Shown one piece after another: positions 1 to 64,000 of a DNA stretch of 64,000 nucleotides. A program made the position numbers and the translations under genes. A model generated the notes under the pieces. That model saw only the letters and a program-made list of their open reading frames with translations. It did not search any database and had not been told where the DNA came from. Numbering within the stretch: position 1 is the stretch's first letter; each line of letters opens with the position of its first letter. Source of the stretch: Heptranchias perlo (Eukaryota); assembly GCF_035084215.1 (NCBI RefSeq), contig NC_090349.1:26660001-26724000 (forward strand). The letters are read 5' to 3'.

Positions 1-13100: not shown

Positions 13101-13658
13101 AAAATAAAAACCATTACTGTATACTGTACAACTCCTGACAGGTCTCATTTTGCAGACGGTCAGAAATAACTTACTCCAGCATTCCTAAGGGGGAGCAATA
13201 ACTCAAAAGCAGAAAGACATGCAACAAACTGAGGGGAAAAATGAAAACCATCCTACACAAGTCTCAAGCAATCTTTTACAAGGTACTGCCCTATAAAAGT
13301 GCTTACTTCAAATAAAAGAGGTTTGTCACCATTCTCTCTAAACATCAATGAAGTGTTGTCAGTACCATAAGTGGAGCAGGAATACTCAGCAGTCAGTTGT
13401 GTGTTGGTAATTTATGTGCCTATAATTACCTACCAAGCTCAATTAACAGTAATTTTCTTTAGATGTATAAAATCAATTTTCAAATGATAACTGGAGGATG
13501 TGAAATCTTCTCCAAACAACAACATGGTGTAAATAAGTTGAGTTCTCAAACAAGGTTCCTAAATTGCCTGGTATGAGGAAACTTTGGGAAGGCACAGTGC
13601 TAATGGATCCAAGTAGAATGCTTCTAATGCATCAAATGTTCAACCACATCCAGGAACT

Positions 13659-13727
13659 TCAGTCAGCTGCTGCATCTTGGAAAAACGGATTGCTCGTATT
13701 AGGGGAATCAATGTCTTCTTCTTGTTC
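13659..13727 (-). CDS. GPN3: GPN3 exon 8 (terminal coding part)
   Basis: ttacag|[22 protein letters not shown]; acidic tail like other GPN3 C-termini. Confidence 0.85.
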   Translation of the reverse strand, partial: EQEEDIDSPNTSNPFFQDAAAD

Positions 13728-16700
13728 CTGTAATAAAGGGTCTATTAGCAAATTTAATTATGCAAGCAAGTTCTGAAAGCCTCAGCTGTTTCAATGCACA
13801 CTTTTGTAACTGAACAGTGTACAGTTTTAAAATATATTACACAGCAAAGTCACTTAATTAAATTATATATTATCACAAGGGTGACTTTTGATAAGTTCAT
13901 TGCAATTTTTTTTTTAGTTCAGAAGTTATTCTAAGGGAAACAAAGGACAGTATAAGCAAAACCAGAGCAGGAATACATTAAAGAAGGGTACTCAATTTAT
14001 TGGACTGTACATCTTCGCACAGGTTCACCGCACAGCATTATCCACTGGAAATTAATCTTTCCTACCCCCTTCTCTCCTGAAGAGTGACTCATCCTAGAGT
14101 GTAGCCCCACAGGGTCAGGAACCCTCTAGTATTTAATCCAAGTGCCCATTCTTTATGTGACCCTACACATTGCGAGTGTGCATGCATTTTCAACTGTAGG
14201 AGACATCACAGCAGAACCTGGTCCTATCATTACCCAACATATACTTGACTTGACAGCCACAGATCCTCAGGTCTGTCAGTCACTACAACTGATTTCAATC
14301 TGTTGAAGTAGTTTTAATTTCTTTAGTTCTTGACCAGGCTGGAGAGCAAGGCACTCCTGTTGAACAAGGAAACTAGATACAGCCGTGCTTAAATCACTTC
14401 AAGTATGTCACCTACTAACCCATCATGGAATATCTATGGCTCAGAGACAGTCCTGCCCACTAGGCTGAAGGAGATTGGATGGTGGGCGGGGGAAAACAGA
14501 CAGTATCACTACAGAAATCCTACACAAACAATCTATACATCACTCACCTTTGGTTCTTTGACTTCAAAGTCCTCTCCATACTGAATGGAAAAGTCAATGT
14601 GCTGCAAGACTATGTTAACACATTCTTCATCTGAACGATCAAATGGCAAAAAACGAACCATACTGTAGTCATCAATCTAAACAGACAAATAAAAGACAAA
14701 TGTTTAACATACAACAAGTCTTCCCAATGGCACCATCCTGATACAGCCTATAAAATTCCAGATCTCATAATTTTCACTATAGACAATAGCGTTTTAGCTA
14801 ACATTTAAAAACAATTAAATTGTTCAAAACACACACATAAATAGAATGTCATTAGAAAAAAAACTGGTGCCTTTGAAAATGCTTTACAAATGCTCAATGT
14901 ACTTCCAATTTTTGACAAAGGACCAATATAAATCAGATTTGGATTGTCATAGTATTGTTGTCTTTGGTTTCATCCAGTACAATGGCCTGGAATTTCCTGA
15001 AAATATGCAACGTATTAATGGTATATGCCATTACTATGGCTCAGATTCTCTAGGCAATGACATAGATGACTCAAGCCATTACTTGGGCCACCCAAACGTT
15101 CCTGGGACCCTCTCTGCAGTGCTTCACGGTGACCCTCGCTAAAACAGTGAAAATCCTATTATCATAACTCCGCCCCCTATAAAATCAATGGTGATGTCCA
15201 ATTTGCTGCACTAACACTGCTTTGATCGCTGCTGCCATGTAGACGGAACCAGAATGGTGCGGATGACCTGGAAGCATCATGATTTGTATTGAAGGAAGAT
15301 TAATGCAAAATTTCACCGGAGAACTTCAAGCTGAAAAGGCACTGGCTTAGTAAGACAATTATATTTAGTAGAATAAACACAAATTGAGATGTGTATATGG
15401 ATATAGCAAAGCCAGTCGAACACACTGTTGTGGTTGAAGACGCTGGCTGACAAGAAGCAGAATTTTTAACCTGTGCAAATATCAATGCCTTTGACAATAA
15501 CTTTTTAAAAGACAACTATAGCTGATTTAGTTAAATGGTTCATTTACCCTATCTGGAAAAACAGGATTGAAATGAGTTGGTAGTAGGTCTCCAGGCTGCT
15601 CTTTCTGACTCTTGCAGTTCATGGCAGATCTTCCATCATCCAGGTCTCTTTAATCACTTATGCTTTAACATTTATCCAAAGTTAACATTTAACTTTGGAT
15701 TATCTCCAAATAATTAATTTAATATTTGGTATCCTATTGAGAGATTGCCACATCTTCTTAGCTTTTTAGCTGTTGGGAGTTATGGGATCAATACATTTGC
15801 CATTGACTGTGCCCCATCCGAATGGCCACTAAGGGTATTCTAATGAGTTCTCCAGCAAATTTTGGCATAAATTCGCCACTGAAGGATCGGGGTGTACAAC
15901 GGTCTAACTTATGGTTTTTCTGGCCAAATGCACCATTCCAGGAAATTCGAGGTTATCGAATTGGAGTGTAGTGTACAAACACTTAACTATTGGTGAACAA
16001 GATAAAAAGTGAAATGTCATGCAAATAAAATATTCAAACAGTTATTGAAAGGTAACAACGCACTGTGACATGACGTTGAGACAGTCTGACTCAGCCTCAG
16101 TTGATCTCTATCCTCAGTTTGGCAGTGTATTACAGTCTGCACCTCCTCCCACCTCTAATTTTCCCCTTTTAGCCTTCTACTAAATTTTAAAATCCTTTTA
16201 GTCTCTAATGTCCTACATCATTGCCATGTGTTCTAGTCAGCAGAAGGCAGCAATGCCAAGGCCACTGACTTAACCATGACTGATATCAATGTTGTCTGCA
16301 ATTGCCCAATGACAGGAGATGCAACATGTATATTCATTAAATAAGCATGCCTAATAACGTTTCACAAATGCCGAATAGATTCACTTGTTTGTGCAAAGGC
16401 AGATGAGTTCTATGTTGCTTACGTAATAACTAAATATAGGATTTAGTTGAGATAGGCTGATTCAAATACAGCATTTTTATGGTTTCAAATTAAGTTCATT
16501 AGAATTTGGTTTCTTTGATTTCAGCACATACTACTTACCAATCCACAAATTGCTTTGGTTAGTTTTTTGAATTTCTTGCTTTTCCAAATGTCATTCGAGT
16601 CCTGCATTAATGAATACATATCTGGGTCTAAATACCTTTAATGAAAGAAAACAGGATGGAAATATTATTGAAATAAATGCCCAAGAACTGTGTCAAAACA

Positions 16701-18463
16701 ATTTCTAAAGATAGTATATGAAAACTTTTGATATAAAACTGTTTTGCAAGTGAATCTTGGGACCTCACTGTGCGCAAAGTGATTTTTCCTTTGTTGTTCT
16801 GAGAACTCAATATAGTAAAGTGAACAAAATTAAATAGAAAAAAATACATGAAACAATTTTAGCATTACCACCTGAAATGAGTCCCTCCTACTTTTTGTTG
16901 CCTTGTAGCATTATCCTCATTGGAAATCCCATAGGGATGGAGAGAGAGTAAATGATGTAAAGTCAGAAGGTTGTGGATTCAAATCCCACTCCAGAGACTT
17001 GAGCACAAAATCCAAGCTGACAATCCAGTGCAATACTGAAGGAATGCTGCACTGTTGGAGGTACGGTCTTTCGGATGAGACATTAAACTGAGGCCCCATC
17101 TGCCCTCTGAGATGAACATAAAAGATCCCACGGCACTATTTGGAAGAAGAGCATGGATGAGAGTTCTCTCCGGTGTCCTGGCCAATGTTTATCCCTCAAC
17201 CACATTGCTGTCTGTGGGACCTCACTGTGCGCAAATTGGCTGCTGCGTTTCCTACAACAGTGACTATATTTCAAAAGTACTTAATTGGCTGTAAAGCGCT
17301 TTGGGACATCCTGAGGTTATGAAAGGCGCTATATAAATGCAAGTTCTTTCTTTCTTTAAAAAGCATTAAGTGTTTAACAAGTGAAGCAAGCAAGATTTTG
17401 AACATGCTATTTTTCTGGTCTTGGATGCGCTTGAACATGCAAACATGTACAAATACAAACCTTCGCTGTCAGACGAAGTCGTAACCCCTTCCCCCACTGG
17501 GGAAAAGTTCCACCACAAACAGGGGGAAAATCATCCACATAGCATTTGCCCATCGGAGCGAGTGGTGTTCAACCTCAACTTAAAGACACGAAAAATACCA
17601 AGCAGCTGGGCCTTCTTCCTGCAGTCTGACAGAGGAGATCCATACCGTACACTCTACTGAGGGAAGGGCATACTAGCCAAGGGGGAAGATGGGAATACAT
17701 TCTCCAGGCGTCACAACAACCACCGAAAGCCACCACTCTCCTAAGAAAGCTAGGGTAGCAACAGAGCATCTCTGTCCAGCTACCACCCCTCCCTACATGA
17801 CACGTGATATCAAGAAATGGCTGAGTGCACTGGATACAGCAAAGGCTTTTTGGGCCCCAATATCCCAGCTGTAGTGCTGAAGACTTGTGCTCCAGAACTA
17901 GCTGCGCCTCTAGCCAAGCTGTTCCAGTACAGCTACAACACTGGCATCTACCAGACAATGTGGAAAATTGCCCAGGTATGCCCTGTCCACAAAAAGCAGG
18001 ACAAATCCAATCCGGCCAATTACCGCCCCATCAGTCTACTCAATCATTAGCAAAGTGATGGAAGGTGTCGTTGACAGTGCTATCAAGCGGCACTTACTCA
18101 CCAATAACCTGCTCACTGATGCTCAGTTTGGGTTCCGCCAGGACCACTCGGCTCCAGACTCATTACAGCCTTGGTCCAAACATGGACAAAAGAGCTGAAT
18201 TCCAGAGGTGAGGTGAGAATGACTGCCCTTGACATCATACCTAGCACAAAGGAAGATGGTAGTGGTTGTTGGAGGCCAATTATCTCAGCCCCAGGGCATT
18301 GCTGCAGGAGTTCTTCATTTATCCCTCAACCAACACCACCAAAACTGATTATTTGGCGGTTTATCTCATTGCTATTTGTGGGACCTTGATGTTCGCAAAT
18401 TGGCTGCTGTTTCCCCCCCACATTACAACAGTGACTACACTTTAAGGCTGTGAGGAGCATATG

Positions 18464-18513
<50 letters not shown>

Positions 18514-21500
18514 ACATATTTTTAAAAATTAATTTGCCATGTAATACCACGACCAAAATCTACAATCGCATCAGTAAGTGAACAATTGCTAAATTCTGAA
18601 AATAATTCTCAGCTGTCACTGGTTATCCAAAAGCAATATAAAAGATGGTCAATATCCATCTCTGAAAATGTATACCAATAAAAAGTATATTACAATATGT
18701 AATATTCTATATATAAAATAGGTCCATCAGTCACAACATATAGTTTCACTTACTTTTCAATTTCTTTTTTTGCTTTCTTGTTAAGTAAATCCATTTTCGT
18801 CATAATATTGACCTGTGGAATTTCCAGACACACCATTGCACTGAGGGCTGCCATAACACCTGACACAAACTAAGAAAATTAGAATGTTACACATCAGCAC
18901 ATTTTAAAGTCAGATTTATGCCACGCACCTATAATTTGCAAAAGTCATTAACAGTTTATGCTTGCTGATAGAATAAGTTTGGACTAAATGTACTGCATAG
19001 AATGCTGAGCCATACAGACCAAAAAAGTCCCAGGTTCAATCCTTGGTCTTTGTTGACTTAGCTAATCCCAGTTTGAGTGATAGGGAAATGGCAACTGACC
19101 TCAGTGCCCTTAGGCTAGAAAGGGGAAACCCACACTCAGCAGAGTTCTCACTCCTGCTTGTTTATCCTCCCAAAAAGCCTAAGTGACATTAGATGGGGAC
19201 AGTATCAGACTCAGGACTGTTATCATTGCAGTTAAATAGCTTGTTGATACTCGTGATCTAGGTTCACATGAAGAACGGCAAGGTTGAAGATCCTGAGGAA
19301 TTGTACTCCAACACGAGTCACTGCCTTCAGAAGAAACAGGATGCGAGAAAAAGGAAGTAAAACTGAGGGGAAAAAAGTTTGGACCAAAGGTTTTACCCTT
19401 TTGCATATCACTCCATTTAATAAAAATAACATATGAAAACATCTCAGTTATGTAATAATTTGATGGTTACAAAGACTTCAAATGCAACGGTACAGGGTTA
19501 CTATGGCATTCTGATCAAGTGGTGATAACTACCTTAAAAGACTCCACCATAAATTGAGAGTCAACAAGAAATACTCCACAAACACGAAACTCCCACTGCT
19601 GTAACTGATCCACCAGCTGCTTCATTATTGGAAGGTGAGTGTATAACTCAATCTGACCTGTAAAGAAGGAATTAAAGACACATTAATGTACAAATCATTT
19701 GCAGATCCAGCAATCAAATATCATAGCACGTTATTACATATCAAATAAAGGGCTGAATTACAAAAGTGCACACAGTTTAAGTTGGTTTTGGACCAGGATA
19801 TGTAATACTATCACAACCACTGCAGGCTCAAAGCCCAAACCAAAATCACCTGATGGTATAGTGGTAAAAGAAACAGTATGGCATACCACCAAGCCAGACA
19901 GACCAAGCAGAGCGCATCCAAGCCTGAAACTGTGGCTAGAAAGTGCAGATGTGAATATTGATTGATGGAATAATCAGGGTTGGCTTTTCCTGCTTTCTCT
20001 TGACAGTCAGGTCACACGATTGAATTGGCCAATGATGCTCACTGTCCAAACTCTATCACGTAATGGCTTTCGGGAAATGTATCAGGGGCTGTTGACACTT
20101 GCATCTCAAGAGTCAGCACCTTCAGGAGAGGGGGGGAAATAATTGGGGAGAGCCCAAAATTGATAACCTAGTAACTCAATAATGCACTTCAGTAATCCGC
20201 TCCTTTGACCAGATTTTTTTTTTAAATTGGCAACTACCATCGTGTCAGGATTGTAATATAGTATGCATTTTGCTGCACATTATCAATATACAATGCTAAG
20301 CTGAATGTTGTTAGAACTTAATTGCATTGACAAAAATGAACACAAAGTTTAAACAAACAAAATTCTCATCAGGAGGTAAACAGCTCTTTAGGGTTGATTT
20401 TTCCCCTGCCCCTTAAAAAAATTCTCCTTTTCTTTTGGTTTCTTTTCCAAAACAGCTACTGGGTGGTGTAATCATGCATTTGTCAACATTCCCTCCATTT
20501 TTTGGTTTCCTGCTCTGGACTGATGAGCCATGACTAGAAAAATCAGCCAAAAGTCTATGTTCTGCCTCATCTTATTACTTCATTACCAGAATACTGTAGG
20601 AAACAAATCAATTTCTACCTACCTGGACAATCAAAAAGTATATAGTCATCCTCCACATGACCTAGGCAATCTGCCAGCCAATCAAAGTTGTTAGCAAAGT
20701 ATTCCATACAGAAAATGAGTCCACCATTTGGGCCGAACCTCAAAGAGTCATCTTCCATTACATCGTCCACTTGGATGAGCTCCCGGATATCTGTGTCCAA
20801 TAATAGTAGAAAGTGTAACTCAGTTAGGAAAATCCAGTTTTAAAACTGGACATCTTATCAAAATCATCATTTAAAAACAACTCAAGTATATCCACCATAC
20901 CGAAGTATTATTCTGGAATAAAACTGTTGACAGAAAAGATAATTTGCTACAACAGTAATTTATTTATTAATACAGCTGTTCAAAATCATGAAAGGTTTTG
21001 GTAGAGTAAGTGAGGAGACATTGTTTCCAGTGGTAGGAGGGTCGGTAACCAGAGGACACAGATTTAAGGTAATTGGCAAAAGAACCAGAGGCACGATGAG
21101 GAGATTTTTTTTTTAAAACGCAGCAACTTATGATCTGGGATGCACTGTCTGAACGAGTGGTGGAAGCAGATTCAATAATAACTTTCAAAAGGGAATTGGA
21201 TAAATACTTGAAGGGGAAAAATTTACAGGGCTATGGGGAAAGAGCAGGGGAGTGGGACTAATTGGATAGCTCTTTTAAATAGCTGGCACAGGCATGATGG
21301 GTCAAATGGCCGCCTTCTGTACTGTATCATTCTATGATTCTATTTATGGAATTTATTCTATGGAATATAACCTTAAGTTCTACTTAAGAGGAGTTGACAT
21401 TGGCTGTACATCATTTCCAATTACCTTACAGTTATCGAGTGAGTCCTTGTGAGAGCAGGGATAACCATCTATGTATAAAGTGTTGGTTATGATTTATTGT

Positions 21501-24500
21501 AGTTTTCAGCTCAGTAAATGAAGAACACATAAGTAGGCAAGTAGTGCACACTGGCATAGTTTAGCCTGCAGAAGTGACTTTGACCCAAAGAACAGACTTG
21601 TGTGCAAACTATTAGGGTACAGGAGACATTTTTGTTCATCTAACTTCAATGCTTTTATTAAAACTCATAACATACCCCAAATGTAAAAAGGATTTTTATG
21701 CATTTCATATTAGCAGTCGAACAATACTCAGCAAAACAAAAAAAAACAGGCTCTCATCCATTTTAAGATTATGAAGGGGACTGACAAAACAGGCATTTAG
21801 TTTTTAAAAAAATCAGGAAATTAAAAAGTAATTAAGGAACTCAGGCAGATTTTTTTTGCATCAGACTTGTGAAATAAGTCACATGGGAAGGTAATTAAGG
21901 AAAAGCATAAATGGGTTGAAGAGGCAACTAGCTAAGTTTTGGAAAAGGAAAAAGGATCGAGGGATATGGTGGTAAAATGGGGTTACTGGTATATCAATTC
22001 TTGTTACAGGGTAATGTGAAATGGCTTTCTATTAAATATTATTCACTTATCAGCAACTCCAGTGATATTCTAAGAGAATTTTCTATTCCAGAAATTGTTT
22101 TATTACATTCCAGTAGATCTTTGTAAGAGTTTACCATCACAAAGAAATTTTGTTTGCAATGACAAAATGTCACTACATTACCAGTTTTATGCAGAATATA
22201 CATACACAATGTACCATGTTCAAGGTCTGTACACTTATGCTGGAAAGTCAAATTACTAAACCACTTGTTTTGTTTATGTTTTCAAAAGAACATTTAAAAT
22301 GGTGATCAAGAGAGTCCAGGAGAAATAAAAAGCAAGAACAAGCTAGCCAGTAATGATATGTCATGGATGAATAAAGAAGTAAAGACAAAATTGAAACTAA
22401 AGAAAAAGCAAACATTGAGTACATAGACAACAAAGGAGAGAATGATAAAAGTGAATACAAAAAGATTAGGAAAGAAGTTTAAAAAAAACAATTAGGAAGG
22501 CAAAGAGAAACTATGAAATTAAAATTATCAAGGAATATAAAAAGAGTGAAGTATTCTACAGGCACATAAATAACAAAAGAAAAATAAGGATAGGGATGGG
22601 ACCACTAAGGGATACACACCATAAACTCACAGGTACAGCAAAATGGCAGAAATATTAAATAATTACTTTGCCTCAGTATTTAACAAGGTGGGCATGACAT
22701 TAGAAGAAGCGATCAAAAAATATATAAAGACATTTAAGATAGAAAGGGGGGGGGGGGGGGGGGGGAGGTAGATAATTGATAAACTAATCAAACCTAGAGA
22801 GGATAAAAGCCCTGGTCCGGATGGACTGCATCCGCACATATTAAAATAAGTTAGGGAGGAGATAGCAGAGGCACTATTATATATATATATATATAAAAAA
22901 ATTCTTTAGAAAAGGGAATAGTGCCAGAGGACTGGCGGACAGCTAATTTGATTCCTATATTTAAAAAGAGACACAGAACCAGTCCAGGGAAATTATAGAC
23001 CAATTAGCTTAACGTCAGTAGTAGGAAAGATAATGGGATCTTTACTCAAAGATGTAATAGAAAAACATCTAGAAACCAAAAATATAATAAAGCACGAATT
23101 TCAAAAGGGAAAGTCATGCTTGACCAGCCTTACTGAATTCTTTGAAAAAGTAACAGAAAGGGTAGACAAGGGTAATGCAGTAGATATAATAAATCTGGAT
23201 TTTCAAAAGGCCTTCCATAAGGTATCGCATAGTAGACTTATGACTAAGGTCAGAGCATGTGGAGTCAGGGGACAGGTAGCAGAATGGATAACAAGCTGGC
23301 TACAAAACAGAAAACAAAGAGTAGGGGTTAAGGGTACTCAAACTGGCAAAAGGTGGGAAGTGGTGTTCCACAAGGATCGGTGCTGGGACCACTATTGTTC
23401 ACTATTTCCATAAACGATTTGGACTCGGGAATCGGAGTATAATTTCAAAATTTGCAGACGACACCAAATTGGGGGGTATAATTAATACCGAGGACGACTG
23501 TGACAAAATACAGGAAGACATTAATAAACTTACAGAATGGGCATGTAGTTGGCTAATCAATTTCAATATAGATGTGTGAGGTCTTACATTTTGGTCGGAA
23601 GAATAAGAGGGCCACATACTATTTGGATAACAAGAGTCTAAATGGGGTAAAGGAGCAGAGGGATCTGGGGGTACAGATACGCAAATCACTAAAAGTAGCG
23701 ACACAAGTTAATAGGACAATAAAAAAAAGCAAACCAGCAGTGGGGTTCATTTCTAGAGGGATAGAATTGAAAAGCAGAGAAATTATGTAAACTTGCAAAG
23801 AACCTCAGTTAGATCACACTTGGAATACTGTGAACAGTTCTGGTGTCCATATTATAAAAAGAATATAGAGGCACTGGAGAAGGTGCAAAAAAGATTTAAT
23901 AGGATGATACCAGAAATGAGAGAATATACTTATCAGGAAAGGCTGAACAGGCCGGGGCTCTTTTCTCTAGAAAAGAGAAGGCTGAGGGATGACCCGATAG
24001 AGGTCTTTAAGATCATGAAAGAATTTGATAGGGTAGACATAGAGAAGACGTTTCCACTTGCGGGAAAGACCAGAACTAGGGGCCATAAATATAAGATAGT
24101 CACTAATAAATCCAATAGGGAATTCAGGAGAAACTTCTTTACCCAGAGAGTGGTTAGAATGTGGAACTCGCTACCACAAGGAGTACTTGAGGCGAATAGC
24201 ATAGATGCATTTAAGGGGAAGCTAGATAAACACATGAGGGGGAAAGGAATAAAAGGGTATGCTGAAAGGGTTAGATGAAGTAGGGAGGGAGGAGGTTCAT
24301 GTGGAGCATAAACACCGGTATGGACCTGTTGGGCCAAATGGCCTGTTTCTGTGCTGTGCATTCTATGTAACAGGTTAAACAATGAACTGCAAAGTCATAA
24401 GTCAACCCACCTGCCAAGACAGGATAGTCAAAGTATTCTGCAGCAGGGTCAAGGTTCACCACCTGCACAGATCGATTCAACACCTCACAGTGCTGCTGCA

Positions 24501-27254
24501 TAGTGGAACAGTAAGTGCTCTGAAATGAAAGACAGCAAATCGAGCTTCTAATTTAAACATCTCGTTCTAAATATACAGCTGAAACACACAAAAAAAATCT
24601 CCCAAACCTGTTCACTTATAGTAAAACAATTCCTAGTTTGATGACTACAGATTTGCAACATTCTGTCACTCTAGAAGTGTGCAAATGTCACTTCTGAACC
24701 TAGTGACATTCATCAATCTAATTATGTTTAGTTTAGTCAGAATAAGAGCTCATAAAAAGAGTTTTAAAGGCTCTGCAGGCATTATTTTCCCATATAATTA
24801 CTGCAGTGAAGACTCTACTATCCACCATCTAATCTTTTTGGGGAAAGAGCATAATGAATATTTGACATAGCACAGTATAACAAAGTAATTTTATCAAAGG
24901 ATTCAGATGATTTTGTAAACTACAAAGAATAAAATCCAAAATAAGATTACTGTAATCACTGGTGTTTTTGTAAAATAACAGGTTTGTAATGAAGTTTTAG
25001 TATCCTTTGAAGGTTACTGAAAACCATATAACCTAAAAAAAAAATTGCACAATATGGTTCACTAGATACAATTTTCTTTAAAGTTTATTACTAATGAAGT
25101 CGCATAAATAGGGACATGGAGTACAATGGAAAAGAATTAATAATTTGTACAAAACATTGGTTAGGCCACAGTTAGAATCGCAAGAGCAGTTTTAAGTACC
25201 CCATTATAGAAAAGACATAAAAGCCCTAGCGAGTGTACAGCATAGATTCATCAGAATGATGCCGGGGTGGGAAGTTACAGTTAAGGGGAGAGACTTGAGA
25301 TGCTGGGACTAATTCCCCTGGAGCAGAGAAGAGATTTAACAGAGGCTTTTGAAATTATGGAGGATTTTGATAGAATAAAGATTGTGGAGTCATTGACGAA
25401 GGGTCATCAATTTAAAATTGTCAATGAGAGTGAGCAGGGAGTAAAAAGAAATTTCATAACACAGTTGTTGACATATGGAATCCTTTGCTACAGAGTGTGT
25501 TGAGGTAGGGACCATTGCATCTTTTAAGGAAAAAGTGGATAAATCTTTGAAGCAGAGAATGTTATGGGGCTATGGGGAGAGAGCAAGATAATGGGATTAG
25601 TTTTGGATTGCTCTAGTAAAAAGTCAGAACAGACAAGGCTGAATGGCCTGCTTCTGTGCTGCAAACTTTTATGGTTCTATGTTGCATCAATGCTACAGAC
25701 TGTGTGAAAGCCTCTTTAGTTTAATAATAAGCAAGGAATATTTTACATCTCAACCACCTATTATGTCCATATAATGAAAAACATTTTAATTATAACAAAA
25801 AAGTTTTACCAGAGGCTGTGGGAGTTCTCCTGACAATATTGTTATAGTATTTTTTTTTATAATAAAGCCAAGGTCACAGGTTTAAGTCCCACTCCAGAAA
25901 CTTGAGGACATAATGTAGGCTGACACGTCACTGCAGTACTAAGGAAGCACTGCAATGTCAGAGGTGTCATCTTTCGGATGAGACTTTAATCTGAGGTCCC
26001 GCCTGCCTTCTCAGGTGGACACAAAAGATACTATGGTATTATTGGAAAAAGAGCAGGGGAGTTCTCCCTATGTCTTGGCCAATATTTATCCTTCAACCAA
26101 CATCACTAAAACAGATTATCTGATCACTATTTCATTGCTGTTTGTACGATCTTGCTGAGCGCAAATTGGCAGCCACATTTCCCTACATTACACAAGTATT
26201 TCATTAGCTGTAAAGCACTTAGGGACATCCAAGTTCTTTCCTTTCTTTAAATTTGGTAATAATGTAATGGGTAACAAAACCCAAAGATCAAAATTATACT
26301 GCAGCAGTAAAAGATGGTTTTTTGAAAAAGGGCAAAGGAGGGCTCACAACACTTGGGTTTACTATTTTTCCAGGTCAGATAGAGACTGGACAATTGATTT
26401 TACTGTCACTTATCTCATTGATGCACTCCTGAAACTAGTTCACACTGACGTGAAGATAGTTTAACTGCACCCTAAAATAAACAAACCAGAATATCAATAA
26501 CTGCAGCACTGGGCACCCCAACATTTATGTGTTTGAAGAGTGCATTTTTTGGGTACAAGTTGGAATTCCGTTACCTCCAAACTCCACGTTTTCAAAGCTC
26601 ATCCAGGACTCTGCTCCCCTCATCCTTCATCCTGCGCTAAGCCCTGTTCACCCACCACATCCATCTTTTCTGCCTTCTATTAGCTCCTTGTCCCTAAGAG
26701 TGAAGGGGGGGGTGGGGGAGGCTCGTGTGGAGTATAAACACTGGCAAAGACCAGTTGGGCCGAATAGTCTGTTTCTGTGCTGTAGGTTCTATGTAATTCC
26801 AGGAAAGCATAGCATTCAAAATCTTCCTGCTCATTCACAAACTTCTCCATGGTCTCATCCCACCCACCCTGACTCTACAACTTCCTCCAGCCCTACATCT
26901 CAGCCTGTGCCTTTCGGCCCTCTGACTCTAGCCGCCTGTGTATCCCCCCCCCCCCCCCCCAATCCCCTTCTGTCCAGTGGCGGAATCGCCCGCCCTCTTC
27001 CCCACTATCTTGAACTCATTCCCTTAAAGCCTCTTCTCCCCACCTTCTGACAATCTAACTTGTGACCATGCTTTGGCCCATCTCTCCCACTGCCCAACAT
27101 CCTCTGTGAACCACCTTGTTTACCACCCCAACGGTACTACATAAAAGCACGATGATAATGATGTTGCTGCTGCTGCTGCTGCCGGAGTCTGTAACGTGTT
27201 AACTACCTTCCCGCTGCCGGCAGGGCCCATCACTAGCTGCGCGAATCGAGGCAT
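13659..27254 (-). CDS. GPN3: GPN-loop GTPase 3, complete 8-exon CDS (861 nt, 286 aa)
   Basis: Exons 27207-27254, 24411-24519, 20623-20790, 19533-19657, 18754-18869, 16539-16635, 14548-14676, 13659-13727. All GT-AG and phase-consistent. Contains the P-loop GPAGSGKST, GPNG motif, DCPGQIE and TKMD. Confidence 0.97.
14548..14676 (-). CDS. GPN3: GPN3 exon 7
   Basis: gtttag|[43 protein letters not shown]|gtgagt. Confidence 0.96.
14984..15954. mobile_element. MITE-like element (Harbinger-like TIRs) in GPN3 intron 6
   Basis: GGCCTGGAATTTCCTG ... CAGGAAATTCGAGGTT imperfect TIRs (13/16). Confidence 0.55.
16539..16635 (-). CDS. GPN3: GPN3 exon 6
   Basis: ttaaag|[32 protein letters not shown]|gtaagt. 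Confidence 0.95.
16958..17356 (+). mobile_element. Deu-domain SINE (SacSINE1/AmnSINE1-like)
   Basis: B-box GGATTCAAATCCC; Deu core GCTGCACTGTTGGAGGT...TTTCGGATGAGAC...AAAGATCCC; L2-like tail GCGCTATATAAATGCAAG. Confidence 0.85.
17801..18316 (+). mobile_element. Internal RT fragment of the same LINE family, with an internal deletion
   Basis: [18 protein letters not shown]...NYRPISL...QFGFRQ matches the RT region of 47601-50861. Confidence 0.9.
18466..18510. repeat. (TG)n microsatellite
   Basis: Direct reading. Confidence 0.95.
18754..18869 (-). CDS. GPN3: GPN3 exon 5
   Basis: tcttag|[38 protein letters not shown]|gtaagt. Confidence 0.96.
19533..19657 (-). CDS. GPN3: GPN3 exon 4
   Basis: ttacag|[41 protein letters not shown]|gtagtt. 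Confidence 0.96.
20623..20790 (-). CDS. GPN3: GPN3 exon 3
   Basis: acacag|[55 protein letters not shown]|gtaggt. Confidence 0.97.
20970..21342 (+). mobile_element. CR1/L3 3' fragment
   Basis: Same 3' region; ends in a (ATTCTATG)n-type tail. Confidence 0.88.
22270..24370 (+). mobile_element. CR1/L3 LINE, 5'-truncated RT region in GPN3 intron 2
   Basis: [20 protein letters not shown]-like and FADD motifs, C-terminal ORF 23793-24278, ATTCTATG tail; internal poly-G and (TA)n. Confidence 0.93.
24411..24519 (-). CDS. GPN3: GPN3 exon 2
   Basis: tttcag|[36 protein letters not shown]|gtgggt. Confidence 0.96.
25090..25682 (+). mobile_element. Decayed CR1/L3 3' fragment
   Basis: Degenerate RT C-terminus and TTCTATG tail. 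Confidence 0.8.
25872..26245 (+). mobile_element. Deu-domain SINE
   Basis: Same core as 16958-17356. Confidence 0.8.
26820..27182 (+). mobile_element. Old L2 3' end in GPN3 intron 1
   Basis: Degenerate L2 C-terminus and tail, ending in (GCT)n. Confidence 0.6.
27207..27254 (-). CDS. GPN3: GPN3 exon 1
   Basis: [16 protein letters not shown]|gtagtt. Confidence 0.95.
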
Positions 27255-27440
27255 CTCGCCGCCGGTAACCCGCGAGCGGCATCAACCGAATATCAGGGGG
27301 TCGGAGCGCCACATCCCAAACTACAACTTCCGCCTACGGCAGCTCCTTTGTAAGAACGTTGACCCAAACGCACATTTCGAAATGCCCGCATGAAGAGTGT
27401 CCTTCAAACAACAACTTGCGTTGACATCGCGTCTTTAACG
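27255..27440 (-). promoter_or_regulatory. GPN3 CpG-rich promoter with ACTACAACTTCCG (ZNF143/THAP11-like plus ETS) motif at 27320-27332
   Basis: CpG-dense stretch upstream of the ATG; motif read from sequence. Confidence 0.55.
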
Positions 27441-28072
27441 GAGGAAAGTCCCAAACGCTGATGTTTTTAATAAGAAAATAATATAGCTCCCCTTTGCATT
27501 CTGTTATTATTGTGTTTTACTCCTGTTTAAACCAAGTATGCTTCAGTCTGCTTCTTATGTTAATGGTTAAAAACCTGAGTATTTGAATTTTATACTGGAA
27601 ATCATATTTTTCCAACAGGATCCCAGATAACGAATATACAGAAAATTATATTGTAACTAAAGAGGTTAAACAGCCAAAGACTGGTTAACGCAGACAGCAA
27701 ACAGGAAAAGTCGGTCCATTTCAGTTATAGAAAAATAAAATTAACTTTAAAGTAGTGCACCCAAGGGTTGTCTATATAAAATTATATTTCCCCAACTAAA
27801 TTCTGAAAGGCTAGTGTCTTCATGAGATTTGACAAAACATTTTTCTTTGTTTATAAACATACAAAATATTATTTAAATCACACTGAAACACATCATAGGT
27901 GTCTTCCTCCTCCCTAGAAAGAAAAGAACTTGCATTTATATCGCGCCTTTCATGACCTCGGGTAGTCCCAATGCGCTTTACAGCCAATTGACTACGTTTT
28001 GAACTGTAGACATTGTTGAAATATAGGAAATGCAGCAGCCAATTTGTGCACAGCAAGCTCCAACAATCAGCA

Positions 28073-28296
28073 GTCTTATCCGCACCCAGGTGGCCCTGGA
28101 GAGAGAGCATGTGGTGTCCGCCGATACACTTGAGGCCTTGGGCACCGCAGGGACTGGACTGCATGCTTGATAATGGAAGTAATATTACAATTTAATTTGA
28201 TAAGTTTCCTTTGTCTTCTATTTTTGTGATTTGGGTGTTTATTGTTTGTGCCCCTCTAAAAAGGGGGCACTTAAGTTAAGTTCACCAACAGAAAAG
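28073..28296 (+). mobile_element. Tx1/L1-group LINE 3' fragment
   Basis: Reads VALEREHVVSADTLEA...WAPQGLDC-like C-terminus followed by an AT-rich UTR; interrupts a SINE. Confidence 0.6.
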
Positions 28297-29082
28297 TGTG
28301 TTAATAACTTCTAAACTTATATTACAAGGAACAAAAATGTTCAGAGATAAACTTATAGAATCATAGAATCATAGAAGTTACAACATGGAAACAGGCCCTT
28401 CGGCCCAACATGTCCATGTCGCCCAGTTTATACCACTAAGCTAGTCCCAATTGCCTGCACTTGGCCCATATCCCTCGATACCCATCTTCCCCATGTAACT
28501 GTCCAAATGCTTTTTAAAAGACAAAATTGTACCCGCCTCTACTACTGCCTCTGGCAGCTCGTTCCAGACACTCACCACCCTTTGAGTGAAAAAATTGCCC
28601 CTCTGGATCCTTTTGTATCTCTCCCCTCTCACCTTAAATCTGTGCCCCCTCGTTATAGACTCCCCTACCTTTGGGAGAAGATTTTGACCATCGACCTAAC
28701 TTCTTTAAAGGTTGATGACACTGGGGCAACCCAGTGCCTCCTAATGGGTTAAATCTAAAGAGAAACAGCAATGTAGCAATGTGATAATGACCAGATAATC
28801 TGTTTTGGTAATGTTGGTTGAGGGATAAATATTGGCCAGGACACTGGGGAGAACTCTCCTGCGAAATAGTGTCGTGGGCTCATTTACGTTCACCTGAGAG
28901 GGCAGACGGGGCTTGGTTTAACGTCTCATCCGAAAGACAGCACCTCCAACAGTGCAATACAAATCAAAATAGAAGTCCTTCAACACTTCACGAAAACAGT
29001 GAACCTTTAAAGAAGTTTATCTCTGAACATTTTTGTTCCTTGTAATATAAGTTTAGAAGTTATTAACACACTTTTCTGTTGG
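28285..29082. repeat. Inverted repeat, 70-bp perfect arms (28285-28354 / 29013-29082)
   Basis: Arms are exact reverse complements. Confidence 0.92.
28355..28697 (-). mobile_element. CR1/L3 3' fragment with 5-bp duplication AACTT
   Basis: (ATAGAATC)n tail; [15 protein letters not shown]; AACTT at 28350-28354 and 28698-28702. Confidence 0.9.
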
Positions 29083-29689
29083 GGAAATTAAAATAACCAT
29101 ATCTCAACTACTGTGCTGGAGTTCATTCAACAATGGACCAAATTCTTCAGCAGGATTGTGTTGCAATTTTACATTAACTGGTTCGGTGTTACTGCTGGTG
29201 GAAGAAGACTGTCAAGAAGTGTGATCTTCACTGGAAACTAATCATTCAGCCCATCAACTATCATCGAGCTTTTAAACAGGTGGTGAATCATTTCAAGGGA
29301 CTGTGACTACGATTACCACCTAAGGCCTAAGTTATCTCTGGAGAATATTAGGTACACGGTTATCAACAATTAGAAGTATTCACTGGCTCATATGTAAAAT
29401 GTGACTAGCTGCTGTCTAGGAGAGTGCTATAAATCAAATTCAGTAATGATGTAAAGTGCTCAAATTTTGCTGTTGTGGTTTATGAATTTATTGGAACACT
29501 GTTCTGTCTTTTAATAATGTGTTTTGCAAAAGTTTCCATTAGCAATTCACTAATTTTGTCATAGAGTTAAACAATTAAAACAAAACAATTAAATAGTTGT
29601 TGGTTTCCAGAGCAACTATGATGCGTACTATTTGTTCAACAGTTGCATTTGTTTTACTGTAATTTTATAATTGGATTTTGAACAGTTAA

Positions 29690-30070
29690 ATGAGCAAAAG
29701 TCTAGAAGCATTTGAATGGCAGTGTTACAGACATATCCTGAAAATTAGTTGGACAAGTTGAATGACAAATGAAAAGGTCTTGAACTATACAAGGAGAGAG
29801 AGCAGAGAGGAGGCTCCATATGATGCGAAAAATGACAAACTGTGAACAGATTATCTGGGAGTTGCGAGGAAAGTTGATGTGATTGTTACTGTCTGGAAAA
29901 GTTAATCATAATAGATCAAGAGACATGCAAAGAAGAATATGGCCAGTTGTTGTGATAGAATGTGAAAATAGAATATAAAAGGCTAAAATAAGCCATTTGT
30001 GCATAGGCCAGAATGTATAGAATGCACTGGTTGCAAACCTCCAGACCAGAGAAGATAGAGAGAGGAGAGA
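29690..30070 (+). mobile_element. Decayed RTE-clade LINE 3' fragment
   Basis: Translates SLEAFEWQCYRHILKISWTS*MTNEKVL, a typical RTE ORF C-terminal motif; (GA)n tail. Confidence 0.7.
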
Positions 30071-30597
30071 TATACATGACTTTGTAAAACTATTTCATGT
30101 AATACCTTGATATTAAATGCTATTCTCATTAATATTTTGAATGTGATATTCATAAAGAGCAAAAAAAATTAAATGATAATTATCATTGTCTATTAATATT
30201 ATTGCTGTGCTATTCATTGAGAAATTCAAAATGTTGTTCTTAAGTGTCATTCTGTGTTTACTAAGAGCAGTACATTTTGGTTGTCAAAGCAACAATGTAT
30301 CCAACAGGTGCCTCTTGTGGTTAGGCTGAATTAATTTGTTACACTAACAGCATCTTGTGAATTAATTTAAGCAAGGCTGTCAAAAGAATAATCTTTGCAA
30401 AATCTGGCAGAGCATCTGCTAGTATCATGCTTAAATAAATCAATGGTGCTGCAGTTATAGTATGAATACAGCCAGAACCCGGAGTCAAAACCTGACATGA
30501 CACCGGAGTGAAATGGAATAGAACTCACTGGAGTCTCTCTCTGCCTCCCCTTGGATTCAGTTCGGGCCTTAAAATCTGATTACAGTACATGAGTACT

Positions 30598-30724
30598 TTC
30601 ACCACATGGACTGCAGCGGTTCAAGAAGACAGCTCACCACCACCTTCTCAAAGGCAATTAGGGAGGGGCAATAAATGCTGGCCTTGCCAACGACGCCCTC
30701 ATCCCATGAATTGAACAAAAAAAA
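30598..30724 (+). mobile_element. 3' tail fragment of the same LINE family
   Basis: CCACATGGACTGCAGCGGTTCAAGAAG...CATCCCATGAA followed by an A-tail. Confidence 0.88.
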
Positions 30725-30757
30725 CTTTAGGTTGCTCATTCAGTCTCCTGTCAATAT

Positions 30758-31665
30758 GTTTACACATATACCTCCATGGAAGTAAAATATATGTTTGTTT
30801 CTGAACCTGTACAATAAAACTGAACATAAGTCTTGCTTATAAAAGGAACAGCATATTGTTGTTAGCAAATTTTCCAATTGAAATGAAGGAGAAACCTGTC
30901 CATGGAAATAAAGTTATCTTTTATAATCAACGTTATTGTTGGTAAGGGGATGGGCAGTTGATGCAAAGTTGAAACTGCTTCGCACCACCAGTAATCTTAT
31001 AGTGTAGAATCTCCCAAAATGTGTTCTATATGAGTTTCCTGTGTTTCTGTGAATTATTTTTAATTATAAATAAATCTGGTCAGTAGGTTAGCCTGTACAA
31101 AGTGATGTGTGGTGAATATTTTCTGGCTTCCAAATTGACAGGAGACTGAATGAGCATCCTAAATACTCTCCAGGAAGCAATTTACCATAATTAGGGTTAA
31201 TTATTAGACCTGGGCTTGCTAACCAACTGCAGCAAAAAGTAAGGAACACAAGTTTAGGTTCAAAAGAACTACAAACTGTCACCAAGCTGTAAGGTGTTGA
31301 GAAAAGCCCAAACAGTAACAAGATTACCCAGGTATTGAAGTGAAAATGAAGATGGCAGCTCTTCACCCATCATTCTCAGAAAGATATGTGGCATTTATAA
31401 TAACTATAAATTCATTACATTACAATTTCCAATGAAGAAGAATATGAACATTTTGGAGATTTTTTTGCCCATCCCCTTACCAACAATAACGTTGATTATA
31501 AAAGATAACTTTACTTCCATGGACAGGTTTCTCCTTCATTTCAATTGGAAAATCTGCTAACAACAATATGCTGTTCCTTTTATAAGCAAGACTTACATTC
31601 AGTTTTATTGTACAGGTTCAGACATAAATATATACTTTACTTGCCATGGAGGTATATGTGTAAAC
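30758..31665. repeat. Inverted repeat, ~200-bp arms (30758-30956 / 31466-31665), 509-bp spacer
   Basis: Arms are reverse complements with few mismatches. Confidence 0.92.
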
Positions 31666-32310
31666 TGCATCCCAGAGGTCTACTTCCCATGGGATATATG
31701 TGTGACCTACATAGCAGAGGATATATCTGATTTACTTAGATACAATATATGTGTAATCTAGATCACAATGGGGATACATGTGATTTATTTTCCCACGAGA
31801 TTTATGTGTGATCTGCCTTCTAATGGGAGCATATGGGATTTACCTTGCTTAAGGATATATATGCATGATCAATGTCCTAATGAGGGTAAAGGAGATATCT
31901 ACATCCCAATATTTAAATTACTTCCCATGGGGAATATGTAATCCACCATGTGTGATCCATATTGTAATGTGGATATTTGCAACCTATTTTCCATGGGCAT
32001 ATTTGCAATCTATTACATTCAATCAACATTTCAAAGGAGAAATGCAATCTACTTCCCATGGAGCTATATATGAATTATAATGTGCAATCAACATCTCAGT
32101 GACGGTAAATATGATCTACTTCCCATTAGGATGTATTTGAGATCGATTTTCCAATGGGTGTATATGAAATACACTTCCCATGAGGGTGTATATGCAATCT
32201 ACATCCCAATGGAGGCATACGCGATCACCTATAATCAGCCAACATCTCAATGGAGGTTTACTTTCCATGGGGATATCTGTGACCTTCTTATGGGGGAGCT
32301 ATACGTGCGA
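31640..32310. repeat. Degenerate ~30-bp tandem repeat (ATCTACTTCCCATGGGGATATATGTG-like)
   Basis: Recurring CTACTTCCCATG cores. Confidence 0.75.
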
Positions 32311-32739
32311 TGTGTGGGTAAATGCATCTCATTGAAGTTAGAGCTCCTTCCTACACCTGGAAGCTTCCTGCAGAGATCCTGCGAAGCTACATAAAAGCGA
32401 CTTCACTGCAAGTGTACATTGCAGTTCATGAACACCTGCTGCAACATAACAGCTGCTGACTTGCATGAAGTTCATCATTTGATATTGTAAATTCGTTAGT
32501 ACATTCTCACTCACCACCGATAAAACCAAAGAAAACTATTAGCGAGCTTTTGTAATAATTACTGAAAATAACATTTAAAACGGACCCAGTCAAAAACACT
32601 TAACAATTGCTTGAGACGTAGTTATTAAACCAATTATATCACAAACGGCACTGGCAGTATTTGACAAATCGTTGTAAAGCAGAGCCTTTAAGAAATGCGT
32701 AGCTTCATTGGCATAACCTACATTTGTTTAAACCTCACT

Positions 32740-32900
32740 GACCTGACGCAGTTACATTCTGCATATAAACATTTACTTTAGATTCTGCTTCTAGAGGCTT
32801 GCATTGTGCGCGTGCGCACGTTGACTGCTAACTCAGCAGCCCCGGGAGCTCCCGCCGAGCCAGCAGCTGATGCTCAGTGCCTCAGGTACTCGGCTGTGGT
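32740..32900 (+). promoter_or_regulatory. FAM216A-like promoter (CRE half-site TGACGCA 32744, TATAAA 32764, NRF1-like TGCGCGTGCGCA 32807)
   Basis: CpG-rich patch with these motifs 120-200 bp before ATG 32943. Confidence 0.5.
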
Positions 32901-32942
32901 GGGTTTGAAGTAGGGAAAAAAAAGAGGCACAGATCTTTCATC

Positions 32943-33031
32943 ATGGAGACACGGAAACAGGTTACCTTTCTCGAACGAGATTCCATTTGCCAAGATCTGC
33001 AGCAACCATGCAGGACAAGCATAACAGTAAG
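32943..33031 (+). CDS. FAM216A: FAM216A exon 1
   Basis: METRKQVTFLERDSICQDLQQPCRTSITV|gtaaga, downstream of a CpG promoter. Confidence 0.7.
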
Positions 33032-36000
33032 GTAAGAAGAACACTTATAATTTATGATGCTTTCATTCTCCTCTCCTGGCTCTGAGCTGCGAGGAGTTCT
33101 GCCAAGATAGACAAGGGCAAGGAATCAAACGTTAGTTGTTGCCCATTTGCAGTACACATCTACGAATTAAGCTTTTGGGAGACTATTGGTGCCTTATGTA
33201 CTTTTTTTTCTTTTCACAAGATTTCCTTGAATTTTAATTTTATTTCTGTGACCCAATTATTTTTGTATTCAAGAGGAATTATGCTGAAATTCCCTCCACC
33301 TCCACAATCTTGAAGTTTCTTAAAAGAAAAAACACGAAATGTTTCATGTTGACTAACTTTATGTTATTCTGGTTGCATTTTGCACCTGTTGCTTCAATTT
33401 TGCCGTACTCTTTCGTCAGTTCTCATTCCCGTAGCATCTTTTCTGTCATTATATCTGTTTGGCAATAGTTACTGGAATCCCTGTAACTATATTAATTTCT
33501 TTATATTTAGACATGGGTCCTGCATGTTATTTGCTATTGACCTCTTTTGCATGGCATAGATTTTAAAGGGATGTAAAAGGCGTTTCATTATTTTAAAAGG
33601 GAAATCAGTTTACACTTTCTTAAATGGCTGATTATATTTTAATGTGTTTGGCTTGCTTTTGCCTTCTATACTAAGTGAAAAGGATAATGTTTATCCTTGA
33701 TAATGATTCTCACCCATAGGAGATGGAGCCTCCCTCTTCCCCTCGGCCACTGAGACTATTTACAATTAAAAAGAAAGGATACTGGCGGCGGCGGGGGGGA
33801 GGGACATTAAAATGGATAATGATGTTTACTGTTGCTGCAGTAATGCAAATGAAGTTATCAGCTGCTGTTGTCCACTGTCATTGTCAAGGCTTCTCTCATT
33901 TCTTCAAATGCCTCATCAACATCATTAAATTAGGATTTGAGGAGAAAATATATCTTTTTATTTGAAGACCTGTTTTGGAGTGGAGTTATTCCCAGACTAG
34001 TAAATCGGACACCACACAACTTTTTAAAAACCTTCCATCCATTTTCTGGCGTCACATTAGTTTTCACGTTCAAACATTCATTTTTAATCCAAGTATTTTG
34101 GCGGGTCATTCAGCACAATGGAGTTTGAATTCTAAAGCACCTCTTTCTAGTTTAATCGTTGGCTCATTTTTGTAAGTTTAAATCTTGCCTCAGTTTTGTA
34201 TCTGGATTGTAATTTTCATGCATTCATTTGATTTTATTTCTTGTTCTGCTTTAGAACTTGTAGCAGCCTATTTCCACAAATATTCTTTCATTATCATGTC
34301 AAAGATAATAGATAACTAAAGTAAATTACATGGGTAACTAATTAATCAAGAGATAATTTCATATATAAGAATAGAAAGCTAGAGAGTGTTTGCTTATCAT
34401 CAGAACCTCAAGATTTAACTTCTGTGAAAGGAAAATGTTTTCACTTTATGCACCCTGTATTAACATTAAGCACTTTCAAGTAAGGTATAGATGGATGTAA
34501 AGCCCCTTTTGCTCTGCTCCAACAATGTGCAAACAATTTTACAACACCAAGTTATAGTCCAGCAATTTTATTTTAAATTCACAAGCTTTTGGAGATTTTC
34601 TCCTTCCTCAGGCAAATGTTTCAAGATCTCCTTGAAGCCTACGCATTTATACATATTGAACAATAATACATGGTGTTTACAGACTGCCCCTGCAACTGCC
34701 CGTTGCCAAGGCAATCACCGTGTTCAGACAGAGAGGTGTTACCTGCAGAACCTCCGAATACACATTCAACAAAAAAACAAACAGGGAAAAAAAACAGAGA
34801 AAAAAAAACACAGAGAGAGGCAGAAACATCCGGAAGGCAGAGAGAGCCAGCAAATGACCCATTATATTAAAAACAATGTGCCTTAACCCTAACATCAGAA
34901 ACGCACTAAACTGTCCTGTACTAGTATTTTTTTAAATTTCCCATTCCACTCATCTTTGTGTCCTCTCTGAGCAAGTATGTCAACTTATTGCCAATTTTGC
35001 GCCGAATTATGGATAGTTTTATGTTGTGGACCACTCCCCAGTAATAACTGAGTGAGACTACCTGAACTCAATTTACCAGGATCCAGGGATGAACTGGCCA
35101 TATGGGAAATGAGGAGAGTTCCTGAGTGCCCCATGAATGGTTCCATAATGCAGTGTTATCGGTGCCCCTTTTTTTCTGTGAGAATCCCAAAGAATCCCAT
35201 TCCCTGTAGGGGAAGTCAGTCACCCCTGCCAGGATCCCAACAAAATGAGGAGACACTCATTCTAACAGTCTGGGATGCATTCAAATATCAGTCCCATAAA
35301 AGAATGGGCAATATTCCTTATTTTTTTATAACAGTAGTCATTCATTCATGAATCGGAAAGGTAAATTTCCATAAGATAAACCATGGCAGTAGGACAAAGG
35401 GGTTCAGATTTTTTTTATTCATTCATGGGATGTGAGCGTCGCTGGTAAGGCCGGCATTTATTGCCCATTCCTAATTGCCCTTGAGAAGGTGGTGGTGAGC
35501 CACCTTCTTGAACCGCTGCAGTCCGTGTGGTGAAGGTTCTCCCACAGTGCTGTTAGGTAGGGAGTTCCAGGATTTTGACCCAGCGACGATGAAGGAATGG
35601 CGATATATTTCCAAGTCGGGATGGTGTGTGACTTGGAGGGGAATGTGCAGGTGGTGTTGTTCCCATGTACCTGCTGCCCTTGTCCTTCTAGGTGGTAGAG
35701 GTCGTGGGTTTGGGGGGTGCTGTCGAAGAAGCCTTGGCGAGTTGCTGCAGTGCATCCTGTAGATGGTACACACTGCAGCCACAGTGCGCCAATGGTGAAG
35801 GGAGTGAATGATTAGGGTGGTTGATGGGGTGCCAATCAAATGGTTGCTTTGTCCTGGATGGTGTCGAGCTCCTTGAGTGTTGTTAGAGCTGCACTCATCC
35901 AGGCGAGTGGAGAGTATTCCATCACACTCCTGCCTTGTGCCTTGTAGATGTTGGAAAGGCTTTGGGGAGTCAGGAGGTGACTCATTCACTGCAGAATACC

Positions 36001-39000
36001 CAGCCTCTGACCTGCTCTTGTAGCCACAGCATTTATGTGGCTGGTCCAGTGGATGTTTCAAACTGGTGAAAGGCAAATTTACAACTCATCAGGAAGTTCT
36101 TCTTTGCTTCAGAGTGACTAACACATACAATGGACTTCTGGTTAGATTAATGGAAGCAAGTACCTTGGAATCATTTAATGAACAGCTGAATGCTGTGATG
36201 GGAGACTGTAAGTTTGTTCTGGATGGAGGAGCTAGGATGGATCAAATGACCTTCCTAATCAGTATCATGTGATCTTGTGGTAATTGATGGAAGAGGAAAA
36301 AACTTTAGAAAGGATTAACATGCTCTTCAATTTCCACACTTGAGTAAGTTCACAGTGACAGAATCCTGCAAGGAGAGCAGCTGTACCCAATTAGTCAGGA
36401 AATTGTGAGGACCTAATAAAGGGGAAGAGAATTTTAAAATTGGCAGAGAAAAAAATTGACTTCCATAAAATGATCAGCTTTGTTCTGCTGAATGATACAG
36501 AATTGATTTATCAAGCATAAGGCCTCAGTTTAAACTGGTACCAGTGCCCTATTTTTATTTTCCCATTGGTGCCATTTTCTTTCAATGGGATGTACACATC
36601 GAATTTTTCAATGTAATGAATTTATAAGCAGCACATGATAAAATGAATACTGTCTTTTTAAAATGTATTATTGAAATTTCAAGAGTTTACATTCACATTT
36701 TTCATGAAACCACTGTACATTTGCTTACATGTAATAGTATCTTCTTCATGTATTATTCTTTTTAGGACATTAGGACACCATTTTCCAAAAAGACATGATT
36801 CAACTGGTAAGGAGAAGCTTCTGCTTTTCGAGTTTCTTGGATGCATCTCGGTAATTTAATAATGTATGAAGGTGATTCAATTACCTTTTTAAGAGCTGAC
36901 TCACTTCGTGGGTGAGGCAAGTAAGACCTGGCAGGAATATTGATATTGTGTTTAATTTTTCTGTTTTAGCTGTTTTGTTTCATATTCATGTCAAGTTTGG
37001 AATTTATGTATACTTTGTATGTCACGTAAAAGAGCCATTAATTTGCTATTTAATCAAGCTTAAACTATTGCATGTGTACAATGCCAGTTGTACTTCAATA
37101 TTGATGAATTTTAAGAATATAATAGAATTATGGTGGATACATCGCATAGGATTTTGCTAATGTTTGGAATCTCATACATTTAACAGTGTAGCTTGAATTA
37201 TACATAAATATACACTAACAGTGTGTGAGGCCGTATTAAATGGTCATTTGGCTTGTCGACGATGAAGGACCAAACCGAATGTCTACTGAGAAGAGCAAAA
37301 GATTGAAAAAATAGAGCAAAGCGAATCTGATTGATAAAATGTTCAAATGGTAGAAAATGACAGTTGTGAAATATGGCCATGCGCCACAGAATTCCATTGG
37401 CTTCATCAAAAATCAGCTAAAATCAATACAATGTCTCACACAAGTTTTACGTGGAAAGGGGTAGTGCAAATGTTTTAATGAAAACACTGAAGGAAAATAT
37501 TACTGCAGACTGGACAACAGGGAGGACTACAGTTAGTTGTTTACCAAGATTCCTTACCCTTGCATTAGGTGGGGAATAGATTGCAGTCTCTTTCTTCATG
37601 AGAGAACTGAAGAACTGGAGATAAGACTGGCAAGCATTGGTGAAGGGGAGGATTTGGGATAAGAGCAGAAGCCATTCTGTTACCATGTTCATATTTGTGC
37701 AATATAATTATTATGTCCTTATATTTTCTGTTATGAGGACAAACCAATTACATGGCTTATATAATACATGAAACAAAAAGGCAAACACCTCACTTATATA
37801 CTTGTCAATATCCTGTAGCATCGCATACAGGGAGTCGAAACCAAGTGTAGTCTTCAGGTGAAGTGGGATCAAAGTCATTCAGTCCTTATTTTTATATTTC
37901 CATTATAAACTCATATGTCCACATTTAAATAGGAAACTGTCCATGTAAACATTTCACACTGTAATTACACCCACTTGCCAGTGGTGCTGCAGACCTACAC
38001 GAACATAAGAATTTGTAATAGAAAAAGGTGACAGCAAATGTGTGCAGATGTAAGATTTTAAAAATATTATAGATATGCGGTAATTCTGCTTAGTGTGTTG
38101 TAATGTGCTAGATAAGAATCAGCTATTAATTGAGCAACATACAACAGTTCATGAAATGCCAATCATCATGATTCACAATTTTGTTGCAGATGCTCTGGAA
38201 ACATTCCAAAAGATGATCAGCAGAAAAGTTATTTTACCAATTCCTTCCCCATTTGATACTGAAGGTACTGTACAGACAGCAATCCCAGAATGTTCCAACC
38301 AACAATCACAGGGTGAGAGGAGCCAAAGGAAGAACATAAACTGGTGGCAACCTCTACCTCAGACCATTGTCTGATTCAGAAAGAACCTCCAAAGCAGCAG
38401 GAGTTGGGGATTGGAGCTACCAAACAGGGAACCGAGCAAGATAATACATTGGCTGAGTGCAAAGTAGGGGTAGGAGGAAGAAAGGAATGAAAAACTCAAA
38501 GAACAGACAGATGCTGACCTTCCGGCCAATTTGGTAACGTTACAGACAGATGGATTGAACCAGATGGGGGAAATGAAAAAGAACTGCCAGTCTAGACTAG
38601 ATGGGATGCAAGTCAGTTTCCAGACTGGGGTAAATCTGCTTCAAAGTGTGATCAAGTCTAGTAACAGTCAGATTGAATCAGCAGTGGGGCAGGTGAGTTC
38701 CACTGTGAGCTCAGTCGAGACTACTCCACAGAACATGGGTTCCAGCCTAGCCACAATTAACTCCAACCTGTTACAACCTCAAGAAACTGTTGAATCTGGT
38801 TTCAAAGAGCTCACCAAGGAAATTGGTTCTCTGGTTAGATGGCTGTACCAGAACCTGAGTGCTATACCTGTAGAGAATCAGCCAATCAAAGCCTTCATCA
38901 GGACTGCCTAGGTCCTATGTAGATAGTAGGACCCACTAAATGGCCTAGATTTTAACCCAGAAAAACAAGTGGGTTGGGGGTGGGGGGCCAGTAAAAATGT

Positions 39001-42000
39001 TAAGAATGCAAAACCCGACTCCAACCCGCCCACTTCCAGTTTTAACGGAGGCGGGACGAGTGGCGGGCGACCAATCCACTCTCAGGAGGAGGGTTGATCA
39101 CTGAAAGCTTTCAAGGAGGCTGTGGGCCTCCATTTTTACAGCTGTTTTTTAGCTGAGATTCCCGGGCCTTCTACTTCACGTGAGAGGAGTCGAGACGTTC
39201 CGAAAAAGCAGGTAGGTGCCTTTATTGCACTGCTTGTGGGCCTAGAGGAGCAGGAGTGCTTCCGCCAGGCCTAACAAGCCTACCTGCAGCAACCGCCCCC
39301 TCCCCCACAACATCTCCGAAACCCCCCACCCGGGATCTCCGAACCACCCCCCGCTGCCCCCCCGACCGCGCACTCCGACCCCCCCCACCGCGCACTCCGA
39401 CCCCCCCCACCGTGCACTCCGACCCCCCCCCCCCACCGTGCACTCCGACCCCCCCCCACCGCGCTCTCCGACCCCCCCCCACCGCGCTCTCCGACCCCCC
39501 CCCCACCGCGCTCTCCGACCCCCCCCCCACCGCGCTCTCCGACCCCCCCCCCACCGCGCTCTCCGACCCCCCCCCCCACCGCGCTCTCCGACCCCCCCCC
39601 CACCGCGCTCTCTGACCCCCCCCCACCGCGCTCTCTGACCCCCCCCCACCACGCTCTCCGACCCCCCCCCACCACGCTCTCCGACCCCCCCCCCCACCAC
39701 GCTCTCCGACCCCCCCCCCCACCACGCTCTCCGACCCCCCCCCCCACCACGCTCTCCGACCCCCCCCCACCACGCTCTCCGACCCCCCCCCACCACGCTC
39801 TCCGACCCCCGCCCCCCCACCACGCTCTCCGACCCCCCCCCCCACCACGCTCTCCGACCCCCCCCCCCCACCACGCTCTCCGACCCCCCCCCCCACCACG
39901 CTCTCCGACCCCCCCCCCGCACCACGCTCTCCGACCCCCCCCCCACCACCACGCTCTCCGACCCCCCCCCCACCACCACGCTCTCCGACCCCCCCCCCAC
40001 CACCACGCTCTCCGACCCCCCCCCCACCACCACGCTCTCCGACCCCCCCCCCCACCACCACGCTCTCCGACCCCCCCCCCCACCACCACGCTCTCCGACC
40101 CCCCCCCCCACCACCACGCTCTCCGACCCCCCCCCACCACCACGCTCTCCGACCCCCCCCCCCACCACCACGCTCTCCGACCCCCCCCCCCCACCACCAC
40201 GCTCTCCGACCCCCCCCCACCACCACGCTCTCCGACCCCCCCCCCCACCACCACGCTCTCCGACCCCCCCCCCCACCACCACGCTCTCCGACCCCCCCCC
40301 CCACCACCACGCTCTCCGACCCCCCCCCCCACCACCACGCTCTCCGACCCCCCCCCACCACCACGCTCTCCGACCCCCCCCCCCACCACCACGCTCTCCG
40401 ACCCCCCCCCCACCACCACGCTCTCCGACCCCCCCCCCCACCACCACGCTCTCCGACCCCCCCCCCCCACCACCACGCTCTCCGACCCCCCCCCCCACCA
40501 CCACGCTCTCCGACCCCCCCCCCCACCACCACGCTCTCCGACCCCCCCCCCCACCACCACGCTCTCCGACCCCCCCCCCCACCACCACGCTCTCCGACCC
40601 CCCCCCCCACCACCACGCTCTCCGACCCCCCCCCCCACCACCACGCTCTCCGACCCCCCCCCCCACCACCACGCTCTCCGACCCCCCCCCCCACCACCAC
40701 GCTCTCCGACCCCCCCCCCCACCACCACGCTCTCCGACCCCCCCCACCACCACCACGCTCTCCGACCCCCCCCCCACCACCACGCTCTCCGACCCCCCCC
40801 CCCACCACGCTCTCCGACCCCCCCCCCCCACCACCACGCTCTCCGACCCCCCCCCCCCACCACCACGCTCTCCGACCCCCCCCCCACCACCACGCTCTCC
40901 GACCCCCCCCCCCACCACCACGCTCTCCGACCCCCCCCCCCACCACCACGCTCTCCGACCCCCCCCCCCACCACCACGCTCTCCGACCCCCCCCCCCACC
41001 ACCACGCTCTCCGACCCCCCCCCCCCACCACCACGCTCTCCGACCCCCCCCCCCCACCACCACGCTCTCCGACCCCCCCCCCCCACCACCACGCTCTCCG
41101 ACCCCCCCCCCCCCACCACCACGCTCTCCGACCCCCCCCCCCACCACCACGCTCTCCGACCCCCCCCCCCCACCACCACGCTCTCCGACCCCCCCCCCCC
41201 ACCACCACGCTCTCCGACCCCCCCCCCACCACCACGCTCTCCGACCCCCCCCCCCCACCACCACGCTCTCCGACCCCCCCCCCACCACCACGCTCTCCGA
41301 CCCCCCCCCCCCACCACCACGCTCTCCGACCCCCCCCCCCCACCACCACGCTCTCCGACCCCCCCCCCCCACCACCACGCTCTCCGACCCCCCCCCCCCA
41401 CCACCACGCTCTCCGACCCCCCACCCCCACCACGCTCTCCGACGACCCCCCCCCACCACGCCTTCCCAGCTCTGTGATAAAATTTAGGCCAGTGCTTATG
41501 CCCCAAGAAGAATATGACTAACAGGGACTCTACTAGTCAAGAAGCACCTTTTATCTTGGTTTAGTGGCACAAGCTCATTATGGGACCGTTAACAACAAAT
41601 GACCAACAAGACAGTTCATTTAGGTGCCTGGATAATAAACCTTGCTGTTTGTTGCATGTCACAACATATGTCTCTTTTTATGGGCCAAACTCCAGGTTCT
41701 GTTCCCTAATTTAGTATGGGATGTCAGGCAACAACAGTTGTCATTTATATGTTGCTACCTCGGAAGGTGGGAACGTTAGTATATTCTTGCTTGGCCTGGA
41801 AGTTCAATCTTTTACAAGTTGCTCAGATGTTCTGAGGTGGAAAAATTAAGTGGGTGGGAAATTTAAAAAAAATTTAAAATGGGAATTTTGTGCTCATCAA
41901 ACTAAAGGATGGTTAGTGTTGGGAAATTGAATACTTTTCATTTAGCATTTTCAGATTAGATATTTCACAGTTAAATGCAGATCAAAGATCACTCCACTCC

Positions 42001-43251
42001 GGGCCAACCTCAAAAGAGAGCTCTTTAATGAACCAGTGTGACAGTTTTCCATTTTCACACCAGCAATTCTGTCATTTATTTGAGTAAGATTACTAATTTA
42101 GTTTCAAATTATAGACAATTTTGTGCTGTGGACCAGTGCCCACTTGGAACTGGATTAAGACCCTTACAACCAGCATACAAGGGAAATTTTCATCTTATTA
42201 CCCTAAGCTAGATTTGAACTCAGGTCCTAGAGATAAAAGGCCATTGGATAAGCCCACTGCACCATCTAGTACCACAAGTAAGAGGGTTGCTACATTTCAA
42301 AGACATTGAATGTATGTGAAGCAATTTGCGCTATATCTGAGAGATGTGATCTATAAATGCAGGCTGATCATGTAATCTCCTGCCACTTGCTAATTTCTTT
42401 GAGGGAGGAATGGGCAAAAGTAGAATCTTGTACTAATATTTTTGCTTTCATGTAGCAGTTGCAATTTTGTAGAGCGATGCCCTTGCTTGCTGTAAGCGAC
42501 CTAATTCGGTGAAGATACATACTTGTCACCATATGCACAGTCAATAGCCCCAGAATCCTGGAAAATCCAACAAATGTCACAGAAGTGTTGTTTTTCCTGT
42601 TACTGGTTTCTAGGGAAGCAGATATGTCTATCTGCTCTCTTTACCAGTGCAGCTGTAACTTGCTATATACATCTTTTCACAAAGTGGGTGTCAGGAAAAA
42701 CCGCTGGAAAGATTCAGAAGTGGCAGTTGCGTAGAGGGTGTTTGCTGCGGTTAGTTTTTGCAGGAAAGCCTGCAAAAGCTTCTGAAACAGCTTCTAGATG
42801 CTTCTGTATGTTGTGGCAGATGGGGTACTGGCATTTCTGCTAATTCCAAACCTTCTGACGCACTGTTGATCAGAGTGTTAGCTAGTTACTGCAAGGAGAG
42901 TAGATCTGCTCAGGAGGGTATAGCCTCCTCCTCCTGTATCCACTGTAAAACCTGGTGTATTATATCCTTCTGCATGTCCTTCAAATATAAGAATGTAATT
43001 TATACAGACATGGATTGTATAAGGCTTTATCAGAACAGCAACTATACCGCGATTTACAGTAAATTCTCAAGCGACAATGAGTGTAACAGACTTCATTCCA
43101 CTACAGACTCCACATCCAGTGATTTACATTGGTATAGCATAACTTCCTTGCTTTTGTACTCTATGCCTCAATTTCTTAAGCCAAGCATCCCATATACTTT
43201 TTTAACATCCTTATCAACTTGTCCTGCCACCTTCAAAGATTTGTGTATGGG

Positions 43252-43302
<51 letters not shown>

Positions 43303-46300
43303 ACTCAAAGTAGAAAAGTCACCCGATCCAGATGGATGCATACTAGGTTACTGAGGGAAGTAAAGATGGAAATTGTGGAGGCTCTGGCCATAATCTTCCA
43401 ATTGTCCTTAGATATGGGGGTGGTGCCGGAGGACTGGATGATTGCAAATGTTACACCCTGTTCATTAAAGGGGAGAGAGATAAACCCGGCAATTACAGGT
43501 CAGTTAGCCTAATGTTGGTGGTGGGGGAACTTTTAGACAATAATCCGGGACAAAATTAATTGGCACTTGGAAAAGTATGGGCTAATAAATGAAAGTCAAC
43601 ATGGATTTATTAAATGAAAACCTAACTTGATTGAGTTATTTGATGAAGTAACAGGGAGGGTTGATGAGGGTAGTGCGGTTGATGATATGTATATGGACTT
43701 TCAAAAGGCATTTGATAAAGTACCACATAATAGACTTGTAAGCAAAATTAAAGCCTTGGGATGAAAGAAACAGTGGTAGCATGGATACAAAATTGGCTCG
43801 GACCAAAAGCAGAGACTAGTGGTGTTCCCCAGGGGATATTAGGACCTTTGCTCTTTTTGATATATATTAATAACCTGGACATGAGTACAGAGGGTATAAT
43901 TTCAAAGAGCACAGATAACATAAAACTTGGAGATGTAGTAAACAATGTGGAGGATAGTAACAGACTTCAGGAGGACAGACTGGTGAAATGGGCAGACACA
44001 TGGCAGATGAAATTTAATGGAGAGAAGTGTGAAGTGATACATTTTGGTAGGAAGAATGAGGAGAGGCAATATAAACTAAATGGTACAATTTTAAAGGGAG
44101 TACAGGAACAGAGAGACCTGGGGATGTATGTACACAAATCTTTGAAGGTGGCAGGACAAGTTGAGAAGGCTGCTTGAAAAGCATATGGGATCCTGGGCTT
44201 TATTAATAGACGCATAGAGTACAAAAGAAAGGAAGTTTTGCTAAACCTTTGTAAAACACTGGTTAGGCCTTAGCTGGAGTATTTTGTTCAATTCTGGGCA
44301 CCATACTTTAGAAAGGATGTCAAGGCCCTATAGAGAGAGTGCAGAAGAGAGTTACTAGAATGGTACCAAGGATAAGGGACTTTAGTAATGCGGAGAGACT
44401 GGTGAAGCTGGGGTTGTTTTCCTTAGAGCAGTGTAGGTTAAGAGGAGATTTGATAGAGGTGTTCAAAATCATGAATGGTCTTGTTAGAGTAAATAAAGAG
44501 AAACTGTTTCTAGTGGCAGAAGGGTCGGTAACCAGAGGACACAGATTTAAAGTGATCGACAAAAGAACTAGAGACGAAATGAGGAAACATTTTTTTATGG
44601 AGTGAGTTATGATGATCGGGAATGCATTGCCTGAAAGGGTGGAGGAAGCAGATTCAATAGTAACTTTCAAAAGCAAATTGGCTAAATACTTGAAGGGAAA
44701 AAATTTACAGGATTATGGGAAAAGAGCAGGGGAGTGGGACTAATTGGATAGCTCTTTCAAAGAGCCAGCACAGGCACGATGGGCCGAATGGTTTCCTCCT
44801 GCGCTGTACCATACTGCAATACTATGATATATATGTATATCCAAGTTTGTAGATTACACTAAATTAGGAGACATAGTAAGTTGTGTAGATGGGAGCAGGC
44901 TGTTACAAAGAGACACAGACAGATAAAGTGAATGGGCAAAATTATGGCAGATGGAGTTCAAAATGAGGTCTTCCACTTTGGATCTGAGAAAGAAAAATTG
45001 GAATATTTTCTTTAATTGTGAGAAACTAGGAGCTGTGGAGGAGCATAGGGATTTGGGGGTCCATGTACACAAATCACTAAAAGCTAGTGCAGAGGTATAA
45101 AAAGCAATCAAAAAGGCTAATGGAATGTTGGCCTTCATCGCAAGGGCGGGAATACAAAATGAGGAAGTAATGCTCCAGTTATACAGAGCCTTGGTCAGAT
45201 CCCATTTGGAGTACTGCATTCAGTTTTAGGAACTGCTCCTCAGGAAAGATATATTGGTCTTGGAGGGAGTACAACGCAGATTCACCAGAATGATACTGGG
45301 GCTTATAGGGTTAAATTATTCAGACAGGTTACATTAACTTGGTTTGTATTCCCTTGACTTTAGAAGGTTGAGGGATGTGAAAAAGGCATGCCACTATCTT
45401 CTTGGAGAACTAGGGCAGGGCACTAAATGTGGGCTCACCAGTGTCATTCGCATCCTGAGAACAAGTAGCATAAGATAGCATAGCAATTAAGCCTCATGCT
45501 TTATAATGACAGAAGCAGCATTGTAAAGTTTAGAACATATATGAAACACTTTCTTATTGAGTTAGAATCAAGTATGTTTTTCTGTCTAATGTTTCTGCTT
45601 CTGTTCTGTCCTCTAGCCTGTTCACTGATGGAGAAAATAGCTGAAATGAAGGAACAGAAAGCCAGGGAGTATCGAGTCATGCTGCAGCAACTGTCACTTA
45701 GTCCACAGCTGAAAACCATACACATCCCCAGATCAGTGGAGAGCTCACCATTTCTGCAGGTGTCTGCACCACATTCCTACAATATCCTCTTAAAACTAAC
45801 TGATTTAACATTTTTTCAATCCCATTATCCCAGGCATATACTTGAAAGTAGCAGATATTTGGCATTCTGTTCTATAGGATCTAAAATTAGTTTAGAAAAA
45901 TGCTGTTTTCCAATTATACAAGAATGAGTAGTATAGGATGTATGATTGTACAAATATCTCCATCAGATCAGATTACTCATTTAGAAATTCAGGAGAAATA
46001 AATGAAAGTCATGTTAATGAAAGATCTGAGTTTTGCTAACACAATAAGAGCTAGGTATTAAGATTGTGGGGAACGGCCTAGCTTTCGTCCTGCTGGGTCC
46101 TCATGCTGCTGATGGAAGCATTGGTGTTTTTTGCTTGGTACAATGCAGGCAGAAGAGGTGTTATTTTCTTCCCTTTTTAGATCCACCTGCCCCATGTAAA
46201 AGGATAAACAGGCAACCTAATGCCACACCTCTTCACATTTATAGAAAGAAAGACTTGCAGTTATATAACACCTTTCAAAACCTCGAGACGTCCTAAAGCG

Positions 46301-49300
46301 CTTTACAACCAATGAAGTACGTATGAAGTGTAGTCACTGTTGTAATGTAGGAAACGCAGAACCCAATTTGCGCACGGCAAGCTCCCACAAACAGCAATGA
46401 AATAAATGACCATATCATCTATTTTAGGTGTTAGTTAACGGATAAATGTTGGCCAGAACACCGGGAGAACTCCCCTGACGTGGGATCTTTTACATCCACC
46501 TGAGAGAGTAGATGGGGCCTTGGTTTAACATCTCACCTGAAAGACATTATACTTTATAACGATTACTAGAAAGTGTGTGAAAGAACTTAGGATGACCACA
46601 CACTAAATTTACCTGCCCGCGGAAAGTCCCCTCAACTCCACTTGGTGTCTTTTCCAGCGTCTCAGTCATACTTGGGAATTCATTGTGTAGGGCATTAACT
46701 CACATGTTACTATTGGTATATCAACCAGCTCTATCACTGAGTGTCAGTGATTTCATATAGGACAAGTTAACAGTTTTGATTGGGCAGTCTGTGGGCAAAA
46801 CTAGGGAAAATTAAAGCACATTCCAGCAAATATTTCCTGGGAAGCACTGGCAGAGCATTGGGTATGGCATTTCCTCACCTTTTCCAGCTGGACAATGGTG
46901 TATGCTGCAGGGAATGGGTTGGGAAAAAATATATAATAAATTGTTGTGGAAAATTTGGGATTTTACAAAAGCAGTATATGTTTAAAACAATAAACTACTT
47001 TTATTTTCTATATGAGTAGGTTGTGGTGGAAAAGGTGATGTTTCTACTTTATGGCATCATTGCTTCATTTTCCCTACTGTGTACATTGTGGGTTTTTTAC
47101 TGACCAATGTTCTCTCTTTTTCTGAAAGTATTGGCTCCTTGTTAGGGCACAGTTGCTTGGTCACTGGTCACCTTCAGCCAAGTGACGATATTAATTTTTG
47201 GACAGTGACTGTCAGCAGGCTGTTTGATCATGGGAAGCATCTCAGTCAACCTTAATCCTGTCCTTGCCCAACATCTACTCACATGCTCACTTCTAGCACG
47301 GGTCACTAGATAACAGTGGCAGAACTGTGGCTGATTTTCCCCCCTCTCTCTCCCAACCCTGGGTCACTGAGGTCAATTGTACCACCCCTACCATTGTCCT
47401 GGCTGAGATCAGCTAACCCAACACATCAGGAATCAAAACTAGAATCTTGTTGATCTGAATGGTTCAGCCACTCACTGGATAAACTCAGTGAGCCATTAGT
47501 AGGATCCTTAATTTACACGGTTAGCAATGCTATTAGTCCTATGGGAAATACAGACTTCAGTGCTTACAAAACAAATGCATTTAAACTCAGTTCATTTAAC
47601 TTTTTTTTATTCGTTCATGGGATGTGGGCGTCGCTGGCGAGGCTGGCATTTATTGCCCATCCCTAATTGCCCTTGAGAAGGTGGTGGTGAGCCGCCTTCT
47701 TGAACCGCTGCAGTCCGTGTGGTGACGGTTCTCCCACAGTGCTGTTAGGAAGGGAGTTCCAGGATTTTGAACCAGCGACGATGAAGGAACGGCGATATAT
47801 TTCCAAGTTGGGATGGTGTGTGACTTGGAGGGGAACGTGCAGGTGTTGTTCCCATGTGCCTGCTGCCCTTGTCCTTCTAGGTGGTAGAGGTTGCGGGTTT
47901 GGGAGGTGCTGTCGAAGAAGCTTTGGCGAGTTGCTGCAGTGCATCCTGTGGATGGTACACACTGCAGCCACTGTGCGCCAGTGGTGAAGGGAGTGAATGT
48001 TTAGGGTGGTGGATGGGGTGCCAATCAAGTGGGCTGCTTTGTCCTGGATGGTGTTGAGCTTCTTGAGTGTTGTTGGAGCTGCACTCATCCAAGCAAGTGG
48101 AGAGTATTCCATCACACTCCTGACTTGTGCCTTGTAGATGGTGGAAAGGCTTTGGGGAGTCAGGAGGTGAGTCATTCACTGCAGAATACCCAGCCTCTGA
48201 CCTGCTCTCGTAGCCACAGTATTTATATGGCTGGTGCAGTTAAGTTTCTGGTCAATGGTGACCCCCAGGATGTTGATGGTGGGGGATTCGGTGATGGTAA
48301 TGCCATTGAATGTCTAGGGGAGGTGGTTAGACTCTCTCTCGTTGGAGATGGTCATTGCCTGGCACTTATCTGGCGCGAATGTTACTTGCCACTTATCAGC
48401 CCAAGCCTGGATGTTTTGCTGCATGCGGGCTCGGACTGCTTCATTATTTGAAGGGTTGCGAATGGAACCGAACACTGTGCAATCATCAGCGAACATGCCC
48501 GTTTATGACCTTATGATGGAGGGAAGGTCATTGATGACGATGGTTGGGCCTAGGACACTGCCCTGAGGAACTCCTGCAGCAATGTCCTGGGGCTGAGATG
48601 ATTGGCCTCCAACAACCACTACCATCTTCCTTTGTGCTAGGTATGACTCCAGCCACTGGAGAGTTTTCCCCCTGATTCCCATTGACTTCAATTTTACTAG
48701 GGCTCCTTGGTGCCACACTCGGTCAATTGCTGCCTTGATGTCAAAGGCAGTCACTCTCACCTCACCTCTGGAATTCAGCTCTTTTGTTCATGTTTGGACC
48801 AAGGCTGTAATGAGGTCTGGAGCTGAGTGGTCCTGGCGGAACCCAAACTGAGCATCGGTGAGCAGGTTATTGGTGAGTAAGTGCCGCTTGTTAGCACTGT
48901 CGACGACACCTTCTATCACTTTGCTGATGATTGAGAGTAGACTGTTGGGGCGGTAATTGGCCGGATTGGATTTGTCCTGCTTTTTGTGGACAGGACATAC
49001 CTGGGCAATTTTCCACATTGTCGGGTAGATGCCAGTGTTGTCGCTGTACTGGAACAGCTTGGCTAGAGGCGCAGCTAGTTCTGGAGCACAAGTCTTCAGC
49101 ATTACAGCTGGGGTGTTGTCGGGGCCCATAGCCTTTGCTGTATCCAGTGCACTCAGCGGTTTCTTGATATCACGTGGAGTGAATCGAATTGGCTGAAGAC
49201 TGGCTTCTTTGATGGTGGGGATATCGGGAGGAGGCCGAGATGGATCATCCACTCGGCACTTCTGGCTGAAGATGGTTGCAAACGCTTCAGACTTGTCTTT

Positions 49301-52300
49301 TGCACTCACGTGCTGGACTCCGCCATCATTGAGGATGGGGATGTTGGCAGAGTCTCCTCCTCCCGTTAGTTGTTTAATTGTCCACCACCATTCACGACTG
49401 GATGTGGCAGGACTGCAGAGCTTTGATCTGATCCGTTGGTTGTGGAATCGCTTAGCTCTGTCTATAGCATGTTGCTTCCGCTGTTTAGCATGCATGTAGT
49501 CCTGAGTTGTAGTTGGCACCTCATTTTTGGGTATGCCTGGTGCTGCTCCTGGCATGCTCTTCTACACTCCTCATTGAACCAAGGTTGATCCCCTGGCTTG
49601 TTGGTAGAGTGAGGAATATGCCGGGCCATGAGGTTACAGATTGTGCTGGAATACAATTCTGCTGCTGCTGGCCCACAGTTCCTCATGGATGCCCAGTTTT
49701 GAGCTGCTAGATCTGTTCTGAATCTATCCCATTTAGCACGGTGGTAGTGCCACACAACACGTTGGATGGTGTCCTCAGTGCGAGGACGGGACTTCATCTC
49801 CACGAGGACTGTGCGATGGTCACTCCTACCAATACTGTCATGGACAGATGCATTTGCGACAGGTAGATTGGTGAGGACGAGGTCAAATAAGTTTTTCCCC
49901 CGTGTTGGTTTGCTCACCACCTGCCGCAGGCCCAGTCTAGCAGCTAATGTCCTTCAGGACTCGACCAGATCGGTCAGTAGTTTAGTGGTGCTACCGAGCC
50001 ACTCTTGGTGATGGACATTGAAGTCCCCCACCCAGAGTACATTCTGTGCCCTTGCTACCCTCAGTGCTTCCTCCAAGTGGTGCTCAACATGGAGGAGGAC
50101 TGATACATCAGCTGAGGAACAGTAGGTGGTAATCAGCAGGAAGTTTCCTTGCCCATGTTTGACCTGATGCCATGAGATTTCATGGGGTCCAGAGTCAATG
50201 TTGAGGACTCCCAGGGCCACTCCCTCCTGACTGTATATCACTGTACCGCCACCTCTGGTGGGTCTGTCCTGCCGGTGGGACAGGACATACCCAGGGATGG
50301 TGATGGAAGAGTCTGGGACGTTGGCTGAAAGGTATGATTCTGTGAGTATGGCTATGTCAGGCTGTTGCTTGACGAGTCTGTGGGACAGCTCTCCCAATTT
50401 CGGCACAGGTCCCCAGATGTTAGTGAGGAGGACTTTGCAGGGTCGACTGGGCTTGGTTTGCCGTTGTCGTGTCCGGTACCTAGTGGTCCGTCCAGTTTTA
50501 TTCTTATTATGACTTTTCGTAGCAAGATTTTACAACTGAGTGGCTTGTTAGGCCATTTCAGAGGGCAATTAAGAATCAACCACATTGCTGTGGGTCTGGA
50601 GTCACATATAGGCCAGACCGGGTAAGGACGGCAGGTTTCTTTTCCTAAAGGGCATTAGTGAACCAGATGGGTTTTTACAACAACCCGGTAGTTTCATGGC
50701 CATCATTACTGATACTAGTATTTTAATTCCAGATTTTTATTTAATTAATTGAATTTAAATTCACCAGCTGCCATAGCAGGATTTGAACTCATGACCCCGG
50801 ATTTTTAGTCCAGGCCTCTGGATTACTAGTCCGGTTACATAACCACTATGCTACTGTACCCAGGTTTCTGATTTGAAGCACAGTATTTCAGTTTCAACCA
50901 AGCTAGTCTAAAATAATAAAATTATTTTTAAAAGGTTACAAAGATCCAAAAAAAGTAGAATTGGCAGATGTGAAACATAAAACTCCAAACCTTCTTACTT
51001 TTGTGCAACAATAGTTTCTCTCCTTTATCAACAGCTGCCTCTTTTTCTGTTCTATTAGTCCATTAAAAAAACAAAGACTGTCAGTTTCTGCAGTGGCTGA
51101 CTGCTTATAACTTGTGAAGACCATGTACTGCAATGCAGTGGATACCTAATTAGAAAACAGAAACGTATTCCTAGAAAAGACAGAGGAAAATCTGAAGGAC
51201 CTGGGAGTAGAGGAAGCTGGAGTATAAGAAACACTGCTTTTCAGTTTTTTGGCATTATTAACTTTCTAAGCTTGCAGAATGACTTCATCCATTCTAATGA
51301 GCTTACTTTTAACACGAGTAACTCCACTAGCCTAGCAACCCATTCAATGCTATGTCTGTGAAAGTGCCAATCTTCAGCATTCTTGGTAAACAAAATAGAT
51401 TGCATGGCCTGTGCCAAGTAGCCTTGATGTATTCAGATTGATTTGGGCAACATTTTCTAAATCCAGTGACTATTGATGGTCTTTTGTGTAAATTCCATAT
51501 GTTCTCATATTATGTGCGTTCTTTTAAAATATACTGCAAGTTATAAAAGAAACAGTTAATGTCCTACAATTTTATCGGCTAACGGATATGTGTTGTTCAA
51601 TACTTTTAAAATTATTTGTGGGTGCTTTCAGAACAGCACAACAGCTCCGGTGAAGTCAAATGGTTGCACTATTTTCACAAATTCATATTTATGTTGAAAG
51701 TGTCAGTCTTGGCTCAGTGGTAACACTTGCGTCTCAGAGTCAGAAGTGTAGGGTAACTTTAGTTTTATTAAGTTTCACACAAGGTTCAGCAATACGTGCG
51801 CTTAAGCAGTAGTCAACAGTGCAGAACAACAGCTATATCACCCGTCCTGCATCAGGTAGAGGTCGTGCCTACTTTGTACAGGAGTCTTGATAGTCACCCT
51901 GCCTGGGGTCTCTTCCATTGATACCGTTGTAGGCTCTTGGCCTTGCCCCACCCGGGGTTTCCTCTTATCCCGCCTGAGGTTTCCCCTCTTCCTGTCCCTT
52001 AATCGTGACAAGGTTCCCTTTGTACTTCTCCGACTCGTAGGCCGCTGACCTTTATGGATCCGGATCCTCTTCACCTCAGGGATGCCTGGTTTCACTCCAG
52101 GGTTAACCTATACTCCCGTCTATGTTCTCTGCAACCTGACCCTTGTACAGGGTGTCTTGTTTATGCCACTGTTGAGGGTGGTTACATGGGCTATTATAGA
52201 CACAGGTGTTTGACCCTATGGGGGTCTTTCCAAAAGGCATGGTGGCCAATTGGGTATCGAGTATCTTCCAGACAAAGGAAGAGGAGTCGGCTTACTCCTG

Positions 52301-55300
52301 ATCTCTTTCTTTGATGGACGGGAGGTAATGGAGTAGCCCCACCCCCCAATGCCATAACCCTCTGTTTGTCCAATCACCAGTTGCTACCATTCCCACAGGA
52401 CTGGCCCTCATCTTATCCTGTTGTGTTTCTCTCAAGGCTACTTTTAGCAACTTCTAGGTCTATTATCTTATACTCCTGTCTGGATCCCAGGCTGGTAACT
52501 CCACGACTCCATTGTCTCAGTTGGACAGATGGGTTCTTATCTCGTGGGCATGACTGAGTAACTTGTTAATGTAGCTATGGTTACAGCTTGTTTGCTATGC
52601 TGGCAATTTCATATTTTCATTAGTTTTATTAAGGGATTTTTAAGGGTTTTTGTAAAGCTTGATAGATTCTAACATGGTTGATTACTATATACTTGCTTAA
52701 TTTGTACCAAAGAGAGAAATGTTCTCCTATAAGGATAGCAAAAGGTACATATCGCAAATACATGTGGTACAATGAGTCAAGGTACATGTGTGATTACAGC
52801 AATACATTGGTTTCAATCATCAGATATATGTTTGATTAATACAAAAGGTGAATTACACAAACTACATATTCGATACAGATTCAACAGGTGATGGTATAAT
52901 CTTACAGAAGGATGTGGATTCATAATCCCATTCCAGAATGTGAACATATAATCTAGGCTGAGTCTTCAGAGTAGTGCAGAGGGAGTGCTACATTGTTGGA
53001 GGTGCATCTTTCAGATGCGATATTAAACCGAGGCCCTGCTTGCTTGTTCAGGTGGATATAAAAGATCCCATTGCATTATTCAAACAATAGTGAGTTATCT
53101 TGTCAAAAATTATCCCTCAACCAGTACCGCAAAAATAGATTAACTGATTCTTTATATCATTGCTGTTTATGTGACCTTGCTGTTCATTCATTGGCTGCTG
53201 TTTTTGTCTACGTAACAGTCACAACACTTCAAAAGTAATTAATTGGCTATGAAGCATTTTAGGATGATTGTAAACAATTTTACAACACCAAGTTATAGTC
53301 CAACAATTTTATTTGAAATTCACAAGCTTTCGGAGGCTTCCTCTCATTCACCTGAGGAAGGAGGAAGCCTCCAAAAGCTTGTGAATTTCAAATAAAATTG
53401 TTGGACTATAACTTGGTGTTGTAAAATTGTTTACAATTGTCAACCCCAGTCCATCCTAAAATGTGGAGATGCCAGAGAACGTGAAAAGTGCTATATAAAT
53501 GCAAGCTTTCTTTATATATTTTAATTTTGCCCAATTTTTATATATAAATTATTAGTTTGGAGTTTGTGAAAAAGCTGTAAAACAGCTGTAGTACAAGTAG
53601 TAACACTTGTGGAGTAGATTTCCATACCAAGCATCCAGTTATTGCTGAGGTGTGGTGTATAGTTGTAATGTTTAGTTACTGACCCAGCCTATCCCTTTCA
53701 AGACCATTGTTCAAGTACTCTTGTGGCGAAGTTGTCTAAATAGGTCCTGAGGTCAATTGGAAACTATTGTTTCTGTTGAAAGTTTGTTTGGATTGGCAGC
53801 TGCTTAGTTCCTCTCCTTGTTATCTCAACAACCTCTGCACACTATTGTATCTCAAAGTCAGAAAAAAACAGGAGATAACTGATTTTTTAAAAATAAGAAT
53901 TGTTCAGTTGATGATTTGTTGTTGTCTGATGCTATGCAATATCCAGAGTGTAACGGGTGCTCGCAAAACATTCGTGTAAACTAGTGAATTTCCTGTGGCA
54001 GTTCTCAGCTAGTGGAAGAAACGGTACATCTTTTAGCTGTATTTTTTGTAGCAAGTTGTGAGGTGATAATGCCACCTCTGGATCAGGTAAGCATAACAGA
54101 CATTACCCATTGGTGGAGGCTGACAAGAGTTAACACCTCAAGGATTTAAAGTCTATAATAGTCTTCCACTTTTACTGTTCATTTCATATTTTCTACCACC
54201 AATGTTTTATATCATTTTTGGTTTGGTTCACCTCAAGATGGACCAACACCACAGGACAGAAGACAAGTCAATTTTATTTTGTAGGTTGGTGACACTAAGC
54301 TACAGACAACAGCTTCCTTCTCATCCTTTATCCACCATTGTAAACAATTTTACAACACCAAGTTATAGTCCAGCAATTTTATTTTAAATTCACAAGCTTT
54401 CGGAGGCTACCTCCTTCCTCAGGTGAACGATGTGGAAATTATCCACCATGACAGAGAAACTGCTGGTGGTATGAACTTTCAGTCTAAGCTGACACTCCAT
54501 TGTAGCACTGAGGCAGTGAAGCACTATTGAAAGTGTGGTCCTTCAGATGAGGTGATTAAATACACCTGCCTGCTCTAGTGACTCAGGTTCATGATTAAAA
54601 ATCCCCATCTTTCAGCTGAGACGTTAAACCAAGGCCCTGTCTGCCTGCTCAGGTGGACTAAAAGAGCCCATGGCACTATTTCAAAGATGAGCTGTGGAGT
54701 TATCCCCGGTGTCCTGGAGACTATTTATCCCTCAACCAACATCACTAGAACAGATTATCTGGTCATTATCAAATTGCTGTTTGTGAGACCTTGCCGTGTG
54801 CAAATTGTCTGCCGCCTTTCCTACAATACAACAGAGACTACACTTCAAAAATACTTCATTGGCTGTAAAGAGGTAGTGAAAAGTGCTGTATAAATGTAAG
54901 TCTCTCTTTCATGGCACTATGCATAGAACAGAAGGCAGTTCTTCCAGTGTCTAGGTCAATGTTCTTCCTTCAGCTAATACCACTAAAAACAGATTAATTG
55001 GTCATGCATTCTTACTGCTGTTTGTGGCAGCTTGCTGTGCAGAAAATGGCTTCCACATTTGCTTATATAATAATCACTGCACTTCAGAAGTAATTCATTG
55101 GATGTGAAACACTTTTAGATATCACAGAGGGGTAAGGTGCTAGTGTGTGAGGTAAGTGAGTGAGAGAATGCACTCACAGGAGGAAATGTTCCTTCTGCAT
55201 GTTCACCACTATTTTACTTATTGTTAATGGACAAAGCAATCTGAACTGATCCAAATTGAACAGCATTTGCACATTTGTTGTGTATTAATTCAACATGGGC

Positions 55301-58300
55301 TAATTTGGGTACTACTGGTTTATTATGTACTCATTTCAATAACAATTTACAGACACACTAAAAGGGGTTACAGGGCCCTTTGATACTTAGAAGGTAAAAC
55401 CATTAACATATATATCTGTATTCCAGCATCCAGGCTTGAAAACAGGGCAGAAGCGATATCTATACAGTATTGCTAACATCTACAGCACAAATCACATGCA
55501 CAGGCTGATGCAGAGACAGTACTTAAGCATGTTGCAACATCGTACCCAGCTTGGTAAGTAGCAAACATTTCATAATTAGCAAACACTTCCTGATATAAAA
55601 ACTTAAAAAGATAATAAATGTCAAAGTTTGAACAAAATGATTTGAGGTAGCTTACATATTGGCCTTTACTGTCTCTAATGCATAGTGTACTGTTATCTGA
55701 CATTTGTGCAAGCAAACACAATTTGAGTTTGAAGAGAGTGCGAGAAACAAAAAACTAAAAGTTAGAGGAGGGAGTGGAAAGCAAGGAAGATTCCAATTTT
55801 AGTAAGAAGGGATGAAGACTGAGTAATATTTGAACATAATTTAAGAAAATCTTAGTTATGGAAGGATTGAGTTTGGTAGATGGAAAGTGAATTGTCTGTG
55901 ATAAATGTTCACCATTAAACTGCTACACAATGGGTGAATTGCACAACTATGCTCATAGTTTGAGCATGTCACTGAAGTGGAGCACTCCAACTTGGCTAAG
56001 GATAGGAAGACTGGAAGAATTATCATCTATAGTGAAGTAGCTAGGATAAGCCCTGAGTTTTGATCTTTCAATTGATGTAGAATAACATTGTAGCATGGAA
56101 GTGGAGCTAGGAGTACAACTTAATGTAATTTTAATAACTTGAATACCAAATTAGTTTGACCTTGTATTCTCATTTATCTATATCAGGATATATGACCCCA
56201 TGTGAATGTCAGAAGTACACCGATTATCTCTTAAAACAGTCTCAAATAAAAACCAAAACATGGGTGCAAAGCAGTAGCAGGTCATCAACATCTCAAAGCT
56301 CTGTAAAGCAGTCTCCAACATTACAGCCTGGAGGAACAATTTCCCTCCCCATGATAGGGGACCGCAGCCAGAGGTTTGTGTATTTTACAATTCATTTCCC
56401 TTCTCTATTGTCATTCCTCTTCTGTTGTGTAACATTCCTTGGATTTGGAACAACTAAGAACTAGTGGTTGAAATGTTTAGAGTAATTATTTTACATAGCA
56501 TTGGCCTGTTAGCCTAGAATATGATTTCTGAGCGTCCACTAGGTCGAAAGCGAGATCATTTCAGGTTTCAGCTTGCCTTTGATATTCTCTCTTCTCTGTC
56601 TTATACTCAGAAGTGTACCCGTACTGCCCAATATCCAGTTATATAATAGAGCCCAGACTTGTAAACTTAGGACCCTTATGTTCTGAACTAGAGACAGTAT
56701 CTTTCATACATGTCCTTGTATAGGTCTGTCAACCAAGCTATCTCCTCTCCCAAGAGCATATTCTCAGCAGACACCTCCTGCTGGGCTCATGTGAATAGAA
56801 ATATCCCCACCATAATTTGTGGTGCTTTGTTAAATCATCTGAGAAACGATAAATTGCTTAAAGTCCAAAGCCTATATGGACAACATTAAGGATAGTTGGC
56901 TCATTACATCAGTCCCCACGCCCATCCCCCATCTCAATGATTTTTTAAAACATTGTTTTAAAACACAACACAAACATAATTCATTCCCAAATCCTCTTCG
57001 TGCAGGAAAAAGTGATCAAATATCCCAATAAGAGTTTGTGAGAAATCAGTCAATGGTCCATATCCATCCCCTTTTAAACAAACAGTCTTACAAACTACTT
57101 AAACATAATGCGATGCTCAGTATAGCAATGGAAATACATTTTTTGTAAATATCATAACATTTTCTTATCACCTGAAGCTGTGGTGAACCGAATACAAGCA
57201 ATGAGTTAAACGCAAAGGTTCGTGTGCATTTGATTCTCAAACCTGTGGAGGCTTGAAATACATAGGTCCACATTTGCACTCAGGTCTGTCACTCCCCCTC
57301 CACCAGTATTACGAGTTGCCTCATTAAATCATTTAATTTTAACGTTTACAGGGAGCTGTGAAGATCCACAAGCAGTCCAAGATGCAAGAACTCTTTTTAT
57401 AGTTGAGCAAATATATCGCACAAGATGCAGGTGTTTAAAACTAGTCAATTCAATACTTGTTGGATTATTAACTTTACCACCAATAGAAGCAATGTACTTG
57501 TTAGGAATTCACAGCAACAGTAGTGAATTTTTGTTACACTTTAAATTTTGAAACAGCTTAATCATATTACCTTTCACTTACTGTAGCTTTTTGGATTGTA
57601 GAAATAGGAGTTATGCAACAAATGACAGAGTATATAATCTGAGCCATAAACTTGGCAAAATGTGAGATCTAGGTAAATAACCACTTAACAGACATTAGAA
57701 TCAGTCAACATCCAACTAGTAAAATCTTATAGAACCCAGAAGTACCGAAATAGTAGGGACCAAAATATTTAATCAGTGGGATTGGTTTTGGATTGCTGTA
57801 GCAAAAAGCCAGCACAGACACTATGGATTGAATGGCCTCCTCCTATGCTGTAAATTTCTATGGCTCTATGATGCTGTCTTCACAGTTCCTATTTTTAAAA
57901 GCAAGAATTGACTACATAATAGCCACTGTACATCAAAGTAATTCATTGTAATGGAAGCATAGACTTTTCAGGAAGATGTGATGAGGCGCTGTATAAATGC
58001 AAGTCTTTCTTTCAAAAGTAAGAAATTACATTTTTGTAATGCTACAGGTTGCATTCTGGAGCCCCAAACAAAATAAACTTTAAGAGCCCATGTCAATTCA
58101 GTTCAAACAAAGTGAACAAATCCAAAAAGGTAAGTAGTCATTTAAAAGAAAATGCTGTTTAAGCAAGAAAATGTATAAAATTGTCCAAAATGTCAACACT
58201 ATCTATCTTACTAGCACAAATCGATGCACTACACACTAGGTAAAAGGTGAGAATTCGCTCAAATCTGGTACCATCTGTCTTATATAAATCTCAAAATCAT

Positions 58301-59649
58301 TGCTTGTGTATAACGCAAACTCCACAAGATCCATATGTACATGGCAGAGATGATACTTGAATGCAGGATAAACTCTGTTCATTTGCTTTATGTTATAATT
58401 GCCATATAAAATGGCAGATCTCTTGTCTAAGTGGCTAACAGTACCAGTGTTAGTGCTTCTTGCACAGACCATGGGGTTGGCAAAATGCCCAGTCATCTTC
58501 CCTTAAAGCTATATTTGGGTATACAATTTTTCTTGTATAACACAATGAACCTCCTATATCAAAAAGTAGGTCTGAAAATATTTTAGCAAAGATTTAAAAT
58601 GTTGCTTTTATGTAATATTTCACTAAATAGTGAACATAATAAAGTTAGTCTGACTTGAATCCTCCCCTCCCAAGAACATTAAATTTAATTTGCAGAAATT
58701 CTATTCTTGTTAACATGTAGACCTGCCTTAACTGTTGGCTTCCCTTCCAGAATAAAATAGAAATAAAGCTGCCTACTGGCACTGCAAGTGGTGTACCAAT
58801 GCAATGGACCTCAAGTCCCAACATTGCAAGTTCTGTATCTCAGCAAGGAGTTTGGGATGGGGGAAAAGGGGAAAAAACAGGAATGCTGAGCAGAAGCAGG
58901 AGCAATTTTCTTGCATGAAGTAAGAGAAAATAAGTGCACCTGCCATCCCACACTACTCTAACCTAGCAAAATCTTCAGCTGGTAATGACATGTGGCTTGC
59001 AGGAGAACCACACTGTTACATTGAAGCAAGAGTCAGCATCTGGTAACTGGACTGGCTTATAGCAGGCATTTTCTTTAAGGTACTTACCTTCACATGTTTT
59101 GCCAAATTACTGCTTAGGACAGTTTTAATGTTAAGTTGGTTTCTTTGAGTTTGGGAGTTTAAGTGGGGAAGACTACACATTCCAATGTGAACTTTTTCCT
59201 GTTTCTTCTATTTGGACCTGTTTAGACTTTAAGGTCAGTAATCAAATTAATAGTTCTTTTACATCTAGCAAAGGTCAGTAAAATCTCAGCAAAAAGGTGG
59301 TGCAGTAATTTGAAGTCTATGCTATTTAACAGATTCAGCCTTCATGTTGCATATAGTCATGGCTTATATGCTAAGCACACCGTTTTGCTAAGTTCACTGA
59401 TCAAAAGGTTAGTTCTTACAATAAATTGTACATACATTTAGTTTTAATGTTACAACTTTAGTATACACAGCTTGAACACATAGTTTTGTTTTGCAAGAAT
59501 TTCAAAATTTAAATTATAGTGTGTCCTTAGAAATGATTACTATGGAGTCTATTCATGATGCAACAGAAGAGGATGAAGAACAACTGGTGGATTCTACAAG
59601 TTCCATATCAGAAGACAAAATCAGAACATGCTGGCCAGGAATCAAATGA
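32943..59649 (+). CDS. FAM216A: FAM216A-like protein (multi-exon; 3' exon structure partly uncertain)
   Basis: Exons 32943-33031, 36766-36806, 45617-45759, 55427-55553, 56187-56373 and 58048-58129 are phase-consistent. Core QLKTIHIPRSVESSPFLQ/HPGLKTGQKRYLYSIANIYSTNHMHRLMQRQY resembles the FAM216 motif. Syntenic position between GPN3 and VPS29. Confidence 0.85.
34531..34871 (-). mobile_element. Penelope-like terminal fragment
   Basis: 10-bp TSD AACAATGTGC (34521-34530, 34872-34881); hammerhead-like core with GAAA mutated to AAAA. Confidence 0.75.
35409..36050 (-). mobile_element. 5'-truncated copy of the 47601-50861 LINE family
   Basis: Near-identical 3' end and poly(A); ORF ends ...HHHLLKGN. 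Confidence 0.92.
36766..36806 (+). CDS. FAM216A: FAM216A exon 2 (41 bp)
   Basis: ttctttttag|GACATT...AACTG|gtaagg; bridges phase 2 to phase 1 exactly. Confidence 0.65.
38942..41490. mobile_element. MITE-like element (Harbinger-like TIRs) hosting a minisatellite
   Basis: TIRs GGCCTAGATTTT / AAAATTTAGGCC (11/12); no clean TSD. Confidence 0.6.
39355..41460. repeat. C-rich/G-rich minisatellite, unit ~21-26 bp (ACC)1-2ACGCTCTCCGA(C)7-13
   Basis: Direct reading; about 2.1 kb of tandem units. Confidence 0.97.
43126..43250 (-). mobile_element. Small inverted CR1 fragment
   Basis: Diverged reverse complement of ~44125-44245. Confidence 0.75.
43257..43298. repeat. (TA)n microsatellite
   Basis: Direct reading. 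Confidence 0.95.
43299..44830 (+). mobile_element. CR1/L3 LINE RT region plus 3' end
   Basis: ORFs 43761-44177 (GVPQGILGPLLF) and 44339-44605. Confidence 0.92.
44835..45375 (+). mobile_element. Second CR1/L3 RT fragment
   Basis: KFVDYTKLG-like RT motif through RRLR; degenerate. Confidence 0.82.
45617..45759 (+). CDS. FAM216A: FAM216A exon 3
   Basis: ctctag|CSLMEKIAEMKEQKAREYRVMLQQLSLSPQLKTIHIPRSVESSPFLQ|gtgtct. Confidence 0.85.
46243..46548 (-). mobile_element. Deu-domain SINE
   Basis: Reverse complement of the same family including tail. Confidence 0.8.
47601..50861 (-). mobile_element. Near full-length non-LTR retrotransposon (CR1/L2-group APE+RT, frameshifted) with tRNA-derived 5' head
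   Basis: APE motifs LTNIWG, LTESY and VGDFN; RT motifs [15 protein letters not shown] and FADD; poly(A) tail at 47601-47608; A box TAGCATAGTGG (50843-50853) and B box GAGTTCAAATCC (50779-50790). Confidence 0.92.
51747..52906 (-). mobile_element. Solo LTR, 1160 bp
   Basis: TG...CA termini (TGTAGGGT / ATCTTACA), 4-bp TSD GAAG (51743-51746 and 52907-52910), AATAAA on minus ~20 bp from its 3' end. Confidence 0.8.
53267..53455. mobile_element. Penelope-like terminal fragments in inverted (hairpin) arrangement
   Basis: 77-bp arms 53267-53343 and 53361-53437 with one mismatch. Confidence 0.8.
54339..54438 (-). mobile_element. Penelope-like element terminal fragment with minimal hammerhead motif
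   Basis: 11-bp TSD TTATCCACCAT (54328-54338, 54439-54449); same family as 34531 and 53267. Confidence 0.8.
54389..54427 (-). ncRNA. Minimal type I hammerhead ribozyme motif
   Basis: TTCAC-CTGAGGA-A-GGAGG(TAG)CCTCC-GAAA-GC-TT-GTGAA: intact core, stem I, stem II and palindromic AAGCTT stem III. Confidence 0.65.
54480..55140 (+). mobile_element. Two nested/adjacent Deu-domain SINE copies
   Basis: Repeated Deu core and tails; boundaries approximate. Confidence 0.7.
55427..55553 (+). CDS. FAM216A: FAM216A exon 4
   Basis: ttccag|HPGLKTGQKRYLYSIANIYSTNHMHRLMQRQYLSMLQHRTQL|gtaagt; conserved FAM216 core. Confidence 0.92.
56187..56373 (+). CDS. FAM216A: FAM216A exon 5
   Basis: tatcag|YMTPCECQKYTDYLLKQSQ...ISLPMIGDRSQ|gtttgt; in phase with exon 4. 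Confidence 0.75.
58048..58129 (+). CDS. FAM216A: FAM216A exon 6 (candidate)
   Basis: ctacag|G LHSGAPNKINFKSPCQFSSNKVNKSKK|gtaagt; in phase with exon 5. Confidence 0.6.
59531..59649 (+). CDS. FAM216A: FAM216A terminal exon (candidate)
   Basis: ccttag|AA MITMESIHDATEEDEEQLVDSTSSISEDKIRTCWPGIK*; acidic tail like FAM216A, but needs a phase-1 join. Confidence 0.5.
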
Positions 59650-60439
59650 GGGAAAAAACCAACAGAGTACAAAGAAGAAAGAAAATTGAATAATCAAGTT
59701 CCCAAAATATTACCTCAGAGCTCTGGAGCCTTATTTTAATGGAAATAGCTGTTATTTTACACATTAAATGTCAGAACAAAAAAGTTTGTAAAGTGGTTCA
59801 TTGGGAATATTTTCACAAGAAATCAGACCATATAAGCTTGACTGAACATAGGAGTAAAATATTGATCATGTTTCCAGTCACATTTTCTAAATATATGCTA
59901 ATCTAAATATATTGGTCAGAAAGAAGTGCTGCATGTAGACTTGGAACTACTTAAATACAATATACTAAAAATATAAGCTTTATAGAAATTCAGCAACATC
60001 CACTAAGTTTTAGAGCAGGTTGTCTAAGTTTGCAGAATTCAGTAGTTACTTTGTACAATTGACTTGCTGAGTCCAAACATTATTAAAATATTTTTAAGCC
60101 ACAGGGTTTCTATGCAACTGGCATTCTGATTCTATATTTGAAATGTACTACCACTTGTATAATTTAAGGTATTCTTTTTCACATTAAAAGTTAATTGATA
60201 TCACAGCACAGATAATCAATAAAAAGCAAGTTCAAATCCCAGTCTCTATTGGTATTTGCACTTTGTAATTCTCCCAGATGGAGAGTTCTTGATCTTAGGC
60301 AATTGTCTGGTGCAGCATTAAATACATTCAGAAACACATTCCTCACAGGAAGGGAAAGAAAATGAGCATTAGCAATCCTGGGTCACCATCTGGCTTCTCC
60401 TAGCAACATCAATAGGCCCAATTGGTGTGGTAGAAGCCG

Positions 60440-61440
60440 CAATAACAACCTGCAGTTATACAGCGCGTTTAACATAGTAAAACGACCCAAGATGCTTCAC
60501 AGGAGCGATTTTCAAACAAAATTTGACACCGAGCGACATAAGGAGATATTAGGACAGGTGACCAAAGCTTGGTCAAAGAGGTAGGTTTTAAGGAATGTCT
60601 TAAAAAGGAGAGAGAGGCAGAGAGGTTTAGGGAAGTAATTTTAGAGCTTGGGGCCTAGGCAGCTGAAGGCACAGCCGCCAACGGTGGAGTGATTAAAATC
60701 GGGGATGTGCAAGAGGCAAAAATCGAAGGAGCGCAGAGATCTTGGGAGGGTTGTAGGGCTGGAGGAGGTTAGAAAGGGAGGGAGAAGGCCATGGAGGAAT
60801 TTGAAAACAAGGATGAGAATTTTAAAATCAAGGTGTTCCCGGACCAGGAGCCAATGTAAGTCAGCAAGCACAGGGGTGATGGGTGACCGGCACTTGTGCG
60901 AGTTAGGATATGGGCAGCAGAGTTTTGGATGAGCTCAAGTTTATGGAGGGTGGAAGCTGGGAGGCCAGCCAGGAGAGTATTGGAATAGTCAAGTCTAGAG
61001 GTAACAAAGGCATGGATGAGGGCTTCAGCAGCAGAGGAACTGAGGCAGGGACAGAGATGCGCAATGTTAAGGAGGTGGAAGTAGGCAGTCTTGGCGATAG
61101 AGCGGATATATGGTCGGAAGCTCATCTCAGGGTCAAATAGGGCACCAAGGTTGCGAACGGTCTGGTTCAGCCTTAGACAGCGGCCAGGGAGAGAGATGGA
61201 GTCGGTGGCTAGGGAACGGAGTTTGCGGCTGGGACTAAAGACAATGATCTTCCCAATATTTAGTTAGAGGATATTTTTGCTCATCCAGTACTGGATGTCG
61301 GAAAAGCAGCGTGACAAATGAGAGTAAGCGGAGCAGTCGAGAGAAGTGGTGGTGAGGTAGAGCTGGGAGTAGTCAGTGTACATGTGGAATCTGATGTGTT
61401 TTTGGGTGATGTCGCCAAGGGGCAGCATGTAGATGAGAGT
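60440..61440 (-). mobile_element. L2 LINE 3' portion
   Basis: LIHAFVTSRLDYSN, LHWL and ILILVFK motifs typical of L2 ORF2 C-terminus; short-repeat tail near 60440. Confidence 0.9.
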
Positions 61441-62249
61441 GTGTTGGAGCAACAGAATCGGTATGTAGACTACCTTGGTAATTGGATTATTACAGGTGAA
61501 ATATTTTCTTTAGGGTACCTTTCTCAACTTTTTTTTGGCGAAATTACCACTTAAACTGATCTTTTCAGTTGGTTTCTTTAAATTTGGAAGTAAGCAAAAT
61601 AACCAATCTCTTGGAAAAAATGTTCCTATTTGGACCTGTTAATGAGTTAGGGTCATGGTCATCAAACTGATGCATCATTACATTAGTTTCAAGCAATTGT
61701 TCCAGAAGCACCATCAATGCTGCCATGGAAATGGTCATAGAACAAAAATAAATCAAGGGTGAGTAAAGGGCATTTGGCCCAGACAGCCTCTCTTTCTAGC
61801 GCCCCAACTGAAGCCTAGCATCTAACTACATTTTTAATACTCTACTTAATCACCTTACTAGGTAGATTATTTCAAATAATTTTTTTTTACTCAAAGGATG
61901 ATAATCAAGATCAATTTTAAATTTACTTTTCAATCAAAACCTCCTCTCGTCCTAACCCTGAACCCACTCCGCTCACTGTTTTCTCTACCATTTCGTTTCA
62001 TGCTGTCTCCGTGCTCATCTCATCCACAAGACCCACCTCCTGCTCCCTTAACCCCGTTCCCACTGAACTGACCAATCAACTTCCATTCATAGCCCCAACG
62101 CTAGCTGACCAATTTTCAGACCCTTCTAGTCAAACTGATGGAACAGTAAACATTAAATTTCAATGTCAATATTTTTCCACAAATTTCAAGATTGTTAGTT
62201 GGGGGAAAAAGTAAAAGATTTTTTCAAAAGCTGAAAGTGAATGAAGATG

Positions 62250-62550
62250 TATGATCCTCCAATGGTTCAGTGATTTTAACTAGTGAGCTGAGCTGTACAA
62301 ATCAGGAAGGACCCAGGTGTGATCCCTGGTCTCTGCTGAGGTGGGGCGGGCCTAAAAAAGTTAGCCATGGTTCCTGCTTTTGATCATTATCGAGCAGTAC
62401 AAGAGAGCAGGACTTGGCTCAGCCGTAATGCCTCCCGACACTCGCTGTAAAGGCTCACACATGAATAATGGCCATCAGGGCAAGGTACCAGAGGATGACC
62501 AGTGGCCATGGTACCACATCCTTGCAGAGTCAACACCTACAAGGGAGGGA
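62250..62550 (+). mobile_element. Ancient tRNA-derived SINE (AmnSINE2-like); related remnants near 630-900, 18985-19170, 19845-20140 and 47110-47510
   Basis: Shared GGAAGG.CCCAGGT...ATCCC.GGTC...GCTGAG head and GAGTCA.CACC...GGA tail; family name from memory. Confidence 0.5.
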
Positions 62551-63015
62551 AAACTGTCAAGAAAATAGAAGTGAAAACATGCACTTCAAATCCTTCATTC
62601 TAAGTCCTACTTGTCAATGCAGTAAAACCATTACTTTAAATCAAAGTCAACAATGGACGGGGAGACCAATATTGTCTATTATAATAGACAAGTTCCAGAG
62701 TGTTAAACCCTAAAAGTAACTTTCAACCTTGAACCTCTACCAAGGACCAGAGCAATTTAATTTAGATCAACAGGTTTAGTTAATTACACAGAACTATAAA
62801 TTAATCCATACTTGGATACAGATAATTAGAATCCAAGATATAGATTAGCCAAAAATAGTTAACAGGAAAATACAAACAGAACATAAACCAATTCATGAAG
62901 TACCTGTCACAAAAAGATTGAGACATGCACAAGTATCCAATTACATTTCAATTCATTCATTCTCTTCAGTAAAATAGAAAACACAATTACATAATGTTAA
63001 GCACTTGAAATAACA

Positions 63016-63021
63016 TTTATT
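63016..63021 (-). terminator. Candidate VPS29 polyadenylation signal
   Basis: AATAAA on minus ~400 nt downstream of the VPS29 stop. Confidence 0.45.
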
Positions 63022-63422
63022 ATTGAGTTTATGGGGAGGTAGACAAACATTTTACATGGAACAGTGGGGCTTCAAAGGCAGAAACAAAAACCTATGGCTG
63101 AGAATTTCATGCATATTAATTACATGATACACTACTGCATTACTGTAAGCAGTGAAAGGAAATATTTACAGGACTGAAAACTCTCAGTAATTCAAGAATG
63201 TGGCACTTTTTTCAGCAAGGATCTAAACTAACTTTACATCAGTGTGTGCAATAAAGTTCCTCTCATATTGCTGGAATAGTTAATGACTAGTACTAGTGGA
63301 AATAAAACTTACAATTCACGTATATAATACATTTAAAGACGTGTTAACTTGATCAAGGTTCAAAAGGAAAAGGACTCAAAAGGAAAAAGGAATGAAACTG
63401 TAAAAAAGCAGCCATGACAAAT

Positions 63423-63540
63423 TTAGGATTTTTTGTATTCAATTCGTTCTACTTTTACATCATCACAAATCAACTGATAAACATAAGTGACTACTGTGGA
63501 TGCCTGAATGTCCATCAATACGAATGAAGGGATGATATTA
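63423..63540 (-). CDS. VPS29: Retromer subunit VPS29, last coding exon
   Basis: ctctctttccag|[39 protein letters not shown]; near-identical to the vertebrate VPS29 C-terminus. Confidence 0.96.
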
Positions 63541-64000
63541 CTGGAAAGAGAGAGAGAACAAGCTGGTTAGTTTCTACATAAAGGAATTATAGCTTTAGTT
63601 TCTTGTGCTTACACGTGCGGCCACTATACAACAAAATTGCTCTTTTTTACACAAGTTCTTAGTACCATAGTAGCGTCCGTGGCCAATTAAATCAAACCTC
63701 ACTTTAAACACCCCTAGCTGCAAACTAAAAATAAAGTTTCCTGTTAAATTCTACACAAGGCCATTCTTTATAAACAGAAATACTGAATAAAAATATTCAT
63801 GAATAATTAACTTTACACCTCATTACACTAACTGAATGTGAACATTTAGCATATATTTAAATTTAGTTTTTGGGTTAGAATTTAATGAACAGACTAAAAT
63901 GCTCATTCATGACTACATTTATCCAATCAGTACGAACTTCTGTAGCTTGAATGAATGCACTAATCTATCTGCACCTTCTAGGAGCAGAAAGGGGTAAGAG

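Follow-up and report, generated by a model that had tools for sequence, protein, structure and literature searches.

We report that the element at positions 47601-50861 (minus strand) of the window, the 64,000-nucleotide stretch of Heptranchias perlo DNA analysed here, is a dead full-length copy of an elasmobranch Zenon LINE (CR1 group), which is abundant in sharks. A tRNA-derived head, a leader and an APE-RT open reading frame (ORF) amplify as one unit in this family, and T-runs are scarcer on its sense strand than codon use explains and than in control LINEs. We consider it likely that RNA polymerase III (Pol III) transcribes the Zenon LINE from its internal tRNA-derived promoter, and likely that it is translated from a non-AUG start.

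LINEs and SINEs are divided by polymerase, Pol II serving coding elements and Pol III short non-coding ones, and a naturally occurring coding unit of 3.3 kb read by Pol III would, if true, break this rule. It would also show translation of an uncapped RNA in a vertebrate, offer a one-step origin of SINEs, and trace a conserved SINE body to the translation leader of a LINE; no LINE source of conserved SINE bodies had been found at the time of Kojima 2018 (PMC5786205). The fullest version of this reading, which we put forward tentatively, is an autonomous coding retrotransposon that Pol III reads over its whole 3.3 kb, that needs neither cap nor AUG for translation by way of a tRNA-mimicking leader, that has been retained in sharks and rays, and that gives off ready-made SINEs through internal deletions. 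Since open-frame copies exist, every step is directly testable. The nearest precedent is RTE-1_DAn with its related elements (Repbase; Kojima 2018, PMC5786205), LINEs reported with tRNA-like sequence; RTE-1_DAn belongs to the RTE clade, however, and its single-sentence mention in Kojima 2018 names neither a position nor a promoter function or polymerase.

A tRNA head joined to a Zenon LINE

Zenon is a ~3.3 kb, single-ORF retrotransposon family. The Pfam domains of the CR1-group Zenon LINEs (PF03372, PF14529 and PF00078) are all found on the intact copy P0001, and PDB sequence search matches were limited to L1 ORF2p, R2 and one unnamed RT. An earlier note on this DNA had described an element without ORF1, with an APE-RT frame close to the 5' end and a poly(A) end. 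All of this is borne out: only ~331 nt precede the single long frame, which is open from 50529 with the APE domain from ~50421, and the 3' end is A8. One correction is needed: this copy is itself dead, its ORF being broken by three frameshifts (near 49987, 49948 and 49513) and four in-frame stops (48790, 48505, 48316 and 48178).

Features of the element in window coordinates
Feature	Position	Strand	Basis or remark
Whole element	47601..50861	-	full-length decayed Zenon LINE copy, 2.6% from family majority
tRNA-derived head	50769..50861	-	ARAGORN tRNA call at 50769-50860 (-); 5' end sharp across copies
A box	50843..50853	-	identical in 33/44 copies
B box	50779..50790	-	identical in 34/44 copies
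Conserved leader body	50531..50675	-	near-identical by eye in 7 published elasmobranch consensuses; no named SINE domain matched
Predicted hairpin, 7-nt loop	50541..50555	-	family loop CUAGCAA; G>A at 50548 in this copy
In-frame TAA bounding the long ORF on its 5' side	50530..50532	-	frame reading
Single APE-RT ORF	47663..50529	-	967-codon frame between stops in the family
Conserved in-frame GCT, putative marker of non-AUG start	50521..50523	-	consensus comparison and indel pattern
APE endonuclease domain (approximate)	49807..50421	-	PF03372 and PF14529
Reverse transcriptase domain (approximate)	48254..48982	-	PF00078, E 1e-37 on intact copy P0001
AATAAA hexamer in short 3' UTR	47649..47654	-	read in sequence
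Poly(A) tail	47601..47608	-	A8
First TTTT of 3' flank	47568..47571	-	likely end of any Pol III transcript from this copy

The family is already public as consensus sequences. CarCar, HypSab, RhiTyp and ScyCan Zenon-1 and SquAca Zenon-1 to -3 (Stuart et al. 2026, PMC13343379) belong to the same family as our element and are likewise ~3.3 kb LINEs with APE-RT and a poly(A) tail and without ORF1. They were matched by exact motif look-ups and by a visual alignment of the first 400 nt; 6-7 of the 7 consensuses contain leader motifs (10-14 nt) identical to those of our element. The main text of that study contains neither "tRNA" nor "polymerase III" and its supplement does not contain "tRNA"; in the parts of the publication covered here, the head, the T-run depletion, the absent AUG and the derived SINEs are nowhere mentioned. 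A 'CR1-Zenon like LINE' has also been described in whale shark (10.1101/443036).

The tRNA-like 5' head proposed in the note is recognized by ARAGORN as a tRNA, while the Rfam tRNA model gives a weak match (18.4 bits, E 0.54). Its A box (TAGCATAGTGG) and B box (GAGTTCAAATCC) are found on the minus strand exactly where they had been placed. The head starts at the same base in 29 of 43 other full copies and no more than 4 bases off in 37 of 43, and the flanks of copies sharing this 5' end are unrelated. Among full copies whose alignment begins at most 3 bases from the 5' end we found no target-site duplication of at least 7 nt; 8 of these have flank matches of 5-6 nt, a size expected by chance.

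A SINE lying by chance beside a 5'-truncated LINE at this locus might produce a similar arrangement, and short forms resembling SINEs are indeed present in this genome. Nothing else is left in favour of such an accident, which we regard as refuted: the leader-ORF junction has 3,786 exact 24-mer matches in this genome (control, 0), the same 5' end occurs amid unrelated flanks, and the same join is seen in the published consensuses of five species. A query spanning the junction returned 40 of 40 scored matches at 95-100%, and 26 of 29 other loci matching a head-and-body query continue into the ORF, confirming that head and ORF move as one unit. Of 60 loci fetched by head or junction queries (one pair being a duplicate), 44 are full length. 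The head stands at the start of 7/7 published elasmobranch Zenon consensuses (five species) and is absent from three hagfish and coelacanth Zenons, as judged by eye over the first 400 nt. Among distant LINE relatives, ARAGORN found 0 tRNA heads in the 58 loci it covered of 80 metagenome loci; many of these contigs may lack the 5' end.

T-run depletion and the transcribing polymerase

The sense strand of 47601-50861 contains 0 TTTT, 8 TTT and, counting the tail, 20 AAAA, in agreement with the earlier counts by eye. The majority sequence of 44 copies is likewise free of TTTT, with 7 TTT, and no TTTT site is common to 4 or more of the 44. In synonymous shuffles 12.1 TTT are expected where 5 are observed (P 0.003; P 0.06 against a dinucleotide null). 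The observed/expected ratio is 0.41 for TTT, and for 5-mers containing four or more T it is 0.21; the minima in 68 related LINE ORFs, which all carry at least 3 TTTT and have a higher T content (0.215-0.36 vs 0.194), are 0.79 and 0.70. In this genome, three CR1 families have TTT ratios of ~1.0, with 7, 3 and 8 TTTT in 1.5-2.0 kb; one CR1 control is mildly poor in TTTT (3 vs 6.3, P 0.026). The proposed T4 depletion thus stands in part: TTT and near-T-runs are depleted beyond every control LINE tested, but the absence of TTTT alone is not significant (P 0.10-0.12 against codon-preserving nulls, 0.15 against the dinucleotide null). The strongest T-run signal is indirect, because TTT is not the canonical Pol III terminator. 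Exact 3' ends include 4,639 ...GAATTTT vs 37,568 ...GAATAAA. The idea that the former are left over from Pol III termination was considered and rejected; T4A4 and A4T4 occur 29 : 0 in the window at large, pointing to ordinary A-tract mutation.

Taken together, the tRNA-type promoter, the avoidance of T-runs and the lack of a normal start codon make it probable, as judged from sequence, that Zenon RNA is a Pol III product. Of the four refuting conditions set out in the note, three were examined, and none of these overturned the proposal. TFIIIC would bind the A and B boxes, and Pol III would start at the first G and, as with Alu, continue for 3.3 kb until it meets the first T-run of the flanking DNA. 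Translation of the RNA, which would lack a cap if Pol III makes it, would begin at the first codons behind the in-frame TAA, and the ORF protein would copy its own RNA by target-primed reverse transcription. Against this, weak Pol III processivity has been proposed to hold such elements to ~1.3 kb or less (Kojima 2024). Four contig sets guessed to be RNA span the whole element, such contigs being uninformative on start, strand and cap. The AATAAA ~45 nt before the element end fits Pol II polyadenylation and counts against Pol III.

It is conceivable, if rather doubtful, that Pol II makes the retrotransposition RNA. Head and leader would then be an internal Pol II promoter, possibly aided by TFIIIC, the RNA would be capped and polyadenylated at AATAAA, and the T-poverty would have another cause. 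LINEs are generally Pol II transcripts (PMC10886601), hexamer and poly(A) tail are both present, the missing TTTT carries no significance by itself, and hagfish, coelacanth and lepidopteran Zenons have no head, which suggests that the lineage was ancestrally Pol II-transcribed. This leaves unexplained why the A and B boxes are intact across sharks and rays, why the element starts at the first bases of the tRNA, and why the T-run depletion is not seen in control LINEs. Only 2 of 29 copies have a G immediately 5' of the start, although a cap-derived G could already be fixed as the first base, and scanning would face nine leader ATGs and no in-frame AUG. Alternatively, and in our estimation improbably, the roles are split: Pol III would supply the template RNA, and the protein would come from capped Pol II read-through of host genes and act in trans. 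Boxes and T-avoidance would be accounted for with no need to translate an uncapped RNA, short non-coding forms move in trans, and introns hold 39% of whale shark CR1-Zenon-like LINE sequence. Amplified copies show purifying selection on the ORF, however, which fits cis preference instead, the AUG problem persists on any transcript, and long-form junctions exceed the single young short junction for which a count was made (3,786 vs 68).

A selected ORF and its putative non-AUG start

The majority of the 44 copies specifies one 967-codon APE-RT frame, and an open frame of at least 967 codons is kept in 3 of 44 copies. Non-CpG variants shared among copies are synonymous or non-synonymous at 37 : 17, compared with 349 : 854 for singletons (P 7e-9). 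The ORF is under purifying selection, and the family is therefore autonomous, as the note had proposed in calling it self-mobilising.

The first in-frame Met is at codon 244, so no AUG precedes the endonuclease in frame, and the leader holds nine ATGs. The two shared indels (15 nt and 3 nt) that lie between the conserved GCT and the APE domain both preserve the frame, while none of the three shared 5' UTR indels does so; over the ORF, 3 of 10 shared indel classes shift the frame. Because indels near it keep frame, the pattern suggests non-AUG initiation near the conserved GCU.

More speculatively, the AGC of the predicted hairpin loop may base-pair with the GCU in frame, mimicking a codon-anticodon pair. 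A lead by function only is pseudoknot I of the dicistrovirus IGR IRES, which in the portions of the literature covered (PMC3517527, PMC3894237) has a hairpin loop complementary to the codon at a required non-AUG start. Compared with such IGR-type (type 6) IRESs, as described there, the shark leader showed no family-model match, no sign of a triple pseudoknot with the ribosome-binding pseudoknots II and III, and no covariation. The 4-nt loop complement is kept in five species, by eye, within a hairpin that is itself a prediction; by eye, SquAca_Zenon-1 is out of frame by one base from the GCT. We found no covariation for the loop-GCU pairing, the leader body folds no better than shuffles (z -0.34), and Rfam searches at E up to 1 and up to 5 matched no IRES in the leader. 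The loop variants G313A (7 of 44 copies) and T311 have no other variant in common and thus look like recurrent post-insertion changes, which are neutral for the pseudoknot.

The leader body and the derived SINEs

No Rfam family matched the leader body. The Meta/MESC label given in the note is not supported: compared by eye, the body does not resemble the EptSINE1 Meta line, motifs had 0 matches in the MetaSINE supplements searched, and the MESC domain is limited to snails and mussels according to its own paper. A Deu/SacSINE1 label fared no better (no likeness by eye to the published Deu alignment; two body motifs with 0 matches in that supplement), and a tentative LF-SINE label was dropped.

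Short SINEs come from the Zenon element through repeated internal deletion. With tRNA-derived SINEs (SINE2), including bivalve HCD-SINEs (PMC11481361), which use CR1-Zenon partners, and shark SacSINE1 (PMC5499810), the element shares a tRNA head with A and B boxes, a conserved body, an A tail and the lack of an internal terminator. SINE2 elements are 100-700 bp long and non-coding, whereas the shark Zenon element has 3.3 kb and a selected 967-codon ORF; its 440-nt derivatives are short and non-coding. Persaeus (PMC6740152), an internally deleted derivative of a lepidopteran Zenon, is likewise a short form made of the 5' and 3' parts of such a LINE. Persaeus lacks both tRNA homology and a Pol III promoter, whereas the shark short forms inherit the tRNA head and are thus SINEs at once.

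Anatomy and identity of the element

On the minus strand, the copy at 47601-50861 runs from the A box through the B box and a conserved leader to the coding region for APE and RT, and it closes with an A8 tail; this is the layout claimed in the earlier note, and the anatomy is secure, with an Rfam tRNA score for the head of only 18.4 bits. Its sense strand also lacks TTTT, as had been claimed, and holds 8 TTT and 20 AAAA runs. Compared with the family majority (the column majority of 44 aligned copies), it carries three frameshifts and four in-frame stops, and this copy is dead.

Features of the 47601-50861 copy and of the LINE fragments used as T-run controls (window coordinates)
Feature	Position	Strand	Basis
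A box	50853-50843	-	sequence read
B box	50790-50779	-	sequence read
tRNA call	50769-50860	-	ARAGORN
In-frame TAA, bounds ORF	50532-50530	-	sequence read
Conserved GCT	50523-50521	-	comparison by eye, five species
CR1-type LINE fragment, control family	43348-44297	+	
CR1-type LINE fragment, control family	22805-24278	+	
CR1-type LINE fragment, control family	8714-9650	-	

By sequence comparison, the family is Zenon of Stuart et al. 2026 (PMC13343379). In the supplementary consensuses consulted from that study, head and leader stand at the start of all seven elasmobranch entries (five species), whose first 400 nt, by eye, contain an A box in 7/7 and TTTT in 0/7, whereas the hagfish and coelacanth consensuses, three in all, have no head and do have T-runs over the same length. 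The searched main text of PMC13343379 gave no match for tRNA or polymerase III.

The family majority is 3,297 nt long with one frame of 967 codons, in which Pfam found APE and RT domains. The mean divergence of the copies from this majority is 2.5%, and an open frame of that length survives in 3 of the 44. Non-CpG variants common to at least four copies are 37 synonymous versus 17 non-synonymous, against 349 versus 854 for singletons (P = 7e-9), although the two classes are not clean because recurrent mutation at hot spots accounts for some of the shared variants. Zenon is an autonomous and young family. Three database proteins with host-gene names (P0009, P0020 and P0023, two labelled shark) include segments with 78-82% identity to the Zenon ORF, which are either gene-model artefacts or exonised copies.

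The head-ORF junction and short derivatives

The earlier note had asked whether the head is joined to the ORF in many copies, and it is: the leader-ORF junction 24-mer has 3,786 exact matches genome-wide, and a head and body query, which holds no ORF sequence and hence no bias towards the ORF, gave alignments continuing into the ORF at all but three of 29 non-self loci (26 of 29), those three being 440-nt short forms. A 291-nt query spanning the junction matched at 95-100% in 40/40 scored matches; 22 of its 29 non-self loci reach the first bases of the head, and a further four end just inside it. Of the 60 loci then retrieved, 44 are full-length copies in one alignment (one pair duplicate), with unrelated flanks, a share that is overstated because loci were chosen by 5' queries. 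The 5' start falls on the identical base in 29 of 43 distinct copies and within four bases in 37. Since 3'-end 23-mers have about 42,000 exact matches genome-wide, very roughly 9% of copies extend to the leader. In contigs from four other organisms (three studies), loose ends pile up at this 5' position or no more than eight bases away in three of four runs, and all four have GCT-AC after the leader. The head is thus a feature of the whole family, not of this locus alone.

One young short-form junction, in which head and leader are fused to the final 103 nt, is matched exactly 68 times. Short forms predominate among older copies (70-89% like the young majority), and their junctions are of many kinds; GCT and the last codons of the ORF persist in several, and a few extend into the ORF. 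These varied junctions and retained ends indicate that the short forms come from the Zenon LINE, repeatedly, and that the head-ORF join is old. The body showed no likeness to the Meta lines consulted in the PMC7245038 supplement, which does not bear out the Meta/MESC resemblance proposed in the earlier note; MESC is reported only from molluscs in the consulted part of PMC4758252. A Deu label was likewise rejected against the Deu lines of the former supplement.

Several further observations concern individual copies. The young 440-nt SINE subfamily has a single shared deletion junction (loci L058, L059, L077 and L296-L301). Four full-length copies (L120, L123, L124 and L130) have in common a 20-nt head deletion between the A and B boxes. 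Loci L136 and L137 are the same rearranged copy, with identical internal deletion and inverted pieces, and probably represent a segmental or assembly duplicate. The window holds further Zenon fragments at 17801-18317 (+, internal), 30591-30724 (+, 3' tail) and 35409-36050 (-, 5'-truncated).

T-run depletion and the transcribing polymerase

Pol III terminates at about four T in vertebrates. The earlier note proposed comparing T4 counts with those of codon shuffles and related LINEs. TTTT absence, at P = 0.009 against base shuffles, is weak on its own because P rises to 0.10-0.12 under codon-preserving nulls and 0.15 under a dinucleotide null. Depletion is strong for TTT: the ORF has 5 where 12.1 are expected from synonymous shuffles (P = 0.003) and 16.4 from third-position redraws (0/5,000 as low), a depletion greater than for any other homopolymer; for the whole element, the dinucleotide null gave P = 0.06. 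Among 80 related LINE loci from metagenome contigs, 68 have an ORF of at least 500 codons, and these controls, richer in T than Zenon and many kin to one another, have minimum observed/expected ratios of 0.79 (TTT) and 0.70 (5-mers containing at least four T), versus 0.41 and 0.21 in Zenon, and at least three TTTT each. Three CR1-type families of the same genome (24 copies each; T 0.22-0.25) gave TTT ratios of 0.99-1.03 and 7, 3 and 8 TTTT per 1.5-2.0 kb, one mildly low (P = 0.026). Internal TTTT occurs in 13 of 44 Zenon copies at 10 sites (eight once, one twice, one three times), as expected for post-insertion decay. At about 11% of exact 3' ends genome-wide (4,639 vs 37,568; L083, L084, L098 and L105, for example), a T-run replaces the first A's of the tail, likely by A-tract mutation.

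Judged from sequence, Pol III transcription is probable and is the best single explanation of the intact boxes, the start position and the family-specific T-run depletion. Production of the retrotransposition RNA by Pol II, as a capped and polyadenylated transcript, would agree with the consulted part of Kojima 2024 (PMC10886601), which assigns non-LTR elements to Pol II and states that length is limited by Pol III processivity; set against those three features, we consider it unlikely. More doubtful still is a division of roles, in which Pol III would make the template RNA and Pol II read-through would supply the protein in trans. In the literature searched, which lay outside subscription journals, Repbase and Dfam, we found no proposal of a Pol III-transcribed autonomous LINE; the nearest related cases, as far as consulted, are PMC6740152, PMC11481361, 10.1101/443036 and PMC5499810.

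Translation start, leader fold and other window features

The frame of the family majority has its first Met only at codon 244, beyond the endonuclease, and the leader contains nine ATGs. None of the three shared indels in the 5' UTR is a multiple of three; the two between the TAA and the APE domain are 15 and 3 nt, and of 8 shared indel classes farther into the ORF, 5 are frame-keeping. This pattern suggests that a basic N-terminal extension may be translated from a non-AUG start within about 12 codons of the TAA. All five species keep the GCT, while the 6-7 nt that directly precede it vary; in four of the five it shares the frame of the conserved codons downstream, judged by eye. Just 5' of it, a predicted hairpin has a loop, CUAGCAA, of anticodon-loop shape, whose AGC is complementary to GCU. 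This putative pairing resembles pseudoknot I of IGR IRESs as described in the consulted part of PMC3517527, and the consulted part of PMC3894237 suggests that non-LTR elements might carry IGR-type IRESs. The leader body has no folding advantage over shuffles (z -0.34), Rfam returned no IRES match in the element, and the loop-codon pair showed no covariation in the sequences compared; by eye, one leader stem has changed on both sides in the RhiTyp consensus. Loop positions 50548 and 50550 (majority 313 and 311) are recurrently mutated in 7/44 and 13/44 copies, and the stem is almost invariant.

Elsewhere in the window, a 164-codon frame at 60769-61263 (-) had no Pfam match; it resembles the C-terminal portion of ORF2 from an L2-type LINE. 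A G+C-rich tandem array at 39401-41459 (28-bp unit, about 76 copies), with stop-free frames of >600 codons on both strands, is probably a minisatellite.
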